Source: Gemmatimonadota bacterium | GTDB lineage: Bacteria; Gemmatimonadota; Gemmatimonadetes; Gemmatimonadales; GWC2-71-9 | Direction of reading: 5' to 3' | Assembly (NCBI GenBank): GCA_036679605.1 | Contig: JAZDCZ010000250.1 | Coordinates: 1-57,400 of the forward strand | Length of the DNA stretch: 57,400 nucleotides | In this document: positions 1 to 57,400 of the stretch, piece after piece | Numbering within the stretch: position 1 is the first letter of the stretch | How the letters are laid out: every line of letters begins with the position of its first letter | Position numbers and translations under genes: made by a program | Notes under the pieces: model-generated | Database searches by the model: none | Told to the model about the DNA's origin: nothing | The model's input: only the letters and a program-made list of their open reading frames with translations

Positions 1-2
1 GT

Positions 3-62
3 ATCGTGCTGGCCTTCGCTCTCGGCGGGGTGATTCTATATCGCAACCATAACGGCAACTAA
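3..62 (+). CDS. 3' end of a membrane protein gene entering from the left edge (…IVLAFALGGVILYRNHNGN*)
   Basis: Open frame from the window edge with a hydrophobic stretch, TAA at 60-62, followed by SD GAGGAG and an ATG. Confidence 0.55.
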   Translation: MVLAFALGGVILYRNHNGN

Positions 63-91
63 GAGGAGACGTTTCGATGAAACGAACGATC
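40..91 (+). repeat. Copy 1 of a 52-bp diverged direct repeat (gene end + SD + MKRTI start)
   Basis: Matches 750-801 at 44/52 positions with no gaps. Confidence 0.85.
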
Positions 92-142
92 TGTTTCCTG
101 TGCGCGGCAGGTCCACCGCACCTTCCGAGGGGTGAGCCATGA
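77..142 (+). pseudogene. 21-codon mini-ORF MKRTICFLCAAGPPHLPRGEP, probable internally deleted gene remnant or leader peptide
   Basis: SD GAGGAG at 63-68, ATG at 77, stop overlaps the next start as ATGA (139-142), N-terminus resembles that of the ORF at 787. Confidence 0.4.
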
Positions 143-633
143 AAAGACGCACCGTTACGATCTTAGGAATCGCAATCCTCACGGCGTCAGCCGTCTATGC
201 GCATGACTTGTTTCTGAAGCTCGACGGCTATTTCGTACCCACCAATGCTGTGATGCTCCACGAGCGCAAGGAGGTAGCCGGCCTTGCCGTGGTCTTCGGT
301 GCGGAACCGGAACCTGCGCTCACCGACGAGATGCAATCGTTGCGCTGGCGGGTCAGCTCCCTGTCCGACGAGAAACCCTATTCGGACTTCCAAGATGCCA
401 AGGTGACAATCAGCCGCAACGGCGAGAAATATGGACCGTTCCCGGTGCGGGGCTCACGCCGTGATCCCGGTCTGTACCAGACACGGCACATCTTCACGGC
501 TGTCGGCGAGTACGAGTCGGTATTGAGTTTTCGGAAAGGTGAGGAAGAGAAAGTTCACACGGTCGATTTCTTATTTCGCATCCTTGATCGGACGTCCGTC
601 GAGATTCCGCCGCGCAAACCAGCGCGTCAGTAA
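139..633 (+). CDS. Secreted protein: DUF4198-like N-terminus (AHDLFLKLDGYFVP) joined to a YtkA/FixH-like beta domain
   Basis: Signal peptide ending AVYA then His; PGLY…F…GEY pattern typical of YtkA-like folds. Confidence 0.6.
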   Translation: MKRRTVTILGIAILTASAVYAHDLFLKLDGYFVPTNAVMLHERKEVAGLAVVFGAEPEPALTDEMQSLRWRVSSLSDEKPYSDFQDAKVTISRNGEKYGPFPVRGSRRDPGLYQTRHIFTAVGEYESVLSFRKGEEEKVHTVDFLFRILDRTSVEIPPRKPARQ

Positions 634-749
634 GGTGGACGGCGCATTAGGTCAGCGCGCTGATCCTTGCGACTGGTGTGCTTGCGACCGACGCTTGGCC
701 GATCGTCCATTGCTGGGAGACGAAGACTTCACGACGGTGCGCACTCCTA

Positions 750-801
750 ATCGCAACCATAACCAAAACTAAATGGAGACATTTTGATGAAACGAACCAT
801 C
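750..801 (+). repeat. Copy 2 of the 52-bp diverged direct repeat
   Basis: 44/52 identity to 40-91 at an offset of 710 nt. Confidence 0.85.
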
Positions 802-1263
802 ACGATCAGCGGATTGTGTGGCGGGTTAATTCTGGCGGTAGCGCCGCAGAGTCACGCACAGGAAACCGAACGAGAGGCAGTTCGCCGAGTAGTTGAAGCA
901 GTCGCAGAATTTGAGCAAGCGAAGAACTTGGACTCGTTGGGCACACTGTTCGCGCCTGGCCGCGGTGTCCATATCATCGAGGGCGCCGGTGTAAACCACG
1001 GCTGGGCCGACTACCGGGACAACCACTTGGGGCCGGAACTAGCCGACTTCAAGAATTTCAAGTACAGCTATTACTCAGTAGAGCCAGAGGTGCGGGGCAA
1101 CGTGGCCTGGACGTCGTTCCGGTACGACATCTCTATGGTTACTAAGCGTGGCCCTTATGACGGTGAAGGTAGAGGCACGGCGGTGCTCGAGAAGCGGGAC
1201 GGCCGTTGGATGATAGTTCACCTTCATACGTCGGGCCGAGCAAAACGGAAGCTCGCTAAGTAA
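787..1263 (+). CDS. Secreted SnoaL/NTF2-like (DUF4440-type) protein
   Basis: SD GGAG, signal peptide, EGAGVNHGWADYRDNHL motif, C-terminal GTAVLEKRDGRWMIVHLHTS. Confidence 0.8.
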   Translation: MKRTITISGLCGGLILAVAPQSHAQETEREAVRRVVEAVAEFEQAKNLDSLGTLFAPGRGVHIIEGAGVNHGWADYRDNHLGPELADFKNFKYSYYSVEPEVRGNVAWTSFRYDISMVTKRGPYDGEGRGTAVLEKRDGRWMIVHLHTSGRAKRKLAK

Positions 1264-1265
1264 CC

Positions 1266-1751
1266 GTGATGTGCTGCCGGGTTCACGGTTCTGCGCCTCA
1301 ATCACGGCCGCGAGCCGCGTGGGCCGTGGTCCTCGTAGCCCTCCAGTTAATTGGTGGGGTCTTGGTTCCGGTGTTGCATGCAGAGACCGAGACGTGGAGC
1401 GCGGCCCGCAGCATGGAGTCTAAGCACACCAAACCGTGCTCGGTCATCCACTCTGAGGCCCATTGTGCCACCACCTTGAGCCGGGCGTTGACGGAACATG
1501 GCGGTGGGCCTCAATTCGAGCCGGGAATCGTTCTCCTGACGGGAACGTCGGATCGCTTTCAACCTCTATTCACACTGTCGTCTGGCAACGCGCACAGGGT
1601 GCGCGCACCTCCTAGAAACCGACTTCGACAAGTCGGAACGTCATTTCTCATCCCATCGCCGCGCAAGGTGATGCGATTTGAGCCACGTAACCTAGGAGGT
1701 TCCTGGACATGCAGCGTGCACTACCATTCACCATTGCAACCGTTTTACTAG
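1266..1751 (+). CDS. DUF2946/CutF/CruR-like putative arrest leader protein with an RAPP motif
   Basis: N-terminal TM/signal segment, His/Cys cluster HTKPCSVIHSEAHC, RAPP at codons 113-116 (1602-1613), upstream of an outer-membrane barrel gene. Confidence 0.65.
   Translation: MMCCRVHGSAPQSRPRAAWAVVLVALQLIGGVLVPVLHAETETWSAARSMESKHTKPCSVIHSEAHCATTLSRALTEHGGGPQFEPGIVLLTGTSDRFQPLFTLSSGNAHRVRAPPRNRLRQVGTSFLIPSPRKVMRFEPRNLGGSWTCSVHYHSPLQPFY
1607..1700 (+). promoter_or_regulatory. SD-sequestering mRNA structure (putative translational attenuator)
   Basis: ACCTCCTAG (1607-1615) is the exact reverse complement of CTAGGAGGT (1692-1700, the SD); internal hairpins at 1619-1636 and 1647-1682. Confidence 0.7.
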
Positions 1752-2572
1752 CGGCATCGGCCAGCGCACAGGCCGGACCCGATTATGATCGCAACTCCAG
1801 TGCGGCCCAAATATTTCTCCCCACCGCGCATGAGTCGGCTCGCCCGATGCCTCATGGCGATCACGGCGCTGTTTCGCGTGCTATCATAGACCCTACATTT
1901 ACACACCACGCTATTCTGGAAGATGAACTGCGAGTCAATTTCTCTCGGTCTTCCAGACGTGCCACCGAGGCCCGCTCGGTCGCTACCTTGGAACTCGCCT
2001 ACGCTTTCAGCAATGCGTTCGGCGCGGAGATCTTCGTACCGTATGTCCTGGACCCCGTGGATGGTATCGGGGGCCGTGATCGGACGGTCCTGGACCTCGA
2101 GGTACAGCCTTTGAAGTGGTCCTTCATAAGGCGTTACAACTTGGTGGTTACGGCCGTCGCGGCCGGAGTCATTCCTGTGGAGCGTTCGGTCGAGTCAGGT
2201 GAGCGCGTGTGGCGTTTTGAGCCCCACCTTTTTGCCGACGCGGCGGTTGGGCCGGTGGCAATACAATCGAATGTGGTCGCGAGCTTCGCCGACAACGGCG
2301 AAACGGAGATGGAATTTGCTACGTCAGTGGCGCGGATGATTTTTATGGGGGAGGCAGTCTCAGCAGGTCCCCTGCTGGAATTGCTTTGGGAAGTTCCGGT
2401 TGACGGCTTGCCCCGCTCTCGCTCCGAGCCGTTTCTCGCTCCGGGAGCCAAGCTCCAAGTGCGCGGGTGGTATTTTGGGATCAGCTATCTGTTTCCGATT
2501 CGTTCCGGATCAGATGAGGCCACCCAGTTCGCAGTCACCGCTGGCTACCACGTCAGTTTTGGAAAGCCGTAG
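1709..2572 (+). CDS. His-rich outer-membrane beta-barrel, putative metal transporter
   Basis: SD AGGAGG, signal peptide ASA-Q, HESARPMPHGDHG and THHA His clusters, amphipathic beta strands, aromatic-rich C-terminus YHVSF. Confidence 0.65.
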   Translation: MQRALPFTIATVLLAASASAQAGPDYDRNSSAAQIFLPTAHESARPMPHGDHGAVSRAIIDPTFTHHAILEDELRVNFSRSSRRATEARSVATLELAYAFSNAFGAEIFVPYVLDPVDGIGGRDRTVLDLEVQPLKWSFIRRYNLVVTAVAAGVIPVERSVESGERVWRFEPHLFADAAVGPVAIQSNVVASFADNGETEMEFATSVARMIFMGEAVSAGPLLELLWEVPVDGLPRSRSEPFLAPGAKLQVRGWYFGISYLFPIRSGSDEATQFAVTAGYHVSFGKP

Positions 2573-2637
2573 CATGAGAAGGTGCTTGGCAGCCACATCA
2601 CGTAACGCCACTCCGCGCCCGCCCCGTTGGGCCCTCG

Positions 2638-2705
2638 ACAATAAAACGATCTTCATGGAAGCTTCACAATAAAACGATCTTCACGGAAACTTCAGTGTTT
2701 TTTCA
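2638..2705 (+). promoter_or_regulatory. Tandem 28-bp repeat carrying YTTCA-N6-YTTCA boxes with 11-bp period
   Basis: Units 2638-2665 and 2666-2693 match at 26/28; CTTCA at 2651, 2662, 2679 and 2690, TTTCA at 2701. Confidence 0.65.
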
Positions 2706-2739
2706 ATTCAGTTGTTGCATAGACCCTTGTCGAGGAATC

Positions 2740-2777
2740 CCTGTCAGGAACTTTACTCCACCTGTCAGGAACTTTAC
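2740..2777 (+). repeat. Perfect 17-bp direct repeat CCTGTCAGGAACTTTAC with 21-bp period
   Basis: Copies at 2740-2756 and 2761-2777. Confidence 0.85.
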
Positions 2778-2800
2778 CGCCGCCACGTTAGGGGGAGCCG

Positions 2801-3544
2801 TTGCGAGTTTCTGTCGGAGTCATCCTGTGGCTGACTGCCATGGGTCCCGGTGCGTCCCTGGGTTTGGCCCAGGAGCAGCGTGCCTACGTTGCTCGCGAGG
2901 TGGCCAACGGCGGAGTCATTACCGGCACCGTATCGCTGAACGTCGCGACGCCGTCACTCACACGGCTGGCGATAACGAGCGATCGCGAGGTATGCGACCA
3001 GGAGCCGAAGTTTGACGAGAGTATCATTGTCGCTCCGGAGACACGCGGCCTGAAGAATGTTGTGGTCCGGCTCACTGATATCACGGAAGGCAAGGCCTGG
3101 GACGACACAAGCCGCCCTCCAGAGCTTAGCCAGATTGCGTGCCGCTTTGCTCCGCACGTTCTCATAGTTCCGGCCGGGCAAACATTCGATATTGTCAACA
3201 GCGACGGAATACTCCATAACATCCACACGCGTGGCTCCAAGAACCGTCCGATGAACAAAGCGCATCCGAAACTCCTCAAGAGATTGACGATGAACTTCAA
3301 GCGGCCCGATCTCGTCGCCGTGAAATGCGACGTCCACGACTGGATGTCGGGGTGGATCGTGGTGGCATCCCATCCCTACTATGCCGTGACGGATCCGGCA
3401 GGAAAATTCGAGTTGCAGAATGTGCCGCCCGGAACTTACACCCTGGAACTCTGGCACGAGAAACTTGGCAAGGAGATTCGACAGGTAACCGTCACTGCCG
3501 ATGGTAGAGCCCAGGTTGATGTGGAGTTTACAGCGGGAGATTAG
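2801..3544 (+). CDS. Periplasmic cupredoxin-like / carboxypeptidase-regulatory-like domain protein
   Basis: TTG start with SD GGGGGAG, signal peptide, CRFAPHV, HNIH…KCDVHDWM (His/Cys/His/Met ligands), VPPGTYTLELWHEKLG. Confidence 0.75.
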   Translation: MRVSVGVILWLTAMGPGASLGLAQEQRAYVAREVANGGVITGTVSLNVATPSLTRLAITSDREVCDQEPKFDESIIVAPETRGLKNVVVRLTDITEGKAWDDTSRPPELSQIACRFAPHVLIVPAGQTFDIVNSDGILHNIHTRGSKNRPMNKAHPKLLKRLTMNFKRPDLVAVKCDVHDWMSGWIVVASHPYYAVTDPAGKFELQNVPPGTYTLELWHEKLGKEIRQVTVTADGRAQVDVEFTAGD

Positions 3545-3613
3545 TTGGGAGATAGGCTTCGGGATTGCTTCCGAAGGGAATTTGATAGGGGGGAGTTTGT
3601 TAAGGTGAGTTCT

Positions 3614-4366
3614 ATGAAATTGCGGATCTGCCTAATCCCACTCGCAATCCTTTTCCTCTGGCCGCAAGTGGGGGTTCAGGCGCAAGCCTCAGTGACAATA
3701 TCGATGGCGAACAGGGAGTCGGTGGGCGCGGGTAAAAGACTTTACCGGAGGAAATGTGTCTATTGTCACGGCACGAATGGCAACGGAGATGGATCGGTCG
3801 CAAGGTATGTCTTTCCAAAACCCAGAGATTTCACACAAGGCGTGTTCAAGATTCGCTCTACGCCTACAGGGGGCCTTCCCACAGATAACGATCTGTTTCA
3901 GACTCTGAACCGCGGCCTCCCCGGAACCACCATGCCGGGATGGTTGAACTTGAGCGATAAGCAGCGGTGGCAGTTGGTGGCATACATCAAGACCTTCTCG
4001 CCCAGGTTCCAAGAGGAAGATCTCCCCGAGCCCATCCGCTTCGGCACGCCTAAACTCCCCTACCCGGAGAGCGTAATGAACGGCAGGCGGCTTTTTGTCG
4101 AGGCCGAATGCTGGAAGTGTCATGGAACGCTCGGTAGGGGAGATGGGCCTTCGTCTCATACCCTGATAGATGATTGGGGCTATCCGATTGTTCCGGCTGA
4201 TCTTACTGTCTCGCGCAACTGGCGAGGCGGCAATCGCGCACAAGACATCTTTCGAAGTATCGCCGTTGGGATCGGAGGCACGTCTATGCCAGGTTGGATG
4301 GACGCGTTGAGTGAGGATCAGATATGGGATCTGACCAACTACTTGCTCTCGATCATTCGCGGATAG
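3614..4366 (+). CDS. Periplasmic diheme c-type cytochrome
   Basis: Signal peptide from ATG 3614, CVYCH and CWKCH, PKPRDFT…GT(T/S)MP distal Met motifs in both domains. Confidence 0.9.
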   Translation: MKLRICLIPLAILFLWPQVGVQAQASVTISMANRESVGAGKRLYRRKCVYCHGTNGNGDGSVARYVFPKPRDFTQGVFKIRSTPTGGLPTDNDLFQTLNRGLPGTTMPGWLNLSDKQRWQLVAYIKTFSPRFQEEDLPEPIRFGTPKLPYPESVMNGRRLFVEAECWKCHGTLGRGDGPSSHTLIDDWGYPIVPADLTVSRNWRGGNRAQDIFRSIAVGIGGTSMPGWMDALSEDQIWDLTNYLLSIIRG

Positions 4367-4417
4367 TCGAGGTCGGGCCCTGCGCTTGCCGCATTCGAAA
4401 CACAGGAAGAACTAGCC

Positions 4418-5797
4418 ATGAATCGCGTTAGAAAGATGAGTCTCGTTGTCCCGGGCGTAATGCTGAGTGTCTCCTCGGTTCTGCTCGTTCCTGGGCACGA
4501 CCGGCCGACAGACCACGTGCCCAGTTTTGCACGTCGCTACAACCTGAGTTGCAGTACTTGCCATACTGTGTTCCCCGCGTTGACTGAGTATGGCAAGGTG
4601 TTCCGTGCGAAGGGTTATCGCTTGCCGGGTACTGGAGGAGCAGCAGGCGGCGAACAGCCGCTTGCACTGGGACCGGAGGACGGGGTTCCGAAGGGGAAAC
4701 GTCCCACTAACATTCCTTTCATAGACATACCGGCAACTTCGGTTGCTTCCTTTCAGATCATATCAGACTTCGTGAACCGACCCGATGCCGCGGTCAGCAA
4801 CGAGTTTACCGGAATCAGCTCGGTTGGGCTCATCTTCGGAGGCGCTATGGGTGAGCGCTTTTCGTTCTTTGGCAACGTTGCCCTGGTCGAGAACGGGAAT
4901 TTCGAAGGGATTGATCGCCTATTCTTGCAGTACAACCGATCGATGGCGATTAACGTTAGAGTGGGACAGTTCGAGCCACGAGCCATACCGTTTTCCAACC
5001 ACCGTCGCTTGCTCCGCATCACACCTTATCTAAACGGCGTCTTACCCATAATACCGGCGCAGAACTTCAACGGTTTTTCCCCGAACCAGAAAGGCATCGA
5101 GACGTTCGGACGTATTGCCGGGCCCGCGGGTTTAGGGGAACTGGAATACAGCATAGGTCTCGTCAATGGTGAGCCCGGTGGCGCCTTCGAGGCGCTTGAG
5201 GATGCCGACGGGCCCGTTGCTGACATGGTTCATGAGTTGGAGGAGGCCTACGAAGAATCCGGCGGCAAGTTCGATTTCAATAATAACAAAGATTATTATG
5301 GGCGCCTGAACTACAACACATGGCTCCGGGGAGGAATCTCCGTAGGGGGCTTCTTTTATAAAGGTAGGTCAGGTTTCATGACGGATGTCGAGGATTCGGA
5401 ATCATTCGTCGCCGATGGCAACTCTTTCCGCCGCTGGGGAGTAGATGCCCGATGGGACCAAGAAAACGGTTACCTGTCGCTGTTAGGATCCGTGCAGTTC
5501 TTCGATGACAGGTTGGACAGAGCGCAGCTTGACAACCCGTCAGCGATGGTGACCACAGGAGAGGGACAGGTGTACATCTTTCCCTGGCTCGTGCCGGGCT
5601 TCCGCTACGAACGGGTTGATGTGGACCGATTCCCGTCCGGTTTTCCGACCAGTTTCGAGCGTTACTCGGCTGATCTACTGATGCTACTTGCCTCGAATAC
5701 CATGTTGATGATCGGGACCACGTGGAGCAGCAACTCGGCGCCCGACTTGCCGCTGTTCGAGAGATTCTCACGCGTAGCGCTGCACCTCGCTTTCTGA
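4418..5797 (+). CDS. Cyc2-like fused monoheme cytochrome-porin (outer membrane)
   Basis: N-terminal PSFARRYNLSCSTCHTVFPALTEYGKVFRAKGY matches the Cyc2 PxFAR…CxxCH…PxL…G…F…GY signature; beta-barrel body; terminal Phe. Confidence 0.8.
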   Translation: MNRVRKMSLVVPGVMLSVSSVLLVPGHDRPTDHVPSFARRYNLSCSTCHTVFPALTEYGKVFRAKGYRLPGTGGAAGGEQPLALGPEDGVPKGKRPTNIPFIDIPATSVASFQIISDFVNRPDAAVSNEFTGISSVGLIFGGAMGERFSFFGNVALVENGNFEGIDRLFLQYNRSMAINVRVGQFEPRAIPFSNHRRLLRITPYLNGVLPIIPAQNFNGFSPNQKGIETFGRIAGPAGLGELEYSIGLVNGEPGGAFEALEDADGPVADMVHELEEAYEESGGKFDFNNNKDYYGRLNYNTWLRGGISVGGFFYKGRSGFMTDVEDSESFVADGNSFRRWGVDARWDQENGYLSLLGSVQFFDDRLDRAQLDNPSAMVTTGEGQVYIFPWLVPGFRYERVDVDRFPSGFPTSFERYSADLLMLLASNTMLMIGTTWSSNSAPDLPLFERFSRVALHLAF

Positions 5798-5832
5798 GCG
5801 TCTCCACTTGATGACGTTAGTTTGTGAACGCC

Positions 5833-5871
5833 AAAAAGAAACGCCCCGCGACCACTAAGTGGCCGCGGGGC
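5833..5871 (-). terminator. Rho-independent terminator between the convergent cytochrome operons
   Basis: GCCCCGCG-A-CCACT/AGTGG-C-CGCGGGGC hairpin at 5843-5871 followed on the minus strand by TTTCTTTTT. Confidence 0.8.
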
Positions 5872-5900
5872 TAACCTCCAGCAAGGGCGAACCGCGCGGC

Positions 5901-6521
5901 CTACTTGCTTTGGAGGGTTGCTAGGTACGCAACTATTGCTTCGATCTGCTCAGTTGTCAGCTGGAAATTCGGCATCATCGATGTTGCATTATCGACGGAA
6001 GGATCCTGGAGCTTGGACCTCACGAAGTCGACCCCTTTGCGTTCGATGGTCCCGTTGAGTGACGGTCCGACCTGACCTCCAGCGCTGCCCAGTACGTGGC
6101 ATCCGACGCATGCCTTTTGTTCGGCCAGTAACTTCCCGTTCGCTATGACAGTCGGGTCGTTGGATACCGGACCGACTTCCACTGCGTAAGGTAGACCGAC
6201 CAGGGCCTCAACATTGGGATCTCCGTTTGTCGCCTGTAGAAAGGCGAGCACTCCCCTGACCTCTTTGCCTGTGAGATTCGCTCGTGCCCGCATGTGGTTC
6301 GCTATGGTAACCCATTGCCGATCCGACCGCTCCAGGGGGGATCTGGCATTATGACAGTTGCCGCACATTGTCCCGTATATCTTGGCGCCGTCGGCGACCA
6401 AACTACTACCATCCAGATTGTCATTTGCCTGCTGGGCCGCAGCTGCCCCTGGAGAAAGCACCAGGAGCGTAAGCGTCATGCAAGCCGCGGCGCTGATCCG
6501 CTCAATTCTGTTAGCACTCAT
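5901..6521 (-). CDS. Periplasmic diheme c-type cytochrome
   Basis: Signal peptide, CGNCH…HMRARANL domain and CVGCH…GPSL…SMMPNF domain. Confidence 0.9.
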   Translation of the reverse strand: MSANRIERISAAACMTLTLLVLSPGAAAAQQANDNLDGSSLVADGAKIYGTMCGNCHNARSPLERSDRQWVTIANHMRARANLTGKEVRGVLAFLQATNGDPNVEALVGLPYAVEVGPVSNDPTVIANGKLLAEQKACVGCHVLGSAGGQVGPSLNGTIERKGVDFVRSKLQDPSVDNATSMMPNFQLTTEQIEAIVAYLATLQSK

Positions 6522-6530
6522 GATTTCCTC

Positions 6531-7622
6531 CTAGAAGCCGAACGCGATGTGCATCACGACACGGTTGTTATCCAGCTCGAGACCGTCTTCCTTGTTGAGT
6601 TCGAAGCCGGCCATTACCGCCACCGTTGAGCTGAGCCAATAGTCCAAGCCGAAGCCGGCCTGCCAGGCACCCTGATCTTGCAGGACACCGTCAAGCTCGG
6701 AGTCGAACACCTGAGTCCAACGAAGCACAGGCTCCCACCGGCCGTATCGGTACGCCGCCTGGGCGTAGAACCCGTCACGGACGAGCGTAGGAAAGCCTGA
6801 CACCACCTCGATCTCCTGCCGAGTCTGCACGTACTCGCCGCGCAATTCGAAGTGCGTCGCATGGAACTCCGCGGCAACGTTCCAGCCGGTAAAGTCCAAG
6901 ATGTTGTTGTCGTCGTAATCGCCGTTGAGGTACGACACGTTCGCCTCGACCCATGGTGGTAATCCAAGGTCAATGCGCCCACCAAACATCTTGCTGGTGT
7001 TGTTGTCGCTCGAGGAAGCCTGAAACTCGAGTTCGGGAATCGGCTCGGACGGATCCTCGGGGGAGGCACCTTGTGTAACGTACGCGTTGAGGTTCACGTG
7101 AAACGGCCCGGGGCGCAGCATCCCTCGTGCCATGAATCCGATATCCGACACGATCGGGAGCAGCGGCGAAGCACCGAATGCTGCAACGTGGTGGCCGAAG
7201 ATCGGCGGTGCCGTCGGAAACTTGTTTATCCATGTCGGATGTAGCCGCTCACCGAACACGCCGAATGGGATGAGAAATTTTCCGCCTACGAGCGTTATGT
7301 TGTCGGTTAGCATTACGTCTATCTGCGCGTACTCGAGCGCAGTCTCGGTAATGCCCTCCGTCAGCGCAAACTCAAACTCCGCTTCAAATAGGATTCTATC
7401 CTGGAACTGAAAGAGGAAGATCGGACTCAAGCTGGTCGTAAACGAGTTTTGGTTGCTGCCCTCCGTAAGGGCTGTGTACCCCACAGTTCCATAACCGGTA
7501 ATCACCGTCTGATTCGTGGGAACGACACGTTCTCCGACGATCCCCTGTGCATGGGCCGCCGGTGCGGCAAATAGGATCACCGCACTCGCAACGGCCACAA
7601 CTACTGCGCTATTAGTTGCCAT
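6531..7622 (-). CDS. Outer-membrane porin (OprO/P-like beta-barrel)
   Basis: ATG 7622 with SD GGAGG, signal peptide AHA-Q, FEAEFEF…LEYAQID…GKFLIPFG…ERLHPTWINK, ends IAFGF. Confidence 0.8.
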   Translation of the reverse strand: MATNSAVVVAVASAVILFAAPAAHAQGIVGERVVPTNQTVITGYGTVGYTALTEGSNQNSFTTSLSPIFLFQFQDRILFEAEFEFALTEGITETALEYAQIDVMLTDNITLVGGKFLIPFGVFGERLHPTWINKFPTAPPIFGHHVAAFGASPLLPIVSDIGFMARGMLRPGPFHVNLNAYVTQGASPEDPSEPIPELEFQASSSDNNTSKMFGGRIDLGLPPWVEANVSYLNGDYDDNNILDFTGWNVAAEFHATHFELRGEYVQTRQEIEVVSGFPTLVRDGFYAQAAYRYGRWEPVLRWTQVFDSELDGVLQDQGAWQAGFGLDYWLSSTVAVMAGFELNKEDGLELDNNRVVMHIAFGF

Positions 7623-8391
7623 GGTCGTGACCTCCAGTATCGGTCGCAGGCTCCTCCTCGGCCTCGTCGAGTGCTTGGATGGGAATTCTGAATTCACCTC
7701 CGAACTCGACGCCGTTGACTTCGATCTCTACATGAAGTTCGTAGATGCCTACTCCGCCAAACTCGCCCTCTACCTCGTATTCGCCAGCCTCCTCCTCGAC
7801 CGCTTCGAGCACGGATTCCGTGCCCCCGGGGAAGTGCATCTCGACCGCTAACTGGAGGCCGGCAACTTCGTCACCGGGAGTTCCATCCGGGAGCAACTCG
7901 TGAACGTGCAGGTGAATGTGCCGGGCTGTCGCCTCGTGGACCTCTCCGCCCGGAACCTCCATCTCTATCCAATAAGGGCCGACCTCCCTGTGCTGGTGCT
8001 CGACCGCGATCTCGGTTTGGCCAATCTCGCCCACGATCCCGTGCCGTTCCGGCATGCCCATCAGCTGCAGGTGGTGCTCTCCAGCCTCGAAGAACATCAC
8101 ATGAGCGGTGTATGCGTCGCCGACAGGTTCTAGGGCAACCGTCCGAGTGACGTCGCTACCATGAGTGCTTATCTGCAGGGCCGGCTGCTGCATGATCATG
8201 GGCGCGCCGTTCTGCATTGAGTGAATACGGATCTCAACTTCCTCAAAGGTCTCCACTCGTGCGACTTCGATCTCGAATTCGACGTCGGTTTCTAGGTCCG
8301 CGATCGCAGTGGGGTTGTCCCACCCCGTGCATCCCAACGTCGCAACGAGAGAGCCGGCCGCGAAGTTGATAATTCGCTTAGTGTATTTCAT
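7612..8391 (-). CDS. Acidic His-rich lipoprotein with two YtkA/FixH-like domains (putative metal chaperone)
   Basis: ATG 8391 with SD GGAG, lipobox TLGC, repeated G-x-Y…F…G-x-[HY]-x-L units, HIHLHVH, C-terminal GGHDHGN. Confidence 0.7.
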   Translation of the reverse strand: MKYTKRIINFAAGSLVATLGCTGWDNPTAIADLETDVEFEIEVARVETFEEVEIRIHSMQNGAPMIMQQPALQISTHGSDVTRTVALEPVGDAYTAHVMFFEAGEHHLQLMGMPERHGIVGEIGQTEIAVEHQHREVGPYWIEMEVPGGEVHEATARHIHLHVHELLPDGTPGDEVAGLQLAVEMHFPGGTESVLEAVEEEAGEYEVEGEFGGVGIYELHVEIEVNGVEFGGEFRIPIQALDEAEEEPATDTGGHDHGN

Positions 8392-8481
8392 TGCTGCTCC
8401 AGTTTGGTTCAAGTACCAAAAGCCCGTCAGAGGGCTATATTCTCTTTCCGTCAAAGATAAAGTGCGTGAGTAATCTTGGCT

Positions 8482-8497
8482 TGAAGCAAAAGTGAAG
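8482..8497 (-). promoter_or_regulatory. CTTCA-N6-CTTCA box upstream of the lipoprotein-porin-cytochrome operon
   Basis: Minus strand reads CTTCACTTTTGCTTCA, about 90 nt upstream of the start at 8391; same motif as at 2651-2705. Confidence 0.5.
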
Positions 8498-8560
8498 TTT
8501 TCTTTACATGGATCCGACGGCTTATCTCCATTCCAACGGAGCGGCACTCAGTGAACCTCT

Positions 8561-8576
8561 CTTCACAATAGTTTCA
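8561..8576 (+). promoter_or_regulatory. CTTCA-N6-TTTCA box in the divergent intergenic region
   Basis: CTTCACAATAGTTTCA; shares the 10-mer CTTCACAATA with 2662-2671. Confidence 0.45.
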
Positions 8577-8712
8577 TGCCGATTACAACAACGACGGATG
8601 TCTCGATACATACGCCGTGTGACTTGTGACATGACTCAGAGAGAGCGCACGTGACCAGGCAACAGCTGACGACCAACTAACCGGTGAGGGCAAATGCTCA
8701 GGGAGTGCAGAC

Positions 8713-9150
8713 ATGAGTAACTTGGCATTGGCGATCGTTGTGGGTTTACTGGGCGGGCTAGCCATAGCATTCCAGAACCCATTGGCCGGACTCATGGGGC
8801 GTATGGTAGGTGCTATCGAAAGCGCCTTCATCGTTCATCTTGGCGGGACCATAGTTGCCGGCTTGCTGCTCTTGGCGATGGGTGGTCGGAACATCGGTGC
8901 ATGGAGGAGTGCACCATGGTACGCACTTTCGTCAGGCGTACTTGGTGTCATACTCATCGCGTCGCTGAGCTACACGATCCCCAGAATGGGAGTCGCCGCC
9001 GCCGTTACGCTCGTTGTCGTGGCGCAACTCAGCATCGGCGCGGTGTTGGATCACTACGGAGTACTGGCGGTGATGCCCCGGCCCCTGGAGCTGTCGCGCG
9101 CGGTCGGCGTGTCGCTCCTGTTCGTAGGTACGTGGTTGATACTCAAGTAG
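8713..9150 (+). CDS. DMT family transporter (YdcZ/DUF606 type)
   Basis: About 5 TM helices, AFQ…, PWYALSSGVLG, VAQL…LDHYG motifs. Confidence 0.85.
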   Translation: MSNLALAIVVGLLGGLAIAFQNPLAGLMGRMVGAIESAFIVHLGGTIVAGLLLLAMGGRNIGAWRSAPWYALSSGVLGVILIASLSYTIPRMGVAAAVTLVVVAQLSIGAVLDHYGVLAVMPRPLELSRAVGVSLLFVGTWLILK

Positions 9151-9297
9151 CTTGGGATTGGGCGGCTCAGGAGTCGTTCTCACCGTCCTTTCGCTACAGG
9201 TCGGCCGCCGCTGGTTGTGGGCCGAACGGCTTGCCCACTTGAACAAGCCCGACATCTGGCCATCTTAATGATCCTCACCGAATTGTCCGGAGGAAAG

Positions 9298-10128
9298 ATG
9301 AGAGTTGCCCTACTGCAGTCTGGTGTGATCATTCTTGCATTGACGGCCTGTTCGTCTCAGGCGGGAGATAGTAGCTCGAGTTCGGAGAAAGCCACAGTCT
9401 CGTCTATCCCGGACGCGATAATCGGCAAGGCACCCGCTCCGCAAGGCGAGGCCATCAGGTACATCTTGGGCGACGACTCGACGCGCGGATACCTAGCCGT
9501 GCCAGAAGGAGAGGGACCGTTCCCTGCACTCATTCTCATCCATGAATGGAACGGGCTGGTCGATCGCGTGCGGCAGGTCGCCGACGAGTTCGCGGCTCAA
9601 GGATATGTCGCGCTGGCAGCAGATCTTTATCATGGACGGACGGGCAGTAGCCCTGAAGAGAACCGAGCACTTGCGACCGATGCGCGCGGCCGTCAGGATG
9701 ACTTGATCAAGAACTTGGATTACGCGCAGCGATTTCTCAAGCAACGTTCCGATGTCACCGGCAAGGTTGCTGTGATGGGATGGTGCTTTGGCGGCGGCGT
9801 GGCATTGAGCTACGCTTTGGGTGGAGAACAGCACGACGGGACCGCAATCTTTTACGGCAGCTTGGTAGAGGATCCAGCTATACTCGCTTCGCTCGACCAT
9901 CCGATATACGGGACCTTCGCTGAAATGGACCGCGGCATTCCGCCCGATCAGGTAGAACGCTTTGCCGCTGCGCTCGATAGTATCGGTATCGAGAACGACA
10001 TTCACGTCTACGATGCCGTAGGTCACGGCTTTTGGTTGCGAGTGGACGGAGATCCGGATGTGCGTGCGGCCCCGGCCGGTGATGCATGGGGGCGCCTGAA
10101 GGTCTATTTGAAGAAGGTGCTCGACTGA
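9298..10128 (+). CDS. Dienelactone hydrolase family lipoprotein
   Basis: SD GGAGG, lipobox LTAC, IHEWNGL, GWCFGG nucleophile, GHGF. Confidence 0.9.
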   Translation: MRVALLQSGVIILALTACSSQAGDSSSSSEKATVSSIPDAIIGKAPAPQGEAIRYILGDDSTRGYLAVPEGEGPFPALILIHEWNGLVDRVRQVADEFAAQGYVALAADLYHGRTGSSPEENRALATDARGRQDDLIKNLDYAQRFLKQRSDVTGKVAVMGWCFGGGVALSYALGGEQHDGTAIFYGSLVEDPAILASLDHPIYGTFAEMDRGIPPDQVERFAAALDSIGIENDIHVYDAVGHGFWLRVDGDPDVRAAPAGDAWGRLKVYLKKVLD

Positions 10129-10148
10129 CCTAGTCTCCTCAGCTGTCA

Positions 10149-10553
10149 CTATTCTTCTTCGTCTAAAAACTCGAGCATGGGGCACTCACCGGTGGGTTGG
10201 CGAGCCTCACACGACTCGACAAAACGATTGAGCGCCTTCTTTATGGTTTCGAGTTCGGTGATCTTCTGCTCGACCATCGCGATCTTCGACAGCGTCTTCG
10301 CCTCAACTGCTTGACAGGCGTTCACGTGGTCGATTCTCAAGGCCAAGAGTTCGCCGATCTCGCTGAGCGAAAACCCGAGATCTTGGGCTCGCTTTATGAA
10401 ACGGATCTGCCGTGCCGCATCTGGAGAGTACTGCCTGTAGCCCGACCTGCTGCGGCTCGGCACGTCTATTAGGCCCCGGCGCTCGTAATACCGCACCGTC
10501 TGGACGTTTACGCCGGCTTGAGCAGCGAGCCGGCCGATTGTCATCGTCATCAC
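10149..10553 (-). CDS. MerR-family heavy-metal-responsive regulator with Hg-type Cys spacing
   Basis: TIGRLA…TVRYYERRGL HTH; C80/C115/C124 spacing equals MerR C82/C117/C126. Confidence 0.9.
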   Translation of the reverse strand: MMTMTIGRLAAQAGVNVQTVRYYERRGLIDVPSRSRSGYRQYSPDAARQIRFIKRAQDLGFSLSEIGELLALRIDHVNACQAVEAKTLSKIAMVEQKITELETIKKALNRFVESCEARQPTGECPMLEFLDEEE

Positions 10554-10577
10554 CGATCTCCGGAGGTAGTGACGATC

Positions 10578-10609
10578 AAAGTAAACTCTATACCATGGTA
10601 CAAGGTCAA
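10578..10609 (-). promoter_or_regulatory. MerR-type long-spacer promoter with dyad operator
   Basis: Minus strand TTGACC-N20-TACTTT; spacer contains the dyad ACCTTGTACCATGGTATAGAGT with core palindrome TACCATGGTA. Confidence 0.8.
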
Positions 10610-10698
10610 GGGCCCAGAATTGACTCTACCGCAGGCCGACGTGGGCCGATATTCTATTCTTCGGTTACAGCTGATAAACAAGCCATGAGGACTATCGT

Positions 10699-11142
10699 TT
10701 GAGACCGTGTAGGACTTCGAACCCGAATGTGTGTTACTGGGCACTACTGACAGTCGGCCTGACCGCATGCATCTATGGGCCGACAATAGCACTGTTCGAT
10801 CAGCGCGCTTACGAGAACGCGACGTCGCTCAAGGCAGAGGCTTTGGGGGTGATGGATCGGGCGGGAGATCCATTTGTGGGGTACGAAGACGAGGTCCGCA
10901 GGCTAATGATTCGCCTAGAGGCGGCATACGAGTACGCCAAGGGAATTCCAAAAAACGGCCCTTCGGCGGAGCAGTGGGAGGTTCTACGGGCCAGAGACGG
11001 CGCATTGTTGTGGGGCTTCTTCGATCTCTGGGAGCGCCATGGTACGCTACTGCCGGGTGACGTCACGGCAAGCAGGAAGAATGTTGCCGACGCATTCGAT
11101 TCGATTATACGGCTAGAGGCCGAGAAGATCAGAAGAGAATAA
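10699..11142 (+). CDS. Hypothetical helical lipoprotein (start uncertain)
   Basis: Lipobox LTAC, protein-like helical sequence, tightly linked to the next gene. Confidence 0.7.
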   Translation: MRPCRTSNPNVCYWALLTVGLTACIYGPTIALFDQRAYENATSLKAEALGVMDRAGDPFVGYEDEVRRLMIRLEAAYEYAKGIPKNGPSAEQWEVLRARDGALLWGFFDLWERHGTLLPGDVTASRKNVADAFDSIIRLEAEKIRRE

Positions 11143-11156
11143 CAGGGGATGCGTGT

Positions 11157-11501
11157 GTGACAGAGGAACATAGTTTCGATCACTTCTTGAGTATGCTGGA
11201 AAGCAAGTTGCTGGCGATCGCGCTCGAGCAAGTGAGCGATCACGTCGACGCGCTGGTCGGAGATGGTCGGGATTTCGTGCGGGAGACCGAACACGACTTG
11301 CGTGAGTGGGCAGCAATGTTGGCCAGCGGCGAAATGACTTCCGCAGGATTCGCGTTGGCCGTGCGCGGCAAGGCCGATCTGGCCAAGATGAATGCGCTCG
11401 AGCGTACGGGACTGGCGGCAGTCCAGGTGGACAAGCTCAAGCGCTCGTTGATTGACGCGGTGGTGGATACAGCTACTACATTGTTCCTACCTATGGCGTG
11501 A
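11157..11501 (+). CDS. Hypothetical helical protein
   Basis: GTG start 14 nt after the previous stop with a GGGGA SD; amphipathic helices. Confidence 0.7.
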   Translation: MTEEHSFDHFLSMLESKLLAIALEQVSDHVDALVGDGRDFVRETEHDLREWAAMLASGEMTSAGFALAVRGKADLAKMNALERTGLAAVQVDKLKRSLIDAVVDTATTLFLPMA

Positions 11502-11570
11502 TCGGCGTCGCAAGTGTCCCGCAACCGAAACTCATAGCTGAAGGTGCATCAACCGTTACGAACTAGGGTT

Positions 11571-13997
11571 ATGACCTTCAGGGCGTCTCGGGTCGTATGT
11601 TTGTGGGTCGTGACGCTCATGATGACGAGCGCATTGCTGGCAGCACAGGACAGGCCGTCAGGGGTTCAGCGCTTTTTCATCACGGGTACCGTGCGCGACT
11701 CGGTGACGAACAAGCCCGTATCGTTTGCGATCGTGAATGTGGCCGACACGAGCCTGTCGACAATCTCCAGCCGCCAGGGCAAGTACAGCTTCTCACTTCC
11801 AGCCGGTGTGTGGAATCTAGAGTTTCGGAAGATCGGCTATGGCATGGAGGAACTCACGATTTCGGTCGGCGGGGATACTGGGGACACTGGGGATACTATA
11901 GATAGGGATATCTTGCTCGGCCCTCTCCCGGTGGAGCTTGCCGCCGTAACTGTCGAAGGTGAACGGGATGACCTCGCACGAAGACTCATTACCCAGGCGA
12001 TCGCTCGAAAGAACGATGTTCTGTCGAGGATTCACGATTACCGGTACGACGCGTACATAAAGTTCGTCGTTCGAGATATGAAGAGGAACCAGGACTCGGT
12101 CGATGCAATCTTCCTGTTGACCGAAACACAGACCACTGCGTACTGGCAGCAACCGGACAAATACCAAGAGGTCATCACCGCACGCCGACAGTCCAGTAAC
12201 CTCGATGCGGAAAACAACCTCGTATCCGTTGGCCAGATCGTCAACTTCAACAAGGATCGTATTGACCTTCAGAAGTACTCCGTCGTCTCACCAATATCCG
12301 ACGATGCGTTAGGACATTACGACTACTATGTTGCCGACACGTTGCATGAAGCGGGCCGAACCGTATTTAGGCTTGGTATCGAGCCTCGGTCGGATGCCGA
12401 CCCGCTCTTTGTCGGTTTCATCGACATTGCTGACTCCACCTATGACGTGATGGTCGTGGACGTGGGTGTCAACGATGCGGTTCGTTTCGAGTTCGTCGAT
12501 AATCTTCGGTACCGGCAGCGTTTCGCGAACGTGAGCGCGGATTACTGGATGCCCACTGAGATACGCTTTGCCGGTGAAGTGCGCTTCGGCGTTCCGATCC
12601 CCGGGTTTCCCGAACAACTCGCGTTCGTCCATACGGCGTCGTTACACGATTTTCGGTTCGACGAGGAACAGCCGCCCGTTGGCCTCAATGAGTTTGAGGT
12701 GGTGGTAGACGCCGGAGCTGATGACGCGGATAGCCTCGTATGGGGGGAGCGACGGATACCACTCATGGAGATTGAGACTGCGGCCTACAGCCGGATCGAT
12801 TCAATTGAGCACGCTCCAAAGCCGGTCGGAGAGCGGCTTTTTGGAGGGACGCTGGGCGCGTTCTTCCTGACGTTCAATCGTGACTTCTTTCATTTTAATA
12901 GGGTTGAGGGCGCCTACATGGGTGCGGGTGCGACGCTGCGAGACGTTTCTCCGAATCTGGTCCTTCGCGCTAAATCGGGATACGCATTGGAAAAGGAAAA
13001 GTGGCAGCATCACTACGGTGTGCAGTATAGGCTGTCGGAGCGGCAGCGGCTTTGGCTCGGGGTGTCGTATCGCGATGAGATTGTAAATCGCCCTACCGTA
13101 GCGGGCGGAATACGCAATACTACACACCTCGCTCTGTTGGCGAGGCTCGACCCCTTGGACTATTACCGCGAGGAGGGGTTCGCGGTCTCGCTGTCCACAA
13201 AACTCGTCAACTTCACACAATTGCGGATCCAGTATAACGATGTGGATCAGTCATCGGTGGACGTCGTGACGAATTATGGACTGTTCGACAACGACAGGGC
13301 CCAACGTGCCAACCCTGCGATTGTAGATGGACGCCTACGCTCTATCGCTGGGACCATCACGTACGATTCGCGAAAGCTACTGAAGCGCAAAGGACGCGAT
13401 TTCTACATCAATAGTTTTACACGTACCAGAGTATCGATCGGCGCCGAGTACGCGTCGCCGGATTTCCTCAATAACGATTTCGACTTCTTGCGATATTTCG
13501 TGCGAGTCGAAAAGCGGCAGCGCACGCTCAATCTGGGTATGACGACGATAGACCTTTTTGCTGGAGCGTCATCGAGCAAGCTACCTCCGCAGCGCTACTA
13601 CACATTGGACTTCGGGAACGGCGTGTTCTTCGAGGGAAGAGGGTTCAACACGCTCAACGAAAATAATTTTTCCGGCAATCGAGCCGGTTTGTTCTTCATC
13701 ACGCACGACTTCGATCAGCAGCTGTTCCGGAGGAGTCACATTCCGCTTGTACGAGATTTACCCGTTACGTTCAGCGTACACGGGGGAGCGTTCTGGACTG
13801 ACTTCGTCGACCATGCCGCGAACCCAGGTGACGCTAATCTTCTGACAACCAGCAGTGCCTATGGCGAGGTCGGATTCGGCGTCGGAAACCTCACTCCCAT
13901 GATATCGCCTTTCAATTTTACTGCTTGGTTCACATGGCAGGTGTCGTCGTTCGAAACGGATCGTTTTGTCTTCAGGATAGGGGTTCCGGCTCCATAA
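11571..13997 (+). CDS. DUF5686-type outer-membrane protein with N-terminal carboxypeptidase-regulatory-like domain
   Basis: Signal peptide, ITGTVRDS…G.Y…IGY, VSPISDDA…YDY, FNRVEG, C-terminal YGEVGFGVGN. Confidence 0.8.
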   Translation: MTFRASRVVCLWVVTLMMTSALLAAQDRPSGVQRFFITGTVRDSVTNKPVSFAIVNVADTSLSTISSRQGKYSFSLPAGVWNLEFRKIGYGMEELTISVGGDTGDTGDTIDRDILLGPLPVELAAVTVEGERDDLARRLITQAIARKNDVLSRIHDYRYDAYIKFVVRDMKRNQDSVDAIFLLTETQTTAYWQQPDKYQEVITARRQSSNLDAENNLVSVGQIVNFNKDRIDLQKYSVVSPISDDALGHYDYYVADTLHEAGRTVFRLGIEPRSDADPLFVGFIDIADSTYDVMVVDVGVNDAVRFEFVDNLRYRQRFANVSADYWMPTEIRFAGEVRFGVPIPGFPEQLAFVHTASLHDFRFDEEQPPVGLNEFEVVVDAGADDADSLVWGERRIPLMEIETAAYSRIDSIEHAPKPVGERLFGGTLGAFFLTFNRDFFHFNRVEGAYMGAGATLRDVSPNLVLRAKSGYALEKEKWQHHYGVQYRLSERQRLWLGVSYRDEIVNRPTVAGGIRNTTHLALLARLDPLDYYREEGFAVSLSTKLVNFTQLRIQYNDVDQSSVDVVTNYGLFDNDRAQRANPAIVDGRLRSIAGTITYDSRKLLKRKGRDFYINSFTRTRVSIGAEYASPDFLNNDFDFLRYFVRVEKRQRTLNLGMTTIDLFAGASSSKLPPQRYYTLDFGNGVFFEGRGFNTLNENNFSGNRAGLFFITHDFDQQLFRRSHIPLVRDLPVTFSVHGGAFWTDFVDHAANPGDANLLTTSSAYGEVGFGVGNLTPMISPFNFTAWFTWQVSSFETDRFVFRIGVPAP

Positions 13998-14099
13998 GAT
14001 ACAAGACCGTTGCGAGGTACAGACATATGCGATATTGTAAGTCCGAATCGCAATCCCCCCAAATAGGTGCGACGCGGTCTCGCTGAGCACAGGTAGACT

Positions 14100-15692
14100 A
14101 TGCCAAGAAAGAAACCAGGGGCTGACTCCGAGTCGGAGGTGACCCCGAAAATCGCAGATTTCAGTGAAGAAGAAGTGATGCTCTTCTTCCGCCATGCCGC
14201 AGAGCACACCAAAGATGCGACGTACTGGGTGAGGGCCGACGGCAGCATTCTATATGCGAACAAAGCGGCTCGCGAGTCTCTTGGATATACTCACGAAGAG
14301 TTTGTGTCGATGGTGGTTCCCGACATAGACCCCGACTTCCCTCGGGAGGCATGGCCGGAGCATTGGCGCGAAATGAAGAAGGCCGGTACGCTCACATTCG
14401 AGGCGCATCATCAGGCCAAGGATGGACGCGTATTCCCCGTCGAGATTCTATCGAATTTTCTGGAGTACGAAGACGAGGAATACATCTGGGCATACGTTCG
14501 CGATATTACAGAACGCAAGAAAGCTGAAGTGGCGCTGCGGGAATCCCAGAAGTTGGAGAGCATCGGTGTGCTAGCAGGTGGAATCGCACATGACTTCAAT
14601 AACCTGCTTGTAGGCGTACTGGGTAACGCGAGTTTGGCGTTGATGGACCTTCCCGCGACCTCACCGATCAAAGAGCGGCTGGAGAAGATCAGGGACGCTG
14701 CTCGAAGAGCTTCGCAACTCTCTGTCCAGATGCTTGCGTATGCCGGCAAGGGAAAACTCAAAGCAACCGAGGTCGACATCAGCCAAGTAGTGACCGGAAT
14801 GAAAAGCTTGCTTGAATCTACGGTAGCAGATATCGCGGTGTTGAAGTTCGACCTGGCAGACGCGCTTCCGCTGATCGAGGTTGACGTTACGCAAATCAGG
14901 CAGATCGTTCTCAACCTCGTCACAAACGCGTCCGAAGCGCTGGAGCGGACCGCTGGAAGCGTAAATGTTGCAACGGGATCCATGCATTGCAGCCAAGAGT
15001 ATTTGAGCGGTACCCGGCTGGGTGAGCAGAGGCCGGCAGGAGTTTACTCTTACATAGACGTCTCCGATACCGGGTCTGGTATGGACAGTGACACAGTGAG
15101 CAAGATGTTCGATCCGTTCTTCACCACTAGGTTCATCGGCCGAGGACTCGGATTGGCAGCCCTCTTTGGGATTGTACGAGGATATGAGGGAGTGATTAAG
15201 GTCGAGAGCGATCCAGGGCAGGGGACGACGATCCGAGTTCTGTTACCGGCGCTGGATGTGCCGGCCGATCGTGTCGACGACGCCGAAGACGCTGTTCCTA
15301 CGTTACGCCGTGGTGCAACTATCCTGTTGGTGGACGATGAGCCAATGGTGATCGATGTAACGAGCAGTATGTTACAACGCGCGGGGTTGAAGGTGCTGGC
15401 TGCATCCGGTGGACAAGAGGCGATAGATATTTTCCGGAATTGTGGCGGCAAAGTGAATTGCGTCTTGCTAGATCTCACCATGCCGGGGATGAATGGAGAT
15501 GAACTTATTGACCAGCTGCACAAGATGAAGGAGGATGTGCCAGTCATCCTCTGCAGCGGCCACTACCACAAGGGGGTGGAGGAACGGCTCGAGGCAGAAG
15601 GCTTCGCCGGAGTTATTCAAAAGCCCTACGAATGGAGCACTTTAGCGATAGCTCTCGGTCGCGTTCTGGGAACCGAAGAAACCCAAGCGTAG
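14100..15692 (+). CDS. Cytoplasmic PAS hybrid histidine kinase/response regulator (CckA-like)
   Basis: PAS/PAC, AGGIAHDFNN H-box, DTGSGM, FDPFFTT, GRGLGL, receiver LLVDDE…LLDLTMP…KP. Confidence 0.9.
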   Translation: MPRKKPGADSESEVTPKIADFSEEEVMLFFRHAAEHTKDATYWVRADGSILYANKAARESLGYTHEEFVSMVVPDIDPDFPREAWPEHWREMKKAGTLTFEAHHQAKDGRVFPVEILSNFLEYEDEEYIWAYVRDITERKKAEVALRESQKLESIGVLAGGIAHDFNNLLVGVLGNASLALMDLPATSPIKERLEKIRDAARRASQLSVQMLAYAGKGKLKATEVDISQVVTGMKSLLESTVADIAVLKFDLADALPLIEVDVTQIRQIVLNLVTNASEALERTAGSVNVATGSMHCSQEYLSGTRLGEQRPAGVYSYIDVSDTGSGMDSDTVSKMFDPFFTTRFIGRGLGLAALFGIVRGYEGVIKVESDPGQGTTIRVLLPALDVPADRVDDAEDAVPTLRRGATILLVDDEPMVIDVTSSMLQRAGLKVLAASGGQEAIDIFRNCGGKVNCVLLDLTMPGMNGDELIDQLHKMKEDVPVILCSGHYHKGVEERLEAEGFAGVIQKPYEWSTLAIALGRVLGTEETQA

Positions 15693-15694
15693 CG

Positions 15695-16462
15695 CTACCG
15701 GGCGCATGTCTGAGCCCTCCCGCCGTCGATGGCCACGGTCTCGCCGGTAATCCAGCCGGCGCGTTTCGATGCCAGAAAAGCAATCAGTTCTGCCACCTCG
15801 TCGGCGTTACCTACGCGCCCGAGGGGATGCGTGGTGCTGCCGCGCTCCAAGAACGCCGCGTAAGACTCCTCGTCCATTCCACCGCTTCGGTGCAGTTCGG
15901 TGCGTACAACGCCCGGATTGACCGCGTTCACGCGAACTCCCATTGGCGCAAGCTCTAACGCAAGGCAGCGGGTGAGTTGATCCACGGCGGCCTTGCTGAC
16001 ACAGTAGGCCAGAACTCCCGGGAACGCGCGCGTTCCCGCAACGCTACTCACGTTGATCACCGTACCCTTACGTTTCTCGAGCAGCGGCAGGGTGAGCCGC
16101 GTTAGATTGAATATCGAACGTAGGTTGATGGCCATCATGCGATCCCAGTCATCGAGACTGGTGGAATCCCATGCACCCGACACCAATATGCCTGCGGCAT
16201 TGACCAAGATGTCGAGGCCGCCCAAGCGGTCCTGCGCGGCGTCCACCAATTCGCCGGGAAACGTGTCATCGGTCAGATCGCCCGCTACGGCCACGCAGCG
16301 GCCGGCGCAGTCGTTGTCTTGCTCCAGCTCAACTAGGACGTTTCTACGCCTCGCGGTTGCCACCACATTCGCTCCGCGACCAGCCAGGAGTCGAGCAGTC
16401 GCGCGGCCGATCCCACTACTGGCTCCAGTTACCAGAGCCTTGATTCCGTCAAATTCGAGCAT
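15695..16462 (-). CDS. SDR family oxidoreductase
   Basis: TGASSGIG, NAAG, YCVSK catalytic motif, VNAVNPG. Confidence 0.95.
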   Translation of the reverse strand: MLEFDGIKALVTGASSGIGRATARLLAGRGANVVATARRRNVLVELEQDNDCAGRCVAVAGDLTDDTFPGELVDAAQDRLGGLDILVNAAGILVSGAWDSTSLDDWDRMMAINLRSIFNLTRLTLPLLEKRKGTVINVSSVAGTRAFPGVLAYCVSKAAVDQLTRCLALELAPMGVRVNAVNPGVVRTELHRSGGMDEESYAAFLERGSTTHPLGRVGNADEVAELIAFLASKRAGWITGETVAIDGGRAQTCAR

Positions 16463-16657
16463 AGCTGTTCAGTCCACGTTGATGGTTGGCAGTTGTCGTT
16501 TGACCTGTGGATCCCGGGCTTCGGTTACGGGTACTCCTTGGGAGGTCTGACTTACATCAAGAATACTGTGTGAGTCGGGTTCTGTCTCGTTCCCGTTTTC
16601 GCGAGTAGATTGGGAACCAGTGATCCGTCGTCTCAACTTCTGTGATCGAGGGTGAAA

Positions 16658-18028
16658 ATGAAGAGAACGTTTCTTGGTGGCGTTGCGTTCGTGGTGGCAG
16701 GGATGGTACTGATGGGCTTGGCCAAGGGAACTTCCGAGCGGGCTTTTGACGGGATGCCCCAGAGCAGTGAGGCCACTGCGTTCACGAACGTCAATGTGAT
16801 TCCCATGGACCGGGAGCGTGTTCTCAGTGGCCAGACGCTTGTTGTAAATCACGGGCGCATTGTCGATATGGGTCCCGCTTCCAGCGTCAAGATACCCGAT
16901 GGTGCTCGTCGGATCGACGGGAGCGGCAAGTTCTTGATGCCCGGTCTCACGGAGATGCACGGTCATACGCCGGTACCGCAAGGGACTCCCAACACCAGTT
17001 TCGTCGAGAATATGATGTTTTTGTATGTGGCAAACGGTGTGACGACCGTTCGTGGCATGCTGGGTGCCCCCGGCCAGCTGGAGCTGAGAGAGATGGTTGC
17101 CAAAGGCGAGATAATCGGCCCAACACTCTATATGGCGGGCCCTAGTTTCAACGGCAACTCCATCGATTCTCCCAGCTCAGCCGTAAAACTCGTCCGGGAG
17201 CAGCACGACGCCGGCTGGGATCTTCTCAAGGTCCACCCCGGGCTTACACGAGCAGAATACGATGCGATGGCGATGACCGCCTCCCAGGTAGGAATTCGTT
17301 TCGGCGGGCACGTGCCGGAGGATGTGGGTCTCATCCATGCCATCAAGATGGGTCAGCAAACGTTCGACCACTTGGACGGATACCTGCAATATGCCGGTGG
17401 AACCGATGGCCCGATCGACGAGCAGCGACTTGCCCAAGCGATCACATTGACGCGTGATGCGGGGGCGGCCGTGGTCCCCACAATGGTGCTATGGGAAGTT
17501 GGTGTGATCGGTTTGGGCGACGTGAGTGAACTAAGGAAATACCCGGAACTGCGTTATTGGCCCAAGGGCCAAGTCGACGCTTGGGCTCGGCGCATGCGTC
17601 AGCGGCAATCGAGTGCAAATTTCGACACCGAACTTGCTCTGGGATTCTCTCGCAACCGGATGCGCACTCTCAAGGCACTGAGCGACGGCGGCGTCACGAT
17701 CCTGATGGGGACCGACTCGCCACAAATCTTTAGCGTACCGGGATTCTCACTGCACAGAGAAATGCGGGCAATGGCGGAAGCAGGCATGACTCCATACCAG
17801 ATTCTGGAGTCCGGCACCAGGAACGTCGGCGACTACTTCCAGAGTAAGGGCTCGTTTGGCACGGTAGCGATAGGTAGACGTGCTGACTTGATTCTCACAA
17901 ACTCCAATCCGCTGAACGATGTCGCCAACGTTGCCGACCGTGCCGGTGTGATGGTGCGTGGCCGTTGGCTTCCCGAGAGTATGATTCGGGAGCGCCTTGC
18001 AGCCATTGCCGCAGACAACGGTAACTAG
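16658..18028 (+). CDS. Secreted amidohydrolase family protein
   Basis: Signal peptide, PGLTEMHGH, GVTTVR, GTDSP, GRRADL. Confidence 0.9.
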   Translation: MKRTFLGGVAFVVAGMVLMGLAKGTSERAFDGMPQSSEATAFTNVNVIPMDRERVLSGQTLVVNHGRIVDMGPASSVKIPDGARRIDGSGKFLMPGLTEMHGHTPVPQGTPNTSFVENMMFLYVANGVTTVRGMLGAPGQLELREMVAKGEIIGPTLYMAGPSFNGNSIDSPSSAVKLVREQHDAGWDLLKVHPGLTRAEYDAMAMTASQVGIRFGGHVPEDVGLIHAIKMGQQTFDHLDGYLQYAGGTDGPIDEQRLAQAITLTRDAGAAVVPTMVLWEVGVIGLGDVSELRKYPELRYWPKGQVDAWARRMRQRQSSANFDTELALGFSRNRMRTLKALSDGGVTILMGTDSPQIFSVPGFSLHREMRAMAEAGMTPYQILESGTRNVGDYFQSKGSFGTVAIGRRADLILTNSNPLNDVANVADRAGVMVRGRWLPESMIRERLAAIAADNGN

Positions 18029-18134
18029 AACTAGCAGAGCGTTGGGTTAGTGGGTGAGTGGTCGCTTCGCACGCCGAAGTCTCCCTCCGCGCGCTGCGGT
18101 TTGCACGCAGAGAGAGGGCATCCCAGTCGGCCAC

Positions 18135-19418
18135 CTACACCACTGACCCAAAGGGGTCTTCCAGCGACGGACTCTGCGGCGTAAGCAGCTCGGCACCGTC
18201 TTCGGTAATGAGCATGTCGTCCTCTAGTCTCACGCCGAACTCACCGCGAATGTAGATACCCGGTTCGTCGCTGAACGTCATACCTGCCGCTAGTGGTAAA
18301 GTGTTGCCCTTCACCAGGTAGGGCCACTCGTGGCCATCCATGCCGATACCGTGGCCCACACGGTGTGAGAAATACTTATACGCCGGGCCGTATCCCGCGT
18401 CCTCGATCACCTTTCGCGCAGCGGCATCGACGGCCTGGCACTCGACACCGGGGCGGGCGGCCTGCAGGGCCTTGGTTTGGGCGGCGAACTCGATCTCGAA
18501 GACTTTTTTCATCTTGTCGGTCGGTGTACCGAGCACGAATGTGCGGCTGAGGTCCGATCTGTACCCTTCCACTCCACAGCCACCGTCGATCAAGAGAATC
18601 GATCCTTCCTCGACTACCTGCGGCGTGACCGAACCGTGTGGCAGTGCGGAAAACTCGCCAACCTGAACACCGGCCCCGCCTGAAAAACCCAACTTGCGGT
18701 GCGCCGTCGAGACGAGTGCGCCGAATTCGTTTTGGGTCATACCTTCTTCTAAAGCCAGGTAGGCTGCTTCGTACGCCTTCAACGTTACCTTGGAGGCCAG
18801 TCTCATTAGTTCGATTTCGTGCGCATCTTTGACAGAGCGGCAGCCTGCAGTGACGGGGGTCGCGCTGGTTAGACCGACACCTCGAGCAGCGGCACCGACC
18901 TCGTCACTGTACACGAAGCGAACGGTTTCCTCGATACCGAGTTGGCCGGTGGCGAGGCTCCTCTCTCGTAGACCGTTGGCAATTAGATCGTAGGGGCTCT
19001 CATGCTCGTTCCATGTCAACACGTCGGCGGCTCCCTCTAGCGGCCCGCGTGCGATCTGCTCTCGTGCTCGTTCTTCCTCGAAAGCAGGCGTCACCACGAA
19101 AGCCTTACCTGAAACAGGTATCACAACGGCGAACAACCGTTCGCTCAGGCCCCAGCGGATATTGGTGAAGTACCTCAGGCTGGTTCCACCTGCGAGCATG
19201 ATCGCGCCGAGCCCGTTCTGGCTCATGAGTCGTTGTGCGCGCGCGATTCTGTTCTGGCGTTCCTCCATGGTAATGGGGCTGGCTTGGTCCCGCATCGATG
19301 TGAGAGATGCTATCGAGGGAGGGGTCTGCTCGCCGGCGTCGGCCGCACCTATAGTACCGCAGGCGGAGCCTGCCAGCGCAGCTGATGATATACCAAAGAA
19401 CTTTCTACGTGAGACCAT
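18135..19418 (-). CDS. Tat-exported Xaa-Pro peptidase (M24)
   Basis: SRRKFF Tat motif, IDGG…YRSD, HRVGHGIG, EPGIY…GVRLED. Confidence 0.92.
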   Translation of the reverse strand: MVSRRKFFGISSAALAGSACGTIGAADAGEQTPPSIASLTSMRDQASPITMEERQNRIARAQRLMSQNGLGAIMLAGGTSLRYFTNIRWGLSERLFAVVIPVSGKAFVVTPAFEEERAREQIARGPLEGAADVLTWNEHESPYDLIANGLRERSLATGQLGIEETVRFVYSDEVGAAARGVGLTSATPVTAGCRSVKDAHEIELMRLASKVTLKAYEAAYLALEEGMTQNEFGALVSTAHRKLGFSGGAGVQVGEFSALPHGSVTPQVVEEGSILLIDGGCGVEGYRSDLSRTFVLGTPTDKMKKVFEIEFAAQTKALQAARPGVECQAVDAAARKVIEDAGYGPAYKYFSHRVGHGIGMDGHEWPYLVKGNTLPLAAGMTFSDEPGIYIRGEFGVRLEDDMLITEDGAELLTPQSPSLEDPFGSVV

Positions 19419-19476
19419 GGATTCACTCCAGTGGATGCGAATAAGTGCTCGTGTGCGCAAAAACTAGTGCTTTGTG

Positions 19477-19641
19477 CTACTCGAGGTAGTGTTGTGCGAG
19501 TTTACGGCCCCAATAGATACCGGCGCCCGTCCCGACCATGCTTACCATGAATGCGGTCATCATCCCCCCCATCTGGGCACCGATCCACCAACCGGCGGTG
19601 CTCCCTATGAACGCTCCGATCGTTCCTATGAGTTTCAGCAC
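19477..19641 (-). CDS. Small Gly-rich membrane protein
   Basis: GTG start with SD GAGG; two Gly-rich TM segments. Confidence 0.65.
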   Translation of the reverse strand: MLKLIGTIGAFIGSTAGWWIGAQMGGMMTAFMVSMVGTGAGIYWGRKLAQHYLE

Positions 19642-19752
19642 GGCATCCTCCAGTATTGAATGAGAATGTAACAGGTTAGCCCACATCCGCTCTCCCCCGT
19701 TACATTACCCTGCTGTCAATTCATCTACGATCAGGTCGCGGTGGAGGGGAGG

Positions 19753-20139
19753 ATGGTAATCGGATCCAAGAACTTTCGACGGGCAGTACTCGCCGTCTAT
19801 CTGGTAGTGCTTCTTACGGCGACCCTCAGTCCGCTACCAAGTACCTCGTACGACGTTGTGCGAGGAGTGGACAAACTGGTCCACGTCGTTCTCTTCGGAG
19901 GCTTGTCGATCCTTCTGTATTGGCTCGGCTTCTCGAGCATGCGCATGATGGTGGGGATCGGAGTGGTCGCAGTTTCGGGTTTTGCCGGTTTTATCGAGCT
20001 GATACAAGGCTTGTTACCGTACCGCAGCGCTGACCGAATGGATTTTCTGGCGGGCGCCGTTGGCGCTTTGCTGGGACTGGGTTTGGCGTCGATCGTTGAT
20101 CGAATCTGGAACTCGGTTGTTGCGAGTCAAGAACGGTAG
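19753..20139 (+). CDS. VanZ family membrane protein
   Basis: DKLVH…F, ELIQ…PYRS…DFLA motifs. Confidence 0.85.
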   Translation: MVIGSKNFRRAVLAVYLVVLLTATLSPLPSTSYDVVRGVDKLVHVVLFGGLSILLYWLGFSSMRMMVGIGVVAVSGFAGFIELIQGLLPYRSADRMDFLAGAVGALLGLGLASIVDRIWNSVVASQER

Positions 20140-20233
20140 TCTTCCCCGCTGGTGATGGCAGGTTCTCCGAGTTATCCTATTTTCAGCACCCCACTAGATG
20201 ATCGTTGAGGACTTACACCCTGAGAGTGCTCCC

Positions 20234-23056
20234 ATGTTTTTGAAGCCGCGTTCCATTGCGATTGCCGCCACGTTGCTAATCTCTGCGAGTCTTGCCGTCA
20301 TTTCTGAGCAGGCGATCGCGCAAGGCACGATCACTACTCCGAAGGAGCAACTGGGATTCGATATTGGTGACGACTACCAGCTCGCCACGTACAGTCAACT
20401 GTCGGAGTATTGGCACAAGCTCGAGCGAGAATCTCCGCGAATGGTGTTGAACGAAATAGGCAGAACTGCCGAGGGCCGGCCGCAGTATATGGCCATCATC
20501 ACTTCGCCCGAGAATCACCGGAACCTGGCCCGCTACAAGGAAATTTCCCAGCGGCTGGCATCAGCGCAAGACTTGGCGTCTGAAGATGCGCGTGCACTTG
20601 CTAAGGAAGGCAGGGCAGTGGTGTGGATTGACGGCGGTCTGCACGCCACCGAGGTCCTGGGTGCACATCAGTTGATGGAACTCGTCTACCAGATGGTGAG
20701 CCGGACGGACGAGGAGACGATGCGGATCCTCGATGACGTGATCATTCTAGCCGTGCATGCGAACCCGGATGGCATGGAACTCGTCTCCAACTGGTATATG
20801 CGGGAACCGGATCCCACCAAGCGGCAAAGCGGTAACATCCCGCGCCTCTACCAGAAATATGTTGGACACGACAACAACCGTGATTCCTATATGGTGGCTC
20901 AGCCAGAGACCGAGAACATGGCGCGAGTCCTGTATCGTGAATGGATCCCGCAGATATTGTACAACCATCATCAGGTTGGCCCTGCAGGCACAGTCATGTG
21001 GGCTCCGCCATTCCGTGATCCGCCGAACTACAACTTCGACCCGCTTGTATCTCTGGGCATCGAGATGGTCGGCAATGCGATGCACAGCAGGTTCGTGTTG
21101 GAAGGCAAACGCGGCGTCACGACAAGGAGTGGCGGTCCTTTCTCAACCTGGTGGAATGGCGGACTCAGAACTACCGCGTACTTCCACAATGTCATCGGGC
21201 TCCTGACCGAGACGATTGGTAATCCGACGCCGGTGGAGATCCCGCTGATTCCCGAGAGGTCGATTCGGAGCAAGGATAATCCCTTTCCGATAGAGCCACA
21301 AACGTGGCATTTCAGACAGTCGGTCGATTACTCCATTACCGGCAATAGAGCGGTGTTAGATTACGCCTCGAGGTATCGTGAGACGTTGCTATTCAACATG
21401 TATCAGATGGCTCGCAATTCCATCGAATACGGAAGCCAGGATCACTGGACGATCCATCCTAAGCGTATCGATGCTCTCAAGGCGGCCGTAAAGGCGGAGG
21501 GTGCCGAAGCCGAGGCCATAGGACCATCCGGCGGGGCACTAGCCGGATACTTCTCCCGTGGAGTACCGAAGAAGTTCCTGTCCGTGCTGCACGATCCCAA
21601 CGAGCGTGATCCCAGAGGCTACATTTTGCCGGCCAGTCAGTCGGATTTTCCGACAGCAACGAAGTTTGTGAACACATTGATCAAGAACGGTGTTACCGTG
21701 CTTCGCGCTACGAAGGCGTTCGATGTTGGGGAGAGACAGTACCCTGCGGGTTCCTACGTCGTGAAGGCCGCGCAGGCATTCAGGCCCCATATTCTCGACA
21801 TGTTCGAGCCCCAAGACCACCCCAACGACTTCGCCTATGAAGGAGGTCCTCCGACGCCACCCTATGACAACGCCGGATACACGTTGGCGTACCTAATGGG
21901 AGTAGAATTCGACAGAGTGCTAGAGGGTTTCGACGGGCCGTTTGTGAAGATAGAAGGGCTCGCGGTTACACCAGCGGGACGCGTAGCTGGGACGAGGGGA
22001 GCGGTTGGATTTCTGCTCGGCCACCAGGCGAACGACGCCGCCATAGCTACAAATCGATTCTTGGCTGCCGGAGAAGATGTCTATTGGTTGAAGAACCAGT
22101 TCTCGGTCAATGGAAAATCTTATCCAGTGGGCACCATCTACATTCCCGCGAGTTCTGCGGTGCCGGCGAAAGTTGACCAGTTGGCTTCCGAACTGGGGCT
22201 CAATTTCGATGCGGTCCGCTTGGCTCCGGGCGGTGATGCCCTCAAGTTACGGTCCGTAAGAATCGGTTTGTGGGATCAATACGGTGGCTCTATGCCATCG
22301 GGTTGGACCCGTTGGCTCTTCGAACAGTTCGAGTTCCCGTTTGAACTGGTCTATCCCAAGACACTTGATGCTGCCGATCTCAGGAAGAGATTCGACATAC
22401 TCGTTTTTGTAACAGGTGCGATTCCAGCGGCCGATCGGCAGGGTGGCGGGTTCGAAAGCTTCTTCGGTAGACAGCCGGATGCCGCTAGCATACCGGCCGA
22501 GTACCGAGACCGGCTCGGTAGCGTAACTGTCGCCGAGACCGTTCCACGACTGATCGAGTTCATGAACGAGGGCGGGACGATCATCACCATCGGGAGTTCG
22601 ACCAACCTGGCAAAGCACGCCGGCCTGCCGCTTACCGATCACTTGGTAGACGGCGACGGGAAGCACCTCACTCAGGACAAATACTATATGCCCGGTTCGG
22701 TTCTCCGAGTGAAGGTCGACAATTCTCTTCCGCTCGCCTATGGAATGAACGAGCGCACAGACGTGTTTTTCAACAATAGTCCGGTATTCCGAATGCTACC
22801 CGACGCTCAGATGAAGAACGTTCGCTCAGTGGCATGGTTCGACGGCGACGCACCGCTCAGGAGTGGTTGGGCGTGGGGACAGAGCCGACTGAACGGAGGC
22901 GTTGCTGTTGCAGCAGCCAAGGTTGGCAAGGGCAATCTATTTGTGTTCGGACCGGAGATACTGAATCGCGGCCAACCGCACGGCACGTTCAAGTTTCTGT
23001 TCAATGGGATATATCTTTCCGGCGCGACCCAGGTGAGGTTGGATCTAACCAACTGA
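20234..23056 (+). CDS. Secreted M14 family zinc carboxypeptidase
   Basis: GLHATE, NPDG, DNNRD, HHQ motifs; signal peptide. Confidence 0.9.
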   Translation: MFLKPRSIAIAATLLISASLAVISEQAIAQGTITTPKEQLGFDIGDDYQLATYSQLSEYWHKLERESPRMVLNEIGRTAEGRPQYMAIITSPENHRNLARYKEISQRLASAQDLASEDARALAKEGRAVVWIDGGLHATEVLGAHQLMELVYQMVSRTDEETMRILDDVIILAVHANPDGMELVSNWYMREPDPTKRQSGNIPRLYQKYVGHDNNRDSYMVAQPETENMARVLYREWIPQILYNHHQVGPAGTVMWAPPFRDPPNYNFDPLVSLGIEMVGNAMHSRFVLEGKRGVTTRSGGPFSTWWNGGLRTTAYFHNVIGLLTETIGNPTPVEIPLIPERSIRSKDNPFPIEPQTWHFRQSVDYSITGNRAVLDYASRYRETLLFNMYQMARNSIEYGSQDHWTIHPKRIDALKAAVKAEGAEAEAIGPSGGALAGYFSRGVPKKFLSVLHDPNERDPRGYILPASQSDFPTATKFVNTLIKNGVTVLRATKAFDVGERQYPAGSYVVKAAQAFRPHILDMFEPQDHPNDFAYEGGPPTPPYDNAGYTLAYLMGVEFDRVLEGFDGPFVKIEGLAVTPAGRVAGTRGAVGFLLGHQANDAAIATNRFLAAGEDVYWLKNQFSVNGKSYPVGTIYIPASSAVPAKVDQLASELGLNFDAVRLAPGGDALKLRSVRIGLWDQYGGSMPSGWTRWLFEQFEFPFELVYPKTLDAADLRKRFDILVFVTGAIPAADRQGGGFESFFGRQPDAASIPAEYRDRLGSVTVAETVPRLIEFMNEGGTIITIGSSTNLAKHAGLPLTDHLVDGDGKHLTQDKYYMPGSVLRVKVDNSLPLAYGMNERTDVFFNNSPVFRMLPDAQMKNVRSVAWFDGDAPLRSGWAWGQSRLNGGVAVAAAKVGKGNLFVFGPEILNRGQPHGTFKFLFNGIYLSGATQVRLDLTN

Positions 23057-24136
23057 TCGCCGGGTCTCAGAGTCCCCGTCGTCTTGGAGATGCAGGAATT
23101 CCAGGACGGCGGCTTCCTGGAGTCTCAGGCTTGCCGATGGACGTGCCCGCTTGCGTTTCGTCGGTGGCGGCCGTGCTTCGATGACAGACCCCGCCATGTA
23201 GGCCTCAATGATCTTCGGATGGATATAGTACTTTCTGCACACCGCACGGGTGTTGCCCAGACGCTCGGCGACGAGATCAACCGCCCTTACAATGTTTGCC
23301 CTTGCATCCCGTTCGGATGTGGTGGGGCCCATGTTGCCTAGCGTAGTTGCCGCGAACATGGTGCCCGCCCACGTGCGGAAATCTTTGGCCGTGATATCCT
23401 CACCCGAGATCTTCTGCAAGTATTCGTTCACGTCCGCTGACCCTACGGTCTGCCGCTGTCCGTTGTCGTCGACATACTTGAACAGTTCCTGTCCGGGAAG
23501 TGTCTGACAGTGCTGCACAATTGATGCGATGCGGCGATCGGTGATCGCCACCGACTGGCTGACACCGCTCTTGCCCCGGAACTCGAACATCAGTTTTGAG
23601 CCATCGACTGTCACATGCTTCCGCCGTAGAGTTGTGAGTCCATAGGACTTGTTCTCTTTGGTGTATTCGTCATTGCCCACCCGAATCAACGTTCGTTCTA
23701 GGAGTCGAACCACGGCGGCCAATACCTTCTCACGCGGTAGCCCCGGTTTGGAGAGATCCCGCTCGACGCGCTTGCGAATCGCAGGCAAGAACGTGCTAAA
23801 GGCAAGCATACGATCGAATTTGGTCTCATCCCGCACTGCGCGGTACCGAGGATGATAGCGATATTGCTTGCGGCCTTTGGCGTCTCTAGCGGTTACCTGA
23901 ATGTGTCCGGTCGGAATCGTGCAGATCCACACATCGGTCCAGGCCGGTGGAATCACCAAAGCCTTGATTCTCTTGAGCTTCACCGCATCTCGAATCAAGC
24001 TGCCGTCAGGGTTGTAGTATGCGAAACCGCGGCCGGAGCCTTTGCGACGGATACCTGGACTGGTATCGATGACATAACGGAGCCCCGCTACCTTGGCAGA
24101 TAGAACGTGGTCGTCTGGACGATCCGTTGCTCCCAA
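23045..24136 (-). CDS. Bacterial DNA topoisomerase IB
   Basis: IPPAWTDVWI, GRKQYRYH, RVGN, FRGKSG, KDFRTW, LGNTRAVCRKYYIHP with the catalytic Tyr. Confidence 0.93.
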   Translation of the reverse strand: MGATDRPDDHVLSAKVAGLRYVIDTSPGIRRKGSGRGFAYYNPDGSLIRDAVKLKRIKALVIPPAWTDVWICTIPTGHIQVTARDAKGRKQYRYHPRYRAVRDETKFDRMLAFSTFLPAIRKRVERDLSKPGLPREKVLAAVVRLLERTLIRVGNDEYTKENKSYGLTTLRRKHVTVDGSKLMFEFRGKSGVSQSVAITDRRIASIVQHCQTLPGQELFKYVDDNGQRQTVGSADVNEYLQKISGEDITAKDFRTWAGTMFAATTLGNMGPTTSERDARANIVRAVDLVAERLGNTRAVCRKYYIHPKIIEAYMAGSVIEARPPPTKRKRARPSASLRLQEAAVLEFLHLQDDGDSETRRSVG

Positions 24137-24186
24137 GTGTGGCCCTCCGCCGTGTGCGGGTTTGAAGAAGCCTATCCGTGCAGTCG

Positions 24187-26082
24187 CTAGCGCCTGCTCG
24201 CTAGGAGTACCCTCTGGCGCTGTCCTTCGGTTACCATGTCTCGGTCAACTATCTGCTTGACGATCGTTGCCACGAAAGAGTAACCTCTGGCATCGGCCGA
24301 TAGCCAGCGCTGCCACTCCAATTCGTCCAGAGCCTCATCGAGTGTACTACCACCCAGATCGGTACAGTGACCCAACAATTCCGCCGATGCTGGTTCACCA
24401 AGTATTGCCGCGGTGGAAAGAAGATGCTGTGCCGGCTTGCTTAGCCGCCAGAATCCCACTCGTATCGCCGCTGCAATCGCGTCGGGCAGGCCACTGGGTA
24501 GAGTTTGGGATAGGGTTCGGAGCGGCTCTGGCCATACACCCTTTGTTCTATCCAGATCTAGGCCCAAAGCGATAGCATGTAGTAATTCCACAGCCAGTAG
24601 CGGGAAACCAGCAGAATCTACGGTCACTCTTCGAGTGACTCGATCTATTTGATCGTCATCGTATGATGGAAGGGCCCACTCGACTAGCGGGCGCATGTCG
24701 TCTGCTTGCAGCTGCTCCAGCACGACCGTTGTCCCTGCCAATTGTCTACCGATCTGTGCCCTTAGCTGGTTCAGTTCGGGGCTCACTGGTGTGGCGGTCG
24801 CCGTGATACACAGTAGAATCGGAGCGTCCGCGAGGTCTCTCATGGTGGCAGACAGCATTAGCAGGGATTCGCCGCCACACCAGTCGGCATCATCTAGGAA
24901 AAGGAAAGCAGGTCGCTCCAACGAAACTGCTCGCAGCACCTCCGTTAGGGCGAGACCGATCGGCTGTGGCTCTACTCCGGCGCATTGGAACCGGTCTGCC
25001 CACTCAGGAATCAGTTGAGCGAACGAGCAGACGGCGGCGGGTGATGCCCCGGCAAGTCCGGGACTCGTCAATACCCCTCCGCGGGCAAGACCGAGAACCC
25101 CGGAATTGGGAGAACTCTGATCGCTTTCGACCGCCCTGAACGTCACCGTCGTGGCTCCGTCCAGTGACGCTCTGATCAGTAGCTCCTCGGCAAGCCGAGT
25201 CTTGCCGACCCCCGAATCACCGGCAATACAACAGACGGAAGCGGTACCGTTCCTCGTGTTCTCCCACGAGGCTAGTAATTGGCCAAGTTGCGCCGACCGA
25301 CCCACGAGCGGCGCACGACGTGACTCGGCACCGGTGTCGGTTCCAGACGTTACCGAAGCGGGAAGCTTCCATATCCTTTGACCTCTAACCCGCTCGGCAA
25401 GCTCTGCTGTTTCCGTATCTGGTTCAGCACCCAAGTGTTGAAGTCGTTCCTGAAAGACCTGGTAGTAGTCTAGGGCCTGCCCTCGGTCACCTTGCAGGGC
25501 CAGGCCTCTGAGCATGACGCGTGTTGCCGCGGGCGATCCAGGGTCCATTGTGTGTGCCCGTTGGGCGTTGGCTATTGCGGTCGCAGAATCGCCCTGGGCC
25601 AGGGACTCTTCGGCGTAGCGCATTAGAACGCCTACACTGTGCCCACGCCAATGGAGTCGCTCGGAACCGAGCCAGTCTTCGAAAGCAGATGCGGAGGGAA
25701 CGGTGAACCCTTCGAGGAACTCACCACGCACCAACTCCGCCGCACCACGCGCATCGCTTGAGTCTTCCAGTTGCTGCAAGGTGTCGACATCAAGGTGGAC
25801 GGCATTCTCCGCGAGCCGAACATGATCGCTCTCGACCTCCAGGCCATCGTCGCCCAAGACATTGCGGAGAATTCGTATTGCCTCGCGCAGCGAATGTCTG
25901 GCACGGTCCTCAGGTTTGTCGGGCCAGAAGAGACCAACGAGGTGCTCACGACTTCGCATCCGGCCGGGCGATCGAGCCAGATAGACGAGGAGCGCAAAAT
26001 TCTTGCGGTGCTGCAACTCGGCAGGTGCCTCACCGCCGTCTAGCGTGATCACGCGCGGTCCGAGAGTCAGTATTTCTATCAT
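24187..26082 (-). CDS. SARP/BTAD transcriptional activator fused to a AAA (STAND-like) ATPase
   Basis: ALLVYLA…REHL…FWPD…SLR wHTH, GEFLEGF…FEDWL BTAD, Walker A GDSGVGKT, Walker B FLFLDDADW. Confidence 0.85.
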   Translation of the reverse strand: MIEILTLGPRVITLDGGEAPAELQHRKNFALLVYLARSPGRMRSREHLVGLFWPDKPEDRARHSLREAIRILRNVLGDDGLEVESDHVRLAENAVHLDVDTLQQLEDSSDARGAAELVRGEFLEGFTVPSASAFEDWLGSERLHWRGHSVGVLMRYAEESLAQGDSATAIANAQRAHTMDPGSPAATRVMLRGLALQGDRGQALDYYQVFQERLQHLGAEPDTETAELAERVRGQRIWKLPASVTSGTDTGAESRRAPLVGRSAQLGQLLASWENTRNGTASVCCIAGDSGVGKTRLAEELLIRASLDGATTVTFRAVESDQSSPNSGVLGLARGGVLTSPGLAGASPAAVCSFAQLIPEWADRFQCAGVEPQPIGLALTEVLRAVSLERPAFLFLDDADWCGGESLLMLSATMRDLADAPILLCITATATPVSPELNQLRAQIGRQLAGTTVVLEQLQADDMRPLVEWALPSYDDDQIDRVTRRVTVDSAGFPLLAVELLHAIALGLDLDRTKGVWPEPLRTLSQTLPSGLPDAIAAAIRVGFWRLSKPAQHLLSTAAILGEPASAELLGHCTDLGGSTLDEALDELEWQRWLSADARGYSFVATIVKQIVDRDMVTEGQRQRVLLASRR

Positions 26083-28937
26083 TGCTCACAAGTGCGTGCG
26101 GCTATTTCAGTTGCACGGGACTTGAGGGTCGTAAAACTCGAGTCCGCGTCCGACCATAACTCCAGCACGCGAGATATCCACGAACATGCTCGCACGTTGT
26201 TACTACTTGGAGCAGCGCTAGCTCTCAGCAGGCGTATGTATGGTGCTAGAGCCCAATCAACTTCAGCAGCCTGCGCGATGTTGGCAGGTGCACCGAGGAA
26301 GTCGAAATGCTGGTAGAACCGTCGCGCCGAGTCGGTTGCTGCTATACTCCCGGTCTTTTCGTACCACTCGGCGCGCTTTAGATGTAATATGGCGCGGGCG
26401 AAGGGGTCTCCACCTCGGCCGGCCGAATCCCAAGCCAGTAGTGGTTGCGAAATCTGTAATGCTGCCTGATACTCTTCGCCTTCCGCTCGGTTAACTGCCT
26501 CCAAGAGTGTTCCAAGACGCTCGGCGGTCGTATCTGGTTGTGATCGCGACAGAGTGTCGCGCCATTCGCGCCCAGTGTCGAGGTCTCCACGAGATGCAGC
26601 GTCAATACCCAAAGCCCATGCGGCGCGCAGTCTAGTTTCGGGAGTTGTGATTAGAGAGAGTAACTGCAGCCGAGCTGAGTCGAGGGCTTGTCGGGACACT
26701 CCGGGCAGACCGAGCAATCGAAGCATGATGCGCCACTCAGCGGCCTCGATGCGAGCGTTGGGCGACCCAAGCAGACTTGCTGCGGAATCGAAGTGTGTGA
26801 GTGCCTGGGCAACTCGGCCAGTGGCTATAGAGCCGAGGGCGATCGCTTCGTGCAGGTGTGCCTGTGCCGTATCGGCACCAGGATTTTCGGTCAGGAGCAG
26901 TTCCGCTAACTCGACCTGTGTCTGCGGTATGTCGAACATGGCGGCAAGACGGACCGCCCTTGTCAAGTCCTTTGACAACCACGGATCTTGGAACAGTATC
27001 GTTCGTGCACTATCCGCGTCATCTGGAAAGAACCTCTCTACCAGTGCGAATCTTAGCAGTGATCGCTGGTCGAGTAGCATCTCTTCACGGTCGGGTGAGA
27101 CATTTCCTAGGAGGGCGAGGGCGCCCACGGCTTCATCGCGAAGGCCGAGCCGTATGTAGGCCCAAGTGAGATTTGTGACGGCAGGGCCAAAGGCAGGGTA
27201 AACAGAAACTGCAGCTTCTAGGCTTGGAACAATATCCTCGAGCGCAATGCCGATTTGTGGACCTCGGCCCAAAAGTTCTTCTGCGTAGAGAAAAGTGGTG
27301 AACGGATCGTTGGGAAATCTGTCAATCGCATCGCGATAAATACTTAGCCGTTTCTGTTCATTAGGGGCTAGCTGGGCCTCAATGAGCATTCTCTCTTTCT
27401 CGGTGAGAAGCTCTGCCTTTTGCTCGAGCAATCGTACTAAGTTCACGTCGGGATGAGGTGCGCCGGTCAGGGTCCAGCGGTGCGTATTCGAGAGTTTCCA
27501 TTCAGCCCGTGCGAAGTTGGTATCGAGATTCAACGCCAATCGGTATCTCTTTGCGGCAAGAGAGAATGAGTTCGTTAGGAATGCTCGCTCCCCGTCAAGG
27601 AAAGCACTCAACGCACTCTCTATTGGAGACAAGCTCAAGCTCGATCCGCGGAAACCATCGGGATTCTGGGGGTCAATGAGGTCAACGACGCCAAAGCCTA
27701 ACCGTTGACCGGTCTCATTCAGATTCTGTAATTTGGGAATGGTAACGGCCTGCTTCTTCCCGCTCCGATCCTGGACAATCAAGCTGATGATAGTGTCGCG
27801 ACCGGTGGCCTCCACCGTGCCCCAGACAATGTGCTCCGTTCCCAGTTCACGAAAAGCCGAGGTCGGTAGGCTGTCAGCCATGCGATCAGAAGTGGGCATC
27901 CACTCGAGCACAACGTGCGGCAACGTGACGCGGTAAGAAGATGACTCGAGGTTGAGGCGTAGGAGTATTGTGAGGTTGTCAGAAAGCAGAGAATCTCCCA
28001 CCATTCCAAATCCGGCCTCGAGCGGGATGACGGCGACATCGGTCAACTGTCGGGGCGGTCGAATCGCGTCACGTCCGAATATCAGCACACCAAGTGCGCC
28101 AGCGACGAGGCCCGCTCCAGTCAGAATCGCAGCCCGACCACGGTACCTGCGGGATCGAGTCTGCCACAGTTTGCGCCTAAAGGTCTTTGCGTCTGGCCAG
28201 CGCAGTTCCGGATCCCATTCGAGCGCCCGCCGAAGTATGGGAATCACGCTGCGGGGAACGCCGGACCAGTCATGGTGAGCTTCGGGTGACGTCCCACTCC
28301 AACGTCTGCCCGTATACGCTTCGTATAGTACGACCGCCGTGGTGTACAGGTCGGTGCGTGGTGTCAGAAAGTCCCCGCGTGCCTGTTCGGGCGCCATGTA
28401 TCCAACAGTTCCCTGGATCACTCCGTCGAGTGTGGTGGGGTTGTCCTCGTCTCGGGAAGGTCGTGAGATTCCGAAGTCGGTTAGGATGGCCCGACCATGA
28501 ACCATGAAGACGTTGTTCGGCTTGATGTCGAGGTGCAGGGTACCGTGGTGATGCACGGCCTCGAGTGCATCGAGCAGATCGCGACCGACCTTCAGTGCTT
28601 CACCCTTGTCCATCGCTCCTCGTTCCAATCGATCAGCGAGGGTGCCCCCTTCGATGAGATCCATCACGTAGTAAAAGATCCCATCGGCCTCGCCGACCCT
28701 GTGTATGGGAACGACACCAGGGTGCCGGATCTTGGCAAGAATCCGCGCTTCGCGGAGAAAGTGCTCTGCGGCCCTAGCGGTGGCTAGTTCCGGACGGATG
28801 ATCTTTATGGCGACGGGGCAATCGAGCGCAACATCGTGGGCGAGGAATACGATTCCCATGCCGCCGCTTGCCAGCTCCCGTTCCACACGAAAGTCGGGCG
28901 CCAGGGCTTTCCGCAGTCTTTCGACGATTGAACTCAT
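26079..28937 (-). CDS. Hanks-type Ser/Thr protein kinase with TM segment and TPR-like C-terminus
   Basis: GGMG, VAIK, HLDIKPNN, DFG, GTVGYMAPEQ; TM AAILTGAGLVAGALGVLIFG. Confidence 0.9.
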   Translation of the reverse strand: MSSIVERLRKALAPDFRVERELASGGMGIVFLAHDVALDCPVAIKIIRPELATARAAEHFLREARILAKIRHPGVVPIHRVGEADGIFYYVMDLIEGGTLADRLERGAMDKGEALKVGRDLLDALEAVHHHGTLHLDIKPNNVFMVHGRAILTDFGISRPSRDEDNPTTLDGVIQGTVGYMAPEQARGDFLTPRTDLYTTAVVLYEAYTGRRWSGTSPEAHHDWSGVPRSVIPILRRALEWDPELRWPDAKTFRRKLWQTRSRRYRGRAAILTGAGLVAGALGVLIFGRDAIRPPRQLTDVAVIPLEAGFGMVGDSLLSDNLTILLRLNLESSSYRVTLPHVVLEWMPTSDRMADSLPTSAFRELGTEHIVWGTVEATGRDTIISLIVQDRSGKKQAVTIPKLQNLNETGQRLGFGVVDLIDPQNPDGFRGSSLSLSPIESALSAFLDGERAFLTNSFSLAAKRYRLALNLDTNFARAEWKLSNTHRWTLTGAPHPDVNLVRLLEQKAELLTEKERMLIEAQLAPNEQKRLSIYRDAIDRFPNDPFTTFLYAEELLGRGPQIGIALEDIVPSLEAAVSVYPAFGPAVTNLTWAYIRLGLRDEAVGALALLGNVSPDREEMLLDQRSLLRFALVERFFPDDADSARTILFQDPWLSKDLTRAVRLAAMFDIPQTQVELAELLLTENPGADTAQAHLHEAIALGSIATGRVAQALTHFDSAASLLGSPNARIEAAEWRIMLRLLGLPGVSRQALDSARLQLLSLITTPETRLRAAWALGIDAASRGDLDTGREWRDTLSRSQPDTTAERLGTLLEAVNRAEGEEYQAALQISQPLLAWDSAGRGGDPFARAILHLKRAEWYEKTGSIAATDSARRFYQHFDFLGAPANIAQAAEVDWALAPYIRLLRASAAPSSNNVRACSWISRVLELWSDADSSFTTLKSRATEIAARTCEQ

Positions 28938-28973
28938 ATCCGACCACCATGAGGGTGTCGGAGAATCTGGCGG

Positions 28974-29417
28974 TCACCCGCGTCGAGTCAAGACCGCGCG
29001 GGTGTTGTGGCCGCCTTCCTTGACGAATATCCGAGTAGACTTACCGCGGCTGGTGAAGCGCTCTCCATCCACCACGCCGGCGTCGGTCCAGTAGTAGGTG
29101 ATCCAGGCCACTTCGTCTCGTACGACGATCTTCGGCTGGTGCATTTCCGTGTGCACGTTCTTGGCACGCTTGAGGAACTCTCCAACGCTGCGTACTTCAT
29201 AACTCTTTCCGGAGGATAGGTAAGCATCGCTTTCCCCGAACGCCGTAAAGTCAGCATGTATGAAACTGGCGTATTGATTTAGGTCGCCATGCTCGATGGC
29301 ATCCCACATGGCGATGAGGGTGGCCTTCACATCTTCTGCATCATCAGTGCTAGTTGCCTGGCCAAAGACTGGGCCGGCACAAGCAACAGAGGCCAAGAAC
29401 ATGAATACGTTTTTCAT
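28974..29417 (-). CDS. Secreted SnoaL/NTF2-like protein, last beta-strand possibly deleted
   Basis: Signal peptide, VAWITYYW…GKSTRIFVKEGG, but lacks the usual W-x-x-x-H-x-H. Confidence 0.7.
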   Translation of the reverse strand: MKNVFMFLASVACAGPVFGQATSTDDAEDVKATLIAMWDAIEHGDLNQYASFIHADFTAFGESDAYLSSGKSYEVRSVGEFLKRAKNVHTEMHQPKIVVRDEVAWITYYWTDAGVVDGERFTSRGKSTRIFVKEGGHNTRAVLTRRG

Positions 29418-29422
29418 CCGGA

Positions 29423-31717
29423 TCACCTGAAGCTAGTGTTCTGTAGAATTCGCTCGGCAAGATCGGTCGCGCGCTCAATTTCGTTGACCGTCACAGAATC
29501 TGCGACACTGCCGCCGGCGCGACTCCCGGGCAACGATAGGATCTGAACATAGGAGGCGTACAGGATGGCATAGAGCGCCAATATGCTCTCCGATGGCCGG
29601 TCGATCCAGCCGAAGGGACGCTCGCGCGCAGCGGATTCACCGTGGTATACGTCAAACAGGAGCCTACCAGTTCGTTCGACGTCCACCCATCCCAACATGC
29701 CGGCCGGCACGATGCCGTCACGGGGCTGGATCGGTTCCGGCGTCAATCTTCTGACCATACCCTGATTCAGGAGGTAACTCGTGAGGCCCATGCGTTCCCC
29801 GAAGTCGCCAGTGGTTCGCGAGAGATAGATTGGCCTCTTCCCGAGATTGTCACGAATGATTTGCAATGTGACGATACCGGCGCGATCCAGTATTTGCGGT
29901 CGCAGTACCGTGCGGAGAGTGCCGAACTGGAACGGAGTGCTGTCTTGAATCTGAACCAGCGGCGGTAGATTGTCCAAGTCCGTATAGCTTGGAGACAGAA
30001 CCGATTCGGTAGGCCTCGGCCACGAACGGCCACGATACATTGGCAACGCATTCTCAGTGTCGAACGGAAATACCTCTCTGCGTTTGATCTGCCGATTGTG
30101 CCACTTGGTGTTCATCAAGGACAGGTTGACTACTGTGACATCACGGCGGACTCCCTCTACTTCTTGGACGTACCAGAGTGGAAAGGTGTCGTTGTCCCCA
30201 GCCGTAACAAGGATGCCATAGGGCTCGACTGACTGGAGCATATCCCAGGCGGAATTACGCGGCAGGGTCTCACCGGCACGGGAGGCGGAGAGGTGGTTGC
30301 CGTATAATGGTATTAGACAGAGCAGTAGCACGGGTGTTGCGGGGAGCCAGTTCACTTGCTCGTCATCAGAATTCGTCAACGCGCGTATTAACAGTTTCAT
30401 TACAGCGGCAAATCCGAACGCGACCCAGACTCCCCAGAGCATAAAGGAAGCAATGTAGAAGTAATCTCGTTCTCGCACTTCACGAAGCAGGTTCTCGCCC
30501 GGTCGAATCGAATAGCCGAACTTGAAGTCGAGGTAGAACACCAGCAGCACCGTGACGGTCAGCATCAAGGCTGTCATCGTCGCGGCAAACCGCCTGTCCT
30601 GGCGCCAGTGCCACACGGCCCCCGTGAGGCCTAGCCCTCCGAATAGGGCAGCTAGTCCCTGTTGTACACCCGGTGCCCAGTCGCGACCGAACTGCCAAGA
30701 GAAGTACTGTAGGTAGTTGATATACTGCCATGTAATGTCGGCCTGGCGAGGCAACAATGGACCCTTCTGGTACTGCTCACGGCTCAAGACTGCTCTGAGG
30801 GTCTCCCAGGTAGTGGGCTCACCCTCGTTGATCGCTGGGTACAGTCCGGCTCGAATTGAAAGGAAGATGAAGTTTAGCGAGAGCCCCACGGCGGCTACTG
30901 CTACTACCGCGGCTGCAAACCGCCAGTGACCGGTATATGCCAGGAACGCCAGCGGTAGTCCGATTATCAGAGCAACGACCCCATAGTAGGCGACGTTCTC
31001 TGCTCCCTTCGCGAGCACATTGGGCATAAAAACGAACATCGTTGCCATTACCGAAAACACTAGCAACTTGGCCCACTCGCCCGCGTCCGCACCCTCGATC
31101 CGCAGGGTTTCGAGCACCAATACCATTATCGCTGGAGCCACCAACAGCCCCATGGTGTGATTCGCTGACGTAAGTGCCAAGAGATAAACAATTAGGACCA
31201 ACAACTTGTCGCGGGCGACACCGGGAGTGCTATCCATCCAACGGATGCCCAACCAAAGAACCAGGCCGATTGATAGCAGACTCAGCGTGTAGACCTTTTC
31301 GTTGACTACAGACTGATTCCACACTGTAAAAGCCGCCGCTCCAACGATGATTCCTGCGGCGGCAGTTGCGTACCTCACCAGCTTATCGTTAACGAGCGAA
31401 CGAAGGAACCGTTCAGTAATCAGGAACAGGAAACCGGACGCAACCGCACTTGCCGTGGCCGAGAACAAGTTGAGCCGTCTGCCGTAGTCTGCGGCCAGAG
31501 GTAGCGCTCCCCATAGATTCGCAAGCAACACGAATAAAGGATTCCCCGGCGGATGCGGTATGCCGAGTGTCTTCGCTGCCGACATGTATTCGGATGTATC
31601 CCAGAACTGAGTGGTCGGTGCGAGAGTGATTACATACAATACGAGAATTGCGGCGGAGACTATGGCGGCTACGCCGTACGGCTGCCGTTCGGCTAGTTGT
31701 CTAGTATCTGTAGTCAT
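29423..31717 (-). CDS. DUF2723 (TMEM260-like, GT-C) membrane glycosyltransferase
   Basis: TLAPT…WDTSEY…LGIPHPPG, RERDYFY, GDNDTFPLWY…EGVRRDV. Confidence 0.9.
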   Translation of the reverse strand: MTTDTRQLAERQPYGVAAIVSAAILVLYVITLAPTTQFWDTSEYMSAAKTLGIPHPPGNPLFVLLANLWGALPLAADYGRRLNLFSATASAVASGFLFLITERFLRSLVNDKLVRYATAAAGIIVGAAAFTVWNQSVVNEKVYTLSLLSIGLVLWLGIRWMDSTPGVARDKLLVLIVYLLALTSANHTMGLLVAPAIMVLVLETLRIEGADAGEWAKLLVFSVMATMFVFMPNVLAKGAENVAYYGVVALIIGLPLAFLAYTGHWRFAAAVVAVAAVGLSLNFIFLSIRAGLYPAINEGEPTTWETLRAVLSREQYQKGPLLPRQADITWQYINYLQYFSWQFGRDWAPGVQQGLAALFGGLGLTGAVWHWRQDRRFAATMTALMLTVTVLLVFYLDFKFGYSIRPGENLLREVRERDYFYIASFMLWGVWVAFGFAAVMKLLIRALTNSDDEQVNWLPATPVLLLCLIPLYGNHLSASRAGETLPRNSAWDMLQSVEPYGILVTAGDNDTFPLWYVQEVEGVRRDVTVVNLSLMNTKWHNRQIKRREVFPFDTENALPMYRGRSWPRPTESVLSPSYTDLDNLPPLVQIQDSTPFQFGTLRTVLRPQILDRAGIVTLQIIRDNLGKRPIYLSRTTGDFGERMGLTSYLLNQGMVRRLTPEPIQPRDGIVPAGMLGWVDVERTGRLLFDVYHGESAARERPFGWIDRPSESILALYAILYASYVQILSLPGSRAGGSVADSVTVNEIERATDLAERILQNTSFR

Positions 31718-31722
31718 CTGAG

Positions 31723-33252
31723 CTAGTGGCGGAATTGCCTACGACCGGTGATTAGCATGGCGAGACCGTGTGAGTTTGCGGCTGCAACAACCTCCTCGTC
31801 TCGAACCGACCCACCCGGCTGGATGATTGCCGTCACTCCTGCAGCAGCGGCGTTCTCCAGGCTATCGGCAAACGGGAAGAATGCGTCGGATGCCAGTACC
31901 GATCCCCTCGGATCTTGGCCTTGCTCCCTCGCTTTGTGAATAGCTAGAAAGGTTGCATCCACGCGGCTCATCTGGCCCGTGCCGATCCCAATTGCCGCTT
32001 CGTTTCTCGCCAGCAGGATTGCATTGGATTTCACTCCCGCAACGGCGGCCCAAGCAAACCCGAGGTCACGCCGCTCCTCCGGTGTAGGTGGTCGGTCGGT
32101 AACGACTTTCCAGTTGGACTCGTCAGCGGACGAGGTGAACCGATCTTGTATCAAAAAACCACCGCGTACTCGTTTATAGTCCAGCGACGGTCTCTGGTCT
32201 GGGAGTGGAAGTTCTACGACCCGCAGATTCTTCTTTCTCTCAAAAACTCTGACGGCCTCGTCGTGGAAACGTGGAGCAATCACGACCTCTACGAACAAGT
32301 CTGCCATGGCCTCTGCTGTCGCAGCATCGACAACAGTGTTGAACCCGACGACCGATCCGAACGCCGACTTGGAGTCTGTCGCAAGAGCACGGCGATATGC
32401 CTCTAATGCGTCTTTTCCGAGAGCAATGCCGCAGGGTGTTGTGTGCTTGATGATCGCGCATGCTGGTCTATCCGGCCACGGTGCAACGGCGACACTGGCG
32501 GCTTCGATGTCCAGCAGGTTGTTGAATGACAGGGACTTCCCATGCAGTTGCCTCAATACGTCGATGCCGCGTCCTTCTCTAGTCGAATACAGTGCAGCAC
32601 GCTGCTCAGGATTCTCCCCGTAACGCAATTCTTGAACGCGTTCAAGCACAAGAGAAACGACGGACGGAAAGAAATCGGCGTCTTGGCTCATGTAGCGTGC
32701 TATCGCGGCGTCATAGCCCGCCGTATGACTGAACACCTTGGCGGCGAGTTCTCGTCTCCACGAAGGGTCTATGGAATCGCCGGCAAGAGCTGCCACGACA
32801 CGGTCGTAGTCGCGAGGATCTACAACTGCCAGCACATCGCTGTGATTCTTGGCGGCCGACCTGAGGAGCGATGGCCCGCCAATGTCGATTTGCTCGATAG
32901 CGTCCTCGAACTTTACATCTGGTTTGGCAATAGTCTCCCTGAATGGATACAGATTGACGGCCACCAGGTCGATGGGAGTAATCTCTTGATCTGCTAGGGC
33001 GTCAAGATGTGCGGGCAGGTCGCGCCGGGCTAATAGAGCCGCATGTATCGCCGGATGCAACGTCTTCACCCTACCGTCCAGCATCTCCGGAAAGCCGGTG
33101 ATGTCTTCGACCGGTTTGGTAGAAACATTTCCTTCTCCCAGCGCGGCAGCCGTTCCGCCGGTTGAGACGATTTCCCACCCAAGTGATTCAAGCCGCCGAG
33201 CGAACTCTACGACACCTCGTTTATCGGAAACAGAAATCAGCGCACGTGGCAA
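31723..33252 (-). CDS. purH: Bifunctional AICAR formyltransferase / IMP cyclohydrolase
   Basis: ALISVSDK, GRVKTLHP, IDIGGP, LRYGENP, SDAFFPF, IIQPGGS, RQFRH. Confidence 0.98.
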   Translation of the reverse strand: MPRALISVSDKRGVVEFARRLESLGWEIVSTGGTAAALGEGNVSTKPVEDITGFPEMLDGRVKTLHPAIHAALLARRDLPAHLDALADQEITPIDLVAVNLYPFRETIAKPDVKFEDAIEQIDIGGPSLLRSAAKNHSDVLAVVDPRDYDRVVAALAGDSIDPSWRRELAAKVFSHTAGYDAAIARYMSQDADFFPSVVSLVLERVQELRYGENPEQRAALYSTREGRGIDVLRQLHGKSLSFNNLLDIEAASVAVAPWPDRPACAIIKHTTPCGIALGKDALEAYRRALATDSKSAFGSVVGFNTVVDAATAEAMADLFVEVVIAPRFHDEAVRVFERKKNLRVVELPLPDQRPSLDYKRVRGGFLIQDRFTSSADESNWKVVTDRPPTPEERRDLGFAWAAVAGVKSNAILLARNEAAIGIGTGQMSRVDATFLAIHKAREQGQDPRGSVLASDAFFPFADSLENAAAAGVTAIIQPGGSVRDEEVVAAANSHGLAMLITGRRQFRH

Positions 33253-33860
33253 ACAGAGACCTCCTCAAAGGCGTCGCACGCCGGGAACAAGGGTTCTACT
33301 CCACCCGTCTGTGCTGCGGCAAGAACGACCGCTGGCAGAAGTTCGTGTTCAACCGCGAGTACGCGCTGTTGCAATGTTTCGGGTGTGTCGTCAGGGGCTA
33401 CCGGCACAGGCCATTGGGCGATAATTGGGCCTCGGTCGTAGTCTTCGGTAACGAGGTGGACGGTGGCGCCTGTTACGGTGGCACCGGAGTCGAGCACTGC
33501 CGCATGCACCCTATTGCCGTACATGCCGGCGCCGCCATACGATGGTAGCAGGGCGGGGTGAATGTTGATCATCCGGCCGGCGAACGCCGCTACCACGTTT
33601 TTCGGTACCAGTTTCAGGTACCCCGCCAGGACTACGAGATTGATATCATGGTCCCGCAGTGTCGCCAAGAGAGAGAGTCCGTCCGCCGGGTCCTCAATGA
33701 CATAGGTTACAACTCCCGCCTTGTGGGCTAGATGCAAAGCCCCAGAGTCAGGTCTATTGCTGGCAACCAGCGCCACACGAACCGGAGCAGATTCGTGACA
33801 CTGGTCGAGAATGGCCTGCAGGTTGGTTCCGGCGCCGGAAGCGAACACTGCTACCCGCAT
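33237..33860 (-). CDS. purN: Phosphoribosylglycinamide formyltransferase
   Basis: ASGAGTNLQA, LAGY, NIHPALLP, GATVH…D.GPII.Q. Confidence 0.97.
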   Translation of the reverse strand: MRVAVFASGAGTNLQAILDQCHESAPVRVALVASNRPDSGALHLAHKAGVVTYVIEDPADGLSLLATLRDHDINLVVLAGYLKLVPKNVVAAFAGRMINIHPALLPSYGGAGMYGNRVHAAVLDSGATVTGATVHLVTEDYDRGPIIAQWPVPVAPDDTPETLQQRVLAVEHELLPAVVLAAAQTGGVEPLFPACDAFEEVSVCHVR

Positions 33861-33906
33861 AGTAGAGACTCCCGCCACTCCTATGTAACGGTCCCGCAAA
33901 GAAACA

Positions 33907-34767
33907 CTAGGTGCACTGGGACGCTTCTTGGATCGGAAGCGCTCCTGGCGTTACGCGGAGAATGAAGTCACCCTTTTGATTGGGTTTCCCAGTCGTCATG
34001 ACTATCCGGAACGGATGCTCGGAGCCCGTGAACACGAGGCGGGCATTGCACTTCCCAGCACCGTCGTCGTTGGCGTCCCGCACCGTGGCGAATCCCTGAT
34101 AAAGGCTGAGCCGCGCATCAAAATCGTCGGAAAGAAAGTCGATCGTCACAGTCTCACCCAACGGTACATCTAGGGCCCAGACCTCGTAAAATGTTCTTCC
34201 GAGTTTGCTGTCTGGCGGGCCAAGGTTGGCAGAAATGGAATCACCTACCGAAAGCGTGTCCTTGACCAGCAGAAACCCCCGACAAGGCTTATCGCTTGGC
34301 GGGGAGTTGTGGCCCTTTGCCACCGAAATGTTGAACTGACCTGTTTCATGTGAGGTTGCACTCGTGGCATACAGGATATACCGGCCGGTCGCCGGAAGCT
34401 CGAATTGTATTTGAGCGTTACAGAGGCCCCCTCCATCAGCATCGTCCTCGACGATCACGTCGGCGGAGTCGGCCAACAGGAGACCGACGTTGAAGTCGAT
34501 AGAAGACAATGTGGCCGTGATGGAGTCACCCATCTCTCCTGAGAATACGAAGGCCTTGTAATACAATCCGTTTTGTAACGAGTCGTCGTTCACGGTCAGA
34601 AAACTCTGCACCGTCTCCCCATACGATAGCGTGACAAATTTGAGTTCTTCCGGTTCAGCAGAGGTCACCTGCCCGGCAGCAGGGGATGCCCCTGCGAGCA
34701 GTGCAAGCGATGTAATGGCGGTTGCAATTCTTAAAGCCACAGACGAGTCCTCCGTCATCTGGTACAT
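33907..34767 (-). CDS. Secreted protein with two PPC (pre-peptidase C-terminal)-like domains
   Basis: Repeated S.DF…L…DD..GG.CNA units; signal peptide. Confidence 0.7.
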   Translation of the reverse strand: MYQMTEDSSVALRIATAITSLALLAGASPAAGQVTSAEPEELKFVTLSYGETVQSFLTVNDDSLQNGLYYKAFVFSGEMGDSITATLSSIDFNVGLLLADSADVIVEDDADGGGLCNAQIQFELPATGRYILYATSATSHETGQFNISVAKGHNSPPSDKPCRGFLLVKDTLSVGDSISANLGPPDSKLGRTFYEVWALDVPLGETVTIDFLSDDFDARLSLYQGFATVRDANDDGAGKCNARLVFTGSEHPFRIVMTTGKPNQKGDFILRVTPGALPIQEASQCT

Positions 34768-34812
34768 GGTTTTAGTTGCCGTTTGACGCCGGGAATCTCG
34801 CTAAAAATCCTG

Positions 34813-36156
34813 CTAGACACAATCCCGGACGGCCTGGATGGCTTGTGCTACAACCGGGATTTCATTGTCGGCGATGGTTCGCACGTCGAAGATTACGCGC
34901 TGGTCCGCGGTACGGGCTAGAATAGGGGGTTCGTTGCTGCGGAGCGAGGCCAGAAAGGCATCGGCCGACGCGGCCTCAACCACGACCAAAGTGGTGGCCA
35001 GTTGGGTGCCAGGGAACGCGCCGCCTCCTACTGCCGATTCCCCGGGTTCGGTTGTGGCACCGGGCACCAACTCGGCCAGTTGCCGGGACCGCCGCTCGAG
35101 GTCTCGCGGGTCAGCAGTGAGCATCGCAAGACAGGGAATCTCCCTGGTCGCGACGGCAGGATCCCGATAGAGCGCGAGCGTTGCCTCGAGGGCAGCGATG
35201 GTCACCTTGTCGGGGCGGAGCGCGCGCGCCAACGGATTGGCCGCCGCTCTGTCGATCAAGTCTTTGGGGCCCACTACTATGCCGGCTTGAGGACCACCCA
35301 ACAACTTGTCGCCGGAGAAAACGACAATCGCTCCTGCCGCCACACTGTCAGAGATCAGAGGCTCTCCCTTGAGTCCATGCTCTGATAGATCGATCAGGAG
35401 TCCGCTCCCGGCATCGTGGATAACAGGAATCTTGCGAGCCTGCCCCAGCGAGACCAAGTCGGCGAGGGTCGTTTCCTCGACGAAGCCGAGCTGTAGGAAG
35501 TTGGATTGGTGAACCTTGAGCAGAACTCGAGTGTTGGGACTGAGAGCGAGTCGATAGTCCGATAGCCGAGTGCGGTTGGTTGTTCCCACTTCAACCAGTA
35601 CGCTACCGCTCTTCGTCAATATATCCGGTATCCGAAACGCGCCGCCGATCTCGACCAGCTCACCGCGCGACACGATCGTCTCTCCCCCGTCGGCGAATGT
35701 GTTCAGCAACATGAACATCGCGGCCGCGGCATTGTTGACCACCAGAGCGTTCTCCGCTCCAGTAATCTCAGCGAGTAGAGACCGAATGCGTGCTTGTCGC
35801 GATCCCCTGTTGCCGGTTACAACATTCAGTTCCAGCGTACTGTAGCCGAATCCTCCAATGCAAGCTTTCCGGGCGGCCTCAGGCATTGGTGCCCGGCCGA
35901 GGTTGGTGTGGAGGACCACGCCAGTCGCGTTGACGACGCGTGTGAGCGACATCCGTGTGCGTTCGGCGATCTCCCGTTCAACGTCCGCGATCCATCCGGA
36001 CTGGGGGCTAACTCCGTCTCTGGATCGAGCGGCTTCTATGCTGGCTCGGATAGAATCGACTACCACGGCGCGCGGTGCCGAATCGAGCAAGCCGGCCTCT
36101 TCCGCGTCCGCCAGGAGCTTGTTGACCGATGGCAGATCTCTCAGTTTGTCGCTCAT
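34813..36156 (-). CDS. selA: L-seryl-tRNA(Sec) selenium transferase
   Basis: LRDLPSV N-domain, NATGVVLHTNLGRA, SRGELVEIGG.FRIP, EVGTTNRT, SGDKLLGGPQAG. Confidence 0.97.
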   Translation of the reverse strand: MSDKLRDLPSVNKLLADAEEAGLLDSAPRAVVVDSIRASIEAARSRDGVSPQSGWIADVEREIAERTRMSLTRVVNATGVVLHTNLGRAPMPEAARKACIGGFGYSTLELNVVTGNRGSRQARIRSLLAEITGAENALVVNNAAAAMFMLLNTFADGGETIVSRGELVEIGGAFRIPDILTKSGSVLVEVGTTNRTRLSDYRLALSPNTRVLLKVHQSNFLQLGFVEETTLADLVSLGQARKIPVIHDAGSGLLIDLSEHGLKGEPLISDSVAAGAIVVFSGDKLLGGPQAGIVVGPKDLIDRAAANPLARALRPDKVTIAALEATLALYRDPAVATREIPCLAMLTADPRDLERRSRQLAELVPGATTEPGESAVGGGAFPGTQLATTLVVVEAASADAFLASLRSNEPPILARTADQRVIFDVRTIADNEIPVVAQAIQAVRDCV

Positions 36157-37388
36157 GTCGAATCGACTGCGGCAGGGACGGACAAGATCGTCTCCGCTGC
36201 TGTCTCATGACCCAGCACGTTTGCCGCTCGTGCGACGATAAGATACTTGGTGCCTGGGATGAGGGGGGTGACCAACCGGACGTGCCAATCCGCACTGAGC
36301 TTTGGTCGCGTCGCGAGCAATCGGACTACATGGCCTGTGTCCGGGACCGTTTGGGTCAGTTGAATCTGTGCAGCGGTATCTACTGCCGCAGCGACCGAGT
36401 CAGCCGCTGCCGAGTCGGCCGCCGCCGAGTCGGCTTCCTGCGGCTGTTCTGCGGCCTGTGCTGCCTTCCTTACGGAGTCCTCTGCCGCCTTCACCGAATC
36501 GTAGGTCGTGGCGTTCCAAACTGCCGCAATTGTCACAGGTTGACTATCCGGCAGCGAGAGAAACTCGACGGCCGTGTCGACCGGAATGCCCGGTTGTAGC
36601 ATCAGAGTGAAGTTGAGCCGCACTGTAACACTGTCCACCAACACAGCATTCCGTATTCTCGGACCGATGCTGTCGTGCGAGAACGCCCACAATACGGCCG
36701 ACACGGTGGAATCAAGTTGTACGGTTACCGAATCGAACCACTCACGGAAATCACGCTGTCTATTGCTATTCTTGTCGATGGTCCCCGATAGAATGTACTG
36801 ACCGGGCGGCAGCGAGGCGAAGTCGAAGTCGCCCAGCGAATCGGCCTCCGCAAAATAGACTAGGGAGTCTGGTAGGAGGGTCAATTCGACGAGCGCACGC
36901 GGTGCACCTCGTCCCTCTTCCCAGTTCAGCACAGTGCCGCTGACCCTCGTTGCGGGAATCTCTCCACCAGTTGAAAAGATTATGGTACGAGCCGAGTCGA
37001 GTCGGTTGTTCCGCAAATCGGCGATTCCTCGGAGCAGTGTGAGATTGTAGACAATGTTGGGAATCCAACCACCCTTTGGCCTTATCTCTATGGCGCTGCG
37101 CTTCCAAGAAACGTCTATCTCCTCCGCTCGGGGAGACAATAGGATCAAGTTTTCGAGACCGTTACCCGACCGTTCGCTTATGACCTCATCGAATTGGATG
37201 ACCAGGTCGTCGTCGAATCCATCGACCACGGCCCCCGAGTCCGGTGTAATACTGAGTATGACGGGGGGGTCGAAGTCGGGAGGACCGCCCGGCGGCGCTC
37301 CCATACTGGCGCACGCGGTGGATAGGGCGGCGGCTAGCAGCCCAAGGCGCGCAGCTTTGTCGAGAGGATCTCTCGCTGCTCTTGCCAC
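36153..37388 (-). CDS. Ig-like (Big_5) domain lipoprotein
   Basis: Lipobox STAC, CAS…PPGGPPD..PP, F.E.I motif, low-complexity ADSAA repeats; start uncertain. Confidence 0.8.
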   Translation of the reverse strand: MARAARDPLDKAARLGLLAAALSTACASMGAPPGGPPDFDPPVILSITPDSGAVVDGFDDDLVIQFDEVISERSGNGLENLILLSPRAEEIDVSWKRSAIEIRPKGGWIPNIVYNLTLLRGIADLRNNRLDSARTIIFSTGGEIPATRVSGTVLNWEEGRGAPRALVELTLLPDSLVYFAEADSLGDFDFASLPPGQYILSGTIDKNSNRQRDFREWFDSVTVQLDSTVSAVLWAFSHDSIGPRIRNAVLVDSVTVRLNFTLMLQPGIPVDTAVEFLSLPDSQPVTIAAVWNATTYDSVKAAEDSVRKAAQAAEQPQEADSAAADSAAADSVAAAVDTAAQIQLTQTVPDTGHVVRLLATRPKLSADWHVRLVTPLIPGTKYLIVARAANVLGHETAAETILSVPAAVDST

Positions 37389-40009
37389 GACCGCTCCTTC
37401 TCGCGCTCCCGCTGCACGACTTCAGCGGGCGCACGGCTCACGAATTGTCCGTTGCTGAGTTTTGCTGTTACCCCCGACAAGAGAGTTCGCAATCGCTCGA
37501 CTTCTGCTGCGAGTCGAGCGCATTCCTTTTCTATGTCGATTGCGTCCCCTAGAGGTATGAAGACGGCGGACCCGTCAGAGAGCACCGAGTGCGCTCCTAT
37601 CTCTTCGGGACTCTCGTGATCGATCGTCAATTCGCCGATCTTTGCCAGCCTCAGAATGGTTTGTCGTTCCGACTCGAAAGCACTCCGCGCATCTTCGTCG
37701 GCAGGCTGCACCGCCGCACGCACCGATGTAGACGGGGGAACGTGATACTCGGCCCGAGTGGTTCTAACAGCAGTGACGAGTTGCTGTATGCGGCCGAACA
37801 AGTCTTCTGCCTCGGTGTCGATCATCGCGTCATCGGCGACCGGCCAGGCAGTCGAAGCCAACAGTTGGTCGGATGCGCCAGGAACGTTACGCCACAATTC
37901 CTCCGTCAAGAAGGGCATTATCGGGTGCAGTAGTTTCAAAGCGGTGCGAAACACAAGGCTCAATACGCTGCGCGCTGTCTCTCCACCGTCTGACGAACCG
38001 TACAGGCGGGGTTTGACTTGCTCAACGTACCAGTCAGCCAACTCATTCCAAACGAAGTGATAGATCTCAGTGGCGGCGTCGTTGAGCCGGAACCGCTCAT
38101 ACGCGTTCGTGACGGAGCGGATAGTGTGCTGGCACCGCGCCAGAATCCAGCGGTCCGCTAGTTCGAGTTGTGCGGAGTCTATTGTTTCGACGGGGCTCCC
38201 CAATCCGTCCAGATTGGTAATGATGAAGCGACCGACGTTCCACAGTTTGTTGGCGAAGTTGCGGCCGGAAGCGAAGGACGCTTCAAGATCGTCGGGGTCG
38301 AGGATCACGTCGGTGCCTGCCGCACCTCCCGCCACCAGCGTAAACCTGAAGGCGTCCGCACCGAATAGCGCTACGACTTCAAGTGGATCGATCCCGTTGC
38401 CGGCGGATTTCGACATCTTGCGATGGTTGGTGTCGCGAACGATACCGTTGAGGTAAACGGTGTCGAACGGTCGATCACCCAAGAACCGGTAGCCGGACAT
38501 GACCATGCGGGCCACCCAGAAGAAGATGATGTCCGGTCCGGTAACCAAGGTGCTCCCCGGATAAAATCGGTCTACATCCGCAGTTTTCTCGGGCCAGCCC
38601 AAAGTCGCGAACGGCCACAACCACGAGGAAAACCAGGTGTCCAGGACATCTTCGTCCTGTCGAACCGCACCGCCGCATTTCTCACAGGCCGAGGGGTTGT
38701 CCATGGTCACCGTTATGTGATCACAGCTCTCCGCCTCACAGTACCACGCGGGAATTCGATGACCCCACCAAAGCTGACGTGAGATGTTCCAATCGCGAAT
38801 CTGCGTCAGCCAGTTCTCGTAGACGCCGCCCCACCGTTCAGGTACGAACTTGAGTTTGCCCTCGCGGTAGGCGGCCAGCGCAGGTTCTGCCAGCGGCTCC
38901 ATTCGAACGAACCATTGATCTGACAGTCGCGGCTCGACGATCGTGTTACATCGGTAGCAGTGTCTCACCGCGTGGCTGTACGGATCGATGCGCTCCAACT
39001 GATCTGCTGCGCGCAACCGATCGATTATGAGCTTACGTACATCGGTTCTGTCCAGCCCCTGAAGTCCAGTGGGGACGCGTGGATCGTCGCCCATCTGAGC
39101 CTCTTCAGTCATGATGATCGGACGGTCGAATCCGCCCAGCGCGTCAGCTATGTCAAAATCGTTGGCGTCGTGAGCCGGAGTGACCTTGAGCATCCCGGTG
39201 CCGAAATCTTGCTCAACCGCGGTGCTGACCCGGATAGGTATCTCGATGCCGGACAGCGGGATCTCCACTTTGGCGCCGTCAAGTTCCTTGAATCGGTCGT
39301 CCTCCGGATGAAACACGAGACAAACATCGCCGAACATCGTCTCAGGTCGGGTCGTCGCGACGACGACGTGTCCCTCTCGACCACAAAGCTTGTACCTGAT
39401 GTAGTACAGGTGATCGTCACGATCGCGGAACTCAGCCTCTTCGTCGGATAGTGACGTGAGACAACGTGGGCACCAGTGGATCACCCGTTGGCCCCGGTAT
39501 ACCAGCCCCTCTTGGTGCAAGCTGACGAAGACGGTCCGCACGGCGCGCGAGTACTGCTCGTCAAAAGTGAAGCGGGTCCGTGACCAATCACACGAACATC
39601 CGATAGCCTTGAGCTGTTTCAGGATGGAATCGCCGGTCTTGTCGACGTGCTGCCAGACGCGCTCGAGGAACTTCTCACGTCCAATGTCGTGCCGGGTCAG
39701 GCCCTCCTCCCCCAGGAGCCGCTCCACAACGTTCTGGGTGGCAATGCCGGCGTGATCCGTGCCGGGAAGCCACAACGCTTCGCGGCCCCGCATGCGCTCG
39801 AACCGGATCAACGCGTCCTGCAGCGTATTGTTGAGACCATGTCCCGTATGCAGTATCGCTGTTACGTTCGGTGGCGGAATCACGATCACGTACGGCTCTT
39901 TCGTGGAGTCGACGGATGCACGAAACACACCGGCGTCCAGCCATCGCTGGTACGTGTCGGTCTCGATCGCAGAGGGATCGTATTGGGGAGCTAGGGTCGT
40001 GGTTGGCAT
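37334..40009 (-). CDS. valS: Valine--tRNA ligase
   Basis: PPPNVT..LHTGH, DHAGIATQ, ATTRPET, ISRQLWWGH, DVLDTWFSS, KMSKS, C-terminal coiled coil. Confidence 0.98.
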   Translation of the reverse strand: MPTTTLAPQYDPSAIETDTYQRWLDAGVFRASVDSTKEPYVIVIPPPNVTAILHTGHGLNNTLQDALIRFERMRGREALWLPGTDHAGIATQNVVERLLGEEGLTRHDIGREKFLERVWQHVDKTGDSILKQLKAIGCSCDWSRTRFTFDEQYSRAVRTVFVSLHQEGLVYRGQRVIHWCPRCLTSLSDEEAEFRDRDDHLYYIRYKLCGREGHVVVATTRPETMFGDVCLVFHPEDDRFKELDGAKVEIPLSGIEIPIRVSTAVEQDFGTGMLKVTPAHDANDFDIADALGGFDRPIIMTEEAQMGDDPRVPTGLQGLDRTDVRKLIIDRLRAADQLERIDPYSHAVRHCYRCNTIVEPRLSDQWFVRMEPLAEPALAAYREGKLKFVPERWGGVYENWLTQIRDWNISRQLWWGHRIPAWYCEAESCDHITVTMDNPSACEKCGGAVRQDEDVLDTWFSSWLWPFATLGWPEKTADVDRFYPGSTLVTGPDIIFFWVARMVMSGYRFLGDRPFDTVYLNGIVRDTNHRKMSKSAGNGIDPLEVVALFGADAFRFTLVAGGAAGTDVILDPDDLEASFASGRNFANKLWNVGRFIITNLDGLGSPVETIDSAQLELADRWILARCQHTIRSVTNAYERFRLNDAATEIYHFVWNELADWYVEQVKPRLYGSSDGGETARSVLSLVFRTALKLLHPIMPFLTEELWRNVPGASDQLLASTAWPVADDAMIDTEAEDLFGRIQQLVTAVRTTRAEYHVPPSTSVRAAVQPADEDARSAFESERQTILRLAKIGELTIDHESPEEIGAHSVLSDGSAVFIPLGDAIDIEKECARLAAEVERLRTLLSGVTAKLSNGQFVSRAPAEVVQREREKERSWQEQREILSTKLRALGC

Positions 40010-40033
40010 TGGAGGTTCAGCTGGAGCCTGCGA

Positions 40034-40486
40034 TCAATCCTTGTCCAACGCCAGTGTGACCTTGCGAGGTGCGGTATCCTGCCCCTCGACCAGTACTCGG
40101 TTGACCACTACATCGGCGCCCGGCACCTGGTTGGCAATTTCACCCGCTAACTCTCGCAACGATTCGTCGGGCACCACTCCAGTGACATCGACGATGCCGT
40201 CCCCCAGCGCCTCGGCGTCTAGGTCGAACTCCCTGAGATGGGGACTTTCCCCAAAGGCAGTCTTGATGGCCTGTTCGAGACCGTCCAGGTCTTCTTGAGG
40301 CTCACCTGATTCGGCCGAGCGAACTCGCCGTACCGCCCTCTTCACTGGTTCGGCGCCGACGTCGCCTAGCCACTCCCATAGAATGAGACCGGTGACAACG
40401 CCGATTCCAATTCCCAACGCCGCCGAGAGCGCGATGCCCGTAACTCTGTCGTCTTCTTGCCTTACGCTTACCAAGTAACCTCCCAT
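40034..40486 (-). CDS. Membrane-anchored BON domain protein
   Basis: N-terminal TM; GIVDVTG.V…A..VPGADVVVNRV. Confidence 0.8.
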   Translation of the reverse strand: MGGYLVSVRQEDDRVTGIALSAALGIGIGVVTGLILWEWLGDVGAEPVKRAVRRVRSAESGEPQEDLDGLEQAIKTAFGESPHLREFDLDAEALGDGIVDVTGVVPDESLRELAGEIANQVPGADVVVNRVLVEGQDTAPRKVTLALDKD

Positions 40487-40551
40487 GGCACCCCTTGAGT
40501 GCCCATGCTACAATATATACGAACGCAACCAACTTCATCGGTATAGTGACA

Positions 40552-40719
40552 ATGTCTGTGGATCCAGTCAAAAATCTCGTTTCAGAGCGCGCGCTTGTTC
40601 TCACAGCAGTTTTGGGTGCGCTCATCCTGGCTGGGATAGTGTTGTTTCTGGTCTTTTTTGACGACGTTGAGCCGGTGATGCTGACGTTAGCCACACACGT
40701 GGATATATCAATTCTATGA
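40552..40719 (+). CDS. Small single-TM hypothetical protein coupled to thrS
   Basis: Hydrophobic helix; stop overlaps the thrS start as ATGA. Confidence 0.45.
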   Translation: MSVDPVKNLVSERALVLTAVLGALILAGIVLFLVFFDDVEPVMLTLATHVDISIL

Positions 40720-42680
40720 GCGATTCGATTCGTATTACTCTACCAGACGGCTCGGAACGGAAGGTACCTGCCGGGACACCGGCGCGCTCGATAGCAGAGG
40801 CCGCCGGGCCACGCCTAGCGCGCGCAGCGATCGCTGCCGACGTCAACGGCGAAGTCTGGGACTTGGACCGACCCATCAGCCATGACGCCTCCGTCGAGAT
40901 TCTTACCGATGATGACCCACGTGCGCTCGATGTTCTGCGGCATTCGATGGCGCACATCCTGGCGACGGCCGTGCGACAAATGTTCCCCGAGGTCAACATA
41001 GGGTTCGGACCCGCGATCCAAGACGGGTTCTATTATGACTTCGAAGTCTCGCAGCCCTTTACTCCGGAAGATCTCGAGCAGATCGAAGCAAAGATGCGCG
41101 AAGTGGTACAGGCGAAGTACAAGTTCGTCCGGGAGGAAGTCGATCGTGCGGAGGCAGAACTTCGATTCAAGGACGATCCGTTAAAGCTCGAGCGCCTCTC
41201 GGAGCTAGGCGACGACGAGATCATTTCGGTTTACACCGACGGCCCGTTTGTCGACCTGTGCCGTGGTCCTCACGTCGAGCACACGGGCAAGGTCAAGCAT
41301 TTCAAACTGCTGCATGCTGCAGGCGCGTACTGGCGAGGTGATTCGAACAGGCAGATGCTGCAACGGATTTATGGAACGGCTTGGTTCAAGAAGTCGGACC
41401 TCGAGGCATATACGGAACGATTGGAGGAGGCTGCCAAGCGCGACCATCGTCTGCTGGGGAAAAATCTCGATCTTTTCAGCATCCACGAGGATATTGGTCC
41501 CGGATTGGTCCTGTGGCATCCACGCGGTGCGACGATACAGTTCGAGCTGCGGCGTTTCATCGAGGATGAGTTGCTCAGGAGGGATTACGAACTGGTATAC
41601 ACTCCGCATGTGACTCGAGAGGAGCTGTTTTTCCGTTCGGGTCATCTCCCCCTGTACGAGGGCAACCAGTTCCCCGCGATGGCGGCGGCCGGAGGCGATT
41701 CCTCAGATGTGAAGTACCGGGTCAAGCCGATGAATTGCCCGATGCATACACTGATATATGCGAGCGACCAGCGTTCGTACCGCGACCTACCGATCAGATT
41801 GGCCGAGATCGGCAACGTGTACCGGAACGAGCTGTCCGGTACACTCCATGGTCTGTTGCGCGTACGTGGGCTGACCATGGATGACGCTCACGTTTTCTGT
41901 CGGGAAGATCAGATCGAGAACGAAATCTTCCAGATAATGGATCTAGTGGACGCTGTTCTTGGCCGTACGTTTGGATTTGCCTATCGGATCGACATGGCAA
42001 CAAGACCGGAAAAGAAGATCGGCACCGACGAAATGTGGCAGGTGGCCGAAGATGCGCTGCGAGGCGCGTTAGACAGGCGGGGGTCGGTCTACGGAATAGA
42101 CGAGGGTGGAGGAGCATTCTACGGACCAAAGATAGACGTCAAACTGGAAGACGCCATCGGGCGCGAGTGGCAAAGCTCAACGATCCAGCTCGACTACCAA
42201 CTTCCGGAGCGCTTCCAGTTGGAGTACACAGGTAGCGACAACAAACCTCACCGGCCAGTCATGATTCACCGTGCGGTCTTCGGGACCTTGGAGCGTTTCG
42301 TGGGGTGTTTGATCGAGCACTTCGCCGGCGCGTTTCCGGTGTGGCTCTCGCCCGAGCAGGTGCGTGTGCTTCCTATCTCGGAAGAACAAAGTGAAGCAGC
42401 GCACAAAATACGGGACCGTCTGCGGGCGTCGAAAGTTCGATGTACGGTCGATGACCGCAGCGACACTCTGAATTACCGAATCCGGGAAGCGGAGTTACTA
42501 AAGGTGCCGTACATGGCGGTTGTGGGGAAGCGGGAGGTGGAGGACGGCACTGTCGCTGTGCGCGTTAGAGGGGCCGGCAAGAAACAACAGATTCTGAGTG
42601 TCCACGAGTTCGAGGCGAGGCTGACAGAGCTGATAAACAACCGAGACCTAGCGGTAGAGAATTTGAGTTCCGAAGGGTAG
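40716..42680 (+). CDS. thrS: Threonine--tRNA ligase
   Basis: TGS domain, RHSMAH, DLCRGPH, RDHR, KPMNCP, GAFYGPK, MIHRA. Confidence 0.98.
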   Translation: MSDSIRITLPDGSERKVPAGTPARSIAEAAGPRLARAAIAADVNGEVWDLDRPISHDASVEILTDDDPRALDVLRHSMAHILATAVRQMFPEVNIGFGPAIQDGFYYDFEVSQPFTPEDLEQIEAKMREVVQAKYKFVREEVDRAEAELRFKDDPLKLERLSELGDDEIISVYTDGPFVDLCRGPHVEHTGKVKHFKLLHAAGAYWRGDSNRQMLQRIYGTAWFKKSDLEAYTERLEEAAKRDHRLLGKNLDLFSIHEDIGPGLVLWHPRGATIQFELRRFIEDELLRRDYELVYTPHVTREELFFRSGHLPLYEGNQFPAMAAAGGDSSDVKYRVKPMNCPMHTLIYASDQRSYRDLPIRLAEIGNVYRNELSGTLHGLLRVRGLTMDDAHVFCREDQIENEIFQIMDLVDAVLGRTFGFAYRIDMATRPEKKIGTDEMWQVAEDALRGALDRRGSVYGIDEGGGAFYGPKIDVKLEDAIGREWQSSTIQLDYQLPERFQLEYTGSDNKPHRPVMIHRAVFGTLERFVGCLIEHFAGAFPVWLSPEQVRVLPISEEQSEAAHKIRDRLRASKVRCTVDDRSDTLNYRIREAELLKVPYMAVVGKREVEDGTVAVRVRGAGKKQQILSVHEFEARLTELINNRDLAVENLSSEG

Positions 42681-42693
42681 CTTTAGAGGCTAT

Positions 42694-43884
42694 ATGTCGA
42701 ATAAAGACAAGAACCCGGTCATACTGAGTGCAGTCAGGACGCCAGTGGGCAAATTTTTGGGCGGTTTGAGTTCGCTCGAAGCGCCCAAGTTGGGAGCGAT
42801 CGCCGTGCGCGAGGCGGTGAGCCGGGCAGGGATCGAACCCGACGCGGTCGAAGACGTGATCTTGGGCAATGTGGTGCAGGCAGGTGTGGGTCAGGCGCCT
42901 GCTCGCCAGGCTGCAATCCACGGCGGTATTCCGGCACAAGTGCCGGCTGTAACAATCAACAAGGTTTGCGGCTCCGGACTCAAGGCGGTCATGCTCGCTG
43001 CGCAGGCCATCAAAGCGGGTGACGCTGGGTGCGTCGTAGCGGGTGGAATGGAGTCAATGTCCAATGCACCGTTCTACTTGACGGGAATGCGCAGGGGATC
43101 CAAGTACGGCAATCAACCGCTGGTCGACGGTTTGCAGCACGACGGTCTGTGGTGCTCCTTTGGTGATACGGTGATGGGCACTTACGCCGAGTACACTGCA
43201 GAGAAAGCCGGCATAACTCGCGAGGAACAAGACGAGTTCGCACTTGCCAGTCACCAGAAGGGGGTTGAGGCGATTAACGGCTGCAGTTTTTCTGCGGAGA
43301 TCGTACCAGTGGACGTACCAGGTAGAAAGGGAACCACGGTCGTGGACAAGGACGAATGTCCGCGTTCAGATACATCGGTGGACGCGCTTGCGAAGTTGCG
43401 GCCCGCTTTCCAAAAGAACGGTACTGTCACGGCCGGCAACGCCCCGGGACTGAACGATGGTGCATCTGCATTAGTGGTTGCATCTGAAGCTTTTGCCGAG
43501 GCGCACGGGCTCGAGGTGTTTGCGCGGATCACGGGGTATGCGACGGGAGGCGGAGAGCCGAAGGATCTTTTCTTTGCGCCAATAGTCGCGGTTCAGAACC
43601 TCATGAAGAAGACTGGGACTACCATAGGCGATTACGGATTGATCGAGGCCAACGAAGCGTTCGCTGCCCAGGCTCTGGCCGACGGGAAAGCGCTCAGATG
43701 GGACTGGGATCGGGTGAACGTAAACGGTGGTGCGATCGCGATCGGCCACCCGTTGGGAGCGAGCGGGGCTCGCATTCTTAGCACCCTTCTCTACGCGATG
43801 TCCCATAGAGGGGTAACCACGGGACTCGCAACTCTTTGCCTCGGTGGCGGAAACGCCGTAGCCCTAAGCGTGGAGCGTAACTAA
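42694..43884 (+). CDS. Acetyl-CoA C-acetyltransferase (thiolase)
   Basis: [26 protein letters not shown]. Confidence 0.96.
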
Positions 43885-43887
43885 CTG

Positions 43888-44457
43888 ATGAATACGATAA
43901 ACACGACTCAACAGCTCAAGATGACCCCGAACGCCGTGGTGCGGCGCTCCCTAGCGGTCTTGGCGGGAGCACTCCTCGTCGCTCTCGGGGCACAGGCTTC
44001 AATTCCGCTTCCCGGTACACCGGTCCCCATGACGCTTCAGGTTCCTGCGGTCCTGATCGTTGGCGGTCTGCTCGGACCGCACTTGGGAGCGGCGAGTCTT
44101 GCGGTCTATCTGGCGCTGGGGGCGGGTGGGTTACCCGTTTTCTCGCCGGTAGGTGTGCCTGGTGTGGCGAGACTGTTCGGACCGACCGGTGGGTATCTCT
44201 TGGCCTATCCTTTGGCAGCGGCAGTGGTCGGAAGGTTCGCCTCGAGAGAAGGGTTCGTCTTGCTGGGTGTGGGGTTAGTGGTTGGGCTACTTACGATTCA
44301 CATCGGCGGTGTCGCTCAACTCGCTATTCTGGGAGGAGACGTTCGAGCCGCTGTTGTGGTGGGGTCGATGCCGTTCCTGTTGAGCGACCTTGCGAAGCTC
44401 GTCGTAGCCGGTCTCGTCATCCGGCGCCTCGCATCAAGAACTAACGCGCTCCTCTGA
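43888..44457 (+). CDS. bioY: Biotin transporter BioY
   Basis: PVPMTLQ, GLPVFS, GPTGGYLLAY, PFLLSDLAK. Confidence 0.93.
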   Translation: MNTINTTQQLKMTPNAVVRRSLAVLAGALLVALGAQASIPLPGTPVPMTLQVPAVLIVGGLLGPHLGAASLAVYLALGAGGLPVFSPVGVPGVARLFGPTGGYLLAYPLAAAVVGRFASREGFVLLGVGLVVGLLTIHIGGVAQLAILGGDVRAAVVVGSMPFLLSDLAKLVVAGLVIRRLASRTNALL

Positions 44458-44485
44458 GAGCGCGTTAGTCGCGTTAGGGATTGAA

Positions 44486-45316
44486 TTGCGGGACCTGATC
44501 AAGGCCCTGGGTGCGGTAGGGGGGTTTTACGTGATGGTGGCGATAGGGGTGGTCATCTTGGTGGTGCTCATGCCTTCGACCTGGACTGAAGGCACGGCCC
44601 TAATGCTCTCGTCGTCGGGAGCGATCGTTGTTGCGGGGCTCGTTGTGTATGGGATTCTTATCGGCACTGGCCGTACGAGTTGGGCTACTGTGGGGTGGCC
44701 CGGAATCGGAACGGCTGCGAAGGGCTTCGCGGTAGCGCTGGCAGTGGGGATGGGAATGGCCGTAGCAGCATTGGCTCTGGCGTTGGTTCTGGGTGACGCG
44801 AGCATCCACGTCGCGACGGGTACGATCGGGGCGTATGTTGGGACGGCGGCCGAACTGGCTGGAGTATTGCTCGTGGCGGCCTTAGCTGAGGAACTGTTGT
44901 TTCGGGGATACCCGCTTGCGCGACTCTCCTCGGTAATGGGCAAGGCGGTGGCGAGTATTGTGCTCGCAGTAGCCTTCGCGATGGCCCACTTGGCAAATCC
45001 GAGTGTTTCGACACTAGCTCTAGTCAATATAGGATTGGCCTCGCTCGTGTTGAGCGCCGCTTTCTTTACGCCGGGCGCACTGACGGCGGCGTGGGGGCTC
45101 CACTGGGGCTGGAACATGGGGTTGAGTTTGGTGGAGGCACCGGTTAGCGGCGTGACTTTCGATCTGCCGGCTCTGGATTTTTCGGTCGGCGGTCCCAGGT
45201 GGTTTACCGGAGGACAGTTCGGGCCTGAGGGGGGGTTGGTCAGTTCTATCGTCTTGATGTCAACGCTGGTGCTCTTGACACGGCGCTACAGAACGATGAA
45301 GGAGAGAATATCGTAG
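44486..45316 (+). CDS. CPBP/Abi family intramembrane metalloprotease
   Basis: EELLFRG, FAMAH..N, HWGWN, FGPEGG. Confidence 0.9.
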
Positions 45317-46161
45317 TGAAAGAGATGGCAGTTGTCGGGGCAGGCACCATGGGCAACGGTATTGCTCATGTGTTTGCTCAAGGCGGATGGAACGTCACTT
45401 TGATCGATGTTGTTAAGGCACAACTCGACGGCGCGCTTGCCCAGATCCGCAAGAACATGGAGCGCCAGGTCAACAAGGGCGTCATATCCGAGGAAGAAAG
45501 GACGGCATCTGTCAACCGGATCAGTACTGCGCAATCACTGGATGCTGCGACGACGGCTATGCTCGTAGTGGAGGCCGCTAGTGAGTCGTCAGAGATCAAG
45601 TTTGGAATTTTTGAGACTCTGGACGACCAAACCCCTGCTGAAACCATACTCGCAAGCAACACCTCGTCCATTTCGATCACCGAGATAGCCGCACGGACCA
45701 AGCGTCCGGACAAAGTCATTGGAATGCACTTCATGAATCCGGTCCCAGTGATGAAGCTCGTTGAAGTTATCCGTGGGCTTGGAACGTCGGATGAGACAAC
45801 GACGTTTGTATTGGAGACCGCTAAGGCGCTCCAGAAGGAGCCGGTCGAGGTCAATGACTATCCCGGATTCGTTGCCAATCGGGTGCTGATGCCGATGATC
45901 AATGAAGCCATCTATTGCGTGATGGAAGGTGTGGCGGAACCAGAGGCGGTCGATACGGTGATGAAGTTGGGCATGAATCATCCAATGGGACCATTGACAC
46001 TAGCGGATCTGATCGGCCTGGACGTGTGCCTGTCGATACTCGAAGTTTTACATGAGGGGTTGGGGGATCCAAAGTATCGTGCATGCCCCCTCCTCAGAAA
46101 GATGGTGGCCGCCGGGCGGTTGGGGCGTAAGAGCGGCCGTGGATTCTATGACTACAGCTGA
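45316..46161 (+). CDS. hbd: 3-hydroxybutyryl-CoA dehydrogenase
   Basis: [35 protein letters not shown]. Confidence 0.93.
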
Positions 46162-47314
46162 GCTGCTAGAACAAGTTGAGGAGCAGCGCCGCGAATTCGT
46201 GGCGTTGGCGCGTGACTTTGCGCGCCAAGAACTGGCTCCGCATGCCGCCGAGTGGGACCACAACAAACAATCCTCACCCGAGGTCCAGCGACAATTGGCT
46301 GAGTTAGGCTTCTTCGGTTTGCTGATCCCCGAGGAATACGGTGGTCTTGGACTCGACATACTCACCTATGTCATGATACTCGAGGAGATCGCGACCGCCG
46401 ATGCGTCGACCTCGATCACTCTTTCGGTGCACAATTCGCTTGCCGCGAGCATGCTTGTTGCGCAGGCCAGCGAACAGCAGAAGGAGAAGTGGCTTGGCCC
46501 GATGGCGCGGGGCGAACTGATCGCTGCCTACTCACTCTCAGAGGCCGACAGCGGTTCCGATGCGGTGTCGATGAGAGCCCAAGCCGTGCGGGATGGCAGT
46601 GAATGGATCTTGAACGGAATGAAGGCGTGGGTTACGAACGGCAACACGGCCGACGTGATCGTCATTATGGTTCGCACAGACACGCCCGAGGATAGGCGTG
46701 GCGCGCACGGGATCTCGGCGTTCATTGTCCCGCGGGACACGAAGGGTGTTACGTCAGGGGAACCGGAGGACAAGATGGGTCTCCGCGCATCCCCGACCGT
46801 TACCGTTACACTGGCGGATGTGCGGCTTGGGAGTGAACATCTCTTGGGTGAGGAAGGTCAGGGTTTCATCTATGCGCTGCAGTCTTTGAACCGTGGCCGA
46901 CTTGGTGTGGCAGCGCAGGCAATTGGGATCGCTCAGGCGGCACTGGATCACTCCATACGTTACAGTGCGGAAAGGAAGCAGTTCGAGACGCCGATAAAGA
47001 ACTTTCAGGCGATTCAGTTCAAGCTAGCCGATATGGCCACGCGAATTGCCGCAGCGCGCTCTTTGCTGTATGAGACTGCTGGCCTGACGGACCTTGGCGA
47101 AGATTTGGGCATCCGTTCTAGCATGGCGAAACTGTTTGCTTCAGAGACTGCCATGTGGGTGACTACTCAGGCAGTGCAGATCTTTGGCGGATACGGATAC
47201 ATGCGGGACTATCCAGTTGAGCGGCTGTTTCGCGAAGCAAAGTTGACCGAAATCTATGAGGGAACAAGTGAAATCCAGAGAATCATTATTGGCAGAGGAC
47301 TCCACGATCACTAG
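46148..47314 (+). CDS. Acyl-CoA dehydrogenase (short/branched-chain type)
   Basis: [36 protein letters not shown]…YPVER…[10 protein letters not shown]. Confidence 0.95.
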
Positions 47315-47333
47315 TGCCGATCGGGGACTCTCC

Positions 47334-48395
47334 CTGGACAGGAACCTGTTCGATCTGATCGCCGAACACGGCCACGAGCAGGTCAGTTTTGCGTCCGATC
47401 GTGAATCCGGCTACCGGGGAATCATCGCGATCCACAACACTGCGTTGGGTCCGGCACTGGGTGGAACGCGGTTCTGGAACTATGCGAGTGATGCCGAGGC
47501 CTTCACGGATGTGCTGCGACTTTCGAGAGGAATGACCTACAAGGCCGCCGTTGCCGGCCTGAATTTGGGCGGGGGCAAGAGTGTGATCATCGGCGATCCG
47601 AATACCCAAGACCGTGAGGCGATCTTTCGGCAACATGGCCGCCACGTTGACTCTTTGAGAGGACGGTATATCACTGCTGAAGACGTCGGTACGAGTCCCG
47701 GCGACATGGAATTTGTGCGGCAGGAAACTGATTTTGTAGTCGGCCTGACGGGACGCTCGGGCGATCCGTCTCCGGCTACTGCATTTGGAGTATACAGAGG
47801 TATCCAAGCGTGCCTCATGTTCCGATACGGATCGGAAGACCCGTCAGGCAAGACAATAGCTTTGCAGGGTTGCGGACACGTTGGATACAACATTTGCGGC
47901 CACCTGCACGAGGCCGGAGCGCGACTCATTGTTACCGACATAGATAAGGAAAAGGTCAAGAGGGTGGTCGATGACTTTGGTGCTACAGCGGTGGCGCCCG
48001 ACGAGATCTATGGAGTAGAAGCGCACGTGTTTGCACCGTGTGCTTTGGGGGGAGTGATCAATGACAAGTCGCTCGGCCAACTCAAGTTTGATATCGTTGC
48101 AGGCGCGGCGAACAACCAACTAGCAGCAGATCGCCATGGAGATACGCTGAACGAGAGGGATGTCATCTACGCGCCTGACTACGTCATCAACGGCGGAGGT
48201 CTCATTAACGTGAACGCCGAACTGGAGGGATGGGATCTCGATGGTGCGCAGAAGAAGACGGCAGAAATATATGACACCGTACTCCAACTGCTGGAGATGT
48301 CGCGGGACGAGGGCATCCCCACGTATCGAGCTGCTCGACGGCTTGCGGAACGCCGTATTGCTGCGGTAGTGGCGAGTAACGGAATGCCGGCGTGA
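47334..48395 (+). CDS. Leu/Phe/Val dehydrogenase (start uncertain: CTG 47334 or ATG 47256)
   Basis: [46 protein letters not shown]. Confidence 0.9.
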
Positions 48396-49681
48396 CGGGG
48401 AGACCGGTGAACGGCAACGGACTGCTGCTGTCGCTCGGCGCGATCGACCCGACTATCGATCGGTTGATAGGTCGGGAAGTCACCAGGCAAGAAGAAGGCC
48501 TGGAACTTATTGCCTCCGAGAACTTCGTCTCCCGGGCGGTACTCGAAGCGCTGGGCTCTGAACTCACCAACAAGTACGCCGAGGGTTATCCGGGCAAGAG
48601 GTACTACGGTGGGTGCGAGGTGGTTGACGAGATCGAGAGTCTTGCCATCGACCGGGCCAAACAGCTCTTTGGTGCCGAACACGTCAACGTTCAACCCCAC
48701 AGCGGCGCTCAAGCAAACCTTGCGGCCTATCTCTCGGTGATGAAGGCGGGCGACACGCTGATGGGTTTGGAACTGTCCCACGGTGGACACCTGACTCACG
48801 GGTCTCCGGTCAATGTCAGTGGAAAGCTTTTCCGAGCCGTGCAGTACCAAGTGAACCAGGAGACGGGCCTGATCGATTTGAATCAGGTGCGCGAGGCGGC
48901 GCTGCGCGAGCGACCGGCTGTGGTTGTCGCAGGTGGCAGTGCGTATCCCCGCAAGATCGACTTCGCCGGGTTTGCCGAGATCGCTCATGAGGTAGACGCC
49001 GTTCTCATGGTCGATATGGCCCATTTTGCCGGGTTGGTCGCCGGTGGAGTGTATCCGTCGCCCGTACCGCATGCAGATCTAGTGACCAGCACGACGCACA
49101 AGACGTTGCGCGGTCCGAGGGGAGGCTTCATTCTGGCCAAGCAGGCTTTGGCAAAGGCAGTCGATAAATCGGTATTCCCCGGGATGCAGGGCGGGCCACT
49201 GGAGCATGTTATTGCGGCGAAGGCCGTGGCGTTCCACGAAGCACTGGAGCCCAGCTTTAAGGAATATGTCGGGCAGGTCGTGAAGAATGCCGTGGCCCTG
49301 GGCCAAGCCTTGATGGAGTTCGGGTATACCTTGGTGTCTGGAGGCACCGACTCACACCTGCTGCTCATGGATCTGAGACCGCAGGAAATAACGGGCAAGT
49401 TTGCCGAGCAGACGTTGGGACGGGCCGAAATCCACGTCAACAAGAACACGATTCCCGGAGACCTCCAGTCGCCCTTTGTAACGAGCGGCGTGAGGATTGG
49501 GACCCCGGCGCTTACCACGCGAGGAATGCGGGAAGACGAGATGCGTCGAGTTGCGGGCCTGATCGATACGATCCTACGGAATCCCGACGATGCCACAATC
49601 ACGCGAGCCGGGGCATTGGTGCGGGAGCTTGCCGCGGAATTTCCCCTTTACCTCGGTGCCGGTGCCGCAGCTCACCAGTGA
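48392..49681 (+). CDS. glyA: Serine hydroxymethyltransferase
   Basis: [42 protein letters not shown]. Confidence 0.98.
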
Positions 49682-49726
49682 AATGTGTCTCCGCCCCTTG
49701 CTCGTTTGGGTCGCCACAATCACCTT

Positions 49727-50131
49727 ATGAACGTGTTTGAACTGCAACTAGCCGACGAACTGCTCCAGCGCATCCGGGCGATCGACGGCCGGTACCACGA
49801 GCGGGCGTACCTGTTCGTGCTGGCGGCCCTGGAATACTGTCAGCGTAAGCGGAAGGTACGCGGGCACATAAGGGGCGATGAGCTGGCCTGGGCCTGCCGT
49901 GACCTCGCTCAGGAGCAGTTCGGTCTCACCTCCCGTACGGTCCTATCGTATTGGGGAATCGACGATACCGGCGACATCGGCCGCATCGTATTCGTTCTGA
50001 TAGACGTGGGGTTGCTCATGCCCAACGATGAAGATCGCCCGGAGGACTTTGGGGCCGTCTACGATTTTGAAGCGGCATTTGAAGAGGAATACCCGTGGGC
50101 CGGTGTCAGCCGAACCGGTGGGGGTGTTTAA
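49727..50131 (+). CDS. Minf_1886-like conserved protein
   Basis: RY…AYLFV..AL, HI.G.EL…A..QFG…VL..WGI..T.D.G.IVF.L. Confidence 0.8.
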   Translation: MNVFELQLADELLQRIRAIDGRYHERAYLFVLAALEYCQRKRKVRGHIRGDELAWACRDLAQEQFGLTSRTVLSYWGIDDTGDIGRIVFVLIDVGLLMPNDEDRPEDFGAVYDFEAAFEEEYPWAGVSRTGGGV

Positions 50132-50165
50132 GGCGTAGTTCTAGTTTCGGGAAGAGGGGTGCATC

Positions 50166-50360
50166 ATGGACGAAAGGGAGTTTCCCACCTGCCAGAAGTG
50201 CAATCAAGGTCTCCTATTGCCGCTGTCCGACTACGGACGTGACGGGGCGCCGATTACCTACAAGGCGTGGGTGTGCAATAGTCCGGACTGCGGATTCAAC
50301 ATCCGGATCGACAACGGCGAGATATCGCTCGGCCGGGCCATCGGTCAAAGCTTCAAGTAG
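50166..50360 (+). CDS. Small zinc-ribbon-like protein
   Basis: SD GAGGGG; CQKC…CNSPDC. Confidence 0.8.
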   Translation: MDEREFPTCQKCNQGLLLPLSDYGRDGAPITYKAWVCNSPDCGFNIRIDNGEISLGRAIGQSFK

Positions 50361-50413
50361 CCTGACGCGCTGAGGGCCTGTCGCCCCGGCGACACCGACC
50401 GTTACGATCGATC

Positions 50414-51940
50414 ATGAAGCAGATTCCGGTGCTCGACGCCAATCAGGCCACGAGTTGGGACAAGCGCGCCCGCGATCGGGCGGGCATCTCCGGCCGTGTT
50501 CTCATGGAGACTGCCGGCCGCGCCGCTGCACTTGTTACGGCACGGGAGTTCGCCGAACGACTGGGGAGCGGCGTACTTGTAGCCGCCGGCCACGGCAACA
50601 ACGGCGGAGACGGTTGGGTGGTGGCCAGGGCCCTCGCCGCCACCGGCGTCGATGTATGGGGCGTCGATGAAGAGCGCGATCGCTCTGCAGACTGTGAGGC
50701 CAACAGGGTTCTCGCCCTCGATTCCGGTGTGACTCGGCTTTGCCCGGGTGACGATTGGCCGGCCGCGGGCGTCGTGGTTGATGCAATGTTGGGGACCGGG
50801 GCTTCCGGTCCACCGCGCGGCGCAATTGCGGAGATTGCGCGGCGCATTGCCGCTGCCGCGGTCCCTATTGTAGCCATCGATGGACCCACCGGATTGGACC
50901 TTTCGACCGGTCAGGCACACGGGCCCGTGCGGGCCGATCTCACCATCACATTCGGCGGCGCGCGCCGCGGACACCTCCTGGCCAGAGATTGGTGCGGTCA
51001 CTTGGTGGTTGTGGACATCGGATTCCCCCAGGCACTGGACGAATGGCCCACTCTCGTGACCGACGGTTGGGCGTCCGGTGCATTGCCCCAGTTCGAGCCG
51101 GCGATGCACAAGGGCGATCGGGGGCGAGTGCTCGTCGTGGGCGGCGAACACGGCATGGCTGGTGCCGCAATCCACGCAGCGTCGGCCGCGTTTGCGGCCG
51201 GGGCAGGCCTCGTCAAGATCGCGGCGCACGAGGTGAGCGTTGCGGCGGCACAGGAAATCTTGCCCGATGCGCTCAGCACCCCGACCCAACTGTCCCCCAC
51301 ACTCGAGTCCTCGCTCGAGGAATCGCTTGATTGGGCGGATGCGCTGGTTCTTGGACCCGGATTGGGTCGTGGACCCGACAGGAGCGAGTTCGTACGGACG
51401 ATCTTGGAGAGGGTGGGGAAGCCCGCCGTCATCGATGCCGACGCTCTGCATGCAGGTCCCGATGTCTTGATGAGTGGCACAGTTCCCCGAGTGTTGACTC
51501 CTCATCCGGGCGAATTCAACTCCGCGTTTCCCGACTTGGCAGATGCCTTGAAGAATGACCGCTTTGCGGCAGCCAAGTCTGCGGCGACCAGGTGCGTGGT
51601 TCTGTTGAAGGGTGTTCCCACGGTTGTTGCCGAATCCGACGGCCGTATGCGGGTGGTGACTTCGGGTAATCCAGCCTTGGCGACCGGCGGCAGTGGCGAC
51701 CTCTTGGCCGGTTTCATTGGTGCCTTTCTGGCCCGCGGTATGACACCCGGCGATGCTGCGGCGCTTGGCGCCCACGTGCTGGGTCGAGCAGCCGAGCTGG
51801 CGTCGGCGGAGCACGGTGTGCGCTCAACCCGGCCGGCCGATGTCGTTGGTGCTGTTGGGAAGCTATGGCGGGTGCTGGCCGACCAGCCGGCACCGCGACC
51901 ACCCATCCTCTGGGAACTCGCCCCACCCGCCTTGGTGTGA
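50414..51940 (+). CDS. nnr: Bifunctional NAD(P)HX epimerase/dehydratase
   Basis: LMETAG, GHGNNGGDG, DAMLGTG, HKGDRG, GPGLG, IDADAL, TPHPGE, ATGGSGD. Confidence 0.95.
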   Translation: MKQIPVLDANQATSWDKRARDRAGISGRVLMETAGRAAALVTAREFAERLGSGVLVAAGHGNNGGDGWVVARALAATGVDVWGVDEERDRSADCEANRVLALDSGVTRLCPGDDWPAAGVVVDAMLGTGASGPPRGAIAEIARRIAAAAVPIVAIDGPTGLDLSTGQAHGPVRADLTITFGGARRGHLLARDWCGHLVVVDIGFPQALDEWPTLVTDGWASGALPQFEPAMHKGDRGRVLVVGGEHGMAGAAIHAASAAFAAGAGLVKIAAHEVSVAAAQEILPDALSTPTQLSPTLESSLEESLDWADALVLGPGLGRGPDRSEFVRTILERVGKPAVIDADALHAGPDVLMSGTVPRVLTPHPGEFNSAFPDLADALKNDRFAAAKSAATRCVVLLKGVPTVVAESDGRMRVVTSGNPALATGGSGDLLAGFIGAFLARGMTPGDAAALGAHVLGRAAELASAEHGVRSTRPADVVGAVGKLWRVLADQPAPRPPILWELAPPALV

Positions 51941-51964
51941 TCCTGTCTCAGTTACTTTGACTGT

Positions 51965-52903
51965 ATGAAGAATCTCGCGCCGCTTGCCTTGGGGTCGGAA
52001 TTCGACAAGATCCGGCGTATTTGGCGAGCCTTGGGAGATCGTGCGGCGGGCGGCGGTGACGACTGCGCCATGGTGGAGGTCGGCAGCGAGCGACTCGCGG
52101 TATCCACCGATATGGCTCTTGAAGGAGTCCACTTTCAGATGGGGTGGCTCCAACCGCACGAGATCGGGTGGCGAGCCGGCGCGGCCGCTCTCTCCGACCT
52201 AGCGGCGGTTGCCGCGGAACCACTTGGCCTGCTGGTGAGTCTCGGCATCTCAGAGGAGTGGCCCGATGATCTCGCGGCAGAGCTAATGGATGGGATCGGC
52301 GACGTGGCTGAAACGGTCGGAGCAAAGGTCTGGGGCGGGGATCTGGTGAGGAGTGAGAAACTGATCGTAGACGTGGCGGCATTTGGCCGCGCGCCTCACC
52401 CCATAAAACGCGACGGAGCCATGGTGGGCGATGCACTGTGGGTGACGGGCCGGTTGGGCGGACCGCTCGCTGCGCTGACCGCGTGGCAGGATGGCAACGA
52501 ACCCGACCGCTTAGCGCGCGATCGCTTTGCGCACCCCACGCCACGGGTAGGCGAAGCCGATTGGCTTAGGGCACACGGTGCTCGGGCGATGATCGACTTG
52601 AGTGATGGACTCGTCGCTGACGCCGCACACCTCGCCGCCGCGTCGGGCGTTCGGTGCGTTATCGAGGCCGGCCAGGTGCCGGTGCACGCGGCGGCAGATC
52701 CGGACATGGCATTGGCCGGCGGCGAAGAGTACGAGTTGCTGGTGGCAATGCCGCATGACTTTGGAGCAGACAACACGGCAGAATTCTCTGCAAAGTTTGA
52801 CCTGCCGCTTGGGCGCGTCGGAGATGTTGCTGCAGGAAGTGGCGTCGAGTTGCTGAGAGACGGCTCACCAGTTGAGCTACCGGTCGGCTACAGGCATTTC
52901 TAG
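51965..52903 (+). CDS. thiL: Thiamine-phosphate kinase
   Basis: EF..I, GDDCA, EGVHF, SDLAA, GGD, IDLSDGL, GGEEYEL, GYRHF. Confidence 0.95.
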   Translation: MKNLAPLALGSEFDKIRRIWRALGDRAAGGGDDCAMVEVGSERLAVSTDMALEGVHFQMGWLQPHEIGWRAGAAALSDLAAVAAEPLGLLVSLGISEEWPDDLAAELMDGIGDVAETVGAKVWGGDLVRSEKLIVDVAAFGRAPHPIKRDGAMVGDALWVTGRLGGPLAALTAWQDGNEPDRLARDRFAHPTPRVGEADWLRAHGARAMIDLSDGLVADAAHLAAASGVRCVIEAGQVPVHAAADPDMALAGGEEYELLVAMPHDFGADNTAEFSAKFDLPLGRVGDVAAGSGVELLRDGSPVELPVGYRHF

Positions 52904-52951
52904 ATCTATGAGCCCGTTTCCCGTTGCCCGTTTGCCGCTTTCCGCATCCCG

Positions 52952-53657
52952 ATGATTCGTTCGATCTGGTACCGGGTGACCCTGCTGTTTCTGACTTTCT
53001 ATTATGCCTCGAAGGTGGTCATTGCGGCGCTGGTCTTCCGCATTCCGAACCGTCATGGCGGGGTCTACGACGAAACGGCAAAACGGTGGTCCGCTTGGCA
53101 GCTCAGGGCGGCCGGCGTCAAGGTGCGTATGGTCGGGATGGAGAATATTCCCAAGGGCCAGCCTGTAGTGTTCGTGTCCAACCATCAGTCTTGGTTCGAC
53201 ATCATCTCGCTGGCGGCGAACCTTCCTCATACGACTCGCTTCGTGTCGAAGAAGGAATTGGCCAAAGTGCCCCTTCTGGGAAAGGCCATGAAGGTGGCGG
53301 GTCACATTTTCATCGATCGCCAGAATCGCCAGAAGGCGTTTGAAGCATACGAGGAGATTGCCCAGGTCATCAGCGACGGCATGAACGCGGTGGTGTTTGC
53401 GGAAGGAACTCGGAGTCGAACCGGAGAACTGCAACCGTTTAAGAAAGGTCCGTTTGTGCTCGCTATCGCTGCACAGGTGCCAATTATACCGATCTATTGC
53501 GCGCACACGTTCGGCATCTCTCCGAAGGGTAGCATACGAATCCGCCCCTGTCCGGTTACCATCTATCTGGGCGAACCGATTTCAACCAAGGGAATGAATT
53601 ATGAAGACCGGCACGAACTGTTGCAGCGCACGCACTCGATCGTGGAACAATTCAGCG

Positions 53658-53683
<26 letters not shown>
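52952..53683 (+). CDS. plsC: 1-acyl-sn-glycerol-3-phosphate acyltransferase
   Basis: NHQSWFD, FIDR, FAEGTRS, PFKKG. Confidence 0.92.
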
Positions 53684-55251
<1,568 letters not shown>

Positions 55252-55365
55252 GGAGTAGGGAGTTGCCCAAACGTGTGCGGCCCTTACCGCCGGGTGGTGT
55301 AGGGTATCGGGGTGTACCGCCTGGGGTGGTGTGGAAGTTGGGCAGGGTCCCGCCCTGTCTTGTTT

Positions 55366-55439
55366 GGCGGAGTAGCTCAGCTGGTTAGAGCAGCGGAATC
55401 ATAATCCGCGTGTCGGGGGTTCGAGTCCCTCCTCCGCTA
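55366..55439 (+). tRNA. tRNA-Met (CAT), elongator type; CCA not encoded
   Basis: Acceptor GGCGGAG/CTCCGCT-A, D arm, anticodon stem GCGGA/TCCGC with loop ATCATAA, T loop TTCGAGT. Confidence 0.93.
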
Positions 55440-55849
55440 CTGATTGAGCCTCAATCACTTACGTGTGGTTGGGGCTCTTTGCAACCAACCAGCTTTGCTC
55501 AACTGGTGACCAGATTGGTGACGCTCCTACCATAAAACTCTGCCTCAGCAAACGCAATAGCGCTGCTGCTCGATCTTCTAAAACCATCTCAACTCCCCAT
55601 AGACTACTACCCCGGCTGCACCGTTGGAAGTGAGCACGAGTGTGACCCAAAAAAAGGTTGGCTCAGCAGATGCGAAGCCCCCCATCCCCCTCCGGGGTCA
55701 ACATTCATGTACGGTTGCCCAAGAATGCGCGAGATATTTCTTGAGAAAGGGAGGTGTGCTCTCGGATCACGCTCGCCTGAGCGGTGGTTGCAGTGCATGT
55801 TATGGCGTCCATTGTGGAGCCCTTTGTCATCCTGACCAAGGAGTAGTCG

Positions 55850-56302
55850 ATGGGGAAGATCATAGGCGGAGTGGTAGCCGGGTACGTCACCATGGTGGTC
55901 CTGGTGTTCGCGCTCTTTTCTCTCACGTGGCTTGTGCTCGGTGCCGGTGGAGCATTCCAGCCGGAGAGTTGGGATCCATCGCTGATCTGGGTTTTGCTTA
56001 CGATCGTTTTGGGTCTTGCGGCTGCGATCGGCGGCGGGTATGTGGCTGTTGCTACTGCCAACGACAAACGCGTCGTCATCTGGCTGATCGTGGTTGTGCT
56101 CATCATAGGGTTGTTGTCCGCAGTCATGATGATGTTCGAACTCGACGCTGGCCTAGGCGGTCGCCCAGAATCAGTGAGCATGTTCGAAGCGATGGGGAAC
56201 GCACGGCAACCGGTGTGGGTCGCGTTCTTGAATCCTGTCCTGGGGGTCGTCGGCGTACTCATGGGTGCTCGCATGCGCGGCAGTCCGACGAGTTCGTTAT
56301 AG
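55850..56302 (+). CDS. Hypothetical 4-TM membrane protein
   Basis: SD AGGAG; four hydrophobic segments. Confidence 0.8.
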   Translation: MGKIIGGVVAGYVTMVVLVFALFSLTWLVLGAGGAFQPESWDPSLIWVLLTIVLGLAAAIGGGYVAVATANDKRVVIWLIVVVLIIGLLSAVMMMFELDAGLGGRPESVSMFEAMGNARQPVWVAFLNPVLGVVGVLMGARMRGSPTSSL

Positions 56303-56558
56303 AGTGAATCGGTGACTGGGGGGCCGAGCTAGTTCCCCACCTTCGCCTTCAATTCCTCGAAGAAGTTCTCGACCACGAGGACGAGCCTTGTTCGAGCCGT
56401 GTGCAATATGTGGCCATGCTATCGCCGGTGTTCCCGAAGTGCGACAGTAACGGGGCAACGATATCACAACTTCTTGCCAATTAAAGCCTACTCGACTGAC
56501 GCAGTATGCTGTTGCACAGCAACTTGCTGGTGGTAACTTTGTGCCAAGGGAGTGTGAC

Positions 56559-57020
56559 ATGCGGCAAAAGGTATTCCTAGGTATAGGGTTGCTCACGTTG
56601 GCTTGTTTCGAGCCCGACGGGCCGAGGGCACCGTCTGATCGCCCATCACGACTCCAGCTCCGGCCCGTATCGGGCAACGCCCAGAGCGTTACGGTCGGTC
56701 AGGTCCTACCTAACCCAATTGTCGTCCGGTCGGCGGATAGGGGTGGGGACCCTGCTTCGGGCGTTGCGGTGAACTGGGTGATACTCGAGGGTGGGGGAAG
56801 TTTGTCCGAGTCGTCCGTCACAACTGACGGGCTGGGTAACGCATCGGTGATGTGGACAGTGGGTAGTATGCAGGGTATCAACAGAGCAGCAGCTTCGGTG
56901 GGTAAGGTCGTGGACGAGATCAACGGTTCGCCCCTCGCGTTCACCGCAACCGCCTTGGTAGAAATTGCAAGGGCGGTCGAGAGCTTGGACGTGATCTCGG
57001 ACATGGAGGAAAAGTGTTAG
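56559..57020 (+). CDS. Lipoprotein with one Ig-like (Big_1-type) domain, possibly truncated
   Basis: SD GGGAG, lipobox TLAC, SGNAQS..VG..LP.P.VV…GV.V.W…GGGS…TD..G.A…WT.G. Confidence 0.75.
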   Translation: MRQKVFLGIGLLTLACFEPDGPRAPSDRPSRLQLRPVSGNAQSVTVGQVLPNPIVVRSADRGGDPASGVAVNWVILEGGGSLSESSVTTDGLGNASVMWTVGSMQGINRAAASVGKVVDEINGSPLAFTATALVEIARAVESLDVISDMEEKC

Positions 57021-57400
57021 GTCGCGCTGGCCGGCACGGCGAGTAACGGGGAGCGCGGACGGGTGTACCTGATCCAGAGTTCCGCCGCACCAAGAGTGAT
57101 GAGCCAGCCGGCCCAAAATGAGAGCACAAAGATTTCCTGTGAACGATACCCCGCCGGGGTGAGAACCATGTCGAAAACGCCGCCGACAACTCGTATCGTG
57201 GATATGCCGAGGGCAATCGCAAACGCTCGAATCATCCATTCTCGATGACGCGCCACCCGTTAGCACGCCAAAGTATAGCGCGGTCAGGACGACGACGAAG
57301 GTCGTAACAATGAGTACGCGACCGGACCACCGATGGAACTGAATGTGGCGGCTTCGGATCCGCCGAGAGAACTGGAACGGTGCTAGGGTGAGAAGAATGC
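57017..57400 (-). pseudogene. DUF2306 membrane protein pseudogene (internal deletion plus frameshift)
   Basis: N-part LAPFQFSRRIRSRHIQFHRWSGR…LYFGVL and C-part VARHREWMIRAFAIALG lie in different frames, joined near 57260. Confidence 0.75.

Follow-up and report, generated by a model that had tools for sequence, protein, structure and literature searches.

We find that an open reading frame (ORF) at positions 1266-1751 of a 57,400-nt stretch of Gemmatimonadota DNA (hereafter the window) probably encodes a divergent relative of the CruR and CutF leader peptides. A ribosome stalled on its RAPP motif would likely occupy the nucleotides that otherwise pair with the Shine-Dalgarno (SD) sequence and start region of the next gene, thereby freeing and switching on a predicted outer-membrane barrel. 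We put the probability of this reading at roughly two in three. The features involved are listed here in order, all on the forward (+) strand.

1266-1751 (+): leader ORF, GTG at 1266 to TAG at 1749-1751, 161 codons.
1266-1382 (+): Arg-rich N-terminus, then a hydrophobic segment ending ..VLHA (H38, A39).
1425-1466 (+): His/Cys cluster HTKPCSVIHSEAHC, residues 54-67 (H54-x3-C58-x3-H62-x3-H66-C67), a putative metal site.
1600-1615 (+): 5' strand of the helix; 1607-1615 is the anti-SD and 1600-1606 pairs with 1714-1720 in the predicted fold.
1602-1613 (+): RAPP codons CGC GCA CCT CCT, residues 113-116, the predicted arrest site.
1619-1636 (+): hairpin 1, CCGACTT/AAGTCGG, 7 bp with a 4-nt loop, from the fold; its sequence is not conserved in a genome of the same genus.
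1647-1682 (+): hairpin 2, CTCA..CATCGCC/GGTGATG..TGAG, from the fold; its pairing survives in the same-genus genome, where the changes are one-sided (G-C/G-U).
1692-1700 (+): SD strand CTAGGAGGT, with GGAGG at 1695-1699, 9 nt before the ATG at 1709.
1709-2572 (+): barrel gene; its 287-aa product begins with a signal-peptide-like stretch, carries a conserved His-rich segment (HGDH..THHAILEDE) and is predicted to form a 12-strand beta-barrel.
1714-1720 (+): 3' strand of the lower helix, in codons 2-4 of the barrel gene.

The leader GTG lies 2 nt 3' of the stop codon of a SnoaL-like gene (784-1263), and the other end of the ORF reaches 40 nt into the barrel gene; the version proposed by the gene caller is shorter (141 aa, start at 1326). 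The contig belongs to a 6.7-Mb genome bin. Signal peptide cleavage follows a small-residue rule at positions -1 and -3, and by sequence reading the Arg-rich N-terminus, the hydrophobic stretch and a nearly invariant H-A fit a Sec signal peptide; residues encoded by 1266-1382 look like such a peptide, with cleavage after HA. The putative metal site in the window comprises C58-x8-C67 plus H54, H62 and H66 and has no CXXC, the second Cys being absent. C67 and R113 are separated by 45 residues. The TAG at 1613-1615, within ACCTCCTAG, is out of frame relative to the leader, so that RAPP is not C-terminal in the window and is followed by 45 further codons that overlap the start of the barrel gene. 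The first-pass annotation had described this ORF as a RAPP arrest leader; the motif is present, but its place in the protein is not the one expected of such leaders. We considered two ways in which a nearby stop might nevertheless be recovered and rejected both. A frameshift into TAG 1613-1615 was set aside because, from the sequence, neither Pro codon offers re-pairing in that frame, and loss of the stop through sequencing error was set aside because the same-genus genome has an identical CCTCCTAG and an open frame. A promoter scan of 600-2900 returned 0 sigma-70-like sites, although the promoter types of this phylum may fall outside the range of that scan.

The anti-SD helix is directly visible in the window. 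The 9 nt at 1607-1615 (ACCTCCTAG) are the exact complement of the SD strand at 1692-1700 (CTAGGAGGT), and an inverted-repeat search recovers the two arms as 100% complementary and 76 nt apart. In the 57.4-kb window this 9-mer occurs only at the two arms, with 0.29 occurrences expected and 2 matches reached in 3 of 100 shuffles. Using RNAfold on 1595-1720, we obtained the SD-sequestering fold that the first-pass annotation had proposed, with a minimum free energy (MFE) of -49.7 kcal/mol versus -36.6 +/- 3.5 for shuffled sequences (z = -3.71; 0 of 200 shuffles as stable). Its coordinates for RAPP (1602-1613), the 9-nt complement and both hairpins all agree with the sequence. The predicted architecture is a 9-bp anti-SD/SD helix, extended by 1600-1606/1714-1720 and closing the two hairpins. 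This extension below the 9 bp means that the helix encloses the SD as well as the sequences flanking the start codon. In the window the SD is paired with the stall zone at a probability of 0.98, a value reached by 0 of 40 shuffles; by duplex energy alone, 5 of 98 upstream leader windows equal the stall zone. An Rfam search of 1-4500 (E<=10) gave nothing at 1595-1720 and two chance-level matches elsewhere.

We next compared the window with a second genome of the same genus (G001), in which the ORF is cut by the contig start. Upstream of RAPP the two sequences are 85% identical, and their differences are distributed 11/12/23 over the three codon positions (binomial p = 0.014). From RAPP to the barrel start, nucleotide identity is 70%, the differences are spread 9/11/11, there are 0 indels, and both 9-nt arms are unchanged; over the 45 post-RAPP codons the amino-acid identity is 48%. 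The predicted fold of the second genome keeps the SD helix and hairpin 2 (z = -1.66; 13 of 200 shuffles as stable). Counting pairs over the two genomes, 88% of cells are paired, versus 28-43% when the partners are slid. Hairpin 1 has 71% of its cells paired and hairpin 2 has 96%, with 5 pairs changed on one side. Two-sided compensatory changes number none in this two-sequence alignment, which cannot show them. The codons after RAPP thus appear to evolve like structured non-coding RNA, a pattern that fits a stall that usually ends translation.

The window leader belongs to a large family in Gemmatimonadota. A single-sequence search of 5.8 billion proteins matched it to itself alone, and the family emerged only when 401 genomes of the phylum were searched in six frames, which gave many weak matches to residues 12-120. 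Ten loci and 40 further regions were fetched and 48 were scanned for the Cys/His motif; an ORF with the motif is present at 44 of the 48 and absent at four (L025, L028, L050 and L051). Aligning these 44 relatives with the window ORF (45 sequences), we find that C58, H62, C67, P115 and P116 are invariant and that H38, A39, E51, H54 and R113 are nearly so. The C-terminal motif of the relatives is RAPP in 35, RGPP in 7, RSPP in 1 and TGPP in 1, and between 2 and 5 residues separate it from the stop in all 44. Across the family, 42 to 48 residues separate the last motif Cys from the Arg. CXXC starting at the C67 equivalent is found in 25 of the 45 leaders and is lacking in 20, the window's included. 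RAPP and RGPP have been reported as the strongest arrest cores (PMC12992588), and judged by motif the family uses these cores, RAPP occurring in 36 of the 45 sequences, counting the window, and RGPP in 7.

A profile search extended the family to at least 365 proteins. The 120 matches listed are 107-121 aa long and lack any Pfam domain; where named, they are recorded as hypothetical proteins from Gemmatimonadales or Gemmatimonadetes, in agreement with the probable Gemmatimonadota origin suggested by the first-pass annotation. Among representatives of clusters at 50% identity, 1132 match at E<=0.001, of which 198 do so at 1e-10 or better. When the best 150 of the 1132 were inspected by eye, only the window protein reached the end of the profile yet extended 44 residues further, and two (P0152 and P0172) lacked the RAPP end altogether. 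Searching the 45 leaders against NCBIfam returned nothing meaningful.

The relation of this family to DUF2946 (PF11162) is visible only at the level of profiles. The window leader has no PF11162 match at E<=1 (the gathering score of this profile is 23.7 bits), and 8 of the 45 leaders match PF11162 at E<=1, the best at E = 0.013 and none over the cut-off. A six-frame PF11162 search of one genome (G000) found no match, and across 151 genomes of the phylum 21 gave E<=0.01, 4 of them over the cut-off. We then aligned 12 of these ORFs; each of them ends in RAPP plus 2-5 residues and matches PF11162 at E<=0.1, the best at 2.1e-6. Aligning the leader family with this set by hhalign gave a probability of 98.2% (E = 5.2e-14, 111 columns), with the qualification that the 12 were drawn from the same phylum and that three of them also carry the leader-type motif. 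Based on this profile match, together with the CXXC in 25 of 45 leaders, we take the leaders to form a divergent DUF2946-superfamily branch, without filing the window protein as a Pfam member. The HMM search against DUF2946 that the first-pass annotation had proposed thus fails on the window protein, whereas the profile-profile comparison joins the family to DUF2946-like ORFs of the phylum. DUF2946 hallmarks are described as a CXXC, a RAPP three residues from the end and 45 residues between the two (PMC9426467). Clusters of CutF-like proteins carry Cys, His or mixed sites (PMC9973294), which places the Cys/His site of the window within the range described for the wider family.

The family alignment also bears on a very improbable reading, in which the leader is decaying, its sensor no longer works, and the helix is either a constitutive brake or an RNA element responding to temperature or a trans factor. 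The nearby stop and the second Cys of the CXXC are both missing, the barrel gene of the same-genus genome has a 1-nt deletion, and other barrel homologues occur without a leader; the absence of an Rfam family match points the same way. The missing stop, taken alone, could be decay. Yet every residue that is invariant in the family is kept in both genus members, the third-position bias upstream of RAPP indicates coding constraint, the CXXC is also absent from 20 of 45 family members, and both helix arms are unchanged despite 30% divergence around them.

Is SD masking by the stall zone a property of the family? We addressed this with a pairing set of 44 loci including the window, among which related loci are not independent of one another; one locus (L054) was left out, its downstream gene being cut short by the contig end. 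To assign downstream starts we used a heuristic combining signal peptide and SD, with six set by hand, and the distance from RAPP to the start is 82-181 nt across loci, mostly 95-125, with 107 in the window. In MFE folds, at least 4 of the 6 SD-core nucleotides are paired to an upstream strand at 40 of 44 loci. A stalled ribosome covers about -12 to +15 relative to the first Pro codon (Pro1), or approximately 1596-1623 in the window. With this general figure for the footprint, the SD-pairing strand overlaps the covered region at 32 of 44 loci and does not lie under it at the other 12; in 15 loci the pairing strand includes the leader stop. The helix sequences themselves vary from locus to locus, for example ACCUCCUAG/CUAGGAGGU, UCCUCUCCUG/CAGGAGAGGA and GCCGGCCUGAUCC/GGAUCAGGAAGGU.

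Three comparisons bear on this pairing. First, the mean probability that the SD pairs with a zone from -6 to +30 of the Arg codon is 0.65, versus 0.17 when the upstream part is dinucleotide-shuffled; it exceeds 0.5 at 33 of 44 loci, and at 25 of 44 the native value is reached by at most 2 of 40 shuffles. Second, duplexes between stall zone and SD have a native mean of -17.3 kcal/mol, versus -14.3 kcal/mol when loci are swapped, and 0 of 5000 permutations reach the native value. Third, CCT is used at Pro1 in 16 of 45 leaders (36%), versus 10% of the other Pro codons of the leaders and 6% in the genes downstream. When duplex energy is the sole measure, there are only 18 of 44 loci at which the stall zone outdoes all upstream windows of the leader; this sliding control is non-discriminating in GC-rich leaders, and full folds with shuffles were used instead. 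The first-pass annotation had asked for conserved pairing among homologs and had proposed to compare Pro codon choice with the SD. Conserved pairing is supported by the unchanged arms in the same-genus genome, the 32 loci that pair under the footprint, the locus-specific pairing and the enrichment of CCT at Pro1.

How far an arrested ribosome would open the SD differs among loci. When the footprint is forced to be single-stranded, the probability that the SD core is unpaired goes from 0.01 to 0.53 in the window, and a rise of at least 0.3 is seen at only 13 of 44 loci. Opening the region from SD to start costs 16.4 kcal/mol in the window and 8.5 with the footprint held open, a saving of 7.9. 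Across the set the mean saving is 3.4 kcal/mol; it amounts to at least 3 kcal/mol in only 21 of 44 loci and to 0.5 kcal/mol or less in 12.

Based on these data we propose the following sequence of events, of which the stalling, the signal and the polarity are the proposed parts. The leader N-terminus would direct co-translational export. Arrest would occur with peptidyl-RAP-tRNA occupying the P site at codon 1608-1610 and Pro-tRNA occupying the A site at 1611-1613, as in other RAPP peptides. The stalled ribosome would cover about 1596-1623 and so hold 1600-1615 single-stranded in the mRNA channel, while its distance of 87 nt from the SD would keep the start region accessible to a further ribosome. 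Lying 45 residues behind the point of arrest, the Cys/His site would sense a metal or the pull of export and thereby set the duration of the stall; perhaps the metal is copper, which is a guess. On release of the stall the helix would re-form and the barrel gene would be shut. To our knowledge, metal sensing by DUF2946 nascent chains has been tested in only two Pseudomonadota systems, one working by Rho termination and the other by SD unmasking.

The second of these, CutF-cutO of Rhodobacter capsulatus, is the closest in mechanism. In CutF a Sec signal peptide is combined with a CxxxC motif and a PPP at the C-terminus, and stalling of CutF has been proposed to melt an anti-SD stem-loop that shields the next ribosome-binding site (PMC9973294; bioRxiv 10.1101/2025.02.05.636593). 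As described there, it is a small exported protein, as the window leader putatively is, and shares with that leader a Cys motif, a Pro-containing motif at which stalling is predicted for the window, and masking by an anti-SD. The two differ in that CutF stalls on PPP in an EF-P-dependent manner, whereas the window leader has RAPP; the CutF metal motif is CxxxC and that of the window is H-x3-C-x3-H-x4-C; and the Pro motif of CutF is C-terminal, while the window ORF has no stop near its motif. Furthermore, the anti-SD of CutF lies in an intergenic stem-loop, whereas in the window the Pro-Pro codons themselves are the anti-SD, and the CutF target is a periplasmic multicopper oxidase rather than a predicted 12-strand outer-membrane barrel of no known family.

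In Bordetella pertussis, CruR (Bp2923) controls bfrG and is the DUF2946 prototype, and both its RAPP and its CXXC are needed for copper control (PMC9426467). Toeprints place the arrest of CruR at its two Pro codons, in the P and A sites (PMC12992588, PMC10951233). The window leader resembles CruR in its RAPP, in the 45 residues between Cys motif and RAPP (C67-R113 here) and in being a putatively exported leader that precedes an outer-membrane gene (PMC9426467). In contrast to CruR, whose CXXC is required for copper sensing and whose RAPP lies 3 residues from the end (PMC9426467), the window copy has no CXXC and a RAPP 45 codons from the end, and the protein falls below the PF11162 threshold. 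The background invoked by the first-pass annotation, namely that CruR and CutF leaders use RAPP or Pro-rich stalling, agrees with what is reported in PMC9426467, PMC9973294 and bioRxiv 10.1101/2025.02.05.636593. ApdA, ApdP and SecM are small exported proteins that also have an R-A/G-P-P core close to the end, and their stalling controls a downstream gene (PMC10951233, PMC12992588). These monitor Sec or YidC activity and are described as targeting sec or yidC genes, whereas the target here is a barrel.

CruR acts through Rho-dependent termination, where we propose SD masking for the window, and the difference raises the question of whether the window leader might work as CruR does. The stalled ribosome would then block Rho loading, so that barrel-gene transcription would be what is controlled, with the SD helix playing a secondary part. 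CruR is the best-studied RAPP/DUF2946 leader and also precedes an outer-membrane gene (PMC9426467), and Rho control and SD unmasking can coexist. However, the sequence separating RAPP from the start codon is strongly structured and has no C-over-G bias (C 0.28, G 0.25), and in the family the C/G ratio exceeds 1.3 at only 9 of 44 loci. We find no intrinsic terminator-like site within 1600-1709, and the locus-specific covariation of SD and stall zone would have no role in this scheme. The lack of a rut-like C-over-G bias weakens the CruR-type model, and we regard it as unlikely here.

Returning to SD unmasking by the stalled ribosome, the window copy differs from its relatives in what would follow the arrest. 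Because neither the window nor the same-genus relative has a stop near RAPP, released ribosomes would read through the hairpins, the SD and the start to 1751. The stop-less leader thus allows a role for such ribosomes in coupling or occlusion. Taken to its limit, this becomes plain translational coupling, in which leader ribosomes open the structure, translation of the barrel follows, and RAPP is inherited and not decisive. The frame is open to 1751 in the window and further still in the same-genus genome, its stop in the window lies 40 nt inside the barrel gene, and the leader start 2 nt after the SnoaL-like stop suggests a coupled chain. We nevertheless consider coupling as the main mode unlikely. 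R113, P115 and P116 are kept in both genus members, and the 45 codons after RAPP show no codon periodicity (9/11/11) and 48% amino-acid identity, as expected if they are seldom translated or unimportant. In 44 of 44 relatives the stop comes 2-5 codons past the motif, making read-through impossible there, and a ribosome passing over the SD and start would meanwhile block initiation.

The proposed target is predicted to be a non-TonB outer-membrane barrel. The 287-aa protein has no Pfam family and has 15 database relatives including the window's own entry, with a common conserved HG.H...IDPTFTHHAILEDELRVN segment. An AlphaFold2 model built on the alignment of these relatives has 12 strands (mean pLDDT 75.9, pTM 0.72). 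Its top Foldseek match is FapF (5o68; E = 4.4e-8, TM 0.56/0.63), followed by 4rl8 (a COG4313/Phenol_MetA_deg channel), NanC, KdgM and OmpG. With no sequence-family match, the likeness to 12-strand channels is at the level of fold only. The predicted 12-strand barrel and its His-rich conserved segment match the His-rich, non-TonB barrel that had been suggested from the sequence; a metal role for it is our inference. In two more distant loci (L005 and L007) the barrel gene lies directly 3' of the SnoaL-like gene and the leader is absent, so that, of the loci seen, it is in this genus alone that the leader cassette lies between the two genes of the conserved pair.

Downstream of 43 relatives, the products are 3 TonB-dependent receptors, 4 TolC-like OEP proteins and 36 without a Pfam family, most of the 36 being a protein of 415-435 aa that has a signal peptide and, in its N-terminal part, a DSL-rich segment. 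A survey of RAPP-like upstream ORFs (uORFs) likewise places them before TonB-dependent receptor and copper genes (PMC12992588). The family would also mark as probable metal-related genes several that encode outer-membrane proteins outside any known family, among them the 287-aa barrel and the protein of 415-435 aa. A bolder extension, which we consider doubtful as a whole, is that in this genus the arrest site replaces the stop as the functional end of the leader and gives three outputs (closed, open and occluded or coupled), and that one family of more than 1000 unannotated Cys/His RAPP leaders gates outer-membrane genes in Gemmatimonadota. If true, the gated set would consist of the 415-435-aa protein, TolC-like ducts, TonB receptors and the 12-strand barrel, with coding and anti-SD functions sharing the same bases.

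RAPP arrest peptides, DUF2946 leaders, SD unmasking by CutF and RAPP uORFs before TonB and copper genes are already known (for the last, PMC12992588). New here are a Gemmatimonadota branch below Pfam detection with an H-x3-C-x3-H-x4-C core, a stop-less copy and a 12-strand barrel as target. Neither PMC9973294 nor PMC12992588 mentions Gemmatimonadota in its main text, and SD pairing does not come up in the main text of the latter. Within the literature collection searched, no paper pairs Gemmatimonadota with arrest peptides, and the supplements of PMC9426467, PMC9973294 and PMC12992588 may list such proteins. With the locus and its family, DUF2946-type leaders would extend to this phylum, in a form whose sequence escapes Pfam. 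Many members use codons at the arrest motif, or directly after it, as the anti-SD as well; such dual use would explain the unusual choice of Pro codons and makes for a compact design open to mutational testing. The stop-less copy is in addition a natural experiment on ribosomes that escape arrest. The same genome carries a second leader of the family on another contig (L045), which is canonical: RGPP is followed by three residues and a stop, and the leader precedes a 421-aa gene.

The window's own genome carries a second leader of the family, in canonical form, at locus L045 (contig G000:C296, minus strand). We find that the C-terminus of this leader consists of RGPP followed by three residues and then the stop codon, and that the leader sits upstream of a gene for a 421-aa signal-peptide protein that has no Pfam family. 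In the computed fold of L045, the Shine-Dalgarno (SD) sequence pairs with the stall zone, that is, the bases around the predicted arrest site, with a probability of 0.83.

Across related genomes, the leader family is also found upstream of TolC-like outer-membrane efflux proteins in four loci (L032, L038, L041 and L047) and of TonB-dependent receptors in three (L020, L027 and L044). Therefore, one leader type precedes both export-type and import-type genes. In one database protein, the N-terminal 100 residues of a leader are fused straight to the 415-435-aa protein encoded downstream of most relatives' leaders; this 334-aa protein (P0152) lacks RAPP and is either a natural deletion/fusion or an assembly artefact.

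In the window's leader, positions 1589-1605 contain a perfect 7-bp hairpin (CGCGCAC / GTGCGCG) with a 3-nt loop. Bases 1599-1605 are contested between this hairpin and the lower helix, in which 1600-1606 pairs with 1714-1720. The hairpin is present in the computed fold once 60 nt of upstream sequence is added, and it could represent an alternative state of the switch.

In the same-genus genome, the barrel gene (locus L006, G001:C12) has a 1-nt deletion at about 822-825, corresponding to approximately window position 2130, which leaves the gene in two frames; the truncated 200-aa product appears in the protein collection as P0013. Either the gene has become a pseudogene or the assembly is wrong at this point.

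The next two genes after the barrel gene in the window are:

2801-3544, the next gene after the barrel; product with HNIH...CDVHDWM, then a carboxypeptidase-regulatory-like domain
3545-4366, di-haem cytochrome c gene, following 2801-3544

The C-x2-H-x2-M arrangement in the 2801-3544 product resembles a type-1 copper site; no Pfam match to a cupredoxin was found in this product. Together with the di-haem cytochrome c, it provides the sole hint of copper or redox function near the leader.

Between the barrel gene and the gene at 2801, a repeat search identified two tandem copies of a 28-nt unit (2638-2693, 93% identity) and a perfect 17-nt repeat, CCTGTCAGGAACTTTAC, in two copies 21 nt apart (2740-2777). 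Both are candidate regulator-binding or promoter elements. At the start of the window, the same type of search detected a 52-nt direct repeat (40-91 and 750-801, 85% identity), which duplicates the opening codons of the SnoaL-like gene together with its 5' leader. A 21-codon ORF at 77-142 (MKRTICFLCAAGPPHLPRGEP) begins in the first copy, contains both CXXC and AGPP, and its stop codon overlaps the ATG of the gene at 139-633 as ATGA.

Follow-up and report, generated by a model that had tools for sequence, protein, structure and literature searches.

We describe a three-gene accessory operon of a Gemmatimonadota bacterium that encodes a predicted type-1 copper protein (P1), a diheme cytochrome c (P2) and a Cyc2-like fused monoheme cytochrome-porin (P3), and on balance we favor the reading that these proteins would carry electrons from the outer membrane into the periplasm. 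The operon lies near one end of a 57,400-nucleotide stretch of DNA (hereafter, “the window”). The pairing of its porin and cupredoxin genes is conserved across phyla, and a recurring copper-protein partner of Cyc2-like porins appears to be undescribed.

Background

Microbial iron oxidation is surveyed with Cyc2 as a marker gene, and most Cyc2 homologues occur in uncultured heterotrophs. Metagenomes have already yielded homologues from presumably heterotrophic members of Gemmatimonadota, Acidobacteriota and Planctomycetota, so the novelty of the present case is smaller than the initial annotation of this DNA had assumed. What stands of that claim is the copper partner: our literature search, which covered sources other than subscription journals, returned no paper linking Cyc2 with a CarboxypepD_reg-cupredoxin or a Kustc0457-type cytochrome.

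Operon structure

The three genes are co-oriented on the plus strand. P1, a cupredoxin with a CarboxypepD_reg-like beta-sandwich, spans 2801..3544 (247 aa); P2, a diheme class-I cytochrome c of the Kustc0457 type, spans 3614..4366, within a longest open reading frame of 3545-4366; and P3 spans 4418..5797 (459 aa). Gaps of 69 bases (P1-P2) and 51 bases (P2-P3) separate them. P1 begins with TTG and has a Shine-Dalgarno sequence, GGGGGAG, just 5' of it, and translation of P2 likely starts at the ATG at 3614, which is preceded by the putative Shine-Dalgarno sequence AAGGTGAG. All three products had been described as exported, and export is indeed predicted from their leaders, as judged by eye; that of P1 is hydrophobic and that of P3 is basic and hydrophobic.

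Two pairs of direct repeats, neither assigned to a strand, lie 5' of P1. Within the 228-base gap that precedes the gene, two tandem 28-nt repeats (2638-2665 and 2666-2693; copies 93% identical) form a possible regulator site at 2638..2693. Two identical 17-nt repeats, CCTGTCAGGAACTTTAC, follow at 2740..2777, 21 bases apart from start to start and ending 24 bases 5' of the P1 start; they are possibly a response-regulator site. Neither pair occurs in 11 homologous loci, searched with up to 6 mismatches for the 28-nt repeats and up to 3 for the 17-nt repeats. On the other side of the operon, 3' of P3, a GC-rich, terminator-like hairpin (5843..5871, no strand assigned; 13 pairs, 11 of them G-C) lies between P3 and a convergent cytochrome c gene.

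The cytochrome-porin P3

P3 contains a single CXXCH motif, CSTCH at residues 45-49 (His49), within PSFARRYNLSCSTCHTVFPALTEYGKVFRAKGY. Its leader (residues 1 to about 30) is followed by the block PSFARRY-NLS-CSTCH-TVF-PAL at 35-55, by a barrel at 109-458 and by a C-terminal F. The PSFAR…CSTCH…PAL signature that the initial annotation had picked out is thus present, and the block is kept in 17 homologues, down to 29% identity, and in 102 of 150 representative proteins examined. P53 and L55 of PAL are at least 90% conserved in a 36-sequence alignment, and CXXCH with its flanking motif is the most conserved part of the family, which counts 1646 representative relatives at E<=1e-3.

Keffer et al. 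2021 recognize Cyc2 by a signal peptide, a single N-terminal CXXCH, PXFAR[Q/K][T/Y], PXL, a length of at least 365 residues and a 16-strand barrel. P3 has the single CXXCH after its leader, PXL (P53-A-L55), a length of 459 aa and a 16-strand barrel. At the PXFAR[Q/K][T/Y] site it reads P-S-F-A-R-R-Y, in which R40 replaces Q/K, one conservative change from the strict pattern. This form predominates among its 30 motif-bearing close homologues (FARRY in 20, FARKY in 8), and 79 of 123 motif-bearing representatives carry FARKY, consistent with the published pattern.

In the structure model of P3, 16 DSSP strands lie between residues 109 and 458, with barrel pLDDT mostly 60-80, and the heme domain (19-108) is modeled at pLDDT <50. 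A Foldseek search placed the anion porins OprO (4rjw) third and OprP (2o4v) fourth, at E ~5e-12, with OprO/OprP entries filling ranks 3-5; OprO and OprP are also the templates of the Cyc2PV-1 model (Keffer et al. 2021). The predicted heme histidine of P3, His49, corresponds to His47 and His44 in published Cyc2-family models. As a stand-in for characterized Cyc2, we compared the P3 family profile with FARQT-motif proteins from Ralstonia (a genus listed among Cyc2 holders by Keffer et al. 2021) and Methylocystis, which carry the canonical xPxFARQT-3aa-CxxCH-3aa-PxL. With hhalign, the Ralstonia protein matches at 98.4% probability (E 6.6e-15) and the Methylocystis protein at 98.3% (E 1.7e-14), and the motif-to-CXXCH spacing of 3 residues is the same in all three.

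P3 resembles the Cyc2 family (A. ferrooxidans Cyc2, Mariprofundus Cyc2PV-1, Leptospirillum Cyt572) in its leader, N-terminal CXXCH, PxFAR-type motif, PxL, predicted 16-strand OprO/OprP-like barrel and length within 400-500 aa. It differs in reading FARRY (FARKY in its wider subfamily) rather than the FARQT of the proteobacterial proteins fetched, and in its host, a putative heterotroph without RuBisCO. By motif, length, barrel and profile homology, we class P3 as a Cyc2-like fused monoheme cytochrome-porin, as had been proposed.

Several other searches were less informative. P3 has no relative in a PDB sequence search, and NCBIfam gives no match, even at E<=10, to P3, its paralogue or the canonical-motif proteins. 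Seeding with the Ralstonia protein returned, in the best 120 matches, “cytochrome C” proteins of Cupriavidus, Polaromonas, Dyella and similar, with no known iron oxidizer among them; an ESM Atlas search led to Acidobacteriota-rich clusters and Porin_O_P, and protein-cluster entries carried no name or the label “hypothetical”. A complex prediction of P3 (31-459) with heme and P1 (24-247) scored 0.00, which is below the mark and bears on binding neither way.

The initial annotation had also brought in Geobacter ExtI as a CxxCH porin. This parallel is weak: the ExtI paper, in the part available, gives ExtI no heme-binding motif, unlike P3, which has CXXCH.

The copper protein P1

P1 has the ligand set H139 ... 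C176-D-V-H179-D-W-M182, and none of the four ligands (H139, C176, H179, M182) varies among the 20 homologues aligned (42-60% identity). The H…CxxHxxM set noted earlier is thus real as a sequence feature, and the four residues make up a predicted type-1 copper site. Curated cupredoxin models in Pfam and NCBIfam do not match P1 at E<=0.01, Pfam yielding only CarboxypepD_reg-type matches and NCBIfam none; the fold-level assignment as a cupredoxin rests on the structure model (pLDDT 88.7, pTM 0.84). A Foldseek search with this model gave 49 PDB matches at E<=1e-3, and those listed are nearly all cupredoxins, including amicyanin, plastocyanin, pseudoazurin and a NirK cupredoxin domain, in support of the copper protein originally proposed.

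The CarboxypepD_reg match covers residues 191-242 and only positions 28-80 of the 82 in the profile. Because the match is partial and the model has an N-terminal strand at 38-46, the cupredoxin domain appears to interrupt a CarboxypepD_reg-like sandwich after its first strand. P1 shares with amicyanin, plastocyanin and pseudoazurin its fold (target-normalized TM-score 0.6-0.7), the His/Cys/His/Met ligands and an amicyanin-like loop spacing; those proteins, however, are single-domain. At least 745 homologues of P1 exist, several of them labeled “plastocyanin” by JGI.

We also considered whether P1 is a rusticyanin and rejected the assignment. No rusticyanin chain came up in a PDB sequence search at E<=1 or among the Foldseek matches listed, and amicyanin, plastocyanin and pseudoazurin are closer in fold; the C-x2-H-x2-M ligand loop and the CarboxypepD_reg-like sandwich further set P1 apart.

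The diheme cytochrome P2

Both CxxCH motifs ascribed to the second protein are in place (CVYCH at residue 71 and CWKCH at 189, in long-ORF numbering), and Pfam finds two cytochrome c domains (Cytochrom_C/CBB3). P2 aligns with PDB 6H5L chain B at E 1.9e-60 over 215 residues (query 35-249, chain 6-220), with both CXXCH and the downstream Met-Pro motifs conserved. PDB 6H5L is the structure of a K. stuttgartiensis HAO, whose partner is the diheme cytochrome Kustc0457; from the entry and its paper, we infer that chain B is Kustc0457. Judged by this alignment, P2 is a close homologue of the Kustc0457-type diheme cytochrome, an electron-transfer subunit that supplies electrons to the nitrite-reducing HAO Kustc0458 of Kuenenia stuttgartiensis. 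Whereas the gene for Kustc0457 accompanies that of an octaheme HAO, P2 shares its operon with a cytochrome-porin and a cupredoxin, and the window contains no HAO gene. A c4-type Cyc1 was rejected as an identity for P2, as none of the 18 PDB matches at E<=0.01 is a c4-type or Cyc1 chain.

The set as a whole recalls the Cyc2-rusticyanin-Cyc1 chain of A. ferrooxidans in joining an outer-membrane monoheme cytochrome-porin with a (here predicted) type-1 copper protein and a diheme cytochrome c of the periplasm, in the present case within one operon, but P1 is not a rusticyanin and P2 is not a c4-type Cyc1. The expectation that the partners would come from other families is borne out by the PDB searches.

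Synteny and genome context

A profile search with the closer P3 alignment yielded the nine nearest named metagenome-assembled genome (MAG) loci, four of them in Gemmatimonadota MAGs. The order P1-P2-P3 recurs in five of the nine and in both orthologue-bearing genomes of a phylum sample, so that the triad proves to be syntenic elsewhere, as the initial annotation had suggested checking. Eight of the nine have a P1-like gene no more than about 2 kb from the porin gene, and a diheme cytochrome gene, which we read as co-transcribed, accompanies the porin in seven. More broadly, a P1-like gene lies within 1.5 kb of a cytochrome-porin at 13 of the 29 loci sampled in the phylum of the window and at 13 of the 30 sampled in Acidobacteriota, where these include 13 of the 14 best-scoring; neither partner lies within that distance at 12 of 29 and 15 of 30 loci, respectively. 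The operon itself is accessory: an orthologue turned up in only 2 of the 400 other genomes sampled from the phylum, and the corresponding locus of a same-genus genome lacks the operon.

The host had been presumed to be a heterotrophic Gemmatimonadota bacterium, which agrees with the phylum of the nearest loci and with the lack of any detected RuBisCO in the 96.5%-complete genome. Misbinning of the contig was considered and rejected, since the ThrRS of the window is single-copy and shares 84% identity with its counterpart in the same-genus genome. The genome encodes three motif-bearing cytochrome-porins, alongside about 17 additional P1-like and about a dozen additional P2-like places, and with so many copies, substrates may differ between them. 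A P3 paralogue on C28 is adjoined by a P1-like gene. A P1-like gene and a P2-like diheme domain stand in an array with COX2-COX1-COX3 on C156, and on C28 they adjoin cytochrome-bd-I-like genes.

Proposed function

We consider it probable, if only modestly so, that the triad forms one accessory operon building an electron path from the outer membrane to the periplasm. A small soluble reductant would enter or dock at the P3 porin and reduce its heme on the periplasmic side; the electron would then pass to P1, to P2 or to both, and from there to one of the organism's heme-copper oxidases. His/Met hemes together with Cys/His/His/Met copper are a set typical of high-potential carriers, and from their sequence motifs P1 and P2 are predicted to be such carriers. 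The CarboxypepD_reg-like sandwich of P1 would serve for docking or as a scaffold. By analogy with characterized Cyc2, the likeliest reductant is Fe2+, although we put this forward tentatively and at less than even confidence. In a host without RuBisCO, the path would not sustain autotrophy but would add to the energy supply of a heterotroph or dispose of a reactive metal.

The same inward conduit could instead take electrons from Mn(II), Cu(I), reduced sulfur, arsenite or a humic/quinone shuttle, which we regard as rather unlikely. Only three proteins of the Cyc2 family have been assayed for activity, and published authors, Keffer et al. 2021 among them, regard what divergent homologues do as uncertain; yet all three oxidize Fe(II), and the narrow 16-strand barrel has been argued to suit dissolved Fe2+. 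The paralogous cytochrome-porins and the expanded P1- and P2-like carriers suggest several substrates, and no iron-specific gene is seen near the operon in the window, where the neighbors instead include a His-rich YtkA-like protein and a cytochrome c that scores best against SoxX- and ExtS-type models without reaching the cut-offs of either. On the other hand, no gene indicates a particular substrate other than iron.

Electron flow in the outward direction, with the module reducing an acceptor that is extracellular or enters the porin (a metal(loid) oxyanion, an Fe(III) chelate or, at the cell surface, oxygen or peroxide), seems improbable to us. A survey of marine Gemmatimonadota holds that Cyc2 annotation cannot separate iron oxidation from reduction, and the solved homologue of P2 feeds a reductive enzyme, the nitrite-reducing HAO. 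Yet the outward conduits described in the literature available to us use multiheme cytochromes, the predicted ligands of P1 and P2 are of the high-potential kind, and the paralogues are encoded with terminal oxidases. It is more improbable still that there is no conduit at all, and that P3 is a solute porin with a structural or sensory heme beside copper-handling proteins for tolerance or cuproprotein assembly. Cupredoxin-like proteins can serve copper tolerance, the barrel resembles anion porins, and a His-rich YtkA-like lipoprotein and a DMT-family exporter share the variable region. This explanation sits poorly, however, with the strong conservation around CXXCH in the P3 family, with the complete electron-transfer type-1 set in every aligned P1 homologue and with a dedicated diheme cytochrome at most of the named loci; the nearby MerR-type regulator, moreover, belongs to the conserved flank and not to the variable region.

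The P1-type cupredoxin might be the dedicated periplasmic acceptor for the FARKY/FARRY Cyc2-like branch as a whole. This would amount to a copper-dependent, unrecognized route of extracellular electron uptake, widespread among abundant heterotrophs of sediment and soil (Acidobacteriota, Gemmatimonadota, and Planctomycetota including an anammox Scalindua) and feeding aerobic or nitrogen-oxide respiration, a generalization that we offer as speculative and rather doubtful. The cross-phylum partnership with a copper protein, joined in this clade by the diheme cytochrome, provides a concrete, testable three-protein set for a large uncharacterized branch, and it hints that copper supply could be limiting. 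Should the module oxidize Fe(II), the iron oxidizers would include common Gemmatimonadota and Acidobacteriota of sediments; should it not, marker-gene surveys that count such homologues overstate iron oxidation.

Neighboring genes

Three genes on the minus strand converge on the operon. The most distant (7612..8547) encodes an acidic, His-rich (17 His) YtkA-like protein, whose Pfam YtkA match is weak (E 2e-4, below the curated cut-off). Its homologue in L005 aligns from residue 55, and the product is likely a lipoprotein if translation starts at an internal Met at ~8391 (MKYTKRII...LGC). The second gene (6531..7697) encodes a heme-less porin (Porin_4) with a C-terminal F and a likely start at an internal Met at about 7622; L005 has a homologue with 62% identity at the same position. 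The gene nearest to P3 (5901..6521) encodes the exported cytochrome c mentioned above, with two CXXCH motifs (CGNCH at 53 and CVGCH at 138). Its homologue adjoins the triad in L005, L006 and L022, and this synteny is the one reason to suppose that it belongs to the same system.

The DMT-family exporter and the His-rich YtkA-like lipoprotein lie in one variable region with the operon, with the MerR-type regulator outside it. A listing of sequencing runs for 2801-5797 includes no RNA run and is uninformative on expression; one run contains the stretch in full and may be its source, and two marine-sediment metagenome runs contain about one fifth of the words.

Operon layout and the Cyc2-like porin

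The three co-oriented genes that the initial annotation had proposed as an extracellular electron-uptake module are present as + strand open reading frames: P1, a cupredoxin gene (2801-3544, 247 aa, with a TTG start after a GGGGGAG ribosome-binding site); P2, a diheme cytochrome c gene (3614-4366); and P3, a cytochrome-porin gene (4418-5797, 459 aa, ATG start). The longest frame for P2 runs from 3545, and the likely start, judging by sequence, is the ATG at 3614, with AAGGTGAG before it and a typical leader, MKLRICLIPLAILFLWPQVGVQA, after it. The intergenic gaps are 69 bases (P1/P2) and 51 bases (P2/P3), and a GC-rich hairpin of 13 pairs (5843-5871) lies between P3 and a convergent gene set. 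Direct repeats lie in the 228-base stretch 5' of P1, as a tandem pair of 28 nt (2638-2693) and a pair of 17 nt with 21-base spacing (2740-2777). Each pair is a possible regulator site, and neither was conserved in the 11 homologous loci searched.

No Pfam or NCBIfam model matched P3, nor did any solved structure by sequence. A word-indexed search returned 38 relatives, all unnamed or “hypothetical” and from Acidobacteriota and Gemmatimonadota metagenome-assembled genomes (MAGs), and an exhaustive phmmer search returned 1646 representative proteins at E<=1e-3 (224 at E<=1e-10). An alignment of relatives shows a conserved [VI]PxFAR[RK]Y-3aa-C-x-x-C-H-3aa-P-x-L-N-x-F-G-x-x-F-x-x-x-G-Y directly after the leader and an aromatic residue at the C-terminal end; a pattern for the N-terminal block matched 102 of the 150 representatives examined. 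Keffer et al. 2021 define Cyc2 proteins by the presence of a leader, a single CXXCH with AXPXFAR[Q/K][T/Y] upstream and PXL downstream, no fewer than 365 aa, and a porin of 16 strands for which OprO/OprP served as models. The N-terminal Cyc2-like signature claimed for P3 is present, and the protein has all of these features but for one position, where R40 replaces Q/K; R is likewise found there in 20 of 30 motif-bearing close homologues, and FARKY in 79 of 123 motif-bearing representatives of the wider subfamily. The AlphaFold2 model of P3 (mean pLDDT 59.6, pTM 0.65) has exactly 16 strands, with pLDDT mostly 60-80 in the barrel and < 50 in the heme domain (residues 19-108). Among the 16-strand porins matched by Foldseek, OprO (4rjw) and OprP (2o4v) hold ranks 3-5.

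For comparison, plasmids and megaplasmids were searched by tblastn, and we took from the matches two proteobacterial proteins that are Cyc2-like by canonical motif, as distinct from biochemically characterised Cyc2. A Ralstonia sp. RRA.1 protein (446 aa, NPLFARQTGLECASCH...YPEL) and a Methylocystis sp. MJC1 protein (552 aa, AVPSFARQTGQPCATCH...FPEL) carry this motif with spacing identical to that of P3. A profile of 36 P3 relatives matched the former with 98.4% probability (E 6.6e-15, 264 columns) and the latter with 98.3% (E 1.7e-14, 127 columns). Because all 111 motif-bearing members of the Ralstonia-type family have FARQT or YARQT, P3 is, by its motif, in a K/R-Y branch separate from this Q-T branch. 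On the Methylocystis plasmid (3336-7106), three genes annotated as c-type cytochromes come after the canonical-motif gene, and there is no cupredoxin; the partner set differs from that in the window.

The cupredoxin and diheme cytochrome partners

P1 belongs to a family of at least 745 members, for which “plastocyanin” is a frequent JGI name. Across 20 members at 42-60% identity, no variation occurs at H139, C176, H179 and M182 or in the cysteine pair C65/C114. The structural model is of high confidence (pLDDT 88.7, pTM 0.84) and matches amicyanin, plastocyanin, pseudoazurin, a NirK cupredoxin domain and CuA domains, with target-normalised TM-scores of 0.6-0.7. The only Pfam match is of CarboxypepD_reg type (residues 191-242, profile positions 28-80 of 82) and is without the first third of the sandwich profile; the N-terminus of P1 has a strand (38-46, GGVITGTV) of the type that opens this domain. 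From the partial match and the N-terminal strand, we infer that the cupredoxin is nested within a CarboxypepD_reg-like sandwich.

P2 contains a pair of class-I cytochrome c domains. Its alignment with PDB 6H5L chain B (215 residues, E 1.9e-60) has the two CXXCH motifs and the two Met-Pro motifs matching in position. According to a preprint, 6H5L is the K. stuttgartiensis HAO structure, and a JBC paper reports that this HAO (Kustc0458) was crystallised together with the diheme cytochrome Kustc0457. There was no c4/Cyc1 chain among the PDB matches of P2, in agreement with the proposal that the partners are of a type other than Cyc1 of A. ferrooxidans.

Recurrence of the gene set

The proposed grouping recurs elsewhere. 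The comparison took in nine named loci, all from species genomes: four MAGs of Gemmatimonadota, two of Acidobacteriota, one labelled Bacteroidota, one labelled Planctomycetota, and Ca. Scalindua rubra. Five of these loci have the order P1-P2-P3. The remaining loci comprise P2-P3 with a P1-like gene immediately downstream, P2-P3 alone, a porin gene flanked on both sides by P1-like genes, and a P1-like gene 2 kb downstream (one each).

In the sample of the window's phylum, P3 had a match at E<=1e-8 in 98 of 401 genomes, its own included; an orthologue (73-74% identity) was present in only two others, both with P1-P2-P3. Among 29 loci from this phylum, 13 have a P1-like gene within 1.5 kb, 4 a P2-like gene only, and 12 neither. 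For the phylum of an Acidobacteriota MAG, where the family profile matched 61 of 201 genomes at E<=1e-15, the corresponding counts for the best 30 loci are 13, 2 and 15, and a P1-like gene lies downstream of the porin gene in 13 of the 14 top-scoring loci. With about 18 P1-like places in 6.7 Mb of genome, simple arithmetic puts the probability that one would lie within 1.5 kb by chance at less than 1%.

A candidate electron route

These findings fit a conduit in which the porin heme would pass electrons to high-potential periplasmic carriers, which in turn would deliver them to oxidases; we infer which way the electrons flow, the donor, the carrier order and any stable complex. The genome that contains the window has strong heme-copper oxidase loci at three places and, at 96.5% completeness, no match to RuBisCO. 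By analogy, Fe(II) is the best single guess for the donor, because every tested member of the Cyc2 family oxidises Fe(II); Keffer et al. 2021 caution that divergent homologues need verification.

The presence of a Cyc2-like gene in a presumed heterotrophic Gemmatimonadota is not new, since metagenome papers already report such homologues from putatively heterotrophic Gemmatimonadota, Acidobacteriota, Planctomycetota and Bacteroidota. The literature searched, whose coverage is incomplete, gave no account of a recurring cupredoxin-sandwich partner or a Kustc0457-type partner, and within it this partnership seems to be new.

Genomic context

The contig is part of the binned lineage, as its threonyl-tRNA synthetase (ThrRS), a single-copy gene, shares 84% identity with the one in a same-genus genome. 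The latter matches both flanks of the window (1307-2575 and 9229 onwards), and the 6.6-kb redox gene region between them (2575-9229) is absent from it, with about 28 kb of other, unrelated DNA in its place (C12:1269-29370); this stretch is therefore a variable one, and the operon is accessory. In MAGs that carry the labels of four different phyla, P3 has orthologues at 68-75% identity, whereas ThrRS identity is already down to 56-71% within the family, a discrepancy that suggests horizontal transfer or binning error.

The convergent set (5901-8547, - strand) comprises genes for a probable lipoprotein that is His-rich and YtkA-like, a Porin_4 porin that lacks heme, and a cytochrome c bearing two CXXCH. 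It accompanies the triad, in the same arrangement at one compared locus (L005) and nearby at two others (L006 and L022), and looks like a counterpart of P3 in which porin and cytochrome are separate proteins. Contig C141 of the same genome has a similar array (P2-like, P1-like, porin, small cytochrome).

A MerR-family regulator gene (10149-10553, - strand) lies outside the variable region, in the flank conserved in the same-genus genome. Its product has a central cysteine and two more near the C-terminus with 8 residues between them, three in all; we take this pattern to be of the heavy-metal-sensor type. The contig also carries a selenocysteine synthase gene, selA (34813-36156, - strand), so the host probably makes selenoproteins.

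Paralogues in the same genome

At 6.7 Mb (434 contigs, 6.3% contamination), the assembly compares with 2-5.5 Mb for 60 relatives. Another contig, C28, opens with 630 bases that repeat the window start (a 164-aa gene, 139-633; 88-92% identical at the protein level). There has been a strong expansion of the P1-like and P2-like families: the genome has about 17 further P1-like places and about a dozen further P2-like ones, along with three motif-bearing cytochrome-porins. A Cyc2-like paralogue (466 aa, AIPAFARKY...CTTCH) lies on C28 (46001-58000) in the order histidine kinase, sigma-54 response regulator, P1-like, Cyc2-like, receiver protein, multi-cupredoxin protein (624 aa; Copper-bind, SoxE and Cu-oxidase_2 matches), P2-like.

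Two further loci are large respiratory arrays with several cytochromes c, P1-like cupredoxins and bd-subunit-I-like proteins, in which a P2-like diheme domain is fused to an ethylbenzene-dehydrogenase-type heme domain. On C156 (36001-46000), the order is cytochrome-bd-I-like, two cytochromes c, diheme+EB_dh, P1-like, COX2, COX1, COX3; on C28 (28000-46000), a bd-I-like gene is flanked by P1-like genes.
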